A DNA stretch of 64,000 bases from a virus, in IMG/VR virus record IMGVR_UViG_2706795158_000001, positions 39,335-103,334 of that record. One strand, given 5' to 3'. The number at the start of each line of letters is the position of its first letter. Within the stretch, counting starts at the first letter, position 1. Below, piece after piece: positions 1-64,000 of the stretch. The position numbers were made by a program, and so were the translations under genes. Under the pieces are notes generated by a model, which had not been told where the DNA came from, searched no databases, and saw only the letters and a list, made by a program, of their open reading frames with translations.

Positions 1-9300: not shown

Positions 9301-10050
9301 ATGGATTTATATGTCAATTATGAAGACATAAATGCCCAGTTCCTAGTAGAGAACTACCTGTTTGGGGTTCCATTAGAAGACTTATATGGTAACAAAATGG
9401 GTGAGGGCTTGCTAGACCATTATATCAAGTCTGCAATACTCTATACACAACGTATGTTACAAGTCATCATTGAGCCACAAGAGATAGAGGATGAGGTGCA
9501 CGATTACTACCAAAATGACTTCATGAGTTGGGGATTCTTACAACTACACAAGAGACCCCTAGTAGAAGTACACAAGTTACAAATGAACTTTGGTAGCTAT
9601 AATGCAGCGGAAATACCTAAGGATTGGATACGGCAATATGATATACCTGGACAAATACAGCTCTTCCCTACACAGGGAAGTGCAGGCAGTATGATCATAG
9701 CACAGAATGGTTCATTCCTACCTCTAGCTTTAGGACAATACTCTAGTGCTCCTGGTATCTGGAGAGTTAGCTATAAAGCTGGTATGGAAAGAATTCCTCA
9801 TGACTTAGTAGAGTATATCATGAAGCGTGCTTCTATTGGTATCCTTCAAGTATGGGGTGACTTAATCATCGGTGCGGGTATCGCCAACCAGACTATCAGT
9901 ATTGACGGTCTATCTCAATCTATTGGTACTACACAGTCTCCAGAGTTCTCTGGTGCTGGTGCTCGTATTAAAAACTATTCAGATGACATGAAAGACCTAG
10001 AGAAACGCCTAAAGGATACTTATTTAGGTATTAGTATGGGTCTTCTATAG
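9301..10050 (+). CDS. Putative head-tail adaptor/neck protein
   Basis: Synteny between capsid and sheath genes; SD GGAGG; ISIDGLSQS motif. Confidence 0.6.
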   Translation: MDLYVNYEDINAQFLVENYLFGVPLEDLYGNKMGEGLLDHYIKSAILYTQRMLQVIIEPQEIEDEVHDYYQNDFMSWGFLQLHKRPLVEVHKLQMNFGSYNAAEIPKDWIRQYDIPGQIQLFPTQGSAGSMIIAQNGSFLPLALGQYSSAPGIWRVSYKAGMERIPHDLVEYIMKRASIGILQVWGDLIIGAGIANQTISIDGLSQSIGTTQSPEFSGAGARIKNYSDDMKDLEKRLKDTYLGISMGLL

Positions 10051-10062
10051 GAGGTAAGTAGG

Positions 10063-10779
10063 ATGACACAACCGTATAACTACAACCTCCCTACTGGTAA
10101 CCAAGTTCGGGCTGACTTAAAGCCCGAACTATTTGATTCTGCTATACTACAAAAAGGTTACACTGTCATATGGGAACAAGGCATGTTCTGTCCTTGTATT
10201 GATATGAGGTCTGGTCAACCTGACTACGCTTGCCCTGAATGTGGGGGTAAAGGTTATGCTTACTTTGGTGCAAAGGAAACTAAAGCATTGGTAACTAGTA
10301 TCAGTGGTAATAAAGACCAAGACCACGTAGGTCTCAATGAACAGGGTTCAGCTTACCTTACTCCTTTAAGTACAGACATGGTAGGGTTTAGGGATAAATT
10401 CACTTTTGTAGACTTTGATATTAAATTCTCTGAAGTAATAGCTAGAAGTGAGACTGCACTTGATAGACTAGATTATCAGGCTCTAAAAGTAATCATGGTT
10501 AAGTCCCTACACAAGGAGTTTACAGAAGGCTTTGATTATCTAGTGACTAACGATGGTAAGGATATTGAGTGGATTAATCCTTCAGCATTACAGCCTAAAG
10601 AAAGATACTCAATCCTTTATACTACTAAGCCAGTGTATATTGCTATCGGTCCAATACATGATCTTAGGGGCACTTACACGATGGCTAAAGGTGGAGGGGT
10701 GGAGAGCTTTGTTAGACTTCCTTCACAATTCCATATCAAGAGGGAGGATTTACTAGATGAAACTTTCAGTGCAGGTTGA
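10063..10779 (+). CDS. Putative head completion/neck protein with Cys motifs
   Basis: CPC...CPECGGKG; synteny. Confidence 0.55.
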   Translation: MTQPYNYNLPTGNQVRADLKPELFDSAILQKGYTVIWEQGMFCPCIDMRSGQPDYACPECGGKGYAYFGAKETKALVTSISGNKDQDHVGLNEQGSAYLTPLSTDMVGFRDKFTFVDFDIKFSEVIARSETALDRLDYQALKVIMVKSLHKEFTEGFDYLVTNDGKDIEWINPSALQPKERYSILYTTKPVYIAIGPIHDLRGTYTMAKGGGVESFVRLPSQFHIKREDLLDETFSAG

Positions 10780-10780
10780 T

Positions 10781-10969
10781 ATGGCTAGTCTAGAAGACCT
10801 CGTAAAGGATACGAAACGTGGAGTAGAATGGGGTAACGGAGAAGACCAATTCTATATACAGAATCCACAGTTTAAACAGGAGGAGAAAGAGGTATCTAGA
10901 CCAGTAATGAAAGCTAAGGTTGAAGATGCTACTCCTAAGAAAGTTAAACTTAAATGGGGGAGGTTATAG
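10781..10969 (+). CDS. Small hypothetical protein
   Basis: Fills the gap between genes; likely start ATG 10781 after gcaggt (ORF track starts at 10757). Confidence 0.55.
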   Translation: MASLEDLVKDTKRGVEWGNGEDQFYIQNPQFKQEEKEVSRPVMKAKVEDATPKKVKLKWGRL

Positions 10970-10971
10970 AC

Positions 10972-11805
10972 TTGATTCCGTTAATCGAGGATTACATCAT
11001 TGAAAACATAGAAAACAAGTTAGACCTGCTTAAAAAGAATCCTTCCGCTATCAGTCGAATTGTGAAGCTAGATAAGGCAAGGCTGGATATGATAAGCAAA
11101 TATCTAACTAAGAAAGAAATTCTTCTAAAGAAAGGCTACCCTAGAACACCTGCTGAATTACCTTGTATAGCTATCATGCTATCCACAGAGGATGAGACAG
11201 AAGAGGGTTTAGGAGACATGGGGTACAGTGGAGATGACCAATCGTTCCTTACAGTAGGTTTACCTTGTAAGTATGGAACAGTAGGTTATGAAATTCAACT
11301 GACTAAGCCGAATGTACAAAAGGTTCACAATATACGTCATAATGATACTGGGATGACTATCGAACAGTATGATGTTGACTATGCAAAGTCTAAAATTATT
11401 ATTCATGATGAGGGCTTTGTAGAAGAAGGTGACATCTTTACTATTGAGTTTAGCTACACTAGTGGTGCACAAGAGACAGTACGAACGATGTTTGAAGCTG
11501 AGTATAGGATAGAAGTCTGGACAGAGAATGGAGACTTGACCGTAGACTTATACCACTTAGTTAAGTGGGCAATGTTATCAGGCAGGGACTTCCTCATAGA
11601 TGAGAAAGACATCTACAGACAAAAGCTATCAGGTGGAGATTTTGAACCAGTACGTAGCTTTGAACCAGCGTTTGTATACAGAAGAGCATTAACCTTCTGG
11701 TGTCAATTTAGTGTAGACCCTATCAAAGATATACTCGATGATGACCTTCATGTAGTTACAGAAGTCCATGTGAATCAAGAGTATTATAATAGGGAGGATT
11801 CCTAA
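10972..11805 (+). CDS. Putative tail completion/terminator protein
   Basis: GYPRTPAELPCIAI and YRIEVWTENGDLT..LY motifs; upstream of sheath; TTG start after GGGAGG. Confidence 0.55.
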   Translation: MIPLIEDYIIENIENKLDLLKKNPSAISRIVKLDKARLDMISKYLTKKEILLKKGYPRTPAELPCIAIMLSTEDETEEGLGDMGYSGDDQSFLTVGLPCKYGTVGYEIQLTKPNVQKVHNIRHNDTGMTIEQYDVDYAKSKIIIHDEGFVEEGDIFTIEFSYTSGAQETVRTMFEAEYRIEVWTENGDLTVDLYHLVKWAMLSGRDFLIDEKDIYRQKLSGGDFEPVRSFEPAFVYRRALTFWCQFSVDPIKDILDDDLHVVTEVHVNQEYYNREDS

Positions 11806-12005
11806 TGGCTACTAAAAAGGAAGATACAAAAGTAGTACCTGTCGAGGAGATTCCTAGCTCTCGTATTCATTTCCGTGAGTTCATTCAGTTGCACACAAAC
11901 CTAGACGCTGTAACAAGCTCAGGATTTAAGTCTACTTGTGGCTCTACGGAATGGATGTATTTAGAAGAGTGGCAGGAATGTTTAGACAAGTACAAATCAA
12001 TATAA
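11805..12005 (+). CDS. Small hypothetical protein
   Basis: TAATG overlap; SD GGAGG. Confidence 0.7.
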   Translation: MATKKEDTKVVPVEEIPSSRIHFREFIQLHTNLDAVTSSGFKSTCGSTEWMYLEEWQECLDKYKSI

Positions 12006-12019
12006 GAGAGGTGTTTTAA

Positions 12020-13747
12020 ATGGCTTACGAAAACTCTGGTATTACGTTTAACGGACGTAGAATTATCCATCCAGGTGCTTATGATCGCATAGACACTAGT
12101 GCTATGACAGCCTCTACTCCTGGTAGCTTAAACAGACCTATCTTAATAGGTACTGCTGATGCTGGTGAAGCAGGTAAGGTAATGTGGTGGACAGACCCAA
12201 GTAAGGCTAGAGCATACTTTAAGAGTGGTGACCTACCTACTGCGGTTGAACTAGCGTTCTCTCCTCTACCAGAAGGTGGTGGCGGTGCATCTATCGTTGG
12301 TACGTTACTAGTTAACCCAACAGTTGCAGCTACTAAAGATGTAGGTGGAGGTAAGTGGACTGCTAAGGAGTTCGGTGCTATAGGTAACGAAATCCAAGTT
12401 AAGATGGAAGATGGTACTCTTGCAGGTACAAAGAAAGTTTCTGTATACCGCTTTAGTACTAATGACGTTGAATCTTGGGATAACATCGGTGCTATCTTAG
12501 AAGTAAACTATACAGGGTCTAAGGCTTATGCTGAGATTGCTGTAGCTTCTGGTGTTGTGACTACTAAGACTGGTGCTGATTCAGCTACAGCTACTGTAGA
12601 CTTAACTGTTGATGGTAAGCTTCCACAGTACAGCACAGTAGATGCTTTAGTATCTTACATCAATAGCATGTCTGGATACTCTGCTCGTATCATCAATATG
12701 GCTGATGCGAAAATGCCTGTAACTGCTTTAGATACAGTGACAGCAGTAGCTATCAAGAATGCTCCTAAAACGTTACTGTCTGCTAAGATAGGTATTGAGA
12801 CACGTGTAAACGTATCATCCCTATTAGTGAATGTATCTATCACGGGTACTCCAGCAAACTTCCCTTGGACGTACTTAGCAGGAGGACAAAAAGGTACTAC
12901 ACCTGCTTCATGGTCACCTCACTTTAGTACGCTACGTAAGGAGTTCTTCGACTTACTTTGTGTCCTATCCTCTGAGAGTGCTATCCATGCAGAGGCAGCA
13001 GCACACGTGCAAGTAATGGAAACACGTAGACAGAAGCAGTACTTATTCTTCGGTGGTGCAGGGGATGACCCACAAGCTCCAGAGGATAAGACTAAAGCTA
13101 AACAACGTGCATCTGCAATGAACTACCGTAGAGCGGTACTTTGCTACCCAGCAATTTACCATCCAATCGTAGAGAGTGGTAAGAAATTGTTACCAGGATA
13201 TATGACTGCTGCTATGGTATGTGGACGTGTAGCTGGAGTACCAACTTCAGAGCCTATCACGTTCGACTTCTTCAATATATCTGGTTTAGGGGTAGACTTG
13301 GTAGCAGGTGACCCAGATATTGATGAATTAATCGCTTCAGGCGTATGTGTAATGGAACGAGTTCAGAATGGTGGAATTCGCCTAGCACAAGGTGTAACAA
13401 CGTATCTTGGACCAGTACGTACACCTAACGTAGAGATCAGTACAGGACGTACAGCAGATGAAGTTTCTGACCGTGTTACAAACAGATTAGAAGACACATT
13501 TGTAGGCTCTAGCTCTGCAATTGCTACTAACTCTTCTGTAACTACAGAAGCTACTAACGTCTTAGACGAATGTACACGTGAGAAGTTAATTCTTGGATAC
13601 CGTAACATTCGAGTACGATTCGAAGGTACTGCTGTATATGTTGATTATGAAGCTGCTATCACAGAGCCAATCAACTTTATCCTAGTTACATCTCACTTTG
13701 TCCCATCTAGTACGTTTAATAACCTAGTAGAGGGACAACAAATCTAA
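12020..13747 (+). CDS. Tail sheath protein
   Basis: HPGAYDRIDTS N-terminus; C-terminal GVTTY...EISTGRTAD...PINFILVT; followed by the tube gene. Confidence 0.92.
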   Translation: MAYENSGITFNGRRIIHPGAYDRIDTSAMTASTPGSLNRPILIGTADAGEAGKVMWWTDPSKARAYFKSGDLPTAVELAFSPLPEGGGGASIVGTLLVNPTVAATKDVGGGKWTAKEFGAIGNEIQVKMEDGTLAGTKKVSVYRFSTNDVESWDNIGAILEVNYTGSKAYAEIAVASGVVTTKTGADSATATVDLTVDGKLPQYSTVDALVSYINSMSGYSARIINMADAKMPVTALDTVTAVAIKNAPKTLLSAKIGIETRVNVSSLLVNVSITGTPANFPWTYLAGGQKGTTPASWSPHFSTLRKEFFDLLCVLSSESAIHAEAAAHVQVMETRRQKQYLFFGGAGDDPQAPEDKTKAKQRASAMNYRRAVLCYPAIYHPIVESGKKLLPGYMTAAMVCGRVAGVPTSEPITFDFFNISGLGVDLVAGDPDIDELIASGVCVMERVQNGGIRLAQGVTTYLGPVRTPNVEISTGRTADEVSDRVTNRLEDTFVGSSSAIATNSSVTTEATNVLDECTREKLILGYRNIRVRFEGTAVYVDYEAAITEPINFILVTSHFVPSSTFNNLVEGQQI

Positions 13748-13761
13748 GGAGGTGACTACCT

Positions 13762-14175
13762 ATGGGAATGGTAGATAAACAGACGGTACACGCTGGTCAT
13801 ACCATAAACATCCGTATCAGGGGTGAAATCGTTGGTAGGATTCAGGGCTTAGACGGTGAGCGTGATTTCGGTACAGAAGGTGTATACGAAATCGGTTCAA
13901 TGATGCCACAAGAACACGTACACAATAAGTATACTGGTTCTGTAACATGTGAGCGATTCTTCGTACGTAAGAAAGACCTTGCACGTATCGGAATGGCTTC
14001 TGTGGGTGAAGAGGTACTGAAGAAAGATGTTATCACTATCGAGGTAGTAGATAAGTACACTAAAGAGATTGTTCGTTCTTACCACGGATGCTCTATTGGT
14101 AACTATCGTGAGAACTTCCGAGTTAATGCTATCGCAGGTGAAAACGCTAGCTTCCAATACCTATATGCAAGCTAA
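13762..14175 (+). CDS. Tail tube protein
   Basis: KQTVHAGHT...GRIQ...GTEGVYEIGSMMPQEHV closely resembles Twort-like tube proteins. Confidence 0.92.
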   Translation: MGMVDKQTVHAGHTINIRIRGEIVGRIQGLDGERDFGTEGVYEIGSMMPQEHVHNKYTGSVTCERFFVRKKDLARIGMASVGEEVLKKDVITIEVVDKYTKEIVRSYHGCSIGNYRENFRVNAIAGENASFQYLYAS

Positions 14176-14191
14176 TAATACCAACAATAGT

Positions 14192-14233
14192 GGGAGCAGG
14201 AGTATAACTTACATACTCCTGCTCCTATTTTTA
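14192..14233 (+). terminator. Rho-independent terminator after tube gene
   Basis: gggagcaggagtat-aacttac-atactcctgctcct followed by attttt. Confidence 0.85.
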
Positions 14234-14263
14234 TTATGAATTAAAACTCAAGGAGGTATTACT

Positions 14264-14704
14264 ATGTCAGAGAATATTAAAACTGTTACACTTAACACGT
14301 TACAGGACATTAACCAAGGGGATGCACGTACTCATACTTTTAAAGCAGACTTCACAGATGTAGACCCAGAATTCGTAGGTATGTTCACAGTACATCACCC
14401 TAATATGATGGATGAATTAGCTATTGGACGTCTATATGCAAGCTTAAAAGGTGGGTTGGAAGTAGACCAGTTCACAGACAATATTGCTACAGTTGTCTCT
14501 ACACTAGATGTAGTGTTAGATAAGAAACCTGAATGGTTCCACGTTGGTAACTCAAAGGTAGACTATCCTATGTGGGAAGTTATCTACTTAGAGTACAGAA
14601 ACTGGGTGGAATCCTTTCGTAAGCCAGATAAAAAAGATAACAATGAAGGAGATAGCAAAGACAAGCCAAGCGAGGTTCGAGTGGTGGGTACAGACCAAAT
14701 TTAA
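14264..14704 (+). CDS. Tail assembly chaperone (short form)
   Basis: Between tube and tape measure; SD GGAGG; contains in-frame TCC TTT CGT at 14612-14620. Confidence 0.75.
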   Translation: MSENIKTVTLNTLQDINQGDARTHTFKADFTDVDPEFVGMFTVHHPNMMDELAIGRLYASLKGGLEVDQFTDNIATVVSTLDVVLDKKPEWFHVGNSKVDYPMWEVIYLEYRNWVESFRKPDKKDNNEGDSKDKPSEVRVVGTDQI

Positions 14705-14957
14705 TGTTCTGTCTACAGACCCTAGATATAAAGCCTTGACAACCGAGCAATTTGACCTTATGTATCATCACTACCTTCTAGATAACCCAGAGGAAGAGGA
14801 TGTAGTTAAGGCTGCTAATGACCCTGACTATAAGGAAGATGAGCCTGAACACTATGAAGACCCAGACTTCAAACATGCATGGGATAACATGGATGATGAT
14901 GAGGTTGTACAGGATACTACAGGTAAGAAAGAAGAGGACGAATTTGAGGAGGTGTAG
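14619..14957 (+). CDS. Tail assembly chaperone extension, probably reached by +1 frameshift (about 230-aa fusion)
   Basis: The +1 frame is open 14592-14957; the ATG at 14643 has no SD; sequence WWVQTKFNVLSTDPRYKALT. Confidence 0.65.
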   Translation, partial: VSQIKKITMKEIAKTSQARFEWWVQTKFNVLSTDPRYKALTTEQFDLMYHHYLLDNPEEEDVVKAANDPDYKEDEPEHYEDPDFKHAWDNMDDDEVVQDTTGKKEEDEFEEV

Positions 14958-14960
14958 TAG

Positions 14961-17651
14961 ATGGCTAGAAATCGGACAGATGCTGATATTAAGTTTAGGG
15001 CTGATACTACAGATGCCCTCTCTGACATAAAGCAACTGGAAAGCAAGGTAGCCAAGCTAAAGGACTTAGCTAACCAGGGTGAGCACTCTCAGGGAGGGCT
15101 ACTCTCCTACAGACAAGTCTCTATGTACAGAAAAATCCTAGGTGAAACTGAACAACTCTATGATAAGCACTATAAACGCTTGGAACGTATGGAAGCGGAT
15201 TATGGACGTAAGGTAGAGGAAAATCAGAAGAAGATTAAGAAGTATCAGGAACAACTTAGGAATGCTCAAGGGGGCAATAAGTGGGGCGATGTAGCAAGCC
15301 CTAGAGTACAGCAGTTCTATCAGTCTAGGCTAGATCAAGCTACTGCTGATAGAGACAAAATTAAATCTGGTTCTAATGAAGCTGAAATGCAACGCCTACG
15401 TTCAGTTATAGACCAGATGAATCCCTCTATACAACAACGTAATGATAACCGTGACCGTATAGATAGAATGCATGAACGTGACCCTGTAACCGAGCGTATG
15501 CTCTACGGGGTTACCTCTGCTGTACAGTCAGCAGGTATTATTGCTAGTATAGGTCAGATGTTCAATTATGGTAACCGATACGCTGATATACTGAGACCAC
15601 AGGAACTACAGGCTTCTCAAATGGGGCAGAAAATTGGCTACGGTGAAGGTGGCAATGATGAAACCCTCCGTGAGAGAGCAGTAAATGTAGGCTTGAAGAA
15701 TCAGTATAAAACAGGGGAAACTCTACAAACACAGTCCATATTGGCTGCTGGTGGTAGGACTAATCTAGACAAGCTAGATGCAGATACTGAATCAGCACAA
15801 GCATTTGGACGTAATACGGGTACTAACCCTGACCAACTTGCTAATATGGGTAGTATGCTCCAACGTATGGGAGCTATGGATGAGGGGCAAATGAAACGCT
15901 TATCAGACTTGATAGGTGGTGCTGTATCTAAAACCAAGATGAGTGGTCGAGAAGAGGAAATGATGAGAGCAACTACTTCTCTAGCACAATCAGTGAGTAG
16001 AGGGCTACCAGAATTTAAGGATGACCAGTTCAAGAACATGTTATCTGCACAAGTCATGTTAGGTCAGCTATCTCCAGAGCTTAAAGGTGAGCGTGGCTCT
16101 AAGTTACTAGGAACTATGGATGCAGGTTTCAAGGAGGGTAACCATACCTTAGACGTATTAATGCGTAATGGTAACTCTGATTTCTTAGGAGTAGAGGGTA
16201 CTTGGAAAATGAAACTGCAACAAGAAGAGGGTATATCAAACCCTAAAAACATCACTGACCTAGTAAAAGGCTTGAAAGCTACCTATGGTAAGGATGTATT
16301 GAAGACTAGTCAAGGTCAAGCAGTAGCAGGTATGTCCCTATCTCAAGGTCTTGGAGTATCTAAGAAAGAGAGTCAGAAACTTATTGAATCTGGCTTCCTA
16401 GAGAAGATGGAGCAAGGGAAAATGCCTACTTCTAAGGAACTTGAAGATGCAGGTATGAAAGACTTAGCGAAAAAGGCAAAAGCATGGAATAACGCTGAAT
16501 CTAAGAACTGGACAGGGAATGAAGCAGGGTATGAGCGAACTGGTACTGAAACTGGGGGTAATATTTGGTCAGGTATCTCTAGCTATGCTGGGCAGGCTTT
16601 TAACTCTCTTAATCCTTGGGTAGCATTCGGTGGTATGTCTGCTATGGCTCTTGGTGGCTCATACATGATGGGTAAGTATGGTAGAATGGGCTTATCCAGA
16701 GGTTTATCTAACCTTAGACCTAACATAGGTCAACAACGTGGAGCACTACCCCCTAGAGGTGGTAACTTCATGGGTAATGTTAAGAACACTGCTGGTAACC
16801 TTTGGAACTCTACTAAGTCTGGTGCAGGCTCTCTATGGAACTCTGCTAAGAGTGGTGGCTCTAAGGCTTGGAACTGGGGTAAAGGTCTCTTTAAAGGCGG
16901 TGGTGGAGGTACTCCTCCTAGTGGTGGTGCTCCTGCTGGTGGTGGCTTCTGGAATGGAGCAAAGAGCCTAGGAGGAAAGGTACTTGGTCCACTAGCTACT
17001 GTAGGTAGTATGACATGGGCTGCTGACTTAGGGGATGACGCAGGGGACTGGTTATTCGGACACGACAAAGGACAGCTAAAGCCTAAGCCTATGCTAGATC
17101 CATTTGGTAAGGATGAGTATTACAAAGAGGAAAAACGTAACGCCTTTGTACGTGGTTGGAATTGGCTTACTGGTGATGAGGAAGAAGATAAGAAGAAGGA
17201 AGAGGCTAAGAAAAAAGAGGTTAAAAAGAAAGAAGCCGAACCTCTACCTAAAACTGAAAAAGACACTGCCAAGCCAATACCAGAAGCTAAGAAGGATGAG
17301 GGAACCGATAGCACTAAGAAAGAGCTAGAGGTGGACAGTATTAAAGTTAAGGATAAGTCTGTACAGGAGTACCTAACCAAGGAGAAGGACGGAGTATCTA
17401 AGTCTACTCCTGGCTCTAAGTCATCCTCTAAAGATGACGTAGACACTAACATCAAGTTAGTTAAAATAGAGCACACTGTTAGGGTTGAGTGGACAGGCAA
17501 CAACTTATCTCCAGACAATGAATACAAGGTTTCAGGTAGTATCTCTAACTACTTCTCTACTGCAACTGATATCCTCATGGGTAAAGGCGGTAATGGAGGG
17601 GCAACTGCATTTGGAGGTATGAATCTATCCAGAGACCAGAGCCGAGAATAG
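14961..17651 (+). CDS. Tape measure protein
   Basis: Long helical protein after the chaperone; Trp-periodic repeats (LWNSTKSGAGSLWNSAKSG); hydrophobic segment. Confidence 0.8.
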   Translation: MARNRTDADIKFRADTTDALSDIKQLESKVAKLKDLANQGEHSQGGLLSYRQVSMYRKILGETEQLYDKHYKRLERMEADYGRKVEENQKKIKKYQEQLRNAQGGNKWGDVASPRVQQFYQSRLDQATADRDKIKSGSNEAEMQRLRSVIDQMNPSIQQRNDNRDRIDRMHERDPVTERMLYGVTSAVQSAGIIASIGQMFNYGNRYADILRPQELQASQMGQKIGYGEGGNDETLRERAVNVGLKNQYKTGETLQTQSILAAGGRTNLDKLDADTESAQAFGRNTGTNPDQLANMGSMLQRMGAMDEGQMKRLSDLIGGAVSKTKMSGREEEMMRATTSLAQSVSRGLPEFKDDQFKNMLSAQVMLGQLSPELKGERGSKLLGTMDAGFKEGNHTLDVLMRNGNSDFLGVEGTWKMKLQQEEGISNPKNITDLVKGLKATYGKDVLKTSQGQAVAGMSLSQGLGVSKKESQKLIESGFLEKMEQGKMPTSKELEDAGMKDLAKKAKAWNNAESKNWTGNEAGYERTGTETGGNIWSGISSYAGQAFNSLNPWVAFGGMSAMALGGSYMMGKYGRMGLSRGLSNLRPNIGQQRGALPPRGGNFMGNVKNTAGNLWNSTKSGAGSLWNSAKSGGSKAWNWGKGLFKGGGGGTPPSGGAPAGGGFWNGAKSLGGKVLGPLATVGSMTWAADLGDDAGDWLFGHDKGQLKPKPMLDPFGKDEYYKEEKRNAFVRGWNWLTGDEEEDKKKEEAKKKEVKKKEAEPLPKTEKDTAKPIPEAKKDEGTDSTKKELEVDSIKVKDKSVQEYLTKEKDGVSKSTPGSKSSSKDDVDTNIKLVKIEHTVRVEWTGNNLSPDNEYKVSGSISNYFSTATDILMGKGGNGGATAFGGMNLSRDQSRE

Positions 17652-17663
17652 GGAGGTTATATC

Positions 17664-20177
17664 ATGGTAGTTCAACGATATAAACCTAATGCCGAGGTCA
17701 CTTTCTTTACTGAAGAGGGTCAGCTAGTAGCAAGGGGTGTAGCTGACCCTAATAGTAAGGTAGACAATGACATTGTGGCGGTCTACACTAATAGAGATAT
17801 AGGGGAAGATGCTCCTGTATTCAATATAACCCTCACTAACCGAAAGCCTTGGCATAGGTGGATTACTGCAAATGATATGTTAATTATCAAAATGTGCAGA
17901 CCACCTGAAGCCTTGGCTGAAGTTATGTTTGGACTAGTAGACTTTGCAGGCAAGACTGTAGACGCTAACAACGATGCGCCGTCTCGTACTATTTCAGTAA
18001 AGGGCAGAGGGTTTGCTAAAGCATTCATACAGTTTGATATTGGTATCGTGCCTGAAGCACAGTTCAATATTGAAAAGCTAGGTTGGGTTCAGACTCTTGG
18101 TATTACACTAGACCAAGCAACCCCAGACCAGCTAGCAAAAGCAGCATACGATAAGATAGCCAAGCCTTTCATAAACTACAAGTGGAAAGGCTCTAAAGCT
18201 TTATTCGACATACTGAAAACTAAGTTTAGTGCAAGAAAAGATATGAAATTACTAGACACGTCTGGTTTAATGGCATGGCAAGGTAGTTTGCTAGGTATGT
18301 ACAATGCTATAGCAGAAAAGCCTTTCCATGAGATATTCTACGAGGTAGAGAATGGCTCCCCTACTATGGTTATTAGAGAGACTCCTTTCAATAAGGACAA
18401 GTGGGATAAGTTGCCTTCTGTAGAAATTGGAGACCAAGACGTAGTGACGGACGATACAGGCAGAGGAGACCTAGAGACTTACACAATGTTCTCTGTAAGT
18501 GCCAAGACGTTAATGGCTCCAGATGATATGTTTAAGACCTTTGGGGTTCGTCCATACTGGTATCCACCATATAAGAATAAATATGGTATCAGACGCTTGA
18601 CAGTAGAGACTTCTTATCTAGCAGTAAATGGTACCCCTACTGGAGGAGGAACGGGTACAGGTGGTACAGGTGTAGGTGCTGGAGGTACTACAGGTGCTCC
18701 CCTTAATCCTGACCCTCCAGGTGTGGGCGGTAATACAGGAGGTAACAACGGAGGTACTGGTACTAACCCAACCAATCCAACTACTCCTACTGACCCTAGC
18801 CAACCAAATGCTGGTAACGGTAGCCAAACTACTACAAACCAAGATGGTTCTACGGGTACAACACCTGCTAATGGTAACGGTACTGGTTCTGTTGACTTGA
18901 TGAAAGGTCTTATGGAAGACCTATATAATTGGAATATTCTTAATAACCATTTCTATAGTGGAAATCTCGTTGTAAAAGGCAGTAACAAATACAAGGTGGG
19001 AACAAGACTTGTATATAAATCGGTAGAAGACAATTCCACTATTGAATATTACATTAAGTCAGTCACCCAGAATTTCAATACCTTTGGTGCATGGGTTACA
19101 ACTCTAGGGGTGATTAGAGGGTGTGAACCATCTAAACGCTTTAGCCCACCAGTAGGCAAGTTCGAACAGTACGAAGGTCATGGCTTCTTAGGTGACAACA
19201 GTACTATTGCAGAGCAAAAAGCTAGTGGCGGTTTACCTAACCTCAATGACCTGTGGAGTCAGATATTTGGAGGTATGTTCGGTGGAGGCGGTCTACTAGG
19301 GGGCTTAATACCTGGACTAGGTGGTGGATTAGGAGTAGGTATAGATGGTAGTGCTGCACAGAAGGTAGTAGCAGGTGCCCAGAGTATCCTACAAAATGGT
19401 ATCAATGGTGTGAGAGTTCGCTATACGTTCGGTGGAGGTAACCCTGCATCAGGTGCTCTAGACTGTTCATCCTTCACTCAATACGTTTACAAGACTTATG
19501 CAGGTATAGATATTGGCAGGGTTACTGGGGAACAGGTTAAGAAAGGTACTGAAGTATCTAAGCAAAATCTACAACCAGGTGACTTAGTATTCTTCAAGAA
19601 TACTTACAATAGTGGATACATCTATGGGGTTTCTCACGTAGGTATTTATGTAGGTAATGGTAACTTTATTGAGAACTCTAGTTCTAAGTCAGTTACCCTA
19701 ACTGCTTTAAGTAATTCCTATGCTACTGCCCACTGGCTGATGGGAAGGCGTGTACTAGCAGCCTCCACTGGTGGAGGAGGTACAGGCGGTGGTGCTGGAG
19801 GTGCAGGTAATGGTCAAGTATCTGCTGGTGCTGGTGGTACTAAGTTCATAGCGACTGTGTATAGTTCACCAAACATTGACAATTACTCACCAAACACTAC
19901 TACTGCTGTAGGTGCTCCTACTGTAGAAGGTGTTACTATAGCAGTTGACCCTAAAGTCATACCACTACACAGTCAGGTACAGATTACTTGTCCTTCCTAT
20001 CCAGCAGTCAATGGTACCTATACTGCACAGGATACAGGTAGTGCAATCAAAGGTAACCGTATTGATATCTACTGGGAAGGTAGACCACCTAGGAATGCGG
20101 AAGCAGTTAAGAAGGCTATGAATAACTTCGGTAAGAAGGAAGTCTTTGTTAAGGTACTAAGATACGGGAAAGGGTGA
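17664..20177 (+). CDS. Baseplate hub/tail lysin with NlpC/P60 peptidase and 3D domains
   Basis: LDCSSF (Cys at 19464), SHVGIYVG (His at 19635); AVDPKVIPL...QDTGSAIKGNRIDIY 3D motif; Gly/Thr-rich linkers. Confidence 0.88.
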   Translation: MVVQRYKPNAEVTFFTEEGQLVARGVADPNSKVDNDIVAVYTNRDIGEDAPVFNITLTNRKPWHRWITANDMLIIKMCRPPEALAEVMFGLVDFAGKTVDANNDAPSRTISVKGRGFAKAFIQFDIGIVPEAQFNIEKLGWVQTLGITLDQATPDQLAKAAYDKIAKPFINYKWKGSKALFDILKTKFSARKDMKLLDTSGLMAWQGSLLGMYNAIAEKPFHEIFYEVENGSPTMVIRETPFNKDKWDKLPSVEIGDQDVVTDDTGRGDLETYTMFSVSAKTLMAPDDMFKTFGVRPYWYPPYKNKYGIRRLTVETSYLAVNGTPTGGGTGTGGTGVGAGGTTGAPLNPDPPGVGGNTGGNNGGTGTNPTNPTTPTDPSQPNAGNGSQTTTNQDGSTGTTPANGNGTGSVDLMKGLMEDLYNWNILNNHFYSGNLVVKGSNKYKVGTRLVYKSVEDNSTIEYYIKSVTQNFNTFGAWVTTLGVIRGCEPSKRFSPPVGKFEQYEGHGFLGDNSTIAEQKASGGLPNLNDLWSQIFGGMFGGGGLLGGLIPGLGGGLGVGIDGSAAQKVVAGAQSILQNGINGVRVRYTFGGGNPASGALDCSSFTQYVYKTYAGIDIGRVTGEQVKKGTEVSKQNLQPGDLVFFKNTYNSGYIYGVSHVGIYVGNGNFIENSSSKSVTLTALSNSYATAHWLMGRRVLAASTGGGGTGGGAGGAGNGQVSAGAGGTKFIATVYSSPNIDNYSPNTTTAVGAPTVEGVTIAVDPKVIPLHSQVQITCPSYPAVNGTYTAQDTGSAIKGNRIDIYWEGRPPRNAEAVKKAMNNFGKKEVFVKVLRYGKG

Positions 20178-20182
20178 TTGCT

Positions 20183-21319
20183 ATGCAATTTCAACCACAT
20201 CTTGGTAGGGAATTTAAAGATAACTACAAGCCACAGGACAGACTTAACTTCATGTCCTTGGCTAAGGTTATCAAAGTCCACCATAAGCACCATACAGCAG
20301 ATGTGCAGTTGATTAAAACTAATGACACCATACGTTCCAGTGAAGAATCTGAAGGTAAGTATAGTGCTAAGATACTTACTCAAGGTGCTCACTTTGATGA
20401 TACAACAATAGGAACATCTGGTGTCATGTACCCTATCCAAGAAGGTCAGCTAGTAGTAGTTGCCTTCTTGGATGGAGTATACACACAACCAATTATTATT
20501 GGTAGTACTCACAATAACAAAATGGATGAGTTTAATATTCTTCCTAATAGATACCCTCTAAGACCTGACAGTTCTCTAGAGGATATGAGGGAAGCACTAA
20601 AGTACCTCAATGTACATCCATCTCAATTCTACACAATGATAGATGGTATAGGTTCTGTGGAGATGTCCCACCCTTCTAAGACTTTTCTAAAGATTGACCC
20701 AGACTTATACAGTGAGATATCGGATGAGCATGGAGGGTTTGACCACCAACATTTAACAGAGCGTGACCCTATGACGTATAGACCTCGTTCTGCTAAGACA
20801 GAGAATACTGCATACCCTGTTAAAACGCTCTTCAACTACAGAACTAGCTTTGAGGATACTGACACTACTTGGACTAAGTTCTTCCTTAATAGCGACGGAA
20901 TGCTTAGGGTGACTAGAGATACCAACGATGAAGCTATAACTTACCAAGAGTTAGGTGCACGTGGGGAGTACAAAGTTCGTAGACAATTAGATAGCTCTAA
21001 GCATGGTGAGGGTAAAGACTTTGTAGAGCTAGTCATCGAAGAAACAGGTAGAACCATTATTAAGAGGTCTGTAGATGGCAATGAGTCTATGATAGAGATA
21101 AGCGAGCTAGGAGACATAGCACTAGAGAATTCTACAGACACCTATGTCAGAGTAACCGTTGATGGGGATATTAATTTACGAGCAGATGGAGAACTAAATA
21201 TAACAACCCAGAACGGTAAAGCTTTTCCAGTATTGGTTTCTAGCGAAGAACCGCCAAACCCAAAGGACGGGTTAATTTGGTTAGACACAAGCATTCCAAC
21301 GGAGGTGCCTAAGCCATGA
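20183..21319 (+). CDS. Putative baseplate spike/central protein (N-terminal OB-fold type)
   Basis: LAKVIKVH...ADVQ and PIQEGQLVVVAFLDG...PIIIGS motifs; follows the hub. Confidence 0.6.
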   Translation: MQFQPHLGREFKDNYKPQDRLNFMSLAKVIKVHHKHHTADVQLIKTNDTIRSSEESEGKYSAKILTQGAHFDDTTIGTSGVMYPIQEGQLVVVAFLDGVYTQPIIIGSTHNNKMDEFNILPNRYPLRPDSSLEDMREALKYLNVHPSQFYTMIDGIGSVEMSHPSKTFLKIDPDLYSEISDEHGGFDHQHLTERDPMTYRPRSAKTENTAYPVKTLFNYRTSFEDTDTTWTKFFLNSDGMLRVTRDTNDEAITYQELGARGEYKVRRQLDSSKHGEGKDFVELVIEETGRTIIKRSVDGNESMIEISELGDIALENSTDTYVRVTVDGDINLRADGELNITTQNGKAFPVLVSSEEPPNPKDGLIWLDTSIPTEVPKP

Positions 21320-21825
21320 ATGCACAAAACGATGGAAAGAACAAACTTAGACGTATGGAATTCATCTTCAATGGTCAATCCTTTAAACTAGCATTAAACC
21401 CAGAGGAATACGACCAGTCTCAACCTAGCAGGGTGGCTATTACCCAAACTAAAGGTGGGGCTTGGGTAGATGACTGGGGTGCTGGTATTGCTAATATCAG
21501 CATGAAAGGTACTACTGGTTGGAAGAATGGTACAGGAGACCCTACTAGTGGTTTCAAGAAGTTTAGAGAGTTACAAGCAATGGTAGAAGCTTACTACACT
21601 AAACTACCTCCTGGCTCTACTATACCAGCAGATAAGGAAATGATATTCCATAACTACACAGATGAACAGCACTACGTAGTAATACCTAAGGTTTTCAGGC
21701 TATTTAGGTCTGTAGCTAGACCATTGCTTTATCAATACCAGCTTGAGCTAATATGTCAACGTGATGCTAGTGCTCCTGCTAGTCAAGGTAGATCCGTTGA
21801 AATACGACAGGGAAGGGTGCAGTGA
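21316..21825 (+). CDS. Baseplate/tube-initiator-like protein
   Basis: LNPEEY..SQPSRVAITQTKGG.WVDDWG motif; ATGA overlap. Confidence 0.55.
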   Translation: MNAQNDGKNKLRRMEFIFNGQSFKLALNPEEYDQSQPSRVAITQTKGGAWVDDWGAGIANISMKGTTGWKNGTGDPTSGFKKFRELQAMVEAYYTKLPPGSTIPADKEMIFHNYTDEQHYVVIPKVFRLFRSVARPLLYQYQLELICQRDASAPASQGRSVEIRQGRVQ

Positions 21826-21829
21826 TGAT

Positions 21830-22453
21830 ATGTATGCTAATCCATCAGAAGACTATATCTCTGCTAATATGAATTCTAAGGCTCTTAACTACCTGTTAGA
21901 CACTATGTGTAACATTAGCGCTGTATTGGGAGATACGGATGGTAAGGTAACTATAACTACAGCTACAGATATTACCAAGTCTTTAGATATAGCTGGTACT
22001 GGGGCAGTCCTGTCCAACACTGAAGTTATACAGGACGCTCCTTCTTCATATCTAATTGAAGAGTATTATACTCCAGAGGTAGTTTATGAATCCTATCTTA
22101 CTTATATAGGGATGAGGTCAGGAGACCCATACTATGTACTGAGTATAACTGATAGTAGAGAGGTAACAAGCCCTCTTCTAACTCTAACTAGAGAGCCTCA
22201 TGTACCTGCTTACCTTACTATCAGAAGCCTTTACTTGGAAGCCTTCAGCCTGTACAAGAATGCTATAGAGCTAAAGACTCTAGACTCTTCACACGCAGAT
22301 AAGGTCATAACCAATTGTAGGGTGCTTGCTTCATTCTTAGCTACTAAAGACAAAGTGAACTATGACCTGTTAGAAGTACTAAAGACCTTAAAAATGTCCC
22401 TAATGTTCCTTAAACACTACGCTTACTTACTACCTGAACAGGAGGGATACTAA
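21830..22453 (+). CDS. Hypothetical baseplate-region protein
   Basis: ORF in the baseplate cluster; likely ATG 21830 after ggaagggtg. Confidence 0.6.
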   Translation: MYANPSEDYISANMNSKALNYLLDTMCNISAVLGDTDGKVTITTATDITKSLDIAGTGAVLSNTEVIQDAPSSYLIEEYYTPEVVYESYLTYIGMRSGDPYYVLSITDSREVTSPLLTLTREPHVPAYLTIRSLYLEAFSLYKNAIELKTLDSSHADKVITNCRVLASFLATKDKVNYDLLEVLKTLKMSLMFLKHYAYLLPEQEGY

Positions 22454-23052
22454 TGAAATATCGTAAGTATTTGGTCAAGCACAGTGACACAATACAAATG
22501 ATAGCCCAGAATGAGCTAGGAGACGCTGCTAAATGGACTGAACTAGCTCTTTTGAATGACTTGGCTTACCCATTCATTGATACCCTCTCTAGTAAAGGTG
22601 TGGTAGCTCCTGGGGATTATCTATTAATCCCTATGGGTGAGGGTATGGAATCTGACCCTAGCTTAGTGTATGGTCAAGACCTTTTGCTAACCACTGACAA
22701 GTTCAGTCTAACAAATGGTACGAACGGTGACCTTATAGCTCAAGATGGAGACTTTGCTATAATAGATGGAGTACAAACCCTTAAACAGGACTTATTCCAC
22801 AGACTGCTTACACCTCTAGGCACTCTCCCTTATCATCCTAATTACGGTAGTAACATGCCAATGTTAGTAGGTACTGTCAGAACAGATGAGTGGCGAGTTA
22901 AGATGAGTATAGAGGTAGCAAGGACATTCAAGAGCGATGCTAGAGTACTAGATGTTGCCAACATTAAAGTAGAGCCTATTGACAATGGTGTTATCATTGA
23001 ATGCGACATCATCACAGATGTAGGGGAAACTAGAATACATGGCATTATATAG
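22453..23052 (+). CDS. LysM-like domain fused to gp25-like baseplate wedge domain
   Basis: YLVKHSDTIQMIA..ELG..W..LALLN...PGDYLLIP (LysM-like); LLTPLGTLPYHPNYGS...DARVLDV (gp25-like). Confidence 0.7.
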   Translation: MKYRKYLVKHSDTIQMIAQNELGDAAKWTELALLNDLAYPFIDTLSSKGVVAPGDYLLIPMGEGMESDPSLVYGQDLLLTTDKFSLTNGTNGDLIAQDGDFAIIDGVQTLKQDLFHRLLTPLGTLPYHPNYGSNMPMLVGTVRTDEWRVKMSIEVARTFKSDARVLDVANIKVEPIDNGVIIECDIITDVGETRIHGII

Positions 23053-23064
23053 GAGGTGTGACAG

Positions 23065-24108
23065 ATGAAAATAAAGACTATGAAAGAGATAGTGTCTGAC
23101 ATGGCAGGTTATATGGTGACTGTTGGTAGTAAGATTACTAACTTCAATCCAGGCTCTATAGTAAGGACTCTGTTTGAAGCGGTAGCTACAGAGATAGAGC
23201 AATTATACTTCAAAATGAAGAAAGGTCATGCTGAAGCTATAGAAGGCTCTCTGTATACTAGCTTTGGTTTCAGTAAGACACCTGCTGTTAAGTCTACTGG
23301 TTTGTTAACCCTAGAGTTTAAAGCGCCTTTAAGCCTAGTATTTACAATCAGTAAAGGACACACATTCTATACAGTTCCAGTAAAGGGAAAGGTTATCTAC
23401 TTTGAATGCTTAGAGGATAAGACTGTTCCTATAGGTGAAACCTCTGTAGATGTCAAAGTTCAGTGTACAGAAGCAGGGGAGGTTGGTAACGTACCACCTC
23501 TATCTATCCGTAGTGTAATGTCTCCGTTGCCAATGGTAGAGCGTATGTACAACTTATCACCTTTCCATACAGGCTTACCTGAAGAGACTACTGAACAACG
23601 TAAGAAGCGCTTCAGTAACTTCATTGGTACTTTACAGAGAGGTACGGTTGAGTCCATAAAGTATGGGGTGTCTCAAATACCTGACGTTGCTGGGGTTAAT
23701 GTGAAAGAGGATGTAGGTCTTATCTATATCTACGTTCATGATGCACAAGGTCAGTTACCTGCTCCGCTACAAGCACAAGTAGAGAATCTCCTACCTAATT
23801 ACAAGTGTGGAGGAATCAAACCTATTGTATCAAAGGTTAATATCAAGACGGTAGACATTGACATCAAGGTTACTATTGAGAATGGGTTTGATAAAGGCAC
23901 ATATGCTCTAATCATCTACAACTCTGTTAGTACCTTCTTAGAAAAGTATACGGTGGGCAAACCTTTACTAAGAGCTGAGTTAGTGAGGTTCATAATGAAC
24001 TTAGACTACAATGCTATAATGAACGTTAATCTTAGTATTGACAAGGACGTTATAGCAGTAGAGAACGAATTAGTAAGACCTGGTAAGCTTACTATAAATA
24101 TAGAGTAG
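23065..24108 (+). CDS. Baseplate J-like protein
   Basis: ITNFNPGSIVRTLFEA, VQCTEAGEVGN, GLPEETTEQRKKRF, RGTVESI motifs. Confidence 0.88.
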   Translation: MKIKTMKEIVSDMAGYMVTVGSKITNFNPGSIVRTLFEAVATEIEQLYFKMKKGHAEAIEGSLYTSFGFSKTPAVKSTGLLTLEFKAPLSLVFTISKGHTFYTVPVKGKVIYFECLEDKTVPIGETSVDVKVQCTEAGEVGNVPPLSIRSVMSPLPMVERMYNLSPFHTGLPEETTEQRKKRFSNFIGTLQRGTVESIKYGVSQIPDVAGVNVKEDVGLIYIYVHDAQGQLPAPLQAQVENLLPNYKCGGIKPIVSKVNIKTVDIDIKVTIENGFDKGTYALIIYNSVSTFLEKYTVGKPLLRAELVRFIMNLDYNAIMNVNLSIDKDVIAVENELVRPGKLTINIE

Positions 24109-24119
24109 GAGTGGTTTAC

Positions 24120-24656
24120 ATGGCATTCATTAGTAAACTAGCTTCCTTCTTTAATAGAAAGTCTAAAGGGGAGTTAGGCAACCTAGCAGGTGCTTGGCAG
24201 AAATCCCTTGATAAGGCTGAATCAGACCTAACAGAGCTAGAACTCCAATATATTATAGACACTGCTACTGGTGAGTGGCTAGAAGAATGGGGTTCTTGGT
24301 TCGAGGTTAGTAGGAAGCTCAATGAAACAGATGAAAAGTATAGAGTCCGAATTAAGCTGAAAATGACCAGAGCCAAGAGTACTATCCCAGCACTAGTAGC
24401 AGCGGTTAAAGAGGCAATGGGAGAGGATACAATTGTAGTGCCTTATGAGACCTATAAGGACTTGTTTATACACAATATGTCCCCCCTAAGCGGAACACAC
24501 AAGTTACAAGACGCTGAGTACACTAGGCTTGCAGTAGTAGTACTGAAGATAAATAAGCAACTTACTCCAGAAGCTGACCTATTGGTTCGTAGTGTTAAAG
24601 GTGCAGGTATAAGACTTATAATTGAATACGTGCCTAATCTACAGCCACAACCTTAA
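24120..24656 (+). CDS. Baseplate wedge protein (gpI-like)
   Basis: TATGEWLEEWGSWFEVSRKLNETDEKYRVRI motif; follows baseplate J. Confidence 0.7.
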   Translation: MAFISKLASFFNRKSKGELGNLAGAWQKSLDKAESDLTELELQYIIDTATGEWLEEWGSWFEVSRKLNETDEKYRVRIKLKMTRAKSTIPALVAAVKEAMGEDTIVVPYETYKDLFIHNMSPLSGTHKLQDAEYTRLAVVVLKINKQLTPEADLLVRSVKGAGIRLIIEYVPNLQPQP

Positions 24657-24661
24657 TCATA

Positions 24662-24696
24662 CCCTGTACCGCAATATGCGGGCAGGGATATTTTAT
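24662..24696 (+). terminator. Putative terminator
   Basis: ccctgtaccgca-ata-tgcgggcaggg followed by atatttt. Confidence 0.5.
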
Positions 24697-24742
24697 TAGA
24701 AATTAGAATAGTAGAACTGAACGAAAAGGAGATGAAAACCAT

Positions 24743-27700
24743 ATGATTAATAAAGACGCTCCTTACTACGATGACTTTGACCCAACCAAGAAGTACAGTA
24801 AGATTTCCTTTGTACCAGGTAGGGTAGCCCAAGCACGTGAGTTTACTCAAATGCAGACAATCATGTATGAGTATCTTAAACGAGTGTCAGATACACTGTA
24901 CAGAGACGGTTCTGTAGTGTCTGGGATGGGTTGGACTCTGACTAGTAACACAATAAAGATTGAAGCAGGTAAGGTATATCTTAAAGGTGTGGTTCATCTG
25001 TTCGATGCCCAAGAGATACCTATTACTAAAAAAGGTAAGGAAATTGTAGGTGTTAAGCTGAAAGAAGAGATAATTACTGAAGCTAATGACATCTCCCTTA
25101 CAGACCCAGCCCTTAATATGGGTAACTATGGACAACCAGGTGCTCATAGGGTTAAGTCTAGTGTTGAGCTTAAAATCAATGACCCTGATGCCTCTCCTAT
25201 CTATGAGTTTAATGAAGGAGAGCTACAGTTAGAAATGGCAAGACCTCAATTCGATAGCGGATTGATGGATATGTTAGCTAAACGCACTAAAGACACTAAC
25301 GGTAACTATCGAGTGGTTGGACTAGATTTAAGTGCTGAAGAGCACGATGCCAACAATATGAGGGTTATAGTAGAGGCTGGTACAGCATATATAATGGGTT
25401 ATGAAGTTATTAAGGTGACCCCTGTTAAGAAGATTATACCTAAGGCTTTAGATACTCGTGTTGTGCAGAATGAACCACAGATATACTTAGGAAACCAAGA
25501 CAAGTACCCATTGAATAACGCTCCTGCTAAACGCATAGACCGTGTATCAGGTGAGGTACAGATTACAGAAACCGTTACAAGGGGTGCTACTATTAATGGT
25601 ATGGACTCACTAAGTAAGACTCCTGTAGCTGATATAGTATCTATCACTGGTTATACTAAGGGAGCAGACTATCAATTATCTGCTGATAAGGTAGACTGGG
25701 GTGTTGGTGGCGTAGGTGCTCTTGAGCCTGCTACTGGTTCTACGTATTCTGTAACATATAAGTATAGAAAGAACTTTGTCGACAATACAGATTACAAGCT
25801 CACTACTATCACTGATGGATGGGGTGTAACAAAAGATTACATCCAGTGGCTTGCAGGGGATAAGCCTGTTAATAATACACAGGTCAACCTTGACTACCAG
25901 TTCTACTTACCACGTGCTGACTTAGTGTCTATTGACCGTTATGGTAACGTAATAGTAACTCAAGGTCAGAGTGATGTAGAATCGAACGTAGTAGCTCCAC
26001 AACCATCTAGTGATGAACAGCTAGTCCTTGGTGCGGTTTATATAAATCCTGGACCAAATAATAAGACTGCTAAGACTAAATTCAATGCCATAACAAGAAT
26101 GGAAATGGGAGAGATTCAACGTCTAGCTAGACGTGTTGATGACTTGGAGTATAACCAAGCAATAACAGCCCTTGACCGTGACGCAATGGCAGGAGAACTA
26201 CCTTCAGACTTAAAAGGTATCTTCTCTGATAGCTTTAGGTCTGTTACACGTGGTGACTTATCTCATCCAAACTTCAATATTATGTACTCGTTAGAAGATG
26301 GGGTAATTATGTTACCTACGGATACAACTAAGGACATCAAGCCAAATATTAATATGGACTTGTCTAATGTTAAGTCATTTGGTCGTTTAATAGGTGCTCC
26401 TATGAATGAGGTTGTGGGCATTGAGCAGCCATATGCTACTCAATCAATGTTAGTCAACCCTTATCTATCATTTAACGTATTCTCTAGCTTGAAGCTTACA
26501 CCTGCTTCAGATAACTGGGTGGATGAGAGCTATATCAAGATTGAGAACACTGAATACAGTGTACGTAACTTCTATCGTTGGTGGGGACACCCAGAAGCAG
26601 TACCTTGGGTACAAGACCTGTTAGACCTTAAGATGGATGATGGAAGAACAGTAGGAGACTGGAGACCACCTTGGACACCAGGTGAAACAGTGGATACTTC
26701 ACCTAGAACAACCGTATCTAAGGTTGAGAAGTCTCGTAGTATATTAGAAGATGCTATTACTGTCATGAGACAGATTGACATAGAAATCTTCTGTGAGAAC
26801 TTACAACCTTCAGCAGATAACCTAGAGCTAACGTTCGATGGTGTTCGTGTATCACTTACTCCTGTCAAGGGTAGTGTGTCAGGTGCTAATCCTGGTACTG
26901 TTAGAGCTAATAGTTCTGGTCAAGTGTGGGCTAAGTTTAGAATACCTGCTGGTGTTAAGACTGGTACTCGTGAAGTTATGTTACGAAACAGTACTAACTC
27001 TGCGGTGGCTTCATTCACATCTATTGGTACTAAAAGAACAGTTACAGATACTATTCTAACTAAACGTATTACCCTAGTGCCTGTCGATCCACTAGCACAG
27101 ACATTTGAGTTCGATAGAGACACTTTAATGACCTCTGTAGGGGTTTACTTCTCTGCCAAGCATGACACAAAACCTTGTACGGTACAGATTCGTAACGTAG
27201 TCAATGGTTATCCAAGTAACGTTATCTATGCTGAGAAGGTTCTACAACCTTCAGATATTAAGACTAGCTCTAACGCTATTTTGGAAACTAAGATTACATT
27301 TGATGACCCTGTTATGTGTCAAGCTAACATCCAGTACTGTATAGTGGTTCTGTCAGACAATGACAAACACTCTATGTGGGTGTGTGATTTAGGTCAGAAG
27401 GACGTTACTACTGGAGTACAAGTTACTCAACAGCCATACCTGATTGGTATGTTATTCAGCTCTAAGAACGCTAAGACATGGACTGCTCACCAGTCTATGA
27501 ACATGAAGTTCAAGGTATATAAAGCTGAATTCCAACCTACAGGAGTAATTGAGTTTGACCCTATCTCTAACTTAGGAGCAGACCGTCTAGTACTTCTTGC
27601 AGATTACCTAGTACCTGCTAATACAGGCTGTATCTGGGAGGTTAGTTTGGATGATGGGATGTACGTTCCACTAGCCAACTATGAGCCACATGACTTATCA

Positions 27701-28117
27701 CAGATTGTTAGTAAGGTTAAGCTGAAAGCTACCTTCAAGTCTGAAAAGAATATGTCTCCATTAATGTCTAAGGATAGTTTCACCTTAGTAGGATTCATGT
27801 CAGGTAAGACAGGTTCATACCTAGGACGTACAGTAGAGATGCCTCAAATCTACACTACTGTTAAACAAACTTATGATGCTCACTTACCTGCTGGGTGTAC
27901 AGTAACTCCACAGTTCAGTTATGACGATGGAGCTACTTGGATTACACCTCCTCTAGTAAGTAGTCAACAGGTATCTTCTGATTATATTAGATATAACCAT
28001 GAGGTAGCTGTACCAGCAAATAAGAATGCTAAGAAGTTCAAAGCACGCTTAAATCTATCCACACCTAATGCGGTAATTAGACCTACGGCTAGAAGGTTCA
28101 TTAATATTATGAAGTAA
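24743..28117 (+). CDS. Large baseplate/adsorption-associated tail protein (DUF4815-like)
   Basis: N-terminus PYYDDFDPTKKY...F.PGR..QAREFTQMQ typical of this family. Confidence 0.8.
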   Translation: MINKDAPYYDDFDPTKKYSKISFVPGRVAQAREFTQMQTIMYEYLKRVSDTLYRDGSVVSGMGWTLTSNTIKIEAGKVYLKGVVHLFDAQEIPITKKGKEIVGVKLKEEIITEANDISLTDPALNMGNYGQPGAHRVKSSVELKINDPDASPIYEFNEGELQLEMARPQFDSGLMDMLAKRTKDTNGNYRVVGLDLSAEEHDANNMRVIVEAGTAYIMGYEVIKVTPVKKIIPKALDTRVVQNEPQIYLGNQDKYPLNNAPAKRIDRVSGEVQITETVTRGATINGMDSLSKTPVADIVSITGYTKGADYQLSADKVDWGVGGVGALEPATGSTYSVTYKYRKNFVDNTDYKLTTITDGWGVTKDYIQWLAGDKPVNNTQVNLDYQFYLPRADLVSIDRYGNVIVTQGQSDVESNVVAPQPSSDEQLVLGAVYINPGPNNKTAKTKFNAITRMEMGEIQRLARRVDDLEYNQAITALDRDAMAGELPSDLKGIFSDSFRSVTRGDLSHPNFNIMYSLEDGVIMLPTDTTKDIKPNINMDLSNVKSFGRLIGAPMNEVVGIEQPYATQSMLVNPYLSFNVFSSLKLTPASDNWVDESYIKIENTEYSVRNFYRWWGHPEAVPWVQDLLDLKMDDGRTVGDWRPPWTPGETVDTSPRTTVSKVEKSRSILEDAITVMRQIDIEIFCENLQPSADNLELTFDGVRVSLTPVKGSVSGANPGTVRANSSGQVWAKFRIPAGVKTGTREVMLRNSTNSAVASFTSIGTKRTVTDTILTKRITLVPVDPLAQTFEFDRDTLMTSVGVYFSAKHDTKPCTVQIRNVVNGYPSNVIYAEKVLQPSDIKTSSNAILETKITFDDPVMCQANIQYCIVVLSDNDKHSMWVCDLGQKDVTTGVQVTQQPYLIGMLFSSKNAKTWTAHQSMNMKFKVYKAEFQPTGVIEFDPISNLGADRLVLLADYLVPANTGCIWEVSLDDGMYVPLANYEPHDLSQIVSKVKLKATFKSEKNMSPLMSKDSFTLVGFMSGKTGSYLGRTVEMPQIYTTVKQTYDAHLPAGCTVTPQFSYDDGATWITPPLVSSQQVSSDYIRYNHEVAVPANKNAKKFKARLNLSTPNAVIRPTARRFINIMK

Positions 28118-28124
28118 TGAGTTT

Positions 28125-28154
28125 GGGCAGGTATATTATACCTGTCCATTCTTT
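28125..28154 (+). terminator. Putative terminator
   Basis: gggcaggtat-att-atacctgtcc followed by attcttt. Confidence 0.55.
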
Positions 28155-28189
28155 ATGCACTTTTAAATTTACAGAAAGGGGATGTTGGT

Positions 28190-28429
28190 ATGCCAGAAAT
28201 GAAGGTACTGGAGAGTGGGGGTATAGTATTCGTCCCTACGGCAGAGGAACAAAAGGTAGCAGATATGAAGATACAAGCACAGAAAGACCTAGAAGAAGCT
28301 CAAATAATAAAGACCCAAGCCCAACAAGAGCTATTCGAGGTCAGGCAAATGAAGGAAGAAATAGAGGTGATACACAGAAGAGCAGAGAAAGTATTACAAG
28401 ACTTGAAGGAGATGAGACGAAATGGCTAG
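28190..28429 (+). CDS. Small coiled-coil protein
   Basis: SD AAAGGGG; overlaps the tail fibre start. Confidence 0.75.
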   Translation: MPEMKVLESGGIVFVPTAEEQKVADMKIQAQKDLEEAQIIKTQAQQELFEVRQMKEEIEVIHRRAEKVLQDLKEMRRNG

Positions 28430-31400
28430 TATGAAGGTCAGATTAGGCGGTAAGTGGGTAACTGTAGCAGGTGGCGGAGTATCTCAAGAAGACCTGCAAC
28501 ACGTAGTAAATGAAGCTAATGACTATGCCAACAAGTTAAAGGAACAAATAGATGACGACATCAAGGCTATGGGTGACACTATTGAAGGTTTAGAGACTAA
28601 TATTGAGGGTGCTTTCTCTGATGGCATTATTACTAAGACTGAAGCAAGACGTATTCAGTCTTATATAAACACTTTAGAGACTAACAAGGCACGTTTTGAT
28701 AAAGAGTATAAGAGTCTTATTGAGAATGAATTCATGAACGCTAATGATAAGCAGGGCTTAATCAGTGCTAAGACTAGTCATGATGAGAAGTTTGACCTGC
28801 TTATCAAAGCTATTAATGATGCTATTGCAGATGGAAAAGCAACTGTAGAAGAGGCTACGCACGTTAATACTAGCTTTGCTAACTACAACAATGCAGCTGC
28901 TGTACTTACTTCTGCTATCTATGAAGCAATTGATGATATTGCAACTAATAAAACAGGAGTGGCTCTAGAAGAAGCTAAGACATTTGCTAGTCAAGCAGCA
29001 GAGGGTGTTAAGACTATACTAAACGCTGAAGTAGATGGTGTTAAGAAGTCTGTAACTGACCTAGATACAGAAATCAAAGGTGCATTCCGTGATGGTATTA
29101 TACAGGAGAATGAGTTATCTTCTATCAAGACTTATTTAAACACCCTTGATACGTCTAAGCAAGGCTTAGATAAAAGATATGACTCTACGTATAACAATGT
29201 TGACCTACCTGCACAGAACAAGACTAATCTCGTTACTGTTAAGATAGATTATGACCGCTCTTACAATGACCTAATCAATACTATCAACGATGCCATTCTT
29301 GACCAATTAGGTACTCCAGAAGAGCAAGAGCTTATCAATACAAAGTTTAAAGACTACAACCAAAAACTTGCGCTATTGACAACTCAATTGGAACTTGCAA
29401 TTGAAGCAATTTCTAAGACTAAATCTACTAGAGCAGAAAAGAACGCAAAAGACTATTCTGACCAAATCAAAGGTGAGATGGCAGATGAGATTCAAGGGGT
29501 AGAAGATGCTACCACTGCATTGAAGACAGAAGTTCATACTACTTTTAAAGATGGAATCATAGATGCAAGTGAGGCACAGAAAATTAAGTCTTATATAAAC
29601 TTATTGGATAACAATAAGAAAGCCTTAATTGAGAGATACAATGAACTAGTTAATAACGGATTTATCTCTCCAATAGCTAAAACAACTCTTATCTCTAAGA
29701 AGACCTTATTTGATACTAAATATGGTCTACTTATCAGTGAGATTAACAATGCTATAGCTGATGGTCAAACTACTGTAGGTGAGTCTCAAGCAGTAGATAC
29801 TGCCTTCAATACGTATAATGACTCTGTTAAAGAGTTTACAAACGCTATGGAGAAAGCAGCAGATAGCATAGCACAAGGTAAAGCAAATGCAGCAGAGTTT
29901 AATGCTGGACAGTATGCAGATGAGGCTAGCAATCGTCTAGATGTAATTAAAGTACGTTACATCAAGAATACTATCACTGGCAACTCTGTAAATGCTTACA
30001 AACACTGGACTGAAATTAAGGCTGTCAGCAAAGGTGTAAACGTTGCCACTACAGGTACAGTTACAGGTAGTACTGGTGTTACAAACCTTGGAGTTGTTAA
30101 CAACGATAAGGTAGATGACCAGTTTGCAGAAGACCGTACAACAGGAGAGTCTTGGGTACAGATTGACTTAGGCACTGTTAAAGAGGATATAGACTATATC
30201 CAATTATGGCACTTCTACTCTGATGCTAGAACCTATAATGGCAATAAGTTAGAAGTATCTGCTGATGGTCAGAAATGGTACACTATGTTTAGTAGTGACA
30301 AGTCAGGTACGTACAAGGAGTCTGCTGATGGGTTTATTATACCTGTCAATGCTGGACGTATCTATAATCACACAATCCAACGTATCTCTAATACTGAGAC
30401 TCAAATTACTAACATCAATGGTGAATTACAGTCTAGAGTAAAGAATACAGAGTTTGAACAAGGTATTAAAGAATCTAAGGAACATGCAGATGCAGTAGCA
30501 CAAGCAGTACGTAATGAACTATCTAACTTCTCTAACCTTATCACTACTCGTATTGATGGCATTGAAGACCAAGTGGATGGTAACATCACTACGTGGTTCT
30601 TAACAGGAGCACCTACCCTATCTAACGCACCAGCAGTAGACTGGAATACAGACGTATTAAAGGATACTCACTTAGGAGACCTTTACTATGACTCTGCTAC
30701 AGGCTATTGCTACCGATTCCTAAAGAACGGTCTTATCTATGCTTGGGCTAAGATAACTGACTCTGATGTTACAGAAGCTATACAAAAAGCAGCTAAGGCA
30801 CAAGATACAGCAGATGGTAAGAGACGAGTATTCGTTGTTCAACCTATCCCTCCATATGATGTGGGTGATTTATGGGCACAGGGTTCTGCTGGAGACCTAA
30901 TGCGTTGTAGTGTTGCTAAGGCTGAAGGTGCACTGTATAATGCTGGAGACTGGAGTAAAGCTTCTAAATACGTTGATCAAAAGGCAGTAAACGATACATT
31001 AAACCCATTCGTTACTAGACTTGAGACTGCTGAGTCTTCTGTTACACAGAATGCTAGGGAAATCTCGGAACGTGTTAAAATAGATACCTACACCCAAGAG
31101 ATTACAAATATCAATACTAACATTGGTAACATTGACTCTGCACAAAAAGGAACTGCTGATAAGTTAGACAAACTAGCTATAGGTGGACGTAACTTACTGA
31201 AGAACAGTGGTAACTTTGTTACTATAGAGAACTGGACATCTGCAAATACAGCTACTGCAACTGTAATGCTGGACAAGGATGACCTTAAAATCAGCAAAGT
31301 TGGTCTTACATCTAATGTTCATATTATTAATCCTAGTCTACAGAGAATCACAGATTGGGATGTTAACAAAGACTATGTTGTTACTATTAGAGCTAAAGGT

Positions 31401-34400
31401 TCTGTCGGCTTTGACCTTAGCTTAGGTCTTCATAATAGTGGAGCTACTGTTACAACCCTTCCTATGACTTCTGTAGGCACTGTTACTACTGAGTTTAAGG
31501 AATTCTCCTTAGTATTCAAACCTAAAGTTAACGGAATTGTAGACTTCCGAATTGGTACTACTGCGATGCCTAATGGCTCCTCTTTATGGATTGACTGGGT
31601 TAAAGTTGAAGAAGGTAATAAGGCTACTGCTTGGTCACCTGCACCAGAGGACTTAACTGACTATGCAGACGTTGCAGTAGGTAAGATACTAGACTCTTCA
31701 TTCGAGAAAGGTCTACGCTTCTGGAGTGGATACAACGCTACTATTGATGTGGGAGCACCATTACAAAGCAGTGTAGTTTATGGAACTTCTTCTGATAGTC
31801 TTACTGGTAGAACAGCTATGTCAATAAGCAATGCTGAAGGTTGGATATTCTCTGCTAATGCTATTCCAGTTGATACAAGCCGAGTATATCGAGTACGCTT
31901 CCGTATTAAGAAGACTAAGGATGTAACTGGTGGTGGGACTAACGTATATGCTGGTGTTGCAACCTACGATAAGAATGGTAATCTACAGACTACATCTCCT
32001 GGTAACCACAGATACTGTGCGGTAGCAGGCAAGCCTTTAAAAGTGGCAGATGGATGGCAGTTATACGAAGGGTATATTACTGGTGAAGGGAATGCAACAC
32101 ATAATCAGTTTAGACCAGGTACTGCTTATGTAAAGCCTATGTTTGTAGTGGATTACCAAGCTGGTGTGGGTGGTACTAACATCATAGACTTAGTTGACTT
32201 TGAAGACGTTACTTCCCAGATTAAAGCACAGGACTACTCTGAAACTAAGATAGGTGAAGCTAAGGTTGCACAAGAAGAGTACGCTAGAGCACAGGCAGAG
32301 GCAGCTAAGATAGTAGCTAACGCCTATGCAGATGGTATTGTGGATGCTGAAGAGCAACGTGCAATAGACGATGCCAATGCAAAGCTAGCTCAAGCTAAGG
32401 CACACGCAGAACAAAAGGCAAAAGAGGCACAGGATGCAGCACAGGGCTATGTAGATGGCATTGAGATAGGTGGTACTAACCTACTCAAAAACTCTGGGTT
32501 TAAGGATGGCTTCAACTACTGGACAGCAAGTACCAACGTTACTATAGACCCTACTAGAGAGTTTGAGGGTTATCCTACTGTCCTCAGTAACCAGTCCTCC
32601 CTTAGTACAGATAGTTGGAGAGGTATTAGCTCTGCACCTCAGTTCTATCCATGTAAGCCAGGTGATAAGTTTATAGGTAGCGTATACTCTTACACAGACA
32701 ATCTAGCAGGTCTAGATAAGGGGGCTTTTGTCCTTGTAGACTTCTATGATGTTAATAATACTAGGATAGCTGGATGGCTGGTAACTTCTATTATACCTAC
32801 TAAAGTCGGGGAATGGCAGAGATTTACAGTTAAAGGTGTGGCTCCAGCAGGAGCAGTAAACACTCGTATCTATGCTTATGTCTCTCGTAATGGTAAATTG
32901 TGGATGTCTAAACCTCAATTAGAAAAAGGGGATAAGGCTACTGCATGGGGGCTTGCTCCAGAGGATGCTATTGAAGGCATAGGCAAAATTAAGTTTGGGG
33001 GTAGAAACTTACTGTCCAACTCTGCATTTGCTACCCTTGATGGATGGAGAAACTGGGGTGTTGCAACAGGTACTAGAGCGTTAGTTACTAACCTTGATTT
33101 ACCAGGCTTAGCTACTGGATTCTCTATTACTACTACGACTACTGGGGAGTTTGGTTATGCAACTGACCTTGTAAAACTTATTAAAGGAGAAACTTATACA
33201 CTGTCTGCATGGGCTAAGATAACTTCTGCTAAGGGTACTGTAAAAGTTCAAGAGGGAGATGCCATACTTAAATGGACTAGTACCTCTACTAGCGAAGTAG
33301 GAAAATGGGTGAAAATATCCCATACATTCACCGCTAAAGGTGATACAACATCCATCTATGTAGGTCAGGAGAGTACGAGTGACCCATGTTCTGCCTTATT
33401 CACTGGTCTGAAGTTAGAAGCAGGTACTGGGGCTACAGACTGGACACCTGCTACAGAAGACGTAAACAAGCTTATATCTGATGTGGACAAAAAGGCTCAA
33501 ACTGTTACTGGTAGAGTTGATGATATGTCAGCCGATGGCAAACTAACTTCTCTAGAGAAGCAAGATGCTAAGAAGGATTGGGATATCATTTCTGGAGAGT
33601 ACAGTAACTTCTATACTCAAGCTGATGCTTTTGGTATAACTTCCCAAAAGGCTACTTACAAGACTAGATATGATGAGCTGAATGCTTATCTTACTCCTTT
33701 GTTTGCTAAAATGAATGAGACATCTGATATAGTAAGAACTGACTATAGACTGAAGTTCAAGAATTACTTTGAAGCTAAGTCTGCATTAGCAAAAGCTATA
33801 TCCGATGCATCTAAGTCTCAGATTGACAGCATTTCTGTAGGAGGGCGTAACCTTGTTCTAGGTACAGCAATACCTAAGTTGATGGTAGGGAACAACACCT
33901 CTAACCAGACTACTAACATCTATAATTTTGCTGGGGGCAACTCTCAAAAGATTATAGATAAGGAATTCTCTGTCTCCTTTGATTGGGTAATAGAAGGTAC
34001 TTCTGGCGGTACAATGTACATGCAAGGTAGCAACCCTTATCCTCTTATTGCAGATAAGATTACGTTCTCTTCTACCAATACTAGAGGAACATATACTGCA
34101 ACTAGAACAGTATCAGGTAATGCATTCGCATCTGTTAATATGCGCTTAGATGGTGTTCCTGTGGGAGCTAAGGTAACTATATCCAACTTCAAGATTGAGT
34201 TAGGTAACAGAATCACAGACTGGACTCCTGCACCAGAGGATATAGATCAGTTAATTAGTGACTTAGACACTAAGGCATCTAATCTACAGACTAGTGTAAA
34301 CGATATGTCTGATGACAATAAACTTACTCCTAGTGAAAAGTCTTTATTAAAAAAGGACTGGGATTCTATCGTTGGTGAGTACCCTACAATCTCTGCACAA

Positions 34401-37400
34401 GCAGATGCATTTGGGGCTACGGCAGAGAAATCTGCATACGCTACAGCGTACACTAACCTTAAAAATCTTATAGAAGCACCCCTTACAGATGTCACTACGA
34501 CATCTCCTGTTAATGGAGCTGATATGAGAAATAAGTTCAAGGACTATGTAGATAGAAAGTCTAAGTTATTGAGAGTTCTGTCCGATTCAGCCAAGTCTCA
34601 AATAGATGGAATCAGTGTTGGTGGACGTAACTTAATCTCTGGTACTACATTCAAGAATGCTGATGGGTGGGTAGGTTGGAGTGCTAGCAAATATGAGCAG
34701 GTATCTGTACGCCATGACTCGTTTAATAACTTTGACTTCTTAACATTTGAGACTAAGAATTCTAGTGGTGCCCAAATACCAGTACCAGTAGGTACAAAAC
34801 TGGGTCTGAGAGGTAGTGGACGCACATTCCCTGTTAAGAAGGACATGGACTACACATTATCTATGATTGTAGCAACTAGTGAACTTAATAACACTTTAGA
34901 TTACATCTATTTAATGTACAGTGATGGTACAGGGGTTAATCAAAGACTATCAGATATCAAAGTGGATAGTTTCCCTAAATACTACCCTATAGCTTCAGGG
35001 TCTGGCACATACTTCTATAAGGTATCTATTACCTTTAAACCTACTAAAGATGATGCTAATGCTCACCTTCTCATAGCAGGAACACTGTTCAGAGAGATGA
35101 CAGGCTCTAACGGATATGCTTGGGTTCGTGTAGCCCATCTTAAAGTAGAAGAGGGGAATAGACCTACTGCTTGGACACCATCCTTTGAGGATATCTTTGG
35201 TGACATTAAGACAGCAGATGACAAGGCACAAGCGGTACAGAACTCTGTTAACGATATGTCTGCGGATAATAAGATAACTGCCTTAGAGAAGCATCAAGCT
35301 AGTAAGGACTGGGAAGGTGTTAAAGCAGAGTACCCTATAATAGCAGCACAGGCAGATGCCTTTGGTAAGACTACGGAGAAGACTGCTTATACAACTGCTT
35401 ATAATGCACTGAAAAACTATATCGAACCAATTTTAGTTAAGCTAAATGAGACTTCGGATATAGATGGTGCTAACTATAGGGGACTGTGGAGAAATTACTC
35501 GGATACTAAGTCTAAGCTAGGAAGAGCTGTCACTGATGGCTCTAAGGACGCTATAGACAACATATCAGTCGGTGGCAGAAACTTACTCTTAGGTTCTCAA
35601 CAGGACTTCAACACTACAGACTATCTTATCAAGCAGTATACCTTATCTGAAAACTGGGTGACGGGTCAAGAGTATACTTTCATGATTAAGGGTACTGTTC
35701 CAGCAGGTCAGAAGTTTGGTATATGGATGAATGGTGGCTCTAATAACGTAGGATATGCTACAACTGCCTATGCTAACGGAGTAACTTATGTTACATTCAA
35801 AGCCATAGCTACTACATCGGGTAATGAAAAAGTAATTAACTTGTATAACTTCCCAAGCAACACTACAGCTTCCACAGTAGATTGGGTTGCATTATACAAA
35901 GGTAACAAGCCTATGGACTGGACTCCTGCACCTGAAGATGTACAGAGCAACATTGATAACATCACTGTGGGTAGCCGTAACTACTTAGGCAATGGTGACT
36001 TCAGTACTGCTATAGCGGATGACCCTAACACTGCATACTACGCTAAAGGGGATATACTAGACATTGTAGACATTACTAATGAGGCACCACCTCATAAGAA
36101 GGCTCTACATGGTAAGAATACTGCTGCCAAGAACAATGGTCAGTCTCAGATACCTATCTTTATAGGTGGGTCTGCTAATGACCTATTTGGTAAAGAAGTT
36201 ACAGTTAGCCTCTGGATTAAGTATCAAAACGTAGTCAAAGGGGTAAACGTTTGGAATGCTTTACGTGCTGGTGAGTTATATGTTCAGTACAAGAAAGCAG
36301 ATGGCACTTCTGTTGACCAGTACTATGCAGTAGTAAACCAAGTTGTAGGCACTAACATGACTTGGCAGAAGTTATCAGCTACCTTCAAGTTAAACTTTGG
36401 AGGAGCTACTGGTATCAACTTCATCCGCTTTAAGACTCTGTTAGAGGGTTGTGTGGGAGAATTCTGGGTTACTGGTCAGAAGGTAGAGATTGGTAATAAG
36501 GTTACCGACTGGACACCAATGCCAGAGGAAATAAGCAATGTTATCTCTACTGTTACAACCCGTGTGGGTACTGTTGAGGCTACTACTAAAAACCTAGGGG
36601 ATTCCATCACGAACAAGGTTTGGTTGACTGACGTATACACTAAGCAAGAGATACTGTCTAAACTTGCTGAGGGTGATATTTATATCCGAGGTACTGGTTT
36701 AAACCACGGTGGAAACCGAATACTGAAGGTAAATGGGGCTACTAAGTATGACACTAATGCTTCTCGTGGTCTACGTCTAACAACTCTAAGCAGGGCTAAC
36801 CTTGCAGTGGTTGAGGATATAAACTATGATGTTTACGGTAGTGATGCACAACAGATAGCCTTAGCTGACAAGTTGAAATCTTTAGGTAATAACGTACTAG
36901 TAGTATTGACTTCAGCTGATGCAACGAACGTTAAGAAGTCTACGGGCTTAGTTGATGCCATAGCTAACTGTGGGGGTTCTGGTTCAGAGGTCACTTACCG
37001 TACCCCATTCGCCTTCATTGGTATGAATGGTTTAGGCACTGGTTCTGGTATAGAGGTTAAAACAGGACAGGATGCTACTAAAGACCCTGTGGCTGAAATC
37101 TATACTAAAGTGGCATCTGGTATCCCTCAAGGCTTCAACACTAGTTCTAAGGTATTAAATGAGACGGTAACTAACATCACTACTCGTGTAGAAACTGCTG
37201 AATCGGCTATCACTCAGCATGCTAAGGACATAGAGCTAAAGGTAAATGTTAATGGAGTTATAGCTGCTATCAACCTCTCCCCTGAAGCTGGAAAAGGGGT
37301 ACTCATCAAAGGTGAGAACATCATGCTTGATGGTATTGTTAAGGCTAGACACCTTGCAGTGACGGACTTAGCTAATATAGTTGGGAACAGTGACTTCAGG

Positions 37401-39200
37401 GACGGTTTGAATGGGTACTCTGGTGGTTCGTTGATTGCTAAAGCCAATGCAGATAGGGCTAATGAAGTGCCTACGAACTATGTTCTAGAGCACAGTGGTA
37501 GGGACGTTTACTACGGTGATATGTTCCCTATCAATAAAGAGGAAGTATTCTCTTGTTCTGTGACTGCTAAACAGACGGTAGGTAACTCTCTACTTTCTAT
37601 AGGTCTTGCATGGTATGCAGTTAACTCTGCTGGTGTTACTACTCAGACTAACTGGGGTAAAGCTACTACGTTCCCTAATGACACTGATATCCCTAACACT
37701 CCTTGGAAGACCCGACAAGGTCTAGTGACTGCTCCTAGTTGGGCAACTCACGCTAAGGTGTGGATGCAGATAGAGCAGAATACCCCATATGCAACTAAGT
37801 GGCAGTTAACTCTACCTACAATTAGACGTACTGGTTTACTAACATTCGACCAAGCAAAAGGGGGTACTCTTGAGTTAGGTGAGGGTGGACGTGGCGTACT
37901 CCGAGTATATGCAACGGTCAACGGTAACCAAGATACAGTAGGTCAGATTGATGAGAACGGTGCTAGCTTCACTAAAGTTAGGACTAACCTTCTAGATGTT
38001 TCCGGCAGGATTACTGCACCTAATATGGTGTCTAGTAACCAAGGATGGATGGAACTGTTTGTAGACCCAGCCAATAATGGTAACTACACCCCTGATGGGA
38101 CTCAAGCTAGACCCTACAAGACTATGAGGGATGCTATAAGCAGCCTACCTAAGTATCTTGAAGGGGATGTAGAAATAAAACTACAGAGTGATGTGTATGA
38201 GGAATGGGTAGACATCAAAGGCTTTGTAGGAGGTGGAGGAGTAGGTGGCACCAACGGTATTTTCATTAGAGCAGGTACTAATGGAAGAAAAACTATCTGG
38301 GGTGGTATAAGATGCTGGTTCAATAGCTGTCACATCTATATACAAGAGACTAACGTTAGTAACAGTAGAGATCAGTCTAATGGGGTTATAGAGGCTTATA
38401 GTTGTTCTAAAGTATCTGCATGGAACTGCAACTTCACTGGCAACAATAAAGCTAGAGCTTGTATTTACAGTGATAACAGTACTGTGATTGTAAACGGATG
38501 TGAGATGTATGACGCTTGGGACATGATTAGATGTGTAAGGGGTTATGTATGTGTCCTAGATTGTCGTGGTGGTAACTGTTACTGCGTGCTTTCTAGTACT
38601 GCTGGAACTATACAAGGTGGAGGAACTAGACCTGGATTCTATGCAGGAGGTACAGAACGTTATACAGACCAAGGCGGTTGGATAAGTGGTTCTTGGACAG
38701 AGAATACTGGTTCTTGGGTTAAACCAACACCACCTGTTACTATACAGGAGGCTACTATTGACTCAGTTAGCTCTAAGTCTTGGCGTGAAAACTATGGTGG
38801 TCAGTGGTATCGCGATGAGGTTCTACAAGGTACATGGGATGGATGGGGTAACTATAGAGGAATGTGGTTCTTTGGCAATAAACTAGATTTCCTTAAAGGC
38901 AAGACTATCCTTGATATGACTATTAACATAGGACGTACTAACGGTGGGGGCTATAGTTCTGCACAACAAGTTAGTATCCGTAATCACAATGAAGCTAGTC
39001 AACCGTCAGGTATGCCATATCTAGGCAGCCCTATCACAGGTAACTACTTTGCATGGGGTGAACGTAAGTCAATTAACGTTAAGGCACTTGCAGGTAACTT
39101 CTCTTCAGGTAACGCTAGAGGTTTTGGTATCTACACGGACTCTGCCTCTCCTTATATGATATTCGATGGTTGGGCACAGGTTTGGGTTAAGTATCAATAA
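28422..39200 (+). CDS. Giant modular tail fibre/receptor-binding protein (3592 aa)
   Basis: Three N-terminal helical repeats; discoidin-like domain; seven GGRNL...W(T/S)PAPED CBM-like modules; ILEI-like domain; beta-helix-like region near the C-terminus. Confidence 0.85.
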   Translation: MASMKVRLGGKWVTVAGGGVSQEDLQHVVNEANDYANKLKEQIDDDIKAMGDTIEGLETNIEGAFSDGIITKTEARRIQSYINTLETNKARFDKEYKSLIENEFMNANDKQGLISAKTSHDEKFDLLIKAINDAIADGKATVEEATHVNTSFANYNNAAAVLTSAIYEAIDDIATNKTGVALEEAKTFASQAAEGVKTILNAEVDGVKKSVTDLDTEIKGAFRDGIIQENELSSIKTYLNTLDTSKQGLDKRYDSTYNNVDLPAQNKTNLVTVKIDYDRSYNDLINTINDAILDQLGTPEEQELINTKFKDYNQKLALLTTQLELAIEAISKTKSTRAEKNAKDYSDQIKGEMADEIQGVEDATTALKTEVHTTFKDGIIDASEAQKIKSYINLLDNNKKALIERYNELVNNGFISPIAKTTLISKKTLFDTKYGLLISEINNAIADGQTTVGESQAVDTAFNTYNDSVKEFTNAMEKAADSIAQGKANAAEFNAGQYADEASNRLDVIKVRYIKNTITGNSVNAYKHWTEIKAVSKGVNVATTGTVTGSTGVTNLGVVNNDKVDDQFAEDRTTGESWVQIDLGTVKEDIDYIQLWHFYSDARTYNGNKLEVSADGQKWYTMFSSDKSGTYKESADGFIIPVNAGRIYNHTIQRISNTETQITNINGELQSRVKNTEFEQGIKESKEHADAVAQAVRNELSNFSNLITTRIDGIEDQVDGNITTWFLTGAPTLSNAPAVDWNTDVLKDTHLGDLYYDSATGYCYRFLKNGLIYAWAKITDSDVTEAIQKAAKAQDTADGKRRVFVVQPIPPYDVGDLWAQGSAGDLMRCSVAKAEGALYNAGDWSKASKYVDQKAVNDTLNPFVTRLETAESSVTQNAREISERVKIDTYTQEITNINTNIGNIDSAQKGTADKLDKLAIGGRNLLKNSGNFVTIENWTSANTATATVMLDKDDLKISKVGLTSNVHIINPSLQRITDWDVNKDYVVTIRAKGSVGFDLSLGLHNSGATVTTLPMTSVGTVTTEFKEFSLVFKPKVNGIVDFRIGTTAMPNGSSLWIDWVKVEEGNKATAWSPAPEDLTDYADVAVGKILDSSFEKGLRFWSGYNATIDVGAPLQSSVVYGTSSDSLTGRTAMSISNAEGWIFSANAIPVDTSRVYRVRFRIKKTKDVTGGGTNVYAGVATYDKNGNLQTTSPGNHRYCAVAGKPLKVADGWQLYEGYITGEGNATHNQFRPGTAYVKPMFVVDYQAGVGGTNIIDLVDFEDVTSQIKAQDYSETKIGEAKVAQEEYARAQAEAAKIVANAYADGIVDAEEQRAIDDANAKLAQAKAHAEQKAKEAQDAAQGYVDGIEIGGTNLLKNSGFKDGFNYWTASTNVTIDPTREFEGYPTVLSNQSSLSTDSWRGISSAPQFYPCKPGDKFIGSVYSYTDNLAGLDKGAFVLVDFYDVNNTRIAGWLVTSIIPTKVGEWQRFTVKGVAPAGAVNTRIYAYVSRNGKLWMSKPQLEKGDKATAWGLAPEDAIEGIGKIKFGGRNLLSNSAFATLDGWRNWGVATGTRALVTNLDLPGLATGFSITTTTTGEFGYATDLVKLIKGETYTLSAWAKITSAKGTVKVQEGDAILKWTSTSTSEVGKWVKISHTFTAKGDTTSIYVGQESTSDPCSALFTGLKLEAGTGATDWTPATEDVNKLISDVDKKAQTVTGRVDDMSADGKLTSLEKQDAKKDWDIISGEYSNFYTQADAFGITSQKATYKTRYDELNAYLTPLFAKMNETSDIVRTDYRLKFKNYFEAKSALAKAISDASKSQIDSISVGGRNLVLGTAIPKLMVGNNTSNQTTNIYNFAGGNSQKIIDKEFSVSFDWVIEGTSGGTMYMQGSNPYPLIADKITFSSTNTRGTYTATRTVSGNAFASVNMRLDGVPVGAKVTISNFKIELGNRITDWTPAPEDIDQLISDLDTKASNLQTSVNDMSDDNKLTPSEKSLLKKDWDSIVGEYPTISAQADAFGATAEKSAYATAYTNLKNLIEAPLTDVTTTSPVNGADMRNKFKDYVDRKSKLLRVLSDSAKSQIDGISVGGRNLISGTTFKNADGWVGWSASKYEQVSVRHDSFNNFDFLTFETKNSSGAQIPVPVGTKLGLRGSGRTFPVKKDMDYTLSMIVATSELNNTLDYIYLMYSDGTGVNQRLSDIKVDSFPKYYPIASGSGTYFYKVSITFKPTKDDANAHLLIAGTLFREMTGSNGYAWVRVAHLKVEEGNRPTAWTPSFEDIFGDIKTADDKAQAVQNSVNDMSADNKITALEKHQASKDWEGVKAEYPIIAAQADAFGKTTEKTAYTTAYNALKNYIEPILVKLNETSDIDGANYRGLWRNYSDTKSKLGRAVTDGSKDAIDNISVGGRNLLLGSQQDFNTTDYLIKQYTLSENWVTGQEYTFMIKGTVPAGQKFGIWMNGGSNNVGYATTAYANGVTYVTFKAIATTSGNEKVINLYNFPSNTTASTVDWVALYKGNKPMDWTPAPEDVQSNIDNITVGSRNYLGNGDFSTAIADDPNTAYYAKGDILDIVDITNEAPPHKKALHGKNTAAKNNGQSQIPIFIGGSANDLFGKEVTVSLWIKYQNVVKGVNVWNALRAGELYVQYKKADGTSVDQYYAVVNQVVGTNMTWQKLSATFKLNFGGATGINFIRFKTLLEGCVGEFWVTGQKVEIGNKVTDWTPMPEEISNVISTVTTRVGTVEATTKNLGDSITNKVWLTDVYTKQEILSKLAEGDIYIRGTGLNHGGNRILKVNGATKYDTNASRGLRLTTLSRANLAVVEDINYDVYGSDAQQIALADKLKSLGNNVLVVLTSADATNVKKSTGLVDAIANCGGSGSEVTYRTPFAFIGMNGLGTGSGIEVKTGQDATKDPVAEIYTKVASGIPQGFNTSSKVLNETVTNITTRVETAESAITQHAKDIELKVNVNGVIAAINLSPEAGKGVLIKGENIMLDGIVKARHLAVTDLANIVGNSDFRDGLNGYSGGSLIAKANADRANEVPTNYVLEHSGRDVYYGDMFPINKEEVFSCSVTAKQTVGNSLLSIGLAWYAVNSAGVTTQTNWGKATTFPNDTDIPNTPWKTRQGLVTAPSWATHAKVWMQIEQNTPYATKWQLTLPTIRRTGLLTFDQAKGGTLELGEGGRGVLRVYATVNGNQDTVGQIDENGASFTKVRTNLLDVSGRITAPNMVSSNQGWMELFVDPANNGNYTPDGTQARPYKTMRDAISSLPKYLEGDVEIKLQSDVYEEWVDIKGFVGGGGVGGTNGIFIRAGTNGRKTIWGGIRCWFNSCHIYIQETNVSNSRDQSNGVIEAYSCSKVSAWNCNFTGNNKARACIYSDNSTVIVNGCEMYDAWDMIRCVRGYVCVLDCRGGNCYCVLSSTAGTIQGGGTRPGFYAGGTERYTDQGGWISGSWTENTGSWVKPTPPVTIQEATIDSVSSKSWRENYGGQWYRDEVLQGTWDGWGNYRGMWFFGNKLDFLKGKTILDMTINIGRTNGGGYSSAQQVSIRNHNEASQPSGMPYLGSPITGNYFAWGERKSINVKALAGNFSSGNARGFGIYTDSASPYMIFDGWAQVWVKYQ

Positions 39201-39212
39201 GTTGATTTTTAT

Positions 39213-39242
39213 AATGGAGGGGTTAATACAACCCTCCATTTA
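39213..39242 (+). terminator. Stem-loop after tail fibre gene
   Basis: aatggaggggtt-aatac-aaccctccatt; short T-tract. Confidence 0.45.
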
Positions 39243-39264
39243 CATATAGGAAGGAGTGGTGACA

Positions 39265-39720
39265 ATGAAAGTACTAATTTACACTACAGTTAATGGTGAA
39301 GTAGTTAAGGGTATGAGGTTAGAGGGTCTTCAAAACATTAGAGTATCTGATGATGAAAAGAACATCTACCACTCTACAGGTTCGGCAGAGGGTCTTAGCG
39401 GTAGCTTACTTATTCTTCCAGACGATGTAGACTTTGACTCTTCTTTCTTAGACTTGAAGCGTAGAGCTTATTCTATATCTATGTTTAAGGGAGACAATCC
39501 TATGGATAGTTTCAAGCAGATGATAGATATGGTTCAGATGATGAGTGGCTTCCAATCACAACAGACTATGGAAATAGACGCTAAAACAGAAGTTCTGCAA
39601 GGTGTCTGTGACTATGTTATATCTTCTGTAGAAGGAATGCAAACAACTATCGACTTGCAAGCTAAAAGGATTGAGGCGCTAGAAAAGGCTCTTCCTATCA
39701 CAACAGTAAAAGGGGTGTAA
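39265..39720 (+). CDS. Hypothetical protein, possible fibre assembly chaperone
   Basis: Follows the tail fibre; SD GGAG; coiled-coil C-terminus. Confidence 0.6.
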   Translation: MKVLIYTTVNGEVVKGMRLEGLQNIRVSDDEKNIYHSTGSAEGLSGSLLILPDDVDFDSSFLDLKRRAYSISMFKGDNPMDSFKQMIDMVQMMSGFQSQQTMEIDAKTEVLQGVCDYVISSVEGMQTTIDLQAKRIEALEKALPITTVKGV

Positions 39721-39723
39721 GCA

Positions 39724-40002
39724 ATGGCTGAATTAACAAATAATACTAATAATACTACTACTAGTATTGGAGGAAGCTTAGTTGGGGATGAATGGTATCC
39801 TTACTATGAGCCAGGTTGGACTGCTAAAGACCAATTATGGTGTTGTAACTTAGTAAACCGCTATAAGGTGCCTATCACAGTTATAACTCCATTATATCGT
39901 TACCTTATCGAACAAGGTAAGTGTAACACTTTTGAAGTTGAGTACCAACGCTATAAAGAGTTCCTAGCAGAGCATGGTATTGACCCAATGAATCCTAGAT
40001 AA
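39724..40002 (+). CDS. Hypothetical protein
   Basis: SD GGGGTG; followed by a terminator. Confidence 0.7.
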   Translation: MAELTNNTNNTTTSIGGSLVGDEWYPYYEPGWTAKDQLWCCNLVNRYKVPITVITPLYRYLIEQGKCNTFEVEYQRYKEFLAEHGIDPMNPR

Positions 40003-40018
40003 CTCTTACAAAACAGAC

Positions 40019-40052
40019 GGACACCTCTACATAGGGGTGTCCTTTGTTTTTT
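40019..40052 (+). terminator. Rho-independent terminator
   Basis: ggacacctcta-ca-taggggtgtcc followed by tttgtttttt. Confidence 0.75.
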
Positions 40053-40091
40053 ACAATTTTATTAGTGTACACTTTCTATGGAGGGGTAAAT

Positions 40092-40580
40092 ATGTATCTT
40101 GACTATCAAGTTAGGAGAAAGGAGGGCACAATGGGACACTATGTAATGAAAGCATTCGAGGGTTTCGAATGGAAAATCCTAGCGAGCGTTTTTGGAACGG
40201 TTGTTGCATATATAGAGGGATTCTATACAGAGTTAATCTGGTCATTCTTAGCACTTTTTACACTAGACCTTATTACTGGCATAATGAAATCTAAACGGAA
40301 TGGTATCCCTATTAGTAGTAAAAGGCTAAGAGACTCGGTTAGTAAGCTAGGAGCTTACATTATTCTCATTACAGCCCTAATCATAGCTAGTAAGATGGAA
40401 ACACAGTTCGTTCCAGTAGTGACACTAGCTTATTACTATTTTATTTTTACAGAGTTTAAGTCTATTATTGAAAATGTAGAGGAAATGGGTCTTAAAGTAC
40501 CTGGCTTTTTAAAGTCTAAGGTAGATGAACAGATACCACAAGACTCTACAGAGGAAGAAAAAGAAAGGGGAGATAAATAA
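40092..40580 (+). CDS. Holin (phage_holin_4-like) with two possible starts (40092, 40131)
   Basis: Three hydrophobic segments; LDLITG...ISSKRL..SV.K...Y and E.KSIIEN..MGL.VP motifs; abuts the endolysin. Confidence 0.85.
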   Translation: MYLDYQVRRKEGTMGHYVMKAFEGFEWKILASVFGTVVAYIEGFYTELIWSFLALFTLDLITGIMKSKRNGIPISSKRLRDSVSKLGAYIILITALIIASKMETQFVPVVTLAYYYFIFTEFKSIIENVEEMGLKVPGFLKSKVDEQIPQDSTEEEKERGDK

Positions 40581-41608
40581 TGGTAGCATGGAGAGACGAC
40601 TTTATTCGTATCAATCAGTATTCTAGACCAGGTTCTAGTCTTACAGCTGTACGTAAGATTATCTTACATTACACTGCTAACCCAGGTGCTAGTGCTGCTA
40701 ACCATCAACGTTATTTCAATAACCTAACTGACCGTTACGCATCTGCACATTTATTCGTGGATAAGATTGAGGCAATCTGTATTATCCCATTAAACGAGGT
40801 AACTTACCAAGCTAATGATGGATCATACAGAGGAGTAGAAGCATTAAAGCCTAATGCTAACTTCTTATCAGTTGGTGTGGAAATGTGCCAAGAGCCTGAT
40901 GGTAGCTTCCACCCTGATACAGTTACACGTTCCGTAAATGTTTGTGCAGACTTATGCCGTAAGTTCGGTTTATCTGCTTCTGACATTGTGCGACACTACG
41001 ATGTAACGCATAAGTACTGTCCTGGTCCATATGTAGATAATGCAGCATTATTTACTGCTTTCAAGAATCGTGTATCTGATGTATTAGGTGGCGGTTCTGG
41101 TGGAAACACTGGTGGGGGTACAACTGCACCTCCTACTGGCGGTGGAAGTAATGGTATCGGTACAGCTTACATTACAGGCACTAACGTAAACTTACGTAGT
41201 GGTCCAGGTACTGGCTATTCTATACTACGTCAGCTAAATGCTGGTGAAAGCTATATAGTTTGGGCAGAGGTTAATGGATGGCTAAACTTAGGTGGCGACC
41301 AATGGGTTAAGAACGATTCTTCATTCTTACGTTTCGAGCGTACTAGTGGAGGTTCTACAGGTGGTTCTACTGGGGGTTCTGGTTCTACTAACGCTGGTAA
41401 ACGAGTAGTATCAAAAGTAGATGGCTTAAACTTCTACAGCCGACCTACATGGGATAAAACTTATGTTGTTGGTCAATGTAATGCAGGTGAGGGCTTCACT
41501 ATTGTTACTAAGGTGCCAGTAGATGACGCTTACCAGTACAAGGTGCAGAACTCCAAAGGTGCGACTTACTATATCACTGCTAGCTCCACTTATGTGGAAG
41601 TTAGATAG
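40580..41608 (+). CDS. Endolysin: N-acetylmuramoyl-L-alanine amidase (Amidase_2) with SH3b-type binding domain(s)
   Basis: IILHYTAN, SAHLFVD, GVEMC, RHYDVTHKYCP; NVNLRSGPGTGY SH3b motif. Confidence 0.92.
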   Translation: MVAWRDDFIRINQYSRPGSSLTAVRKIILHYTANPGASAANHQRYFNNLTDRYASAHLFVDKIEAICIIPLNEVTYQANDGSYRGVEALKPNANFLSVGVEMCQEPDGSFHPDTVTRSVNVCADLCRKFGLSASDIVRHYDVTHKYCPGPYVDNAALFTAFKNRVSDVLGGGSGGNTGGGTTAPPTGGGSNGIGTAYITGTNVNLRSGPGTGYSILRQLNAGESYIVWAEVNGWLNLGGDQWVKNDSSFLRFERTSGGSTGGSTGGSGSTNAGKRVVSKVDGLNFYSRPTWDKTYVVGQCNAGEGFTIVTKVPVDDAYQYKVQNSKGATYYITASSTYVEVR

Positions 41609-41619
41609 GAGGGCTTTAA

Positions 41620-41976
41620 ATGAATTTGTTAGACTTAGTAACTCAAATTGGTGCTGAGGTAGTCACTATACTAGTGGGTGCCTTACTAGCACTAGTACTA
41701 GATCAAGGTAGACGTCTATTGAAACGTGCTAAGCAGAAGGATGAGCTTGGTATCATCGACTCTATCACAAACCAAGTGGTTGAATATGCAGAAGCAGAGC
41801 TAAAAGGTAAGAAGGGTATTGAGAAACGTGACTGGGCGGTTGACCAAGCCTTGCATATCTTAGCAACTAAAGGCATACACTTGAGCCAAGAAGAAGTTAT
41901 TGCAGGAATTGAGAATGGTGTACGGAAATTGAAAGCCAAGGATGACCTTTCAATAGACGGTTTAAGCCAGCGATAA
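41620..41976 (+). CDS. Second holin-like protein (LL-H-like)
   Basis: One N-terminal transmembrane segment; V.YAE...KG.EKR..A...L..KGI.L....IE..V pattern. Confidence 0.65.
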   Translation: MNLLDLVTQIGAEVVTILVGALLALVLDQGRRLLKRAKQKDELGIIDSITNQVVEYAEAELKGKKGIEKRDWAVDQALHILATKGIHLSQEEVIAGIENGVRKLKAKDDLSIDGLSQR

Positions 41977-41983
41977 TCTAGCA

Positions 41984-42017
41984 AAAAACCCTTGAATTAG
42001 ACGATTCAAGGGTTTTT
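41984..42017. terminator. Bidirectional terminator ending the late region
   Basis: 14-bp arms aaaaacccttgaat / attcaagggttttt around a 6-nt loop. Confidence 0.85.
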
Positions 42018-42195
42018 CTATGTCCGAAATTTGGAGGAAATTCACCTAGAACATTACTAGCAACCTATTCTTCCCAATGTCACCGCTATGTCTCTATATG
42101 AAAAACCTCTGAAGAAAAAAGAAATGAGGAAAGAAGGTGAAAAGTCTATTCGGGGTGGTTATTTTAAATAGGAAATAATTTTGGAGGTGTTACAT

Positions 42196-43662
42196 ATGGC
42201 GATTATCGAAATAGGTAATTTACAATCGGTTGTCATTGATGCAAGTACAAAAGCTCTAAAGTTGGTGGATAGTACACTCTCGGTAGAAACACCAGGCTAC
42301 CAGTTCACTCCATTGTATAGAAATGGGACATGGGATGGACAGACAAGGTTCTTCAGCATGAAGACTAAGAAATTTCCTAGCGGTTTATTATCCAAAGTTG
42401 TGTGGGCGTTGGAAAAAGCAGGTGAAACGGTAGACGTAGTTGACAAACGAAAACAGATAGACGTTTCCTTACCAAGTGAAATCCAGCTAAGAGATGAGAA
42501 GATTGGTCACATTACTTTACGTGATTATCAGTATGATGCTGTACAATCTGCACTTAAAGCTACTAGAGGGATAGTGAACATTGCAACTAATGGGGGTAAG
42601 ACAGAGGTAGCAGCAGGCATCATCAAGTGTATCCTACCTAGTCTAAAGTCAGATCAACGCATACTATTCTTCACTCACGCTAAAGAGATATTCTCACAAT
42701 CTCATAAAAGGTTAGAAGAGAGACTAGGAATCAAGGTTGGTAGAATTGGTACTGGTGTATGGGATGTTCAGCAGGTCAATGTTGTAATGATACCCACTGT
42801 ATCAAAGTATCTGAATCCTAAAAAGATTCCTAAGAATATGAACAAGGAGAAGTATCTAGATACATGTAAAGCAACTGCCGAACTACTTAAATCTTGTCAC
42901 TGTTTCCTAGGGGATGAGGCACATCACTCATCATCTGATACATGGTATAAACTGTTCATGAAATTGGACAACGCATACTTCAGATTTGGCTTAACTGGTA
43001 CTGTGGATGAGTCTAACCAGATTAATGTTAAGAGACTGCTTGGATGTACTGGGAGGATTGTTATCAAGATATCTAATGATTTCTTAATCCAACAAGGGTT
43101 CTCTGCTAAACCAACTATTTACATGTTGCCAGTAGATACTGATGTGATTGAGAATGAAACGTACTCTGATTCTCGTAAGATGGGTATCATCTCTAATGTA
43201 GACAGAAACACGGTGTTAGCTGATAAGGTCAGTGAGAGGGTGGATTTCGGGAAACAGTGTTTAATTATAGTGAACGAAACCGAACATGGAGACATTGTAT
43301 CTGAACTACTGGAGGAATATGAAATAGACCATAGATTTGTACATGGAGACAGAACTACTAAGTTTAGAGAGGAAGCCTTACAGGACTTCACTGAAGGTAG
43401 ATTCCCAGTTATGGTAGCTACATCTATACTGGATGAGGGGGTTGATATTTCTGGTATCAACTGTTTATTCTTAGCTGCTGGTGGGAAGTCCATGAGACAA
43501 CTGTTACAAAGAATAGGTAGGGGTCTAAGAAAGAAAGCTGATGGTTCAGGTATTGAGGTTTATGACTTCTTGGATTACCACAATGAATACTTAGCTGAAC
43601 ACACTTTAGACCGCTATGAGACATACAAAAATGAAGCGTTCCATATAGTGAAACTGGGCTGA
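42196..43662 (+). CDS. Superfamily 2 DNA helicase
   Basis: ATNGGKT (Walker A), DEAHH, GLTGT, ILDEGVDI, QRIGRGLR. Confidence 0.92.
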   Translation: MAIIEIGNLQSVVIDASTKALKLVDSTLSVETPGYQFTPLYRNGTWDGQTRFFSMKTKKFPSGLLSKVVWALEKAGETVDVVDKRKQIDVSLPSEIQLRDEKIGHITLRDYQYDAVQSALKATRGIVNIATNGGKTEVAAGIIKCILPSLKSDQRILFFTHAKEIFSQSHKRLEERLGIKVGRIGTGVWDVQQVNVVMIPTVSKYLNPKKIPKNMNKEKYLDTCKATAELLKSCHCFLGDEAHHSSSDTWYKLFMKLDNAYFRFGLTGTVDESNQINVKRLLGCTGRIVIKISNDFLIQQGFSAKPTIYMLPVDTDVIENETYSDSRKMGIISNVDRNTVLADKVSERVDFGKQCLIIVNETEHGDIVSELLEEYEIDHRFVHGDRTTKFREEALQDFTEGRFPVMVATSILDEGVDISGINCLFLAAGGKSMRQLLQRIGRGLRKKADGSGIEVYDFLDYHNEYLAEHTLDRYETYKNEAFHIVKLG

Positions 43663-43719
43663 GAAGTCCAGTTTTCTGTATGAAAAGGACACTGCTAGTA
43701 GGGGTCTTCCATGGATGTG

Positions 43720-43840
43720 AGTTTAATTTTTAGTTACTAACGTAACTAAAAATTATAAAGAGTATTTATTTATAAAGGTTAATATAAAAGAGAAAACTTT
43801 TAAAGGTTACCTTTAAATAATTAAAAAATTTAAAGAAAAA
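43720..43840. other. Candidate replication origin (AT-rich, palindromes, short repeats)
   Basis: 14-bp inverted repeat 43724-43755; 9-bp-arm palindrome 43799-43817; repeated T(A/T)TAAAG; lies between helicase genes. Confidence 0.5.
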
Positions 43841-43909
43841 GGGAGGCAAAAGCCCTACACTCCGTAGTTCAAGCGGGCGTTCAATGGACAGCTTTTATAT
43901 GAGAGGACA

Positions 43910-44698
43910 GTGTTTAGTATGGCAAAGAGGAAACCAAAGGTTATCACGAGGGTACCTATCATACGGAAAGCTATAATATTACCGAAAGAGGTGAAGGCAT
44001 ATTTAAGACTATTACAAATGCAGGAAGAGACTAGAGAAGATGATATTCTAGAGATTGTAAGGCATTATGAGATGTTGGCACGAAAGGTAATAGGAAAGGC
44101 TGGTTACTCAGTTGTATCCCATAAAGAGCCTACAAAGAGCAAGAGATGGATACACTTTGAAAGAGTATACGAAATATGTAGAATGCAACAGTGGGATGGA
44201 AAGTTATATATTGAATCCCAGTTTCAGAGACTAGGTGGAATACCAATGGCTCATATGATGTATTCCGTTCGTGCCTTGAGATACTTCACGAACTATCTGG
44301 CAGATATCAAACGTAAGTCAGAGAAGGACGTGGGTGGCAAGAAAAAAGAAAAAGGAAGACAGACTCTCAGCAGTAGGGAAGAAGTGATTGAGGGTGTAAT
44401 CTCCTCTGCGGAGACTCTAAACACCTACATCAAGCAGTCTATTATGGATGACAAAGCCCAGTACAAGGCTATCAAAATCTATCAGGCTTGGAGGGAGTTG
44501 TCCCCATACTATCTATGGTCAGTGCCTTGGTTCCATGATGTTGTATCCACAATGACAGGAGATTCCAATAGGGAGAAGCTGGTTATGAAGGAGTTTAACA
44601 TGATTCACGAGTCCAAGACGTTACAGGAACTCATAGAAAAGACTGTGAAAGAAGTAGAGTCTCACTTTAGTATTCCTCCTAACATCAAACTGGGATAG
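43910..44698 (+). CDS. Hypothetical replication-associated protein (possible initiator or helicase loader)
   Basis: Position between the AT-rich region and the DnaB-like helicase; no motif recognised. Confidence 0.45.
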   Translation: MFSMAKRKPKVITRVPIIRKAIILPKEVKAYLRLLQMQEETREDDILEIVRHYEMLARKVIGKAGYSVVSHKEPTKSKRWIHFERVYEICRMQQWDGKLYIESQFQRLGGIPMAHMMYSVRALRYFTNYLADIKRKSEKDVGGKKKEKGRQTLSSREEVIEGVISSAETLNTYIKQSIMDDKAQYKAIKIYQAWRELSPYYLWSVPWFHDVVSTMTGDSNREKLVMKEFNMIHESKTLQELIEKTVKEVESHFSIPPNIKLG

Positions 44699-44700
44699 GC

Positions 44701-44732
44701 AAGAGAGGACTTTTGGGGTCTTCTCTTTTATT
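44701..44732 (+). terminator. Putative terminator
   Basis: aagagaggac...gtcttctctt followed by tta. Confidence 0.45.
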
Positions 44733-44747
44733 AAGTCGGAGGACAGT

Positions 44748-46100
44748 TTGAAGGGGGTAGCATATTGCATGCCTGAAACATATGAATTTTCAGAATCGTT
44801 CCAGTCTAAGATACTGGCACTAATGGCACGTGACAAAGTTTTCTACATCACATTTAGAGAAGTACTAAAACCTAAGTTTCTTAGGAAAGACATTCATATT
44901 GACATGGCTCGTATCATTCAAGAACACTATGAGAAAGAGTCAGACCGTGCTACTAAGAAAGGCACTGACGTTAACCCTCCAACTACAGAGGTACTTTGGG
45001 AAGAGGTAAGGAAACTTACCAAGAATAACAAACTCAAAGCTAAGATAAAAGACCAGTATGAAGATTGCATACTGGATATATTTGATGCCGACCTGTCAGA
45101 CGCAGAGTATATAAAGGATAATGTTATTGCCTTTGGTAGGCGTTCTGCAATTGAACAGGCTATCTGGGACTCTGTAGGGTTGCTGGAAAAGGGTACAACA
45201 GAGGACTTCAATAAGATAGAAGACCTTGTGGGTAAAGCCCTTAGAATAGGTGAAGACATTGGTGACTTGGGTACGGATTACTATCAAAATGCTCAAGAAC
45301 GTATCGAGAACTACCGTGAGGGTACAGATGGTGTTCGTAGGATTCCAACAGGGATATCTGGTGTGGATAATATTCTACATGGAGGTCTTGGTGGGGGAGA
45401 ACTAGGAGTTGTTATCGCACCTCCTAACCGTGGTAAATCTATTGCATTGATTAACATTGGTGCAGGAGCAGTACTAGAAGGTTACAACGTAGTACACTTC
45501 ACACTAGAGATGCCAGAGAAACAGGTTACTAAGCGTTATGACCAACGCTTAATGGGTAAATCATTCGAGTATATGAAAGATAACCCAGACAAGATACTTA
45601 AAGCGATTATGAATATGCAGAAGACTAAGAGAGGTCAACTGTTTGTTAAGAAGTACAAGACCAATGACTGTACCGTACACACAATGCGTTCATACCTTAC
45701 TAGGTTATGGATGGAGAAAGGCATTAAGCCTGACGTTATTATTGTCGATTACGGTGACCTTGTACAACCACGTAGAACATACGCGGACAAGCGTTTCGAA
45801 TTAGAGTCTGTGTACTTAGACTTACGTGACTTAGCAGCTGAGTATGATTGTCCAGTGTGGACTGCATCACAGGCTAACCGTGGAGCACTAGACAAGAAAG
45901 TTATCACAATTGGTGACTTAGCAGAGGCATTCAATAAAGCCAACATTGCAGACTTTATGATGGCTCTATGTCAGACTACGGAAGAAAAAGAAGATGGCGA
46001 AATGCGTATCTATATCTCTAAACACAGGGATGGTGAAGCCAATATATCCATCAATAATGAGATAGACTACGCTACGATGACCTTGAGTTCATACGAATAG
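44748..46100 (+). CDS. DnaB-like replicative helicase
   Basis: APPNRGKS Walker A, FTLEM, IIVDYGDL, WTASQANR, KHRDG. Confidence 0.9.
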   Translation: MKGVAYCMPETYEFSESFQSKILALMARDKVFYITFREVLKPKFLRKDIHIDMARIIQEHYEKESDRATKKGTDVNPPTTEVLWEEVRKLTKNNKLKAKIKDQYEDCILDIFDADLSDAEYIKDNVIAFGRRSAIEQAIWDSVGLLEKGTTEDFNKIEDLVGKALRIGEDIGDLGTDYYQNAQERIENYREGTDGVRRIPTGISGVDNILHGGLGGGELGVVIAPPNRGKSIALINIGAGAVLEGYNVVHFTLEMPEKQVTKRYDQRLMGKSFEYMKDNPDKILKAIMNMQKTKRGQLFVKKYKTNDCTVHTMRSYLTRLWMEKGIKPDVIIVDYGDLVQPRRTYADKRFELESVYLDLRDLAAEYDCPVWTASQANRGALDKKVITIGDLAEAFNKANIADFMMALCQTTEEKEDGEMRIYISKHRDGEANISINNEIDYATMTLSSYE

Positions 46101-46110
46101 GGGGATTTAT

Positions 46111-46401
46111 ATGGGAACAGTGACGGAGAAGGTACCACCATTAAAGCTGCTAGGTAAAGAGGGAGCAGACTTAAACTACTGGAGTTTTCTAGGAAATATA
46201 CATCACAACCCTATGGTTGTGGAGACTCCATGCTCTAAGTGTTACTCTAAGAGCATAAATGTTAATTCTATTCTAGCAGGTGAGGTAACAAATCCTATCT
46301 TTAATAGAGTTAGAATGAATGCTATTAAAACTACTGAAGGTATATACTACGTAGGTGGTTGCGGTGAGTGTGGTACTGTTTACTGGGGGAAAGGGGAATA
46401 G
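46111..46401 (+). CDS. Hypothetical protein with two CxxC motifs
   Basis: CSKC and CGEC; SD GGGGA. Confidence 0.7.
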   Translation: MGTVTEKVPPLKLLGKEGADLNYWSFLGNIHHNPMVVETPCSKCYSKSINVNSILAGEVTNPIFNRVRMNAIKTTEGIYYVGGCGECGTVYWGKGE

Positions 46402-46404
46402 TCA

Positions 46405-46620
46405 ATGCTAGAACATGGAACTACTCTAAAGGAACACTTTGCAGCTATAGTGGGTATGATAAGAGAGGGAACAGTTGATAGTTATGATATAACTATGAGA
46501 ACTGAATCAGCTCACTTTGAGGACTACCTAAAGAAGGAACGTATCAGATACAGTAAATCTGTTAGTTATGGTACGGGGATTGGCTCTTTACCTATTAACA
46601 CATTTAGACTGGAGGAATAA
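46405..46620 (+). CDS. Hypothetical protein
   Basis: Tightly packed ORF with SD. Confidence 0.65.
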   Translation: MLEHGTTLKEHFAAIVGMIREGTVDSYDITMRTESAHFEDYLKKERIRYSKSVSYGTGIGSLPINTFRLEE

Positions 46621-46623
46621 ATA

Positions 46624-47175
46624 ATGAATTGTCCAAGTTGTAAAAAGCGTGGACACAACGTAGAGGTTATCAACAGTGGTAACCTCTATCGTTGTTTAAG
46701 ATGCTTAAAAGATACCACGGAGAAGGAATTCAAAGAATCCCTTTCTTTAAAGGGAAGGGGCAAGGTTCTCTTGTGTACCATCCATGGAAGGACTGTTATG
46801 CCTGATGCTGATGTACAACTACTAGCGGTAGGGAAACCTAAGGGCAGAACTTATTTCCAGTGGTGGGAACATAAGCCAGGACTAGCACCCACTAGAGAGC
46901 TTGTCACGTTCACCAAGGAGCATAATAGAAAAGGTAGACTGGATGGGTGGTTTGAACGCTACACTGAAAGCTTACTAGCTGAATGGGAAGAGCGTGGAGA
47001 CTTCTTTAGTCAGTTTAGCGAGGTTATTGAACATCTGAGCAACGGTAAGACAGTGGCGATAGCTTGTTACTGTGACCATCGTAAGCGACCTGTGTGTCAT
47101 CTGAGCATTTTGAGAGGTTTAATAGAGGACTTTGGTTTTACGGTAGAAGAGGCAGAACCAATACAATATAAATAG
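46624..47175 (+). CDS. Zinc-ribbon plus DUF488/YeaO-like protein
   Basis: CPSC...CLRC; GLAPTRELV...WFERY...VAIACYC...CHLSIL. Confidence 0.65.
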   Translation: MNCPSCKKRGHNVEVINSGNLYRCLRCLKDTTEKEFKESLSLKGRGKVLLCTIHGRTVMPDADVQLLAVGKPKGRTYFQWWEHKPGLAPTRELVTFTKEHNRKGRLDGWFERYTESLLAEWEERGDFFSQFSEVIEHLSNGKTVAIACYCDHRKRPVCHLSILRGLIEDFGFTVEEAEPIQYK

Positions 47176-47186
47176 GAGGGGTTAAG

Positions 47187-47546
47187 ATGAGTATGGTGCG
47201 TATTGAGTTAAACGAGATACGTAAGGGAACTATTAAAAGCTTTGTTGAAGCGTGGTCAGATGTAGAAGACAGAAGTGCTACAGACTGGGGTATAAAGGCT
47301 GGCTTAGGATGGGTAGTACACAAGCTACAGATGGAAGAGTTTATCTACCAGCCAGGTGAGATTGTAGTAGACGTTCCTCTGTCCATTATTGAAGAATGTA
47401 GGAAAGAATGGAGAGAAAACTCCATAAACGCCTACTGGAATTTAGGGTATGCAAGAGCCATATTTTCGGTGTTTTCTACTTTAGGCTTACAAATGAGACA
47501 TGAAGAAGAACCCATTAGTTGTATAATTGACTACTACAATAAATAG
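47187..47546 (+). CDS. Hypothetical protein
   Basis: SD GGAGGGG. Confidence 0.75.
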   Translation: MSMVRIELNEIRKGTIKSFVEAWSDVEDRSATDWGIKAGLGWVVHKLQMEEFIYQPGEIVVDVPLSIIEECRKEWRENSINAYWNLGYARAIFSVFSTLGLQMRHEEEPISCIIDYYNK

Positions 47547-47557
47547 GAGATGATACC

Positions 47558-48616
47558 ATGAAGTACGCAATATCAGCAGACGTGCATGGACACATATACC
47601 CAGAGCACAATAAACCATCTGACCTTACAGGGTCTACACGATTAGATAGAATTATTCTATCTTTACGATACAAGAAAGAGTACTGTTTAGCTAACGGTAT
47701 TAAGCACATGATGTTTGCAGGAGACTTATACCACCAGAGAGCAAGAGTACATACAGTGGTTTACAATAGTCTACGTGATGAAATTAAGGCTATAGGTGAA
47801 GCAGGTATTGAAGTGCTGATGATTCCTGGTAACCATGACCAAATAGATAACAGTGACTTCCCACAACACTCACTACACTCGTTTAGAGAGCTAGACAACA
47901 TAACAGTTGTTGATGACTACCGCATAGTGAAGTTTGGGGACGCTGATGTAGTGTGTGTACCTTATAGCAAGAATGCACAGATGATTAAGACCTTCCTTGA
48001 GTCTATACCTACTGACTTAGAGAATCCTATCCTATTAGGGCACATGGGAATCAGTGGTGGATTTGTAGGTAATGGTAACTTCCCTATGGCTGATGCCTTT
48101 ACTGTAGAAGACTTGAGACCTGACCTGTTCAAATACGTATTCTTGGGTCACTTCCACATGTACCAGTTACTAGGAGGTCACCCTCATGTAATGTATGTTG
48201 GCTCTCCACTAGAGCATAGTCATGGAGATGAAGGAGAGGATAAAGGCTTTGTAGTAGCAGATACTAGCAAACGCTTTGACACTAAGTTGATACCTATCCC
48301 TAATCCTAAATTCCTAACCTTAGACAGAGACGCTATCATGGATGGAGCGGTATTGGAAGAACATGCTAGACTAGGTAACTATCTACGCTTTGAGCTAAAT
48401 GCTGAGGATGCAGCATGGCTATCATCAGTAGCTCCTGTGAACTTGTTGTATAAGGTCATCCTAAAGAAAGAATACAAGGAAGAGCTAAGAGTCCCTGTTA
48501 AAATAGGAATGAGCTTTGAGGATATTATAACTAAGTACGCTGAAGAATATGACCCAGATGCTTTGGAGCTAGGGTTAGAAATACTTCAAAGGGTACAGCA
48601 AGCGAAAGGGGTGTAA
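47558..48616 (+). CDS. sbcD: SbcD/Mre11-like metallophosphoesterase nuclease
   Basis: ADVH, AGDLYH, PGNHD, LGHFH, YVGSP motifs. Confidence 0.88.
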   Translation: MKYAISADVHGHIYPEHNKPSDLTGSTRLDRIILSLRYKKEYCLANGIKHMMFAGDLYHQRARVHTVVYNSLRDEIKAIGEAGIEVLMIPGNHDQIDNSDFPQHSLHSFRELDNITVVDDYRIVKFGDADVVCVPYSKNAQMIKTFLESIPTDLENPILLGHMGISGGFVGNGNFPMADAFTVEDLRPDLFKYVFLGHFHMYQLLGGHPHVMYVGSPLEHSHGDEGEDKGFVVADTSKRFDTKLIPIPNPKFLTLDRDAIMDGAVLEEHARLGNYLRFELNAEDAAWLSSVAPVNLLYKVILKKEYKEELRVPVKIGMSFEDIITKYAEEYDPDALELGLEILQRVQQAKGV

Positions 48617-48619
48617 CTG

Positions 48620-49000
48620 ATGTGTACTACATGTGTACGTCAACCTGTCAAAGTCAAACGTAAAGCTATAACATATTTCACAGACCACGGTATAGGGAAC
48701 GGTAAGTGGTTTGCATTCCCTAAACCAGAGGATGAGAGACCTCCTAGACTTACTAGGAAATTACAAAATAATGAGAAACTTATATGGTGTCCCTGGTGTG
48801 CGGAGTACACCATCTACAAGAAAAAGCGTTCAGATACTAACTTCAACTGTACTGGTTGGTGTGGTTGGGGCAACACTGGAGAGTTCTATGTAAACAAGTA
48901 TAACGATTTATGGTTTGATGATGTACCTACAGCAGACCTTAAGAAAGTGGTTATGCCAGCTCCAGCTAAACCTAGAGGTGGTAAGAAACGGAGGGGTTAA
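48620..49000 (+). CDS. Cys-rich putative zinc-binding protein
   Basis: CTTC, CPWC, CTGWC. Confidence 0.7.
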   Translation: MCTTCVRQPVKVKRKAITYFTDHGIGNGKWFAFPKPEDERPPRLTRKLQNNEKLIWCPWCAEYTIYKKKRSDTNFNCTGWCGWGNTGEFYVNKYNDLWFDDVPTADLKKVVMPAPAKPRGGKKRRG

Positions 49001-49001
49001 G

Positions 49002-49244
49002 GTGAAGATAGTTAAACAGGAGAAAGGTAAAGTCATCGTGGAACTAAACCCTATAGAAGCAGAAATGCTTCAAAAGAGTATGGTAAGACATGCCAAGATG
49101 TTAGATAAGAAGTGGGAAGCCCTAGAGACAAAGATACCTGAGGAGTTTCTGTACCACGCTGCTAGAAAAGACAATGCAGATGGCTTGAAGCGTAAATTCG
49201 GTATAGTAGTCAATAGATTTAGAGAATGGGGAGTCCTAAAGTAG
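49002..49244 (+). CDS. Hypothetical protein
   Basis: GTG start after GGAGGGG, in the frame of ORF 48915-49244. Confidence 0.65.
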   Translation: MKIVKQEKGKVIVELNPIEAEMLQKSMVRHAKMLDKKWEALETKIPEEFLYHAARKDNADGLKRKFGIVVNRFREWGVLK

Positions 49245-49280
49245 CGGTTGAGAAAATTCTCAATCGCTTTCTTTTTTATT
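49243..49280 (+). terminator. Rho-independent terminator
   Basis: agcggttgagaa / ttctcaatcgct followed by ttctttttt. Confidence 0.8.
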
Positions 49281-49315
49281 TGTGAAGGGCGAACGACATA
49301 CGGGAAGGTGATAGA

Positions 49316-49414
49316 ATGATAATTGGAGAGGTTATAGCTGAAGTGGTCGTAGCCATTCTGGAGTTTGTAGGAATAGTTATTGAGTCTAAGAGTAACAAGG
49401 AGGAAGAGGAATGA
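49316..49414 (+). CDS. 32-aa hydrophobic peptide not in the ORF track
   Basis: MIIGEVIAEVVVAILEFVGIVIESKSNKEEEE; SD GGAAGGTG; its stop overlaps the sbcC start (ATGA). Confidence 0.55.
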   Translation: MIIGEVIAEVVVAILEFVGIVIESKSNKEEEE

Positions 49415-51324
49415 GACTAGGTGAATTAGAAGTACAGAATTTTCTATCTATTCAAGAAGCATCAATAGACCTCTCTAATAAGGGATTAGTGCTTGTACAG
49501 GGAGACAATAAGGACTCTACAGCTTTTGATAGCAATGGGTCAGGTAAGTCTACTCTAGTGTCTGAATCCCCAACATGGTGTATATATGGTAAGACAATCC
49601 GTGGGTTTAAGCCTGACAAGGTGGTTAACCGTATTGCTGAAAAGGATACAAGAGTGTCTCTAAAAATCTATGATGATATGGGGGACGAATATCAGATTGT
49701 TCGCCACCGTAAGCACCGAGAATATAAGAATCATGTTCTGTTATACAGAAATGGAGAGAATATAACAGGCAAGAGTGACACTGATACAGACAAGATGATT
49801 GAGGACATTATAGGTATGGACTTTGTAACGTTCTCTAACTCTATCATGTTTGGTCAAGGTGCAGGTACTATGTTTGCCCTAGCAACAGATGCTACCCAAA
49901 AGCAGGTTCTAGAAAGAATGCTACAAATTGAGCTATTCAAGGATATGCAGGAAGAAGCTAAAAAGGGATTAGCTAAAGAAGAGATGGAAATCTCTAAGTT
50001 TAATTCTGACATACAAGCCACTCAAACTGGGTTATCTACTATCAGAACCACTATTGAAGACTTACAGAATAAGGAAGCAGCACTAGAGAAGACTGTAGAT
50101 GTGCGTATTGGTGAACTTAATAAAGAGCTAGAAGAGACAGAAGACCAGTTAAGTCTACAGCCTAGTACCAAGGACTTAGAGGAAGATAAGGAAGAAGTAA
50201 AAGGATTAATAGCTGACGTAGAGAAGGGTCTAGCTTCATACGAGACAACTGAGAAGCAGAAGACAGAACTACTAGGCACTATTAACGCCTTAGAGAAAGA
50301 GATTGATAGATATGACAAGCATATTAGGAAGACAGAAAAACAACTAGATGACGTCAAGAACAAAAGAGACATACCAGAAAACTGTTCTGCATGTGGGCAA
50401 GCGCTTCCTTTGGAAGACACAACCGCAATCGAAAATCACCTACAAAGTGATATAGACAAAAACAAGAAAGAGCGTGAAGAAGCGGAAGACGATTTGGAAG
50501 AAATGATTGGTTATTTGAAAGCCACTAACAAGAAGCTAGAGAAGAAGAAACCTTTAGAGGCAAGTCTAAATGACCTGCGTACAGAACTGGCAGAAACCAA
50601 TAGTGAAATTAAGTCAATTGATAGCAAGAAAGCTTCTATTGAGAAGTCAATAGCTAGCATCAAGAGACAGATAAAAGAGCAGGAAGACCTAAAGAACTCT
50701 ACATTCACGGAGATTATTGAGAAGAATATAGAGGACGCTAAGGTTCTGGAAGCTAAGATACAAGAGACTAACAAGAAGATGGAAGAGCACATGGCTATGG
50801 CTAAGAGGTATGAATTCTGGGTTAATGGCTTCAGTAACCAAGGTATCAAGTCAGTCCTACTGGACAGTGTGACTCCATTCCTTAATGAGCGTGCAAACTA
50901 CTATCTATCTAAGCTAACTGAATCAACTATTGAGGTTGAATTTACTACACAAGAGAAGCTTAAAAATGGTAAGATTAAAGATAAGTTCTCCGTAAAGGTT
51001 ACTAACATTCACGGTGATGATGAGTACAAGGGTAACAGTAATGGTGAAAAACGTAGGGTTGACGTTGCTATTAACATGGCTCTGCAAGACCTTGTATCAT
51101 CTAGGTCTAATAAGAAACTGGACATTATTGTATATGATGAAGTATTCGATGGTCTAGATGAAATCGGCTGTAACACGGTTATCGAACTTCTACAAGAGAA
51201 GGCTAAAATCTTTGGTACAGTTATTGTTATCACTCATAATGAACACCTTAAACAGTTGTTTAATAAGTACCTCAATGTGGTTAAAGAGGACGGTAGAACG
51301 GTGGTGCTTGAATTTGCAGCCTAA
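49411..51324 (+). CDS. sbcC: SbcC/Rad50-like ATPase
   Basis: NGSGKS Walker A, coiled coil, CSAC zinc hook, SNGEKRR signature, DEVFD Walker B, VITH. Confidence 0.92.
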   Translation: MRLGELEVQNFLSIQEASIDLSNKGLVLVQGDNKDSTAFDSNGSGKSTLVSESPTWCIYGKTIRGFKPDKVVNRIAEKDTRVSLKIYDDMGDEYQIVRHRKHREYKNHVLLYRNGENITGKSDTDTDKMIEDIIGMDFVTFSNSIMFGQGAGTMFALATDATQKQVLERMLQIELFKDMQEEAKKGLAKEEMEISKFNSDIQATQTGLSTIRTTIEDLQNKEAALEKTVDVRIGELNKELEETEDQLSLQPSTKDLEEDKEEVKGLIADVEKGLASYETTEKQKTELLGTINALEKEIDRYDKHIRKTEKQLDDVKNKRDIPENCSACGQALPLEDTTAIENHLQSDIDKNKKEREEAEDDLEEMIGYLKATNKKLEKKKPLEASLNDLRTELAETNSEIKSIDSKKASIEKSIASIKRQIKEQEDLKNSTFTEIIEKNIEDAKVLEAKIQETNKKMEEHMAMAKRYEFWVNGFSNQGIKSVLLDSVTPFLNERANYYLSKLTESTIEVEFTTQEKLKNGKIKDKFSVKVTNIHGDDEYKGNSNGEKRRVDVAINMALQDLVSSRSNKKLDIIVYDEVFDGLDEIGCNTVIELLQEKAKIFGTVIVITHNEHLKQLFNKYLNVVKEDGRTVVLEFAA

Positions 51325-51643
51325 AGATAAGTTTGTGTTGCCAGGATTGGATAAGCCTATAAGTGAGTTCCTTGAGAAAACAGATAGAAGAATGAGGGCT
51401 AGTGCAATTGTTAACCAGATAGAGTCTGCTATATACAAAAAGATACATGAGTTTCAAAAAGCTACTGGTAGGAAGGCAAGATATGTTATAATGGATGAAA
51501 ACACTAAGACAAAACTTAGTGTTATGAAAGATATGGCTAACTTTATGCCTCTTGACCATAGCTTACCTACACGCTTAATGTTCAACAATCTTCCTATAGT
51601 AGTAGTACATGGAAGAGGGGAGGGAATACAAATTGGATGCTAA
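51308..51643 (+). CDS. Hypothetical protein (paralog of next gene)
   Basis: Likely TTG start 51308 in the frame of ORF 51158-51643. Confidence 0.6.
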   Translation: MNLQPKDKFVLPGLDKPISEFLEKTDRRMRASAIVNQIESAIYKKIHEFQKATGRKARYVIMDENTKTKLSVMKDMANFMPLDHSLPTRLMFNNLPIVVVHGRGEGIQIGC

Positions 51644-51899
51644 TGTATATGACATTGAGAGACGTATTATGAAGGAAGCCCATGACTTTCACATAAAGAA
51701 ATATAAGAATCCTGATTATGTTATACTAGACAATGAAACATATGATGAGTTGGTTGCCTATGTAACAAAAGTGTACGGGGTTAAACAAATTGCCAATAAG
51801 GGACAAGAAGTAAACGATGTAGATAGATTCTGTGACATGATAATAGTTAGAACATTCACAGCAGGTAGAGGAATAGCTGTAGGAGAGGATGCAAGATGA
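51633..51899 (+). CDS. Hypothetical protein (paralog of previous gene)
   Basis: TTG start after GGAGGG, in the frame of ORF 51609-51899. Confidence 0.6.
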   Translation: MDANVYDIERRIMKEAHDFHIKKYKNPDYVILDNETYDELVAYVTKVYGVKQIANKGQEVNDVDRFCDMIIVRTFTAGRGIAVGEDAR

Positions 51900-52108
51900 T
51901 AAACCTACATTTAGATGATGAAGTAAGCTTTATGTATACTAACTGGCGTGGAGAGAAGGCTAGACGATATGTACGAGTTATAGGGTTCTACTGGGGAAAG
52001 ACTGAGTGGCACCCTGAATATCAAATGTTACTGTTTGCACACGATGAGGATAAAGGTAGCTCTAGGTTCTTTGCAGTTAAAGATATTAGTGACGTTTCAC
52101 CAATGTAG
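51896..52108 (+). CDS. Stand-alone WYL-like domain protein
   Basis: F.YTNWRGE..RR.V.....WG.TEWHP..Q.LL.A.D.DK...R.FA...I pattern. Confidence 0.65.
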   Translation: MINLHLDDEVSFMYTNWRGEKARRYVRVIGFYWGKTEWHPEYQMLLFAHDEDKGSSRFFAVKDISDVSPM

Positions 52109-52136
52109 CAATTTTAATACTTAGGAGACGATTTCC

Positions 52137-52175
52137 AGACCTTCCCCTTTAATTAGGTGGAAGGTCTTTTCTTTG
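52137..52175 (+). terminator. Putative terminator
   Basis: agaccttcc / ggaaggtct followed by tttcttt. Confidence 0.6.
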
Positions 52176-52188
52176 AGAGGTGATATAA

Positions 52189-53223
52189 ATGATAACAGAT
52201 TACCTAGATGGATCACTAGGAGAGGGTAACTACCATAAGACTGAGAAGGGTGACCAGTACAGCTACCAGTGTCCCTTCTGTAAAGACCATAGAGACAGAA
52301 TGTTTGTCAATGTGAACAGAAAGGTATACTTCTGTCATAACTGTGATGCAACTGGTACTTTAATCTCACTTATAGCAGACTATACACAGATTTCATACAA
52401 GGAAGCACTGGATATATTCAGGGAATATGATGGATATGAGCAGGAGCTACCAGATGACTTAGAGGAAGAGATATACAAGAGATTGTATAAAGCACCAGAG
52501 ATTGAGGTAGCTAAGACTGTACACCCTTTACCTGATGAGTTTGTCCCAATAGAAGAAGCTAGGGGAAAACTAGGAAAAGAGGTGGTCAGGTATATTAGGA
52601 GCAGGGGACTGACTCTTAGTATGGCAGAGCGTTATTCAATGGGATATTGTGATGGAGGTCAATACGATAGACGTATCATCATGCCTGACTTTGAAGATTA
52701 CGAACTCATATACTGGCAGGCAAGGACAATAGACCCAGCACCTAAAATAAAGCTTCTGAAGAAGCACTACAGAAAGGTAATGAACCCATCCCTAACAGAG
52801 GAACAGATAGACCAAGGAATGATGGCAGTAAGTAAATCAGAAATTGTGTCCAACATTGACTTAATACTGGACAACGGGGTTGCAGTTATCTGTGAGGGTA
52901 AAATGGATGCATACACAATAGGTGATAGCGGAGCAGCTATTCATGGAAAGGTTATGTCTGATACACAGTTTATGAAACTGGTGGTGAACAAAGACAAGAT
53001 AGATGTTATATACATCATGCTGGATGGTGATGCTTTTGAGTACGCAATAAGAATTGCAAAACGCCTGTATAAGCATTTTGACGATGTGTACGTTTGTAGA
53101 ATGCCTCATAAGGAAGCTGACCCAAATGGGATTGGTGCTAGAGGTTGTCTAGAAGTGATAGAAGGGGCAATGAAATACTCCCCTCTATTCGAGGTTAAAT
53201 GCCGAATCAGAGGGTGGTTATAG
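52189..53223 (+). CDS. DNA primase (zinc finger plus TOPRIM)
   Basis: CPFC...CHNC zinc finger; CEGKMDA and LDGDA TOPRIM motifs. Confidence 0.9.
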   Translation: MITDYLDGSLGEGNYHKTEKGDQYSYQCPFCKDHRDRMFVNVNRKVYFCHNCDATGTLISLIADYTQISYKEALDIFREYDGYEQELPDDLEEEIYKRLYKAPEIEVAKTVHPLPDEFVPIEEARGKLGKEVVRYIRSRGLTLSMAERYSMGYCDGGQYDRRIIMPDFEDYELIYWQARTIDPAPKIKLLKKHYRKVMNPSLTEEQIDQGMMAVSKSEIVSNIDLILDNGVAVICEGKMDAYTIGDSGAAIHGKVMSDTQFMKLVVNKDKIDVIYIMLDGDAFEYAIRIAKRLYKHFDDVYVCRMPHKEADPNGIGARGCLEVIEGAMKYSPLFEVKCRIRGWL

Positions 53224-53288
53224 CAGGGAGACGAGTTTTTGTGGGAGGGTTTTTTTAAGTCGAACAAGCAATTGAGGAGGACAAGAAC

Positions 53289-53885
53289 ATGGACAGATTA
53301 ACAAATTTAGAGAAAACGGTGCTAGACTTAGAATCAGCACTAAGACAAACGCAACAGGAGTTTACCTCATTTAAGGACATGATGTTAGGTCAACCAGAAT
53401 TACCATACTTCTCCGATATCCCAGGATATCAACTAAAGTATCACCACGATGGAGATGCAGGTATTGATTTACCTATCTTTGATGAGCGTTTACTTGACGG
53501 TGAATTCAGTACTGAAGGGTTTGTGGACATCCACCCAGGATGTAGCTATACTCTAAAGACTGGTATCCACATGGCTATCCCACAAAGTCATTATGGTATG
53601 CTGGATACACGTTCAGGAACATCTAAGTTGAAAATGACTCTATTGTGTCGCACTATTGATGAGCCATTTCGTGGTAACATCCGTTTAGCTCTACACAACG
53701 TTGGAACTGAAACAGTCCGTGTAGCTAACTATGATGAATTGGCACAAATGGTTATCAAGCGCTACACTAAAGTTGCACCTAAGGGCTTTGCTACATATGG
53801 TGAGTTCCTTGAATATGCAGGTAATACTGCACGTGGTCAGGAAGGCTTTGGTAGTAAAGAGCGTAATTTAGGAGGAGGAAACTAA
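53289..53885 (+). CDS. dut: Trimeric dUTPase
   Basis: DAGIDL, RSG, TIDEPFRG, RGQEGFGS motifs. Confidence 0.9.
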   Translation: MDRLTNLEKTVLDLESALRQTQQEFTSFKDMMLGQPELPYFSDIPGYQLKYHHDGDAGIDLPIFDERLLDGEFSTEGFVDIHPGCSYTLKTGIHMAIPQSHYGMLDTRSGTSKLKMTLLCRTIDEPFRGNIRLALHNVGTETVRVANYDELAQMVIKRYTKVAPKGFATYGEFLEYAGNTARGQEGFGSKERNLGGGN

Positions 53886-53886
53886 T

Positions 53887-54159
53887 ATGGATATCGGATA
53901 TGCTAGAGACTTAATTAAGCAAGGAAAAAAGGCTGCTCGTAAGGGTTGGAATGGGTCAAACATGTTCATATACTATGTACCTGCCGCATCATACCCCCCT
54001 GTTACAGATGTAGCAAAGGAAGCGTTTGGTGGAGAGGACGTACCCTATCGTGAATATGTTGCCTTAAAGACAGCACAGGGGGATGTTGCTACATGGTCAC
54101 CTAGTGGCTCTGATTTCCTAGCTGATGACTGGGTAGAAGTAACTGAAGGAGGTAACTAA
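53887..54159 (+). CDS. DUF2829/Tad2-like protein
   Basis: KQGKKAARKGWNG..MFI...W.PS.SD.LADDW family pattern. Confidence 0.8.
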   Translation: MDIGYARDLIKQGKKAARKGWNGSNMFIYYVPAASYPPVTDVAKEAFGGEDVPYREYVALKTAQGDVATWSPSGSDFLADDWVEVTEGGN

Positions 54160-54160
54160 T

Positions 54161-54373
54161 ATGGGTTATGGAACTGCATTTGAAGAGGTTAAAACGGGTA
54201 AGGGCATGCGCCTACCTAACTGGTCACCAGAAGTAGTTATTCGAGCACAGTTTCCAGATGAGCATAGTAAGATGACTGCACCTTACTTATATGTAGAATC
54301 TCGCTTTGGTAGAGTACCTTGGAAAGAGACTGCTATCGAACAGTTCTCTGAAGAGTGGGTAGTAGTGGACTAA
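54161..54373 (+). CDS. Second DUF2829/Tad2-like protein (divergent)
   Basis: AFEEVKTGKGMRLPNW...PYLYV...VPW...FSEEW. Confidence 0.65.
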   Translation: MGYGTAFEEVKTGKGMRLPNWSPEVVIRAQFPDEHSKMTAPYLYVESRFGRVPWKETAIEQFSEEWVVVD

Positions 54374-54529
54374 GTGAGGAATTGGTGGGATATATACACC
54401 ATTGATTACTGGAAAGCGTTTTGGTTTAGAGTCTACATCCGTAAATACCATATGGATGTAGCTCGTTTCCATAAAGAAGTAGCTAGAAAATATAAGAATG
54501 GAGCTGGATTAGATGACAACAGTAAATAA
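54374..54529 (+). CDS. 51-aa aromatic/basic peptide not in the ORF track
   Basis: GTG directly after the previous stop; fills the gap and overlaps the next start; weak SD. Confidence 0.4.
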   Translation: MRNWWDIYTIDYWKAFWFRVYIRKYHMDVARFHKEVARKYKNGAGLDDNSK

Positions 54530-54890
54530 AGGTAAAAACATTGATGAGAAGAAGCTAAAGCAACAGAGACAACAAGAGATTAAGCGTAAGGAGAAAGAGA
54601 TTCAGAAGCAGAAAGCCTACTGGAATGGCATGATTACACGTGAAGAAGCACGTGATATGGTTATCAAGTCACAAGAGCCTTTAATGGAGCAAATGCGTAC
54701 TATGTTCATCCAAGTGAAAACCCTTACAGAAATGGTATTACAAAAGGGTCTTGCTACAGAGGATGAACTGAATAAAATTGGTGTACCTATCTACAACGAA
54801 ATGTATGGTGTTCCAACTAAACAAGAAGTAGCTAATCCAGAGGAGGTAACTAAGGATGCCGATAAACCTGTCCAAGGGTCAAACAATTAA
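54513..54890 (+). CDS. Hypothetical protein
   Basis: SD GGAG; coiled-coil N-terminus. Confidence 0.7.
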   Translation: MTTVNKGKNIDEKKLKQQRQQEIKRKEKEIQKQKAYWNGMITREEARDMVIKSQEPLMEQMRTMFIQVKTLTEMVLQKGLATEDELNKIGVPIYNEMYGVPTKQEVANPEEVTKDADKPVQGSNN

Positions 54891-55524
54891 TCTGTCTAAA
54901 GAAGTCAATAATGGTCTTAAAACAGTAACAGTTGGTCTTAGCTGGGGTGCGAAAGTACTCCATGCTAGCCCTTCTAAAGAAGAGGCAAAAAGCTTTATGC
55001 AAAAATTCTCTTCCTTTTTTAAAGGAGGAAGCGGTGGGGTTGTAACAGAATCCCCTAAGGTACCAAAAATGGACATTGACTCTTCAGTATTCCTAATCAA
55101 GGACACTAACCAACGCCTGACAACAGTGTACTATGGTAATTTACGTGCTCCTGGAGTACGACATGCTGGAGATGACCTTACAGGTAATGATAAGAAGGGT
55201 GCTAGCGACAATGAGGAAATCTACGTAGACTTTGAAAAGATACCTCCTAATGTGCATAAGCTGTTCGTTGTTGCCAATGTATTCTCTCCTATGACTGGTC
55301 ACTTTGGGTGGGTACCTGGATCATACATCCGTATTAAGGATGAAAAAGGTAATGAAATTGTACGCTACGAACTAGGTGCAGACTTCAAGGATAAAAAGGG
55401 TATCGTTGTAGCAGAATTGTACCGTGATGGTAATGGAGACTGGAATTTCCGTGCCATTGGTAAAGCTACAAGTGGAAGCTCAATGAACAAGCTAGAAAAC
55501 TTATGCCTACAGGGGGACTTCTAA
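54856..55524 (+). CDS. terD: TerD-family stress protein
   Basis: INLSKGQTINLSK, VGLSW, DIDSS, YYGN, HAGDDLTG, DNEEI, AELYR..GDW.FRAIG. Confidence 0.9.
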   Translation: MPINLSKGQTINLSKEVNNGLKTVTVGLSWGAKVLHASPSKEEAKSFMQKFSSFFKGGSGGVVTESPKVPKMDIDSSVFLIKDTNQRLTTVYYGNLRAPGVRHAGDDLTGNDKKGASDNEEIYVDFEKIPPNVHKLFVVANVFSPMTGHFGWVPGSYIRIKDEKGNEIVRYELGADFKDKKGIVVAELYRDGNGDWNFRAIGKATSGSSMNKLENLCLQGDF

Positions 55525-55527
55525 TAT

Positions 55528-56280
55528 ATGGAAATCTTACAACACATAATTGATACTTATGCCCAGTTCTTTGACTGGCAAATGTGGGGAGAAGTACTCA
55601 CTAGTAAATCAGCTTGGGGTTTAATACTTAGTTTAGTAATTCTTGAGGGCTTGTTATCAGCAGATAACGCCCTCGTACTTGCCATCATGGTAAGACACTT
55701 ACCAGAGGAACAACGTAAGAGAGCTTTATTCTATGGACTACTTGGTGCTTATTTCTTCCGATTCCTATTCATTGGAGTAGGAACTCTACTAATCAAGTTA
55801 TGGTATGTTAAACTGATTGGTGCTCTATACTTACTGTGGATTGTAATTGACCACTATCGTAAGAAGGGTAAGGAAGCTGATGAAAACCATGAGATGAATA
55901 CAGGAGGAATACTAGTAAAATGGTTCGGTGTATTCTGGGCTACAGTTATCTCTGTTGAAATCATGGACATAGCGTTCTCTGTGGACAGTATTTTAGCAGC
56001 ACTTGGTGTATCAGAACAGGTTTGGGTACTACTAATTGGGGGTATGTTAGGAATCTTGATGATGCGTGGTGTAGCTCACATCTTCCTATACTTAATGGAG
56101 AAGGTACCAGAGTTAGAGAATACTGCATACTTCTTGATACTCGCAATTGCAGTTAAGATGGGTGGAAGCGTGTTTGGTCTACACATCAGTCATGAAGTGT
56201 TCGTTATTACTTTAGTTGGTGCATTTGCTATCACATTTGCGTTACACTATCTTAAAAAGTACCTACCCCGTAAGGGTTAA
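55528..56280 (+). CDS. terC: TerC-family integral membrane protein (YkoY/YceF-like)
   Basis: LEGLLSADNALVLA...LPEEQRKRALFYG...; DIAFSVDSILAA; multiple transmembrane segments. Confidence 0.92.
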   Translation: MEILQHIIDTYAQFFDWQMWGEVLTSKSAWGLILSLVILEGLLSADNALVLAIMVRHLPEEQRKRALFYGLLGAYFFRFLFIGVGTLLIKLWYVKLIGALYLLWIVIDHYRKKGKEADENHEMNTGGILVKWFGVFWATVISVEIMDIAFSVDSILAALGVSEQVWVLLIGGMLGILMMRGVAHIFLYLMEKVPELENTAYFLILAIAVKMGGSVFGLHISHEVFVITLVGAFAITFALHYLKKYLPRKG

Positions 56281-56287
56281 CATAGAT

Positions 56288-56320
56288 TAGAGACAGGATA
56301 TCCTGTCTCTATTTTCTTTG
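56288..56320 (+). terminator. Rho-independent terminator after terC
   Basis: tagagacagg-atat-cctgtctcta followed by ttttcttt. Confidence 0.8.
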
Positions 56321-56348
56321 TTTAAGAAGGGTATTATTTAAGGGGGTT

Positions 56349-56870
56349 TTGAAAATGGCTAAGACAGGTGGCAAGGGTATTAATAGTAAAAACAAGGGTG
56401 CAGAGTATGAGCGTAAGATTGCTAAGGCTCTAGGCTCTTGGTGGGGTGAACAGTTCCAACGCACTCCTGCTAGTGGAGGATTACAGTGGAAGAAGGATAA
56501 CCGAGTTACAGGAGATATAGTTACCCCTCCTGAATCAGTATTTCCTTTTACTATTGAATGTAAGAAGCGTGAGGGTTGGTCTTTAGAGCAGTTCCTAAAG
56601 AATACTGGTGAGATGGAAGAATGGTGGACACAATGTATTAGGGATGCTGCAAAAATAGATAAGAAGCCTATGGTTATCTTCAGCAAGAACTTTGATACAG
56701 ACTATGTACTTATGGACTTAGAGGATTTTAGTGCTCTTACATTAGGTAAAGAACCTTTCAACCATTTTGCAGTATCAAAAGTCGGGTTAGAGCCACGAGT
56801 TATCTGCGAGTTGGATAAATTAATCGCCAATGTTTCTAAGGAAGACGTCATCAAGGCTTACAGTCTGTGA
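56349..56870 (+). CDS. Holliday junction resolvase (PD-(D/E)xK type)
   Basis: KGAEYERKIAK...RTPASGG...GDI...IECKKRE; syntenic with Herelleviridae resolvases. Confidence 0.8.
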   Translation: MKMAKTGGKGINSKNKGAEYERKIAKALGSWWGEQFQRTPASGGLQWKKDNRVTGDIVTPPESVFPFTIECKKREGWSLEQFLKNTGEMEEWWTQCIRDAAKIDKKPMVIFSKNFDTDYVLMDLEDFSALTLGKEPFNHFAVSKVGLEPRVICELDKLIANVSKEDVIKAYSL

Positions 56871-56885
56871 CCTATTCGATAAGAT

Positions 56886-56946
56886 GAGACAAGCTTGATA
56901 AGGAAAATGGGTTACTTTTCCTACTGGCTTGTCTCTTTATTTTTTC
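56886..56946 (+). terminator. Long stem-loop terminator
   Basis: gagacaagc...aggaaaa / ttttcct...gcttgtctc followed by tttatttttt. Confidence 0.7.
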
Positions 56947-57023
56947 TGAGAGGACGGGAAAAATGAAATCAAGAGTTGAGCAATCAACCAAAACCAAATT
57001 GAGTATAAAGGGGATGTTAAAGG

Positions 57024-57716
57024 ATGACTAATCAACAAATGTATGAGGTAGAAGGACAATACGTGCCAGACTTAAAGGCTGTAGCAGCAGTACTAAATGT
57101 ACCAAAGGTGTTAAAACGTGATATTCAAGAGGGTGGAGCACTAGAAGGTAAGGTAAAACTAGTAAATACAGAAGAGGTGGGTGACGGTATCAAGGCTGAG
57201 ACTGAAGATGAGCAATGGGATAACTTTAAAGCTAAGACAGATGAGGCGATTGCTAAAGAAGTAGAAGAGGAAGTAGGAACTGTAGAGGAAGAGGACGATG
57301 AGCCACAACCAATAAACTATGTAAGAACAGAGGATATTGTCAACACTAAAGAGGAAATCTTAGAAGCCATACCAGAATTTAAGGCATTGAAGGAGTTTAA
57401 GGATTGGTATAAGGACATTGATACTCAAACGGTAGAGTACTTTGCTAAGGCACTTGGTCTAACATGGACAGAAACAGAACATGCTAATATCCACCGTATG
57501 AGAATCTCAATGGCTATGCAACGTTTCTTCTTCCCAGAGATGTTTAAGCCTAAAGAGGGTAAGAAAAAGAAAGCCAAGTATGGTGACCTGTCTACAGAGG
57601 ATTTATTCAAAATGGTAGCTGCTAATAAACTAGACGTGAAGAAGACTAACAATAATCCAATTGACCGTATGAACGCAATAATGGCTCTAAAGAAAGCAGG
57701 TAAATTACCTAAATAG
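57024..57716 (+). CDS. Hypothetical protein with two C-terminal helix-loop-helix-like repeats
   Basis: Acidic N-terminal half; two 37-aa motifs shared with ORF1 and ORF 58917. Confidence 0.75.
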   Translation: MTNQQMYEVEGQYVPDLKAVAAVLNVPKVLKRDIQEGGALEGKVKLVNTEEVGDGIKAETEDEQWDNFKAKTDEAIAKEVEEEVGTVEEEDDEPQPINYVRTEDIVNTKEEILEAIPEFKALKEFKDWYKDIDTQTVEYFAKALGLTWTETEHANIHRMRISMAMQRFFFPEMFKPKEGKKKKAKYGDLSTEDLFKMVAANKLDVKKTNNNPIDRMNAIMALKKAGKLPK

Positions 57717-57720
57717 GTCA

Positions 57721-57753
57721 GGAGAGGGGAGGGTTTTCCCCTCTTCTTTTTTA
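57721..57753 (+). terminator. Rho-independent terminator
   Basis: ggagagggga / tcccctcttc followed by tttttt. Confidence 0.75.
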
Positions 57754-57804
57754 TTACTCTTGAGCTAGGAACATCGGGTCTCCTCCACCCCTAGGAAAGA
57801 GAGA

Positions 57805-57833
57805 TTGACAAAAGGTGTCAAAATTGCAAAAAT
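57805..57833 (+). promoter_or_regulatory. Sigma-A-like -35 box embedded in a palindromic operator
   Basis: TTGACA-aaagg-TGTCAA palindrome; only a weak -10 (aaaaat) 17 nt downstream. Confidence 0.45.
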
Positions 57834-57888
57834 GAATTCAACGCCACCAACGAGTGGCAGTTAGCCAGAGCCAAAAGGAGAGGGTATT

Positions 57889-58167
57889 ATGGAAAACAAC
57901 AAGAAGGTACAAGAGTACAAACCTGAGTTAAAGGCTGAGATTCTAGAGGATTGTTTGTCAATCCCTATCTCCAGCACACAGAAGTTGAGGGTACTAATGG
58001 TTAGGGATGAAAACTTAGGCATTCGTATTTCAGCTCAAAAGTGGTGGAGAGAGAATAGGGACGGTGAGTGGGTACCTGGTAAGGGGTTTATGATGACAGG
58101 TCGCCAAGCCCTAATGATGGGGAAAGCTTTACAAGATGTTGGCAAACGTATTATTAACGTGAAGTAA
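57889..58167 (+). CDS. PC4/YdbC-like ssDNA-binding protein
   Basis: ISAQKWW...GEWVPGKGF motif. Confidence 0.65.
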   Translation: MENNKKVQEYKPELKAEILEDCLSIPISSTQKLRVLMVRDENLGIRISAQKWWRENRDGEWVPGKGFMMTGRQALMMGKALQDVGKRIINVK

Positions 58168-58188
58168 TTATATCTAATTGGGGGAAAA

Positions 58189-58836
58189 TTGAATATGTCT
58201 AACGAGCTATGTAGAAACGGTGAAGCACTTAAATTATCTTGGGACGCAGTAGTCAAGCAGTTCAACAACTTAGTGAAGTATGCAGCAAGACAAAAAGCAC
58301 AGAACAGTACACTGGATGGCATGTTATCGGCAGAGGATTTATATCAAGAAGGTATGATTAAGTTGTATGATTGCTGGGATAAGTGGTGCGTGGGTGAGAA
58401 TAAAGACATGGACGAATTTGCTCCTATCTTCCGTAAGTCTCTATACAGACAGATGGACAACAAAGGTGGAGGGAGCAAGTTTACCTACATAGACTTAGAA
58501 GATGCGTTTACAAACATAGAAGACAGCAAAGGCTATGATGTGGTAGAAAGAATGTACCGTGATAATGGCATGGAGAAGCTAAAGGATATGCTAAGTGAGA
58601 TATCAAGAGAGTTCTTAGAAGAACTTATTGAGCCTAGTGAAGCAACATTATTCCAGGTATGGGCTGATACTGCACGTAAGAATATGCTTAAATCACAGGG
58701 CAAGCGTATCAACATTCCTAAGGACACAACAGTTAGAATGAAACATATACAACGTGCCTTAGGACTAACAGGTAAGCAGTATGACAACGTAATGCAAGAG
58801 ATTAGGGAGAAAGCACCGTTGGCATTACAGTACTAG
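58189..58836 (+). CDS. Phage RNA polymerase sigma factor (sigma70 family)
   Basis: Region 2-like LVKYAA...AEDLYQEGMIKLY...F; C-terminal HTH-like segment. Confidence 0.8.
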   Translation: MNMSNELCRNGEALKLSWDAVVKQFNNLVKYAARQKAQNSTLDGMLSAEDLYQEGMIKLYDCWDKWCVGENKDMDEFAPIFRKSLYRQMDNKGGGSKFTYIDLEDAFTNIEDSKGYDVVERMYRDNGMEKLKDMLSEISREFLEELIEPSEATLFQVWADTARKNMLKSQGKRINIPKDTTVRMKHIQRALGLTGKQYDNVMQEIREKAPLALQY

Positions 58837-58916
58837 AGAGATAGCAGTTTAGGAGAAAAAATCAAATAAATCACTTCTTTTATAAGTGATTACATGTGAA
58901 TGGGGGAAATGTAGTT

Positions 58917-59378
58917 ATGAGTTTCTTTGGAAATATAGACTCAAAATTATTAGAAGCGTTACAAGAAAGCACTTGTTTTGGTATTGCACACGATGAGAGT
59001 GTACCTGAATGTCAGAAGTGTGATGTAAGAGGTCAGTGTAAGGCACGTATGGAGGGGGCTAATATCCCAACACCACGTAAGAAAGAGAAGAAGGTTGTAG
59101 TAGAAACTCCTAAGGAGACTAAAGCAACAACTAAGCCTGCAACAAAGTCGGACAAGCCAGCACCGAAGAAGGCTACTAGTACACCTGCTAAACCTAAAGC
59201 AGAAGCTAAGAAGAAAGACCCTGTCCAGTATTCGGCAGATATGCCAGACTTCAAGCCTATGAGCTTTGAGGCACTGAAGGACTTAGCATCAGAGCGTAAT
59301 GTAGAATGGAAAGACTACGCTAATGATTCTATCACACGTATGCGTCTGATTATGAATCTTAAGAAATCGTACCAGTAG
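58917..59378 (+). CDS. Cys-cluster protein with Lys/Pro/Thr linker and C-terminal repeat motif
   Basis: C-x11-C-x2-C-x5-C; C-terminal SFEALKDL...VEW...ITRMRLIMNLKK. Confidence 0.75.
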   Translation: MSFFGNIDSKLLEALQESTCFGIAHDESVPECQKCDVRGQCKARMEGANIPTPRKKEKKVVVETPKETKATTKPATKSDKPAPKKATSTPAKPKAEAKKKDPVQYSADMPDFKPMSFEALKDLASERNVEWKDYANDSITRMRLIMNLKKSYQ

Positions 59379-59437
59379 TATAAAAGGGTGTGCCAAGCAG
59401 GGTACACCCTTTCATTAAGTTTCAGGGGGTAAGACAT

Positions 59438-60286
59438 ATGAATAACAATGAAATAATCAGGACTCCTATCTCCGTAAATAGAAGTCCTATATCTGTATCT
59501 TTTTGTAACTGCTATAATCAAAAAATCATTAAGCACAATGACCACGCATATGCGGTGTGCGGAGATAGAATGTCTCTAGGTGACCTTAAAGACTACTTAC
59601 TGTTAGATCTACCCAATCCTATATACTTTACTCACCTAGTGCCGAACTGGGAAGAGAAGATTAACTTAGTGCTTGATAACAATACACCAGTGATTCTAAA
59701 AACAGGGAAGGCGATACCTACCTACCTTGTTAAGAAGATGGGCGAACAGAACCGCTCGACTTTGAGGGTTGTTATTAATTCTCTAGATGACTCTGCACGG
59801 AAGTTGGTACAGAAGGAGTCCTCCGAGATGAAAGACATCAGGGAGATGATGTTCATAGCAAAAGCGTGGAAGGTTTTCGTGTCGTGTCACGTAGACTACT
59901 TCCCTCACATAATGAAGCCATTAGACTTATTGCAACTAGTGGAAATGAATAAGAATCTGGTATCCTCTATCACAGTAGACTTCCCAGCATTCACTATTGA
60001 ATTCCTAGGGGCAATGGTAGACCGATGGCAGATGATTAATCCTAAGTTCATGGAGCATATCCAGAAGTACTATTTACTGGACGAACATGAAATCTATCAG
60101 CCTAGATGTAAAGTAGAGATACTGTCCAAGTTGGATACATTTGTTAAGGGAAGACGAGTAAGCATCATAGACCTTCCAGACCATAACGTTACCGAGTATC
60201 ACACAGAAGAACCACCATTTGGTATATCTTATGATAATCAAGAGCCAACTACTTGTGGAAAATGTGGGAGACTACTATATGCATAA
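59438..60286 (+). CDS. Hypothetical protein, possibly a degenerate SPL-type radical-SAM fold
   Basis: PVILKTGK...VVINSLDDSARKLVQ...FPHI resembles the SPL-family barrel; no CxxxCxxC; C-terminal CGKC. Confidence 0.4.
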   Translation: MNNNEIIRTPISVNRSPISVSFCNCYNQKIIKHNDHAYAVCGDRMSLGDLKDYLLLDLPNPIYFTHLVPNWEEKINLVLDNNTPVILKTGKAIPTYLVKKMGEQNRSTLRVVINSLDDSARKLVQKESSEMKDIREMMFIAKAWKVFVSCHVDYFPHIMKPLDLLQLVEMNKNLVSSITVDFPAFTIEFLGAMVDRWQMINPKFMEHIQKYYLLDEHEIYQPRCKVEILSKLDTFVKGRRVSIIDLPDHNVTEYHTEEPPFGISYDNQEPTTCGKCGRLLYA

Positions 60287-60287
60287 C

Positions 60288-60319
60288 AAAAAGGTAGCCC
60301 ATTACAGGCTACCTTTTAA
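60288..60319. terminator. Bidirectional terminator at the convergent junction
   Basis: aaaaaggtagcc-cattaca-ggctacctttt. Confidence 0.85.
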
Positions 60320-61126
60320 TATTGAATTCAGTATATGTGTGAAGTCCTCCTGTGTACCACTCAAGAATCTAACCATCGAGCCATGTGTATAGTTTCTCAT
60401 GTCATTAACCCTTTTAGTGAACTTATCCCTTGTTAACAATAGAACACGTGGAAACGTAGGATTTTTGAATACTTTAGCCCATTCTTTCTTAGCCCACTGT
60501 TTGGACACGTAGTAATCTTTGTAATTGTCAATCTTGTTCTTGATAACTGGTAGCCTCTCCGTACCCATGTCGACCTCAATGCAGAATCCATATCCTTTAC
60601 CCTTACACTTAAATACACAAACAATGTCGGGCTTAATGAAACTGTCATTAAAGTGGCACTTCTCTTCCGTCTCATAATATATCATCTCTCCCTCTAGGTC
60701 TCTAAGAATTTCCCTTATCAAGCATTCACATTCGTTAATGGCAACTCTGTGGTGAAACCCGTCTACTAGTATTCGCTGACCATTAGAGTCATACTTGATT
60801 GGCTTACTGTATCGTTCCATATCCAGTAATATTATTCCTGCCCTGTCGATACATATGTGCTGTTGAGCACTCCCCTGACCCAAAGGTACAGGGGGAACTA
60901 TTCTATCTATCACATGCTTGTTGAACAGTATCTTCAGCCTATTGTTAAGCCTTTCAGTACTAGCAAACTCTGGATAAAGGCGTTGTATCTGGTCTCTCTT
61001 TAGCACCCTCTTATCAGCCAGTAACCTTAGTAGTCCCATATCCCTCTCTGTAATGTTGTTGCAGTTATTATAAACCCACTCCCTAGTTATCTGCTTCACT
61101 TCTGGACGCTTATAGATACCCTTCAT
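60302..61126 (-). CDS. Replication-relaxation family protein (winged HTH plus PD-(D/E)xK nuclease)
   Basis: ITERDMGLLRLL...L...QI; H...INE; KPD...IEVDMGTE...K...Y...FPRVLLLT; ATG 61126 has GGAGG SD. Confidence 0.85.
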   Translation of the reverse strand: MKGIYKRPEVKQITREWVYNNCNNITERDMGLLRLLADKRVLKRDQIQRLYPEFASTERLNNRLKILFNKHVIDRIVPPVPLGQGSAQQHICIDRAGIILLDMERYSKPIKYDSNGQRILVDGFHHRVAINECECLIREILRDLEGEMIYYETEEKCHFNDSFIKPDIVCVFKCKGKGYGFCIEVDMGTERLPVIKNKIDNYKDYYVSKQWAKKEWAKVFKNPTFPRVLLLTRDKFTKRVNDMRNYTHGSMVRFLSGTQEDFTHILNSILKGSL

Positions 61127-61127
61127 A

Positions 61128-63869
61128 TCAACCTTCCTCCAATCCATCGTCTGATAATACTTCCTCTAGTAATTCCATTATTTCTTCTGCACCTTCTTCA
61201 TCACCATCCTCTAGTAGCTTAGTCACCAGTGCACCAGCATCTTTCTCTAGTGTACGCAATTCATCTTCATGTTGTTCTCTACGCTCATCTTCATCAATTT
61301 CAATAGGGGTGTTTTTTGGTGGGGTTTTGCCTTTTTTGTCCTCTCCCTCTACTAGTTCAACAGAGAACTCGGCATTGTTCTTGTATCGGAACAACTCATT
61401 CAGCACTTCCTGTTTTGGTCTTCCCATAAGCCTTGCATTTATATCGTATAAGTCATTATTGTCATATTTCTTGTATCTCTTTTCAGGCTCGTTAATAGCC
61501 TTAACCATAAATGGTGGAGTAGCTTCACCCTTCTTATTGTACATCTTTAGCTTGACGATTGCATGGTGCTTAGGCATACCCTTTGATATTTGGTCTACGC
61601 TAAATTCTGGTTGAATAACAGACTCCAGTTCTTTCAAGTTATCTCTATCTGTTTGGAATATAACATAGTGTGGACCAGCCTTACGTATCATCTTAGGTAA
61701 CTCTCTATCCGCCTTTTTTAACTGCTCCCATCCATGGAACATAAATGTTAAGCCGCAACGATACTTTCTGTAACGAGTTAACATACTTCTCCAACGTTCA
61801 CTACCCTTGATATAGTGGTCTGGTTCATCTAGTACTATGAAGCATGGCTTACGGTCATCCTCTTCCTCAATATCTTCCCTACTAATGATAGCCAAATTGA
61901 ACTTGGATATTAGGAATGATACTAGTGCGGTCTGATTCTCTTCACCTAGTGTTTCATTAGCCTTGACTAACACTAGACAGCCTTCATCCATCCACTTCCT
62001 GAAGTCTACTAGATATTCACCATTCTCATCCTTTTTAGGCTTCTGAAGTATGAAACTCTTTAGAGCCTTCTTACGCATTACAACTGCTAAACGTCTGAAT
62101 GCTTGCTCATATATAGCTTTTCTGTCCTCTTTAGACATCTTCTCATGGAAGTACTCCCAGTCACTACGCAACTCTGGGTCATCAATATGAGGAATAATCC
62201 TAGCACGATATTCTGCATTACTCAACATGTTCTCTATATCCTGTAACGTTGCATCTGGAGTAGTATACACTGCACGTACAGCATTCTCAACCCAGATTCT
62301 AGATGTCATGCTTAATTCTGTACCTGCTACAAGCTCAACGTATGACAGAATCTCTTCAGTAATTAAATCCTCAATAACATCTGTATTTCTACCTCTGAAT
62401 ATCTCATTCCAGCCCAACCCTACAGGGTTCTCTGAATTTAGGAAGTCTATTATCTTTACCTTATCCCTCTTCTCTGGTGGAACTAGATTCAGTATCCTCT
62501 GTGCTAATTTACCATCTGCCGCATCTACTACCATAGACCCGTAACCTTTCTCCAGTGCATCTAGTGCAAAGCTAGCTGCAAATGTGGACTTACCACTACC
62601 TGGCTCTCCTATTACCACACGTGACATACACAGTAGGTTAGGGTTATCTCCTGCGAAGTATACTGTCTTAGTTTCACCATCTGTGTCTTCATATGTCGCA
62701 AACGGTATACCCTTACCGTCATCTTCAAATATTTCCTTAGGTATATCCGACAAACTTCTATGCTGAACAGTGTCTAGCTCTCCTGCATGCTCCAACTGTA
62801 ACACTTGGTCTGGTACCTGTATTATCTTAGCCAACTCTAGGGAGCATAGTTCATCTCCATTCATCTTAACAACCATCTTACGGTCTCTAATATTCTTGAG
62901 TGCTTTCACCTTGTCTCTACCCTCTACTTCTTTCGTCACTATCTTATTATCCCCTTCTAGAGGATGGAAACCTGCTGTAAGGCTTCTCGTGATGGCTCTA
63001 CGTCTGTCTTCATCATCAGATACAGCTATTGCATTAAAGTTAATCTTGAACCCTTCACTATACTTCTTACGCAATGAGGATTTAGAACGTCCCTCATGTG
63101 CCTTTCTCTTTAATGAGTCTCTAAACTCACTATTCATCTCCCAGCCAGGTATGAGGAAATCGCCTACTATGTTCATAAGTTCCTCAAGAACAAGACCCAC
63201 AACGTTAGCCAAGCCCACCAAGACGTTTTTTGATGTAAACATCGTACCTTTTTTCTTAGGAATGGTGTTCTTTTCCTTGATATCTTCGCTGATTCCAACC
63301 ATAGTCTCATTCCAAGACTCCCCTAATGGTCTCATCCCTAGTTGGAGTATCGCATAGTCCTCATCCTTGAGATAGTTAGTAGTCGTCAAGATAGAGTCCA
63401 ATGGAGTATACTTAGGGTTCTCCACATCCAAGGATAGTGCTGGGTGGTTTTGTAAGGACATCTTAGTAACACTAGTATTATCCATGTGCAAGTTTGGTAG
63501 AGGGTCTTTCACCTCCCTTACTGTAGAACGTTTCCAGCATCTCCTTATCTGCCTAGTAAGTGCATCCTTTAAGTGGTCTTTATCAGGGATAACCAGATAG
63601 AACTTTACCTGACCTTTGTGTATCACAACTTCCCACCATATATTCATCTCTGGAGTGTAGACCAGCCTACCACCTGCAAAGTTGATACGTCTGTTTAGTG
63701 GAGTGAACAGTGTCGCAAACTCTGTTATAAGCCACCTAACTCCTGCATTAGACGTCATCTTACTAGGAATAACCTCCAGTGTCACATACTGTATTTCCTC
63801 TTTCTCTACTAAACGTATCTTCTCCTTAGTAGTTGGATTAACAATATTAACCTCTGGTTGTGCATTCAT
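61128..63869 (-). CDS. VirD4/TraG- or HerA-like P-loop ATPase
   Basis: GEPGSGKS Walker A; FIVLDEPD Walker B; RKYRCGL...Q; long N-terminal extension; stop 1 nt before the downstream start. Confidence 0.8.
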   Translation of the reverse strand: MNAQPEVNIVNPTTKEKIRLVEKEEIQYVTLEVIPSKMTSNAGVRWLITEFATLFTPLNRRINFAGGRLVYTPEMNIWWEVVIHKGQVKFYLVIPDKDHLKDALTRQIRRCWKRSTVREVKDPLPNLHMDNTSVTKMSLQNHPALSLDVENPKYTPLDSILTTTNYLKDEDYAILQLGMRPLGESWNETMVGISEDIKEKNTIPKKKGTMFTSKNVLVGLANVVGLVLEELMNIVGDFLIPGWEMNSEFRDSLKRKAHEGRSKSSLRKKYSEGFKINFNAIAVSDDEDRRRAITRSLTAGFHPLEGDNKIVTKEVEGRDKVKALKNIRDRKMVVKMNGDELCSLELAKIIQVPDQVLQLEHAGELDTVQHRSLSDIPKEIFEDDGKGIPFATYEDTDGETKTVYFAGDNPNLLCMSRVVIGEPGSGKSTFAASFALDALEKGYGSMVVDAADGKLAQRILNLVPPEKRDKVKIIDFLNSENPVGLGWNEIFRGRNTDVIEDLITEEILSYVELVAGTELSMTSRIWVENAVRAVYTTPDATLQDIENMLSNAEYRARIIPHIDDPELRSDWEYFHEKMSKEDRKAIYEQAFRRLAVVMRKKALKSFILQKPKKDENGEYLVDFRKWMDEGCLVLVKANETLGEENQTALVSFLISKFNLAIISREDIEEEDDRKPCFIVLDEPDHYIKGSERWRSMLTRYRKYRCGLTFMFHGWEQLKKADRELPKMIRKAGPHYVIFQTDRDNLKELESVIQPEFSVDQISKGMPKHHAIVKLKMYNKKGEATPPFMVKAINEPEKRYKKYDNNDLYDINARLMGRPKQEVLNELFRYKNNAEFSVELVEGEDKKGKTPPKNTPIEIDEDERREQHEDELRTLEKDAGALVTKLLEDGDEEGAEEIMELLEEVLSDDGLEEG

Positions 63870-63880
63870 CTTAACCCCTC

Positions 63881-64000
63881 CTATTTAAACCATCCTTGCA
63901 TAAACTCCGGTAACACATACATCATTTCTTCTCTAGCCTTCTCACCAATAGACTCAAACGTTGCATCAAATATCCCACCCATTATACCCCCAATGAATTT
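63881..64000 (-). CDS. C-terminal 39 aa of an upstream gene running off the window
   Basis: Open frame KFIGGIMGGIFDATFESIGEKAREEMMYVLPEFMQGWFK*; its stop abuts the ATPase SD. Confidence 0.6.
   Translation of the reverse strand, partial: KFIGGIMGGIFDATFESIGEKAREEMMYVLPEFMQGWFK

What the first reader, a model, noticed from the sequence alone, without database searches (positions are those of the whole stretch)
14592..14957. Tail chaperone +1 frameshift site TCC_TTT_CGT, the same motif as influenza PA-X
Seen: the second chaperone ORF is in the +1 frame relative to the first, is open from 14592 and has no SD at its ATG. The first ORF contains in-frame TCC TTT CGT at 14612-14620. Slippage from UUU to UUC keeps Phe and gives ...VESF/VSQIKKITMKEIAK..., a fusion of about 230 aa. 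Known: tail chaperones are usually extended by -1 frameshifts, and UCC_UUU_CGU is the +1 shift site of influenza A PA-X. Inference: a +1 recoding signal convergent with a eukaryotic RNA virus.
Basis: partly seen in the sequence, partly recalled or inferred. Interest (0 to 1): 0.75.

Follow-up and report, generated by a model that had tools for sequence, protein, structure and literature searches.

The report
Plus-one frameshift site in tail chaperone
A tail-assembly helper gene of this Bacillus phage very probably makes a second, longer protein when a few ribosomes slip one base forward at UCC-UUU-CGU. Every relative examined keeps the core of that site, but the frameshift itself was already annotated, so what is new is where it happens.

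Summary
ORF1 (14264-14704, 146 aa) is a tail assembly chaperone lying between the tube and tape-measure genes. A start-less ORF in the +1 frame is open from 14592 to 14957, and TCC TTT CGT lies in frame at 14612-14620. A slip there gives a 230-aa fusion.

The window is a JL/Shanette-like Siminovitchvirus (family Herelleviridae). All 30 related genomes examined, from five subfamilies plus Klumppvirus, keep the +1 arrangement and an in-frame TTT_C. Of these, 28 have TTT_CGN and 2 have TTT_CAA. In many, stop codons bracket the site within a 17-nt overlap.

Among near-invariant ORF1 residues, only this Phe has a fixed codon (TTT 13/13), and the Arg is always CGN. The preceding codon is NCC in 25 of 30 genomes, and TCC wherever it encodes Ser. 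Coding constraint switches from frame 0 to frame +1 exactly at TTT_C.

Best reading: tRNA-Phe slips in the P site from UUU to UUC, as at the influenza PA-X site, but here without a rare A-site codon.

The +1 fusion is already annotated for SPO1, JL, Moonbeam and Adastra, so it is not new. However, the GenBank junctions for JL, SPO1 and Adastra lie downstream at non-conserved places. No experiment exists. This scan has noted similar TTT_CGT sites in the tail chaperone genes of other phages.

The parts
12020..13747 (+). tail sheath gene (context)
   Evidence: phrog_279 tail sheath, E 8e-106; Phage_sheath_1
13762..14175 (+). tail tube gene (context)
   Evidence: phrog_985. Annotated as tail tube subunit in phage JL. 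Homologues carry PF26461 Phi812_tail_tube
14250..14257 (+). Shine-Dalgarno sequence AAGGAGGT of the chaperone gene
   Evidence: read from the sequence
14264..14704 (+). chaperone ORF1 (the 'G' product, 146 aa). Folded core about residues 20-118, disordered tail 122-146
   Evidence: phrog_25000 (E 2e-75) and phrog_1038, both tail assembly chaperone. AlphaFold2 model: last helix 101-116, pLDDT below 50 from residue 122
14612..14620 (+). proposed +1 shift cassette TCC_TTT_CGT (E, P and A sites)
   Evidence: conserved in relatives; codon-level control
14615..14618 (+). slip tetranucleotide TTT_C, where tRNA-Phe re-pairs from UUU to UUC
   Evidence: The only in-frame TTTC in ORF1. TTT in 13 of 13 non-redundant relatives, while the other invariant Phe is TTT 7 / TTC 6
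14619..14957 (+). +1-frame part of the fusion ('T' domain, 112 aa plus stop). The GT product is join(14264..14617, 14619..14957), 230 aa
   Evidence: Translation. phrog_25000 positions 122-230. +1-frame codon-position entropy pattern from the first codon after TTTC. Alignment A3
14630..14636 (+). A6G run (GAT AAA AAA GAT), an alternative +1-capable site that is not conserved
   Evidence: Broken in CP-51, S4-1, P0002 and P0003. Absent from YungSlug, LysYB1, P0004 and all phages with a 17-nt overlap
14643..14645 (+). ATG of the +1 ORF. No Shine-Dalgarno sequence, and the ATG is not conserved
   Evidence: Upstream sequence. Homologues have Leu, Ile or Gln codons at this position
14961..17651 (+). 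tape measure / tail lysin gene, with Shine-Dalgarno sequence GAGGAGGTG at 14946-14954
   Evidence: phrog_13572

Best explanation
The locus is the G/GT tail-assembly-chaperone pair of a Siminovitchvirus-like Bacillus cereus-group myophage. Most ribosomes translate ORF1 to its stop and make the 146-aa G protein. A minority slip while tRNA-Phe holds UUU (14615-14617) in the P site. Its GAA anticodon re-pairs one base forward on UUC (14616-14618), and GUA is read next in place of CGU. Translation then continues in the +1 frame to 14957 and gives a 230-aa GT protein (...NWVESF|VSQIKKITMKEIAKT...EFEEV). By analogy with lambda gpG/gpGT, both proteins bind the tape measure protein through the shared G domain, and the T domain recruits the tube protein. 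Shown here: the ORF geometry, the motif, its conservation at nucleotide level, and the switch of coding constraint at the site. Inferred: the slip itself, its direction (+1 rather than -2), its low efficiency, and the roles of G and GT.
For: (1) Synteny and family. The gene order is sheath, tube, ORF1, +1 ORF, tape measure. ORF1 and the +1 ORF match the two halves of the 230-position profile phrog_25000, 'tail assembly chaperone'.
(2) No independent start. The ATG at 14643 has no Shine-Dalgarno sequence, while both neighbouring genes have strong ones. The ATG is not conserved. In A511 the first ATG would remove 28 conserved residues.
(3) Conservation. All 30 genomes examined have the second ORF in the +1 frame and an in-frame TTT_C (28 TTT_CGN, 2 TTT_CAA). 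They come from Spounavirinae, Bastillevirinae, Twortvirinae, Brockvirinae, Jasinkavirinae and Klumppvirus.
(4) Bracketing. In A511, Brochothrix A9, Staphylococcus 812, a Silviavirus, a Twort-like phage, two Enterococcus phages and Juglone, the frames overlap by only 17 nt, i.e. NNN NNN TTT CNN NNN stop. In P0004, P0005, P0006, P0009 and EalM-132 the +1 frame opens two codons before TTT.
(5) Codon-level selection. Of 19 near-invariant degenerate residues in 13 non-redundant ORF1s, only this Phe has zero codon entropy (TTT 13/13; the other invariant Phe is TTT 7 / TTC 6). The Arg is CGN 13/13, whereas another conserved Arg is AGA 7 / CGN 5.
(6) E-site codon. The preceding codon is TCC in all 19 genomes where it encodes Ser, and NCC in 25 of 30. 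TCC is only 9-10% of Ser codons.
(7) Frame switch. Mean entropy by codon position follows a frame-0 pattern in the 15 nt before TTT (1.09/0.50/1.17) and a +1-frame pattern in the 27 nt after TTTC (1.26/0.78/1.41). The spacing from Phe to the [KQRE]EIA motif is a constant 9 residues in all 16 Spounavirinae-like sequences.
(8) Domain boundary. The AlphaFold2 model of ORF1 ends its last helix at residue 116 and is disordered from 122.
(9) Precedent. UUU_Y is described as especially prone to +1 shifting in bacteria (PMC5009743). [quoted passage not shown]
(10) Other annotations. Depositors placed the junction at this TTT in Moonbeam (slippage at 48971) and in Troll and Chotacabras (...NTF/ADKV).
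(11) Avoidance elsewhere. In-frame TTT_C is depleted in the window's genes (20 observed, 46.5 expected). The two other in-frame TTT_CGT sites meet a +1-frame stop within 4-5 codons.
Against: There is no experimental evidence of any kind: no junction peptide, reporter assay or ribosome profiling. CGT is a common codon here (14 per 1000; 33% of Arg codons), so no slow A-site codon explains a pause. No RNA structure lies 3' of the site (z = 0.11), and no conserved Shine-Dalgarno-like element lies upstream. Efficiency may therefore be low, and what stimulates the slip is unknown. Phe-Arg is also an invariant protein motif, so part of the conservation is at the amino-acid level. In this phage the overlap is 113 nt and includes an A6G run that could also shift +1. 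GenBank depositors placed the JL, SPO1 and Adastra junctions elsewhere. The TTT_C depletion is confounded by a general NNT_C bias and by GATC/GGCC avoidance.
Confidence: 0.78

Rival explanations
1. The +1 shift in this phage occurs downstream on the lysine run GAT AAA AAA GAT (14630-14636). tRNA-Lys re-pairs from AAA to AAA or AAG, giving ...SFRKPDKK|ITMKEIAK. This could act alone or together with TTT_C.
For: AAA_A and AAA_G allow full re-pairing, and the run is kept in JL and in a relative 92% identical. Depositors chose AAA_G sites for SPO1 (...GEAK/EIAKT) and Adastra (...ERGK/IQEIAKT).
Against: The run is broken in CP-51, P0002, P0003 and S4-1. There is no AAA_R between the shift window and the conserved KEIAK motif in YungSlug, LysYB1 or P0004, and none is possible in the phages with a 17-nt overlap. 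The positions of AAA_R sites differ between phages. The nine codons between TTT_C and this region evolve with a +1-frame pattern and constant length.
Confidence: 0.12
2. The shift at the same place is -2 rather than +1, giving ...ESFFVSQ... with one extra Phe, as annotated for phages Phrodo and Juglone.
For: The 348-aa GenBank products read ...NTFFADKV. -2 and +1 reach the same frame. Phage Mu gpGT uses -2 (PMC3498833).
Against: A -2 move would put tRNA-Phe on CCU here, and on CAU, CGU or GAU in EalM-132, A511 and A9. None of these pairs with the GAA anticodon, whereas +1 gives a perfect UUC in every genome.
Confidence: 0.05
3. The second ORF is translated on its own from the ATG at 14643, or from an internal start, as a separate 104-aa protein, with no recoding.
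For: Gene callers and many GenBank records list it as a separate gene.
Against: There is no Shine-Dalgarno sequence. The ATG is not conserved. The +1-frame sequence upstream of it is conserved and has a coding pattern. In the 17-nt-overlap phages the first ATG lies inside the conserved T domain. The +1 phase is invariant across 30 genomes.
Confidence: 0.03
4. The junction is where GenBank places it for JL and the Shanette-like record (...DKKDNN|KEIAKT, a shift at AAT_G, 14642-14645).
For: The deposited 230-aa products P0015 and P0017 have this junction.
Against: tRNA-Asn on AAU cannot re-pair on AUG. The position is not conserved as a slippery site. The junction looks copied by homology from the SPO1 record.
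Confidence: 0.02

Closest known systems
Influenza A virus PA-X +1 frameshift site UCC_UUU_CGU (Jagger 2012; Firth 2012, PMC3498833)
   Same: The 9-nt cassette is identical. The proposed mechanism is the same: P-site tRNA-Phe re-pairs from UUU to UUC. Neither has a known 3' RNA stimulator. The E-site UCC is conserved here and is stimulatory in PA-X. Efficiency is low in PA-X and presumably low here too.
   Different: This is a bacterial ribosome and a dsDNA phage. CGU is a common codon here, whereas it is rare in birds and mammals. In relatives the A site is any CGN, or CAA. The product is a structural assembly chaperone, not a host-shutoff nuclease. The site has not been measured here.
Annotated +1 chaperone fusions of other Herelleviridae: SPO1 gp10.2/gp11.1, JL gp102/gp103, Moonbeam, Adastra, Troll
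   Same: These are the homologous genes, with the same +1 phase and the same gene order. Moonbeam, Troll and Chotacabras place the junction at this TTT_C.
   Different: The SPO1, Adastra and JL/Shanette-like records put the junction 9-15 codons downstream, at AAA_G or AAT_G, which are not conserved positions. Phrodo and Juglone annotate a -2 product. Many records (A511, 812, CP-51, SP-10) annotate no fusion at all.
Lambda gpG/gpGT and the conserved tail-assembly-chaperone frameshift (Levin 1993; Xu, Hendrix and Duda 2004)
   Same: Two overlapping ORFs lie between the major tail gene and the tape-measure gene. A short, abundant product and a rare C-terminally extended fusion share the N-terminal domain.
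   Different: Lambda shifts -1 on a tandem slippery heptamer (G_GGA_AAG). Here the shift is +1 on a single P-site tetranucleotide. Structural similarity is only weak (HK97 chaperone 2ob9, Z 4.4).
Bacterial UUU_Y +1-prone sites (E. coli; Yersinia YopN-TyeA fusion), as reviewed in PMC5009743
   Same: [quoted passage not shown]
   Different: Those cases are mostly error-level or single-species. Here the site is fixed across a whole phage family and feeds a 112-codon functional ORF.
+1 shifts at CCC_UGA in Listeria phages PSA, A118 and A500 (tsh), and the +1 shift in Bacillus phage SPP1
   Same: These are programmed +1 shifts in tail genes of phages that infect Firmicutes.
   Different: The Listeria phage shifts use tRNA-Pro on CCC with a stop codon (or a pseudoknot) as the pausing element, and they extend the tube or capsid protein rather than the chaperone.

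Membership tests
Tail assembly chaperone G/GT pair (lambda gpG/gpGT type) | Lies between the tail tube (major tail) gene and the tape measure gene | tested here: met
   Gene order is sheath 12020, tube 13762, ORF1 14264, +1 ORF, tape measure 14961
Tail assembly chaperone G/GT pair (lambda gpG/gpGT type) | [quoted passage not shown] | tested here: met
   113-nt overlap, +1 phase, no Shine-Dalgarno sequence at 14643
Tail assembly chaperone G/GT pair (lambda gpG/gpGT type) | Sequence membership in a chaperone family | tested here: met
   phrog_25000 E 2e-75 for ORF1 and 6e-59 for the +1 ORF; phrog_1038 E 4e-32. No Pfam match
Tail assembly chaperone G/GT pair (lambda gpG/gpGT type) | -1 shift on an X_XXY_YYZ heptamer (the commonest form) | tested here: not met
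   The second ORF is in the +1 frame in all 30 genomes. The -1 frame closes within 27 codons
Tail assembly chaperone G/GT pair (lambda gpG/gpGT type) | G-domain fold like that of solved chaperones | tested here: inconclusive
   HK97 chaperone 2ob9 is the top Foldseek hit but at E 0.64. VIA-align gives Z 4.4 with 82 residues aligned at rmsd 4.1
Tail assembly chaperone G/GT pair (lambda gpG/gpGT type) | Both products made in a set ratio and needed for tail assembly | not testable with these tools
   Needs protein analysis and phage genetics
UUU_C-type +1 P-site slippage sites (PA-X UCC_UUU_CGU; bacterial UUU_Y) | In-frame UUU followed by C, so that tRNA-Phe re-pairs on UUC | tested here: met
   TTT_C at 14615-14618. 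It is the only in-frame TTTC in ORF1
UUU_C-type +1 P-site slippage sites (PA-X UCC_UUU_CGU; bacterial UUU_Y) | A long +1-frame ORF that opens at or shortly before the site | tested here: met
   112 codons follow the slip. In relatives the +1 frame opens two codons before TTT
UUU_C-type +1 P-site slippage sites (PA-X UCC_UUU_CGU; bacterial UUU_Y) | Motif conserved at synonymous positions among homologues | tested here: met
   TTT 13/13 and CGN 13/13, against mixed codons at 17 other near-invariant residues. TTT_C in 30 of 30 genomes
UUU_C-type +1 P-site slippage sites (PA-X UCC_UUU_CGU; bacterial UUU_Y) | UCC in the E site (stimulatory in PA-X) | tested here: met
   TCC here. TCC in 19 of 19 genomes with Ser, and NCC in 25 of 30, against a background of TCC at 9-10% of Ser codons
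UUU_C-type +1 P-site slippage sites (PA-X UCC_UUU_CGU; bacterial UUU_Y) | Slowly decoded (rare) A-site codon | tested here: not met
   CGT is 14.0 per 1000 codons and 33% of Arg codons in the window's 54 ORFs
UUU_C-type +1 P-site slippage sites (PA-X UCC_UUU_CGU; bacterial UUU_Y) | Measured frameshifting or a sequenced junction peptide | not testable with these tools
   No proteomic or reporter data found

The most novel reading that the evidence does not exclude
NCC_UUU_CGN is a self-sufficient minimal +1 frameshift cassette that works on bacterial ribosomes as it does on eukaryotic ones. The E-site NCC codon would be a selected stimulator, and no hungry codon, Shine-Dalgarno-like element or RNA structure would be needed. 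Herelleviridae and influenza A would then have converged on the same 9 nucleotides because of a universal property of the ribosome. If so, the GenBank junctions of SPO1, JL, Shanette and Adastra are misplaced, and hundreds of records for Staphylococcus, Listeria and Enterococcus myophages lack the fusion protein.
Probability: 0.35. Interest if true: 0.7.

Novelty: new member of a known kind. Interest (0 to 1): 0.5.

Why it matters
Three points matter.

First, annotation. The comparative data place the chaperone junction at one conserved tetranucleotide for the whole family Herelleviridae. That family includes the therapy-relevant Staphylococcus Kayviruses, the Listeria P100/A511 group and the Enterococcus phages. 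Most of those records either omit the fusion, label the T-domain ORF 'RNA polymerase beta subunit', or place the junction elsewhere.

Second, mechanism. This is a natural, deeply conserved bacterial instance of the UCC_UUU_CGN cassette, which is otherwise known from influenza PA-X and some other eukaryotic viruses. The conserved E-site NCC and the lack of a rare A-site codon make it a clean system for asking what stimulates +1 slippage on UUU_C, and for testing this in Bacillus subtilis with SPO1.

Third, prediction tools. Current predictors have no general motif for +1 shifts (PMC10885494), so a family-wide example helps to define one.

Tried and rejected
- 3' RNA stimulator: folding 14619-14710 gives -10.8 kcal/mol, z = 0.11 against shuffles. 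Rejected.
- Upstream Shine-Dalgarno-like stimulator of the prfB type: GGGTGGA in the window is weak, and nothing similar is conserved in relatives. Rejected.
- Transcriptional slippage: a run of three T is too short. Rejected on established knowledge.
- Phage-encoded tRNA that might alter decoding: no tRNA gene in the window.
- Pseudogene or sequencing error: rejected, because the same phase recurs in 30 independent genomes.
- Hungry A-site codon: rejected.
- The search for related loci with the alignment failed for lack of a conserved block. With the single protein it returned only close relatives.
- The search for homologous proteins returned only unfused gene calls. The deposited fusions were reached through the listing of cluster members instead.
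- The SPO1 genome paper (Stewart 2009) and Xu et al. 2004 are not held in the library. I therefore could not read what site, if any, they proposed. The SPO1 junction was inferred from the deposited protein.
- The Staphylococcus phage MR003 region fetched by coordinates missed the chaperone. Phage 812 and a Silviavirus were used instead.
- Foldseek against the PDB gave no significant match.
- Lactobacillus Herelleviridae were not examined.
- Literature searches found no paper describing the conserved TTT_C or UCC_UUU_CGN site in these phages. The library is incomplete, so this does not prove absence.

Full report
**What is there.** The window is 98.6% identical over this region to Bacillus phage JL (Siminovitchvirus, Spounavirinae, Herelleviridae). 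Its ORF1 protein is identical to one from a 138,877-bp NCBI record (P0014).

The gene order is tail sheath (12020-13747), tail tube (13762-14175), ORF1 (14264-14704, 146 aa), a +1-frame ORF open from 14592 to 14957, and the tape measure / tail lysin gene (14961-17651). ORF1 and the +1 ORF match the N- and C-terminal halves of one 230-position PHROG profile, phrog_25000 'tail assembly chaperone' (E 2e-75 and 6e-59). ORF1 also matches phrog_1038. Pfam finds nothing.

The second ORF is +1 relative to the first, and it opens after a TAG at 14589-14591. TCC TTT CGT is in frame at 14612-14620. Reading TTTC as one step yields a 230-aa protein...NWVESF|VSQIKKITMKEIAKT.... The ATG at 14643 follows GCCAGATAAAAAAGATAACA, whereas ORF1 and the tape-measure gene follow AAGGAGGT and GAGGAGGTG. 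The 9-mer occurs once in the window against 0.21 expected, so a single occurrence proves nothing by itself.

**Comparative evidence.** I examined the homologous locus in 30 genomes.
- The Spounavirinae-like set has 18 members: the window, JL, CP-51, S4-1, an IMG/VR relative, seven metagenomic relatives at 42-85% identity, Adastra, SPO1, Exiguobacterium phage EalM-132, YungSlug, SP-10 and Lysinibacillus phage LysYB1.
- The other 12 are Listeria A511, Brochothrix A9, the Bastillevirinae Moonbeam, Spock, B4, f2b1 and Juglone, Staphylococcus phage 812, a Silviavirus, a Twort-like phage, and Enterococcus phages PEf771 and MDA2.

In every one the second ORF is in the +1 frame and ORF1 has an in-frame TTT followed by C. 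Twenty-eight have TTT_CGN; Moonbeam and the Twort-like phage have TTT_CAA.

Stop codons bracket the site tightly in many lineages. In A511, A9, 812, the Silviavirus, the Twort-like phage, both Enterococcus phages and Juglone, the frames overlap by only 17 nt. An example is AAC TCC TTT CGT TAC TAA, with a +1-frame stop two codons before TTT. In EalM-132, P0004, P0005, P0006 and P0009 the +1 frame likewise opens two codons before TTT. Across the family, the only place a shift can always occur is NNN_TTT_CNN.

**Is this protein conservation or a nucleotide signal?** Phe-Arg is invariant in the protein, so I compared codons. Among 13 non-redundant Spounavirinae-like ORF1s there are 19 near-invariant residues with degenerate codons. 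Eighteen use mixed synonymous codons (entropy 0.65-1.95 bits). Only this Phe is fixed, at TTT 13/13, while the other invariant Phe is TTT 7 / TTC 6. The Arg is CGN 13/13 with a free third base (CGT 9, CGC 3, CGA 1), whereas another conserved Arg is AGA 7 / CGN 5. That is what a requirement for TTT_C predicts.

The preceding codon is TCC in all 19 genomes where it encodes Ser (about 13 distinct lineages), and NCC in 25 of 30. TCC is only 9% of Ser codons in the window and 10% in the pooled relatives. The E-site position therefore also appears to be selected at the nucleotide level, as reported for PA-X, where changing UCC lowers frameshifting by 40-70% (PMC5009743; PMC3498833).

**Where does translation change frame?** In the 13 non-redundant sequences, the 15 nt before TTT show the frame-0 pattern of variability (positions 1/2/3: 1.09/0.50/1.17 bits). 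The 27 nt after TTTC show the +1-frame pattern (1.26/0.78/1.41). Read in frame 0, that second stretch would have its third position the most conserved, which is not a coding pattern.

In the +1 frame, all 16 sequences have exactly nine residues between the Phe and a conserved [KQRE]-E-I-A motif, with hydrophobic residues at fixed positions. The frame-0 tails, by contrast, vary in length and end at different places. The conserved frame-0 'GDSK' is the shadow of +1-frame 'KEIAK'. An AlphaFold2 model of ORF1 (12-sequence alignment, mean pLDDT 69) has a folded core from about residue 20 to 118, a last helix at 101-116 and pLDDT below 50 from residue 122. The slip thus sits at the domain boundary.

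**Mechanism.** The simplest reading is P-site slippage. tRNA-Phe (anticodon GAA) reads UUU by G:U wobble and re-pairs on UUC with three Watson-Crick pairs. GUA, the commonest Val codon here at 30.5 per 1000, is then read instead of CGU. This is the mechanism shown for PA-X (PMC3498833). It also fits the statement that UUU_Y is especially prone to +1 shifting in bacteria (PMC5009743).

One feature of the PA-X account does not carry over. CGT is 14 per 1000 codons and 33% of Arg codons in this phage, so the A site is not 'hungry'. I found no 3' structure (z = 0.11), no conserved Shine-Dalgarno-like element upstream, and no tRNA gene in the window. Efficiency is therefore probably low, which suits a G:GT pair; lambda's ratio is about 30:1 (PMC5009743).

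In-frame TTT_C is depleted in the window's 54 ORFs (20 observed, 46.5 expected; odds ratio 0.28 against TTC_C, p = 2e-7), and TTT_T is rarer still (11, against 114 for TTC_T). This is consistent with avoidance of a shift-prone sequence. It is confounded, however, by a general NNT_C bias and by strong GATC and GGCC avoidance. The two other in-frame TTT_CGT sites (6469, 53667) meet +1-frame stops after 4-5 codons.

**Rivals.**
- *The A6G run at 14630-14636.* It could also shift +1, and I cannot exclude it as a minor site in this phage. It is broken in CP-51, S4-1, P0002 and P0003. No equivalent exists in YungSlug, LysYB1, P0004 or the short-overlap phages.
- *A -2 shift.* This would require tRNA-Phe to pair with CCU, CAU, CGU or GAU in different phages, which it cannot do.
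- *Independent initiation.* This lacks a Shine-Dalgarno sequence and a conserved start codon. In A511 it would remove 28 conserved residues.

**What was already known.** The +1 fusion is not new. SPO1 gp11.1 is annotated as a +1 slippage product of 10.2/11.1. JL gp103 is a joined CDS. The Moonbeam announcement calls it 'an unusual +1 frameshift' (PMC4299906).

The deposited junctions disagree with one another:
- Moonbeam, Troll and Chotacabras are at TTT_C.
- Phrodo and Juglone are annotated as a -2 product (TFFADK).
- SPO1 is at ...GEAK/EIAKT and Adastra at ...ERGK/IQEIAKT, both AAA_G sites.
- JL and the Shanette-like record are at ...DNN/KEIAKT, a non-slippery AAT_G.

Many records annotate no fusion: A511, 812, CP-51, SP-10, and the recent CKA15 multi-omics paper, which treats the downstream ORF as a separate hypothetical gene. 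In the papers I could search I found no description of the conserved site or of its identity with the PA-X cassette. The 2016 recoding review does not mention SPO1. The SPO1 genome paper and Xu et al. 2004 were not available to me.

Earlier notes of this scan report similar TTT(_TTT)_CGT +1 sites in chaperone genes of unrelated phages. I did not check those notes.

**Verdict.** This is a known recoding event (the G/GT chaperone fusion, +1 in SPO1-like phages) using a known type of shift site (UUU_C). What this analysis adds is that the site can be pinned to NCC_UUU_CGN across the whole family, that it matches the PA-X cassette down to the E-site codon, and that several database junctions are probably misplaced. 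No experiment yet supports any of this.

Noticed in passing
window 1-64000: Strong avoidance of restriction sites. GATC occurs 21 times against 186 expected, and GGCC 0 times against 97 expected. In coding sequence GAT_C occurs 13 times against 175 for GAC_C, and GGC_C never occurs (0 of 181).
   Followed up: partly
L020 1049-1642 (A511), L034 1331-1867 (phage 812), L037 1385-1843, L039 1355-1930; window 14592-14954: In several RefSeq/GenBank records the T-domain ORF of the chaperone is labelled 'RNA polymerase beta subunit' or 'RNA polymerase'. The window's +1 ORF also hits phrog_1316, which carries that name (E 1e-6). Given position and homology, this looks like a propagated mis-annotation of an acidic tail-chaperone domain.
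   Followed up: partly
window 14940-14954; alignment A3: The T domain ends in an invariant acidic motif, E-[FW]-E-E-V, in all seven aligned relatives. Related acidic ends (WEEVDD, DDYFEI, DDFDAL) occur in other subfamilies. It may be the contact with the tube protein.
   Followed up: no
window 14189-14229: A 17-bp terminator-like hairpin followed by a T run lies between the tube gene and the chaperone gene and overlaps a promoter-like site (14208-14237). The same layout is annotated in Adastra and Spock. It could set the chaperone genes at a lower transcript level than the tube gene.
   Followed up: no
window 6469-6477 and 53667-53675: There are two further in-frame TTT_CGT sites (ACG TTT CGT and CCA TTT CGT) in other genes. 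Their +1 frames stop after 4-5 codons, so a slip there would only give truncated products.
   Followed up: yes
window, all 54 predicted ORFs: In-frame TTT is rarely followed by a pyrimidine (TTT_C 20, TTT_T 11, out of 304 TTT codons), while TTC often is (190 of 378). This fits avoidance of shift-prone UUU_Y, but it could be ordinary codon-context bias.
   Followed up: partly
P0015, P0017, P0023, P0034, P0043, P0047 (deposited fusion proteins): GenBank junctions for this homologous frameshift fall at five different places or styles among relatives, so the deposited fusion sequences are mutually inconsistent.
   Followed up: yes

What the first reader, a model, noticed from the sequence alone, without database searches (positions are those of the whole stretch)
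60302..64000. Conjugation-like ATPase plus relaxase-family nuclease operon in a Herelleviridae-like phage
Seen: an opposite-strand operon, converging on a bidirectional terminator, with a 913-aa P-loop ATPase (hydrophobic stretch VLVGLANVVGLVL in its N-terminal part) tightly coupled to a replication-relaxation protein. Known: this pair is typical of plasmids and conjugative elements, Herelleviridae are regarded as lytic, and large phage-plasmids with such virion genes (pBtic235-like) exist in the B. cereus group. Inference: either a phage-plasmid that can also move by cell contact, or an ATPase-nuclease module used against competing elements.
Basis: partly seen in the sequence, partly recalled or inferred. 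Interest (0 to 1): 0.8.

Follow-up and report, generated by a model that had tools for sequence, protein, structure and literature searches.

The report
Conjugation-type DNA-handling operon of SPO1-like phages
The two genes are real and do look like conjugation genes, but they are the end of an eight-gene operon shared by SPO1-like and many other Bacillus phages, first described in 2012, dispensable in the laboratory and still of unknown function.

Summary
Observation confirmed. Window 60302-63869 (minus strand) holds a 913-aa P-loop ATPase tightly coupled to a Replic_Relax (MOBC-type, PD-(D/E)xK) nuclease, ending at a two-way terminator hairpin. The genome is 97% identical to Bacillus phage JL (Herelleviridae).

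The pair is the tail of an eight-gene leftward operon that runs 2.3 kb past the window: pilin-like membrane protein, actin-like ParM, probable RHH protein, three tiny proteins, ATPase, nuclease. It is no chimera and no recent capture. The whole cassette is orthologous to SPO1 genes 29.1-27.3, and its ATPase has homologues in 143 phage records, nearly all from hosts that form spores.

The ATPase belongs to the VirB4/VirD4 branch, not HerA/FtsK. Its N-terminal 370 residues fold like the VirB4 N-domain. Its motor aligns best with a VirD4 coupling protein. It has no membrane anchor.

The genome has no AAA_10-type VirB4 and no integrase, and the cassette has no VirB6-sized protein, so autonomous conjugation and a phage-plasmid state are unsupported.

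Pathria et al. (2012) described the homologous "DNA translocation operon"; relatives are dispensable in 0305phi8-36 and SPP1. This scan met the module before on other DNA. Verdict: new member of a known but functionally unexplained kind.

The parts
60285..60322 (.). Two-way intrinsic terminator: 11-12 bp GC-rich stem (core GGTAGCC/GGCTACC) with an A-run upstream and a T-run downstream, between gene 59390-60286(+) and the nuclease gene
   Evidence: Sequence; inverted repeat; folds at -15.9/-17.1 kcal/mol on the + and - strands, z -4.0/-3.5
60302..61147 (-). MOBC-type / Replic_Relax nuclease (SPO1 gp27.3 orthologue). The probable true start is the ATG at 61126, giving 274 aa
   Evidence: Pfam PF13814 E 1.5e-18; phrog_9381 E 5e-128. 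E161, P173-D174, E191, D193, E197 and K205 are invariant across 14 homologues down to 26% identity. Start site
61128..63869 (-). 913-aa soluble P-loop ATPase of the DUF8128 family (SPO1 gp27.4, SPP1 gp32, phage G gp156). It has a VirB4-like N-domain, a VirD4/VirB4-type motor and an acidic C-terminal tail
62754..63869 (-). N-terminal domain, residues 1-372, with a VirB4 (TrwK) N-domain fold.
   Evidence: AF2 model pLDDT 93.5. In a search of 48,161 chains, rank 1 is TrwK/VirB4 7o42_A with Z 15.1, rmsd 3.9 and 251 aligned; the next hit has Z 8.7. The Foldseek top 13 are all TrwK. Hydropathy
61431..62744 (-). Motor domain, residues 376-813: Walker A GEPGSGKS (421-428), Walker B D681-E682, and an all-helical insert at about 489-607
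   Evidence: VIA Z 26.7 for VirB4 4ag5, 25.1 for TrwB, 23.8 for DotL, 23.4 for HerA. G426, K427 and E682 are invariant in 72 homologues. hhalign to pCF10 PcfC gives E 2.6e-5 over 297 columns
61131..61295 (-). Acidic helical C-terminal tail (residues 859-913; 24 Asp/Glu in the last 55 residues), shared with close relatives
63881..64000 (-). 3' part of the 66-aa small protein gene (SPO1 gp27.5 orthologue), cut by the window end. The operon continues for 2.3 kb beyond the window
   Evidence: L002 4881-5081(-); phrog_15417 E 7e-42

Best explanation
The finding is the downstream end of an eight-gene, roughly 6-kb leftward operon. Window-equivalent coordinates are about 60302-66282, which is L002 1302-7282. 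It is the orthologue of SPO1 genes 29.1, 27.9, 27.8, 27.7, 27.6, 27.5, 27.4 and 27.3.

The operon encodes, in order:
- a VirB2/TrbC-like two-helix membrane protein;
- an actin-like ParM/Alp protein;
- a small basic protein that I read as a ribbon-helix-helix adaptor;
- three proteins of 44-66 aa, two with a predicted membrane helix;
- a soluble hexamer-type ATPase of the VirB4/VirD4 branch;
- a MOBC-type PD-(D/E)xK nuclease.

The most likely working is as follows; every step is inferred. The nuclease binds and nicks phage DNA at a specific site. It hands the DNA to the ATPase, which has no membrane anchor of its own and docks on the small membrane proteins. The actin-like filament and its adaptor bring the DNA to that site. 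The DNA is then moved across a membrane. The destination is open: a neighbouring cell through a resident conjugative channel, or the forespore.

This is an accessory function, not part of lytic growth in the laboratory. What is shown here is the family assignment, the anatomy, the conservation and the distribution.
For: PHROG matches for every small ORF show they are conserved genes.

Orthology and synteny hold with JL and SPO1. The same order, ALP - small proteins - ATPase - Replic_Relax, recurs at only 22-24% ATPase identity in a B. amyloliquefaciens 162-kb replicon and a metagenome contig.

The nuclease passes the Pfam cut-off, and the PD..ExD..K residues are invariant. Replic_Relax is the MOBC relaxase family and pairs with VirD4 coupling proteins in mobilisable elements (PMC5357655; PMC12857230).

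The ATPase model has pLDDT 89.9. The motor is closest to VirB4, TrwB and DotL. The N-domain matches VirB4 uniquely. The profile aligns over 297 columns with pCF10 PcfC (VirD4), against 71 columns with PrgJ (VirB4). The distant family member P0048 passes the Pfam cut-offs of T4SS-DNA_transf, TraG-D_C and TrwB_AAD_bind.

In phage G the homologue gp156 sits beside a separate AAA_10/P-loop_TraG ATPase (gp155), a TrbL/VirB6 protein, a T4SS pilin and a Replic_Relax gene. Its authors call gp155/gp156 TraC-like and TraD-like (PMC12484599).

The first gene is pilin-like. T4SS_pilin matches weakly in 10 of 24 homologues. hhalign to the TrbC proteins that sit next to ATPase homologues gives E 5.6e-5 and 1.7e-4. 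The two-helix core is strongly conserved.

Homologous modules are dispensable: deletion of orf200-207 in 0305phi8-36 causes no growth defect (PMC3357382), and SPP1 genes 31.2 and 32 are non-essential (PMC6316719).
Against: No DNA transfer, nicking or membrane association has been shown for any member. This genome lacks the channel parts of a type IV system: there is no AAA_10 match and no protein of VirB6 size in the cassette. It could therefore not transfer DNA on its own.

No oriT-like or centromere-like repeat array was found in or next to the operon. The nuclease is missing from some cassettes, namely SPP1, L004 and the Clostridium plasmids, so nicking is not obligatory for the ATPase core.

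The pilin assignment is below Pfam's cut-off. The RHH reading of the 129-aa protein rests on sequence pattern only; Pfam gave no match. Motors of this superfamily joined to PD-(D/E)xK nucleases also occur in defence systems: the structural matches include HerA-nuclease defence complexes and DndH-C, and PADLOC gives mad8 at E 1e-11.
Confidence: 0.5

Rival explanations
1. Maintenance of a carrier or plasmid-like state. ParM and its adaptor segregate non-integrated phage genomes, and the nuclease starts rolling-circle-type copying, so the phage persists in dividing cells.
For: Actin-like partition protein: ALP_N and MreB-like_C, E 4e-18. The same cassette lies in temperate Tsamsa-like phages, where the authors suggested a plasmid prophage (PMC7685451 and PMC10454425). 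It also lies in large Bacillus replicons filed as plasmids, next to recombinases. PHROG labels the nuclease 'replication initiation by nicking'.
Against: No tyrosine recombinase match in this genome. The cassette is conserved in SPO1, a strictly lytic model phage, and CP-51 is listed as virulent (PMC4113786). This idea gives no role to a VirB4/VirD4-type ATPase or a pilin-like protein. No centromere-like repeats were found.
Confidence: 0.15
2. Competition module. A membrane-associated ATPase-nuclease pair blocks or degrades incoming DNA of superinfecting phages, plasmids or conjugative elements.
For: The pairing of a motor of this superfamily with a PD-(D/E)xK nuclease is common in defence systems. 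Structural matches to the motor include HerA-nuclease defence complexes and DndH-C, at Z 19-25. PADLOC gives mad8 at E 1e-11 over residues 418-727. The module is dispensable for lytic growth.
Against: The nuclease has no PADLOC match. It carries the MOBC signature and is syntenic with pilin, VirB6 and VirB4 genes in phage G. The link to a ParM system is not explained. The structural matches to defence ATPases are weaker than, or tied with, those to VirB4 and TrwB, and the N-domain match is specific to VirB4.
Confidence: 0.15
3. An ordinary part of lytic DNA replication: the nuclease nicks to start sigma-type or recombination-dependent replication, and the ATPase acts as a DNA translocase at replication or packaging intermediates.
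For: The operon lies among replication genes, between the gp27/gp28 homologues and thymidylate synthase, DNA polymerase and others. PHROG names the nuclease a nicking replication initiator.
Against: Homologous modules can be deleted without a growth defect. The small membrane proteins and the pilin-like gene do not fit. The module is absent from Staphylococcus and Listeria phages, which do share this phage's replication helicase.
Confidence: 0.07
4. Assembly chimera at about 60.3 kb that joins phage and plasmid DNA.
For: Strand switch and GC-skew flip at 60 kb.
Against: The same junction is present at 97%, 91% and 89% identity in JL, CP-51 and S4-1 and is syntenic in SPO1. GC content is unchanged. 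Single contigs from four public runs span 56.8-64.0 kb.
Confidence: 0.01

Closest known systems
SPO1 genes 29.1-27.3 and the 'DNA translocation operon' of phage 0305phi8-36 (orf200-207; Pathria et al. 2012, PMC3357382)
   Same: Orthologous gene for gene to SPO1, with the same order and the same neighbours, gp27/gp28 on one side and thymidylate synthase on the other. The ATPase is 58% identical. Pathria et al. already linked SPO1 gp27.3, gp27.4 and gp27.9 to a MobC-like relaxase, a coupling ATPase and an MreB-like protein.
   Different: 0305phi8-36 also has a VirB6-like protein, which this cassette lacks. The 2012 paper called the ATPase VirD4/TraG-like through its C-terminal domain only. Here the N-terminal domain proves VirB4-like, and the first gene pilin-like.
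SPP1 early genes 31, 31.1, 31.2 and 32 (Godinho et al. 2018, PMC6316719)
   Same: gp32 is a homologue (22% identity over 82% of the query). It is preceded by small membrane proteins, is non-essential, and its authors read it as a possible trans-membrane translocon.
   Different: SPP1 has no Replic_Relax nuclease and no actin-like gene next to it.
Mobilisation modules with a MOBC relaxase and their own coupling protein (CloDF13 mobB/mobC; streptococcal IME class 8; pAD1 TraX)
   Same: A PD-(D/E)xK Replic_Relax-type nuclease encoded directly next to a VirD4-branch ATPase (PMC5357655; PMC12857230).
   Different: Those coupling proteins are VirD4-type. The phage ATPase has no transmembrane anchor and has a VirB4-type N-domain in that position. 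The carrier here is a 139-kb lytic phage genome. No oriT has been identified.
TrwK/VirB4 and TrwB/VirD4 of plasmid R388; VirB4 of Thermoanaerobacter pseudethanolicus
   Same: The N-domain fold matches TrwK (Z 15.1). The motor fold matches VirB4 (Z 26.7) and TrwB (Z 25.1).
   Different: Sequence identity is only 9-16%. The Pfam VirB4 models AAA_10 and CagE_TrbE_VirB do not match. In phage G the family sits beside a separate AAA_10 VirB4-type ATPase, so it is not simply the VirB4 orthologue.
Phage G gp146 and gp149-gp156 (PMC12484599)
   Same: Replic_Relax, T4SS pilin and a homologue of this ATPase lie in one locus.
   Different: Phage G also carries TrbL/VirB6-like and AAA_10/P-loop_TraG proteins. 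The cassette here is a reduced version without them and carries a ParM system instead.
Type II partition systems (ParMRC, Alp7AR)
   Same: An actin-like ATPase gene followed by, and overlapping, a small basic gene.
   Different: No centromere repeats were found. The pair is embedded in a conjugation-type operon of a lytic phage.

Membership tests
MOBC relaxases / Pfam Replic_Relax (PF13814) | Match to the family profile above the curated cut-off | tested here: met
   68 bits against a cut-off of 25.3, E 1.5e-18, profile positions 1-183 of 191
MOBC relaxases / Pfam Replic_Relax (PF13814) | Conserved PD-(D/E)xK-type acidic and lysine residues of the nuclease core | tested here: met
   E161, P173-D174, E191, D193, E197 and K205 are invariant in 14 sequences down to 26% identity. 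Which of them are catalytic is inferred from the superfamily pattern (PMC3424549)
MOBC relaxases / Pfam Replic_Relax (PF13814) | Site-specific nicking at an oriT, with a binding site of direct repeats (as in TraX of pAD1) | tested here: inconclusive
   No repeat array in or beside the operon. The site could lie anywhere in the 139-kb genome. Nicking itself cannot be tested with these tools
MOBC relaxases / Pfam Replic_Relax (PF13814) | Encoded next to a coupling-type ATPase | tested here: met
   The start codon lies 1 nt after, or 20 nt inside, the ATPase gene. The same pairing is seen
VirD4-type coupling proteins (T4CP) | N-terminal transmembrane anchor | tested here: not met
   The only hydrophobic segment is an amphipathic helix at 213-239. 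The N-terminal 372 residues form a soluble alpha/beta domain
VirD4-type coupling proteins (T4CP) | Nucleotide-binding domain with an all-alpha insert, folded like TrwB | tested here: met
   TrwB Z 25.1, 376 of 427 residues aligned, rmsd 4.5; DotL Z 23.8. hhalign to pCF10 PcfC gives E 2.6e-5 over 297 columns running from Walker A past Walker B
VirD4-type coupling proteins (T4CP) | Pfam T4SS-DNA_transf / TraG-D_C / TrwB_AAD_bind above cut-off | tested here: not met
   None for this protein. Only 2-3 of 58 family members match at E <= 0.001. The distant member P0048 passes all three
VirB4 ATPases | VirB4-type N-terminal domain | tested here: met
   TrwK 7o42_A Z 15.1, 251 aligned, rmsd 3.9, with the next fold at Z 8.7. 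Foldseek top 13 are all TrwK, E 3e-6 to 8e-5
VirB4 ATPases | Sequence membership (AAA_10, CagE_TrbE_VirB, P-loop_TraG) | tested here: not met
   No match. hhalign to PrgJ gives E 0.046 over 71 columns. AAA_10 matches 1 of 58 family members
VirB4 ATPases | Works within a channel set (VirB3, VirB6, VirB8, hydrolase) in the same element | tested here: not met
   No AAA_10 match in the genome. No cassette protein other than the actin-like one exceeds 174 aa. In phage G the family sits next to a separate VirB4-type protein
HerA/FtsK translocases | Closest fold and sequence relatives are HerA or FtsK | tested here: not met
   HerA Z 23.4 and FtsK Z 18 lie below VirB4 and TrwB for the motor. The N-domain matches VirB4, not a HerA N-terminal domain. 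The Pfam DUF87 hit is E 0.089
VirB2/TrbC pilins | Profile match, plus a leader followed by two hydrophobic helices around a short basic loop | tested here: inconclusive
   T4SS_pilin 18.8 bits against a cut-off of 26.6; 10 of 24 homologues match weakly. hhalign to TrbC neighbours of ATPase homologues gives E 5.6e-5 and 1.7e-4. The topology is visible in the alignment
Type II (ParMRC) partition system | Actin-like ATPase, DNA-binding adaptor and repeated centromere | tested here: inconclusive
   The actin-like protein is met: ALP_N 66 bits and MreB-like_C 67 bits. The adaptor is inferred from sequence pattern only. No centromere repeats were found
Phage-plasmids | Plasmid replication, partition and dimer-resolution genes, and stable extrachromosomal carriage | tested here: inconclusive
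   A partition gene is present. No tyrosine recombinase was found. A plasmid replicon was not searched for. Carriage cannot be tested here. Close relatives are described as virulent

The most novel reading that the evidence does not exclude
The operon is a device for getting the genome of a lytic phage into the host's spore. The ParM-like filament pushes phage DNA to the cell pole. The nuclease and the VirD4/VirB4-type motor, docked on the small membrane proteins, then pass DNA across the sporulation septum. This would explain three things: why the module is confined to phages of spore-forming Bacillota, why it is dispensable in ordinary laboratory growth, and why lytic phages such as SPO1 and CP-51 are recovered from heat-treated spores.
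Probability: 0.2. Interest if true: 0.85.

Novelty: new member of a known kind. Interest (0 to 1): 0.4.

Why it matters
A conjugation-type DNA-processing module has been kept for a long time in strictly lytic model phages (SPO1, SPP1) and in relatives that infect the Bacillus cereus group, and nobody knows what it does. If it moves phage DNA between cells without virions, or into spores, it would be a route of phage spread or persistence that plaque assays miss. That would bear on how phages survive host dormancy. The instance in this window adds no new kind of system. The analysis does sharpen the description of the ATPase: a VirB4-type N-domain joined to a VirD4-leaning motor, with no membrane anchor. 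It also shows that the SPO1-type cassette is a reduced form of the fuller type IV set seen in phage G.

Tried and rejected
**Transcription evidence.** Twenty public runs, 19 of them labelled soil metatranscriptomes, hold a relative that I estimate at about 97-98% identity. Laid on 54000-64000, their contigs of 6-23 kb cover both strands' genes at flat depth. This is probably DNA in RNA libraries, so it says nothing about expression. I used it only to show that the junction is bridged.

**Spo0A boxes.** TGTCGAA occurs once in 14 kb and far from the operon, which is chance level.

**Rfam.** Nothing was found in or around the operon.

**Promoter and terminator scan.** The counts equal those of shuffled sequence, and the scan missed the obvious hairpin.

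**Repeats.** The search for oriT or parC arrays gave only two-copy chance matches.

**Related loci in bacterial genomes.** The bacterial context therefore rests on the plasmid collection and a few metagenome contigs.

**Direct sequence search of the PDB.** A single-sequence search gave only P-loop noise. The profile search gave weak DndH, HerA and DotL hits.

**Literature.** A search for SPO1 expression data on genes 27.3-29.1 found none. The pAD1 TraX paper is not held.

**Published product name.** I rejected the annotation 'lipid A export ATP-binding/permease MsbA' given to the JL and phage G homologues. The protein has no membrane domain and no ABC-transporter match.

Full report
**What is there**

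The window is part of a single 138,877-base virus record and covers its bases 39335-103334. The last 4 kb are 96.9% identical to Bacillus phage JL (Herelleviridae, Spounavirinae, Siminovitchvirus), 90.9% to CP-51 and 89.1% to S4-1, each over the full length.

The nuclease more probably starts at the ATG at 61126. That start has a GGAGG upstream, gives 274 aa as annotated in JL and SPO1, and lies one base after the ATPase stop codon.

A hairpin at 60289-60317, flanked by an A-run and a T-run, sits between the convergent genes. It folds well on both strands, at -15.9 and -17.1 kcal/mol, and no shuffle out of 200 does as well. GC skew changes sign at 60 kb while GC content does not change. This is what a change of coding strand gives, and it is no sign of foreign DNA.

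**The operon continues beyond the window**

I fetched the next stretch of the same record as L002 (window coordinate = L002 + 59000). Upstream of the ATPase, on the same strand and with gaps of 1-12 bases or short overlaps, lie:

- a 66-aa gene (L002 4881-5081);
- a 47-aa gene (5083-5226);
- a 44-aa gene (5228-5362);
- a 129-aa gene (5374-5763);
- a 345-aa gene (5756-6793);
- a 158-aa gene (6806-7282, counted from the ATG that has a GGAGG upstream).

A non-coding stretch of about 600 bases follows, and then the genes turn rightward again.

The 345-aa protein is actin-like: ALP_N and MreB-like_C, both at E 4e-18. The 44- and 47-aa proteins each have one predicted membrane helix. All six belong to PHROG families, so they are conserved phage genes and not chance ORFs.

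The N-terminus of the 129-aa protein has the strand-helix-helix pattern of ribbon-helix-helix proteins. This is my reading of the sequence; Pfam gave no match.

In 24 homologues, the 158-aa protein has a variable N-terminal part and a very conserved C-terminal core of two hydrophobic helices around a short basic loop. That core matches Pfam T4SS_pilin weakly in 10 of the 24. It also aligns, at E 5.6e-5 and 1.7e-4, with the TrbC/VirB2-annotated proteins that sit directly upstream of ATPase homologues in a metagenome contig and in a Clostridium sporogenes plasmid. I call it pilin-like. It is not a proven pilin.

**The nuclease**

The nuclease matches Pfam Replic_Relax well above the cut-off. Published work equates this family with the MOBC relaxases (CloDF13 MobC, pAD1 TraX). 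These have a restriction-endonuclease-type fold, have not been seen to form a covalent DNA intermediate, and pair with VirD4-type coupling proteins in mobilisable elements (PMC5357655; PMC3424549; PMC12857230).

I aligned 14 homologues down to 26% identity, including SPO1 gp27.3. The acidic and lysine residues expected of a PD-(D/E)xK core are invariant: E161, P173-D174, E191, D193, E197 and K205. This argues for an active enzyme kept by selection.

**The ATPase**

The local Pfam copy gives no hit above the cut-off. Precomputed annotation puts the protein in DUF8128. The family is large: 4538 cluster representatives at E <= 0.001, most of them 750-950 residues long and aligned end to end.

A model built on 72 homologues is confident, with mean pLDDT 89.9. 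The motor domain (376-813) superposes about equally well on the following:

| Structure | Z |
|---|---|
| VirB4 C-domain of Thermoanaerobacter | 26.7 |
| DndH C-domain | 25.6 |
| TrwB | 25.1 |
| DotL | 23.8 |
| HerA | 23.4 |
| FtsK, TcpA | about 18 |

I then folded the N-terminal 372 residues alone (pLDDT 93.5). They match one fold only. In a search of 48,161 representative chains, TrwK/VirB4 of R388 came first with Z 15.1 and 251 aligned residues, and the next hit had Z 8.7. The 13 best Foldseek hits are all TrwK.

At the sequence level the family profile behaves differently:

- against the VirD4-type coupling protein PcfC of pCF10 it aligns over 297 columns, from Walker A past Walker B, at E 2.6e-5;
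- against the VirB4-type PrgJ it aligns over 71 columns at E 0.046;
- against phage G gp155 it aligns over 64 columns.

One distant family member passes the Pfam cut-offs of three VirD4 families, but few members match any such model.

In phage G the homologue (gp156) lies directly after a separate AAA_10/P-loop_TraG protein (gp155). The same locus holds a TrbL/VirB6-like protein, a T4SS pilin and a Replic_Relax gene. The phage G authors call the two ATPases TraC-like and TraD-like and state that their function in phages is entirely unknown (PMC12484599).

My reading is that this is a family of its own in the VirB4/VirD4 branch. It has a VirB4-type N-domain where coupling proteins have a membrane anchor, and a motor that leans towards VirD4. 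In the fuller loci it fills the coupling-protein place.

It reaches membrane-helix hydropathy in only 8 of 72 homologues, so I do not count it as an anchor. The last 55 residues are strongly acidic.

**Not a chimera and not a recent capture**

The junction at 60.3 kb is the same in JL, CP-51 and S4-1. In SPO1 the same eight genes (29.1, 27.9, 27.8, 27.7, 27.6, 27.5, 27.4, 27.3) lie in the same order, between genes 27/28 and the thymidylate synthase gene. Contigs of four public runs bridge the junction.

The same gene order recurs where the ATPase is only 22-24% identical: in a 162-kb Bacillus amyloliquefaciens replicon filed as a plasmid and in a metagenome contig. By the authors' descriptions it is also in the Tsamsa-like siphoviruses Izhevsk and Kirov.

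The nuclease and the actin-like gene are not always present. SPP1, contig L004 and the large Clostridium plasmids have only small membrane proteins plus the ATPase. The constant core is therefore the ATPase with its small membrane partners.

**Distribution**

A translated search of 50,697 phage records finds the ATPase in 143. By first word of the organism name these are: Bacillus 129, Geobacillus 5, Deep-sea 2, Lysinibacillus 2, and one each of Brevibacillus, Alicyclobacillus, Terrisporobacter, Clostridium and Microcystis.

As a control, this phage's DnaB-like helicase, searched at the same threshold, finds 3532 records. They include 389 Staphylococcus phages and 43 records with a Listeria host. 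Herelleviridae of hosts that do not form spores are therefore in the collection and within reach, and they lack the module.

This pattern fits a link with spore-forming hosts. It could also simply reflect a shared gene pool.

**What the genome lacks**

There is no match to AAA_10 and none to tyrosine recombinases. No cassette protein is large enough to be a VirB6, and there is no hydrolase in the operon. No repeat array was found that could be an oriT binding site or a centromere. The phage could therefore not build a transfer channel by itself, and nothing points to a plasmid prophage state.

**What was already known**

Pathria et al. (2012, PMC3357382) described the homologous "DNA translocation operon" of phage 0305phi8-36: orf200 MobC-like relaxase, orf201 coupling ATPase, orf203 VirB6-like, orf207 MreB-like. 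They named SPO1 gp27.3, gp27.4 and gp27.9 as its closest counterparts. They showed that deleting the operon causes no growth defect, and they proposed spread of phage DNA by translocation between touching cells.

Godinho et al. (2018, PMC6316719) reported that SPP1 gp32 is non-essential and resembles TrwB, VirB4 and FtsK. They suggested a translocon built with gp31.1 and gp31.2.

A 2026 paper shows that SPO1 is trapped in spores and mentions the ParM gene 27.9 as a possible aid (PMC12991052).

Earlier notes of this scan reached similar descriptions on other genomes. They led me to the 2012 and 2025 papers, which I then read myself.

**Mechanism**

The parts are those of the DNA-processing half of a conjugation system:

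- a site-specific nuclease;
- a coupling-type motor;
- possibly an RHH accessory protein;
- small membrane proteins, one of them pilin-like;
- an actin-type positioning system.

The most economical reading is an accessory module that nicks phage DNA, brings it to a membrane site and pumps it across. Whether the destination is another cell (through a conjugative channel supplied by a resident plasmid or ICE) or the forespore cannot be decided from sequence.

I give this general reading 0.5. The main rivals are a carrier-state maintenance role (0.15), a competition or exclusion role (0.15) and a role in ordinary replication (0.07). All steps of the mechanism are inferred. What is shown is family membership, anatomy, conservation, distribution and, from the literature on relatives, dispensability.

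**Verdict**

The inference of a phage-plasmid or a self-transmissible phage is not supported. The module is a known, conserved and unexplained feature of SPO1-like and many other Bacillus phages, and this copy is one more member.

Noticed in passing
L002 7395-7500 (window-equivalent about 66395-66500), minus strand, upstream of the first operon gene: Two short non-coding blocks are conserved between this phage or JL and SPO1, although the proteins are only about 50-60% identical. They read roughly TAGTnATnTGACAAGCT and GTGCTAGTAC, about 85 nt apart, and several CTAG-containing motifs lie in the same stretch. This could be an operator for the RHH-like protein or a promoter.
   Followed up: partly
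L002 7406-7448 (window-equivalent 66406-66448): A GC-rich inverted repeat, ACCCCCCG and CGGGGGGT with 27 nt between the arms, lies about 100 nt upstream of the first gene. It is present in JL with one base fewer and is not conserved in SPO1. There is no Rfam match.
   Followed up: partly
L002 about 7856-7866, minus strand: An extended -10 promoter-like element, TGGTATAAT, points towards the operon about 570 nt upstream of its first gene. That would give a long leader. The consensus scan did not list it because no -35 hexamer fits.
   Followed up: no
window 54000-64000, public runs X1-X20: About 20 soil runs from about 20 separate studies, nearly all labelled metatranscriptomes, hold the same relative of this phage (I estimate about 97-98% identity). 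The word share is nearly identical in all of them (0.48-0.49), and the contigs are long and span both strands. This looks like DNA carry-over or a shared contaminant or spike, not soil transcription.
   Followed up: partly
window 56707-56787: In that relative, 79 bases between the RusA-like gene and the transcriptional regulator gene are replaced by 88 other letters, identically in all four runs laid.
   Followed up: no
L001 (JL gp150) and L013 (phage G gp156): The ATPase homologues are annotated in GenBank as 'lipid A export ATP-binding/permease MsbA-like'. This looks like a wrong product name: the protein has no membrane domain and no ABC-transporter match.
   Followed up: yes
L011 (Clostridium sporogenes plasmid NZ_CP022406, 137006-139806) and about 30 Clostridium plasmid records: A TrbC/VirB2-family gene overlaps the start of an ATPase homologue (26% identity). 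The pair stands alone, with no other transfer genes listed within 12 kb on either side.
   Followed up: partly
L012 (Bacillus cereus linear 72.7-kb 'plasmid' NZ_CP090086): An ATPase homologue with three small upstream genes lies near a ParM/StbA gene, an integrase and an AimR-type arbitrium receptor. This 'plasmid' is probably a phage or a phage-plasmid.
   Followed up: no
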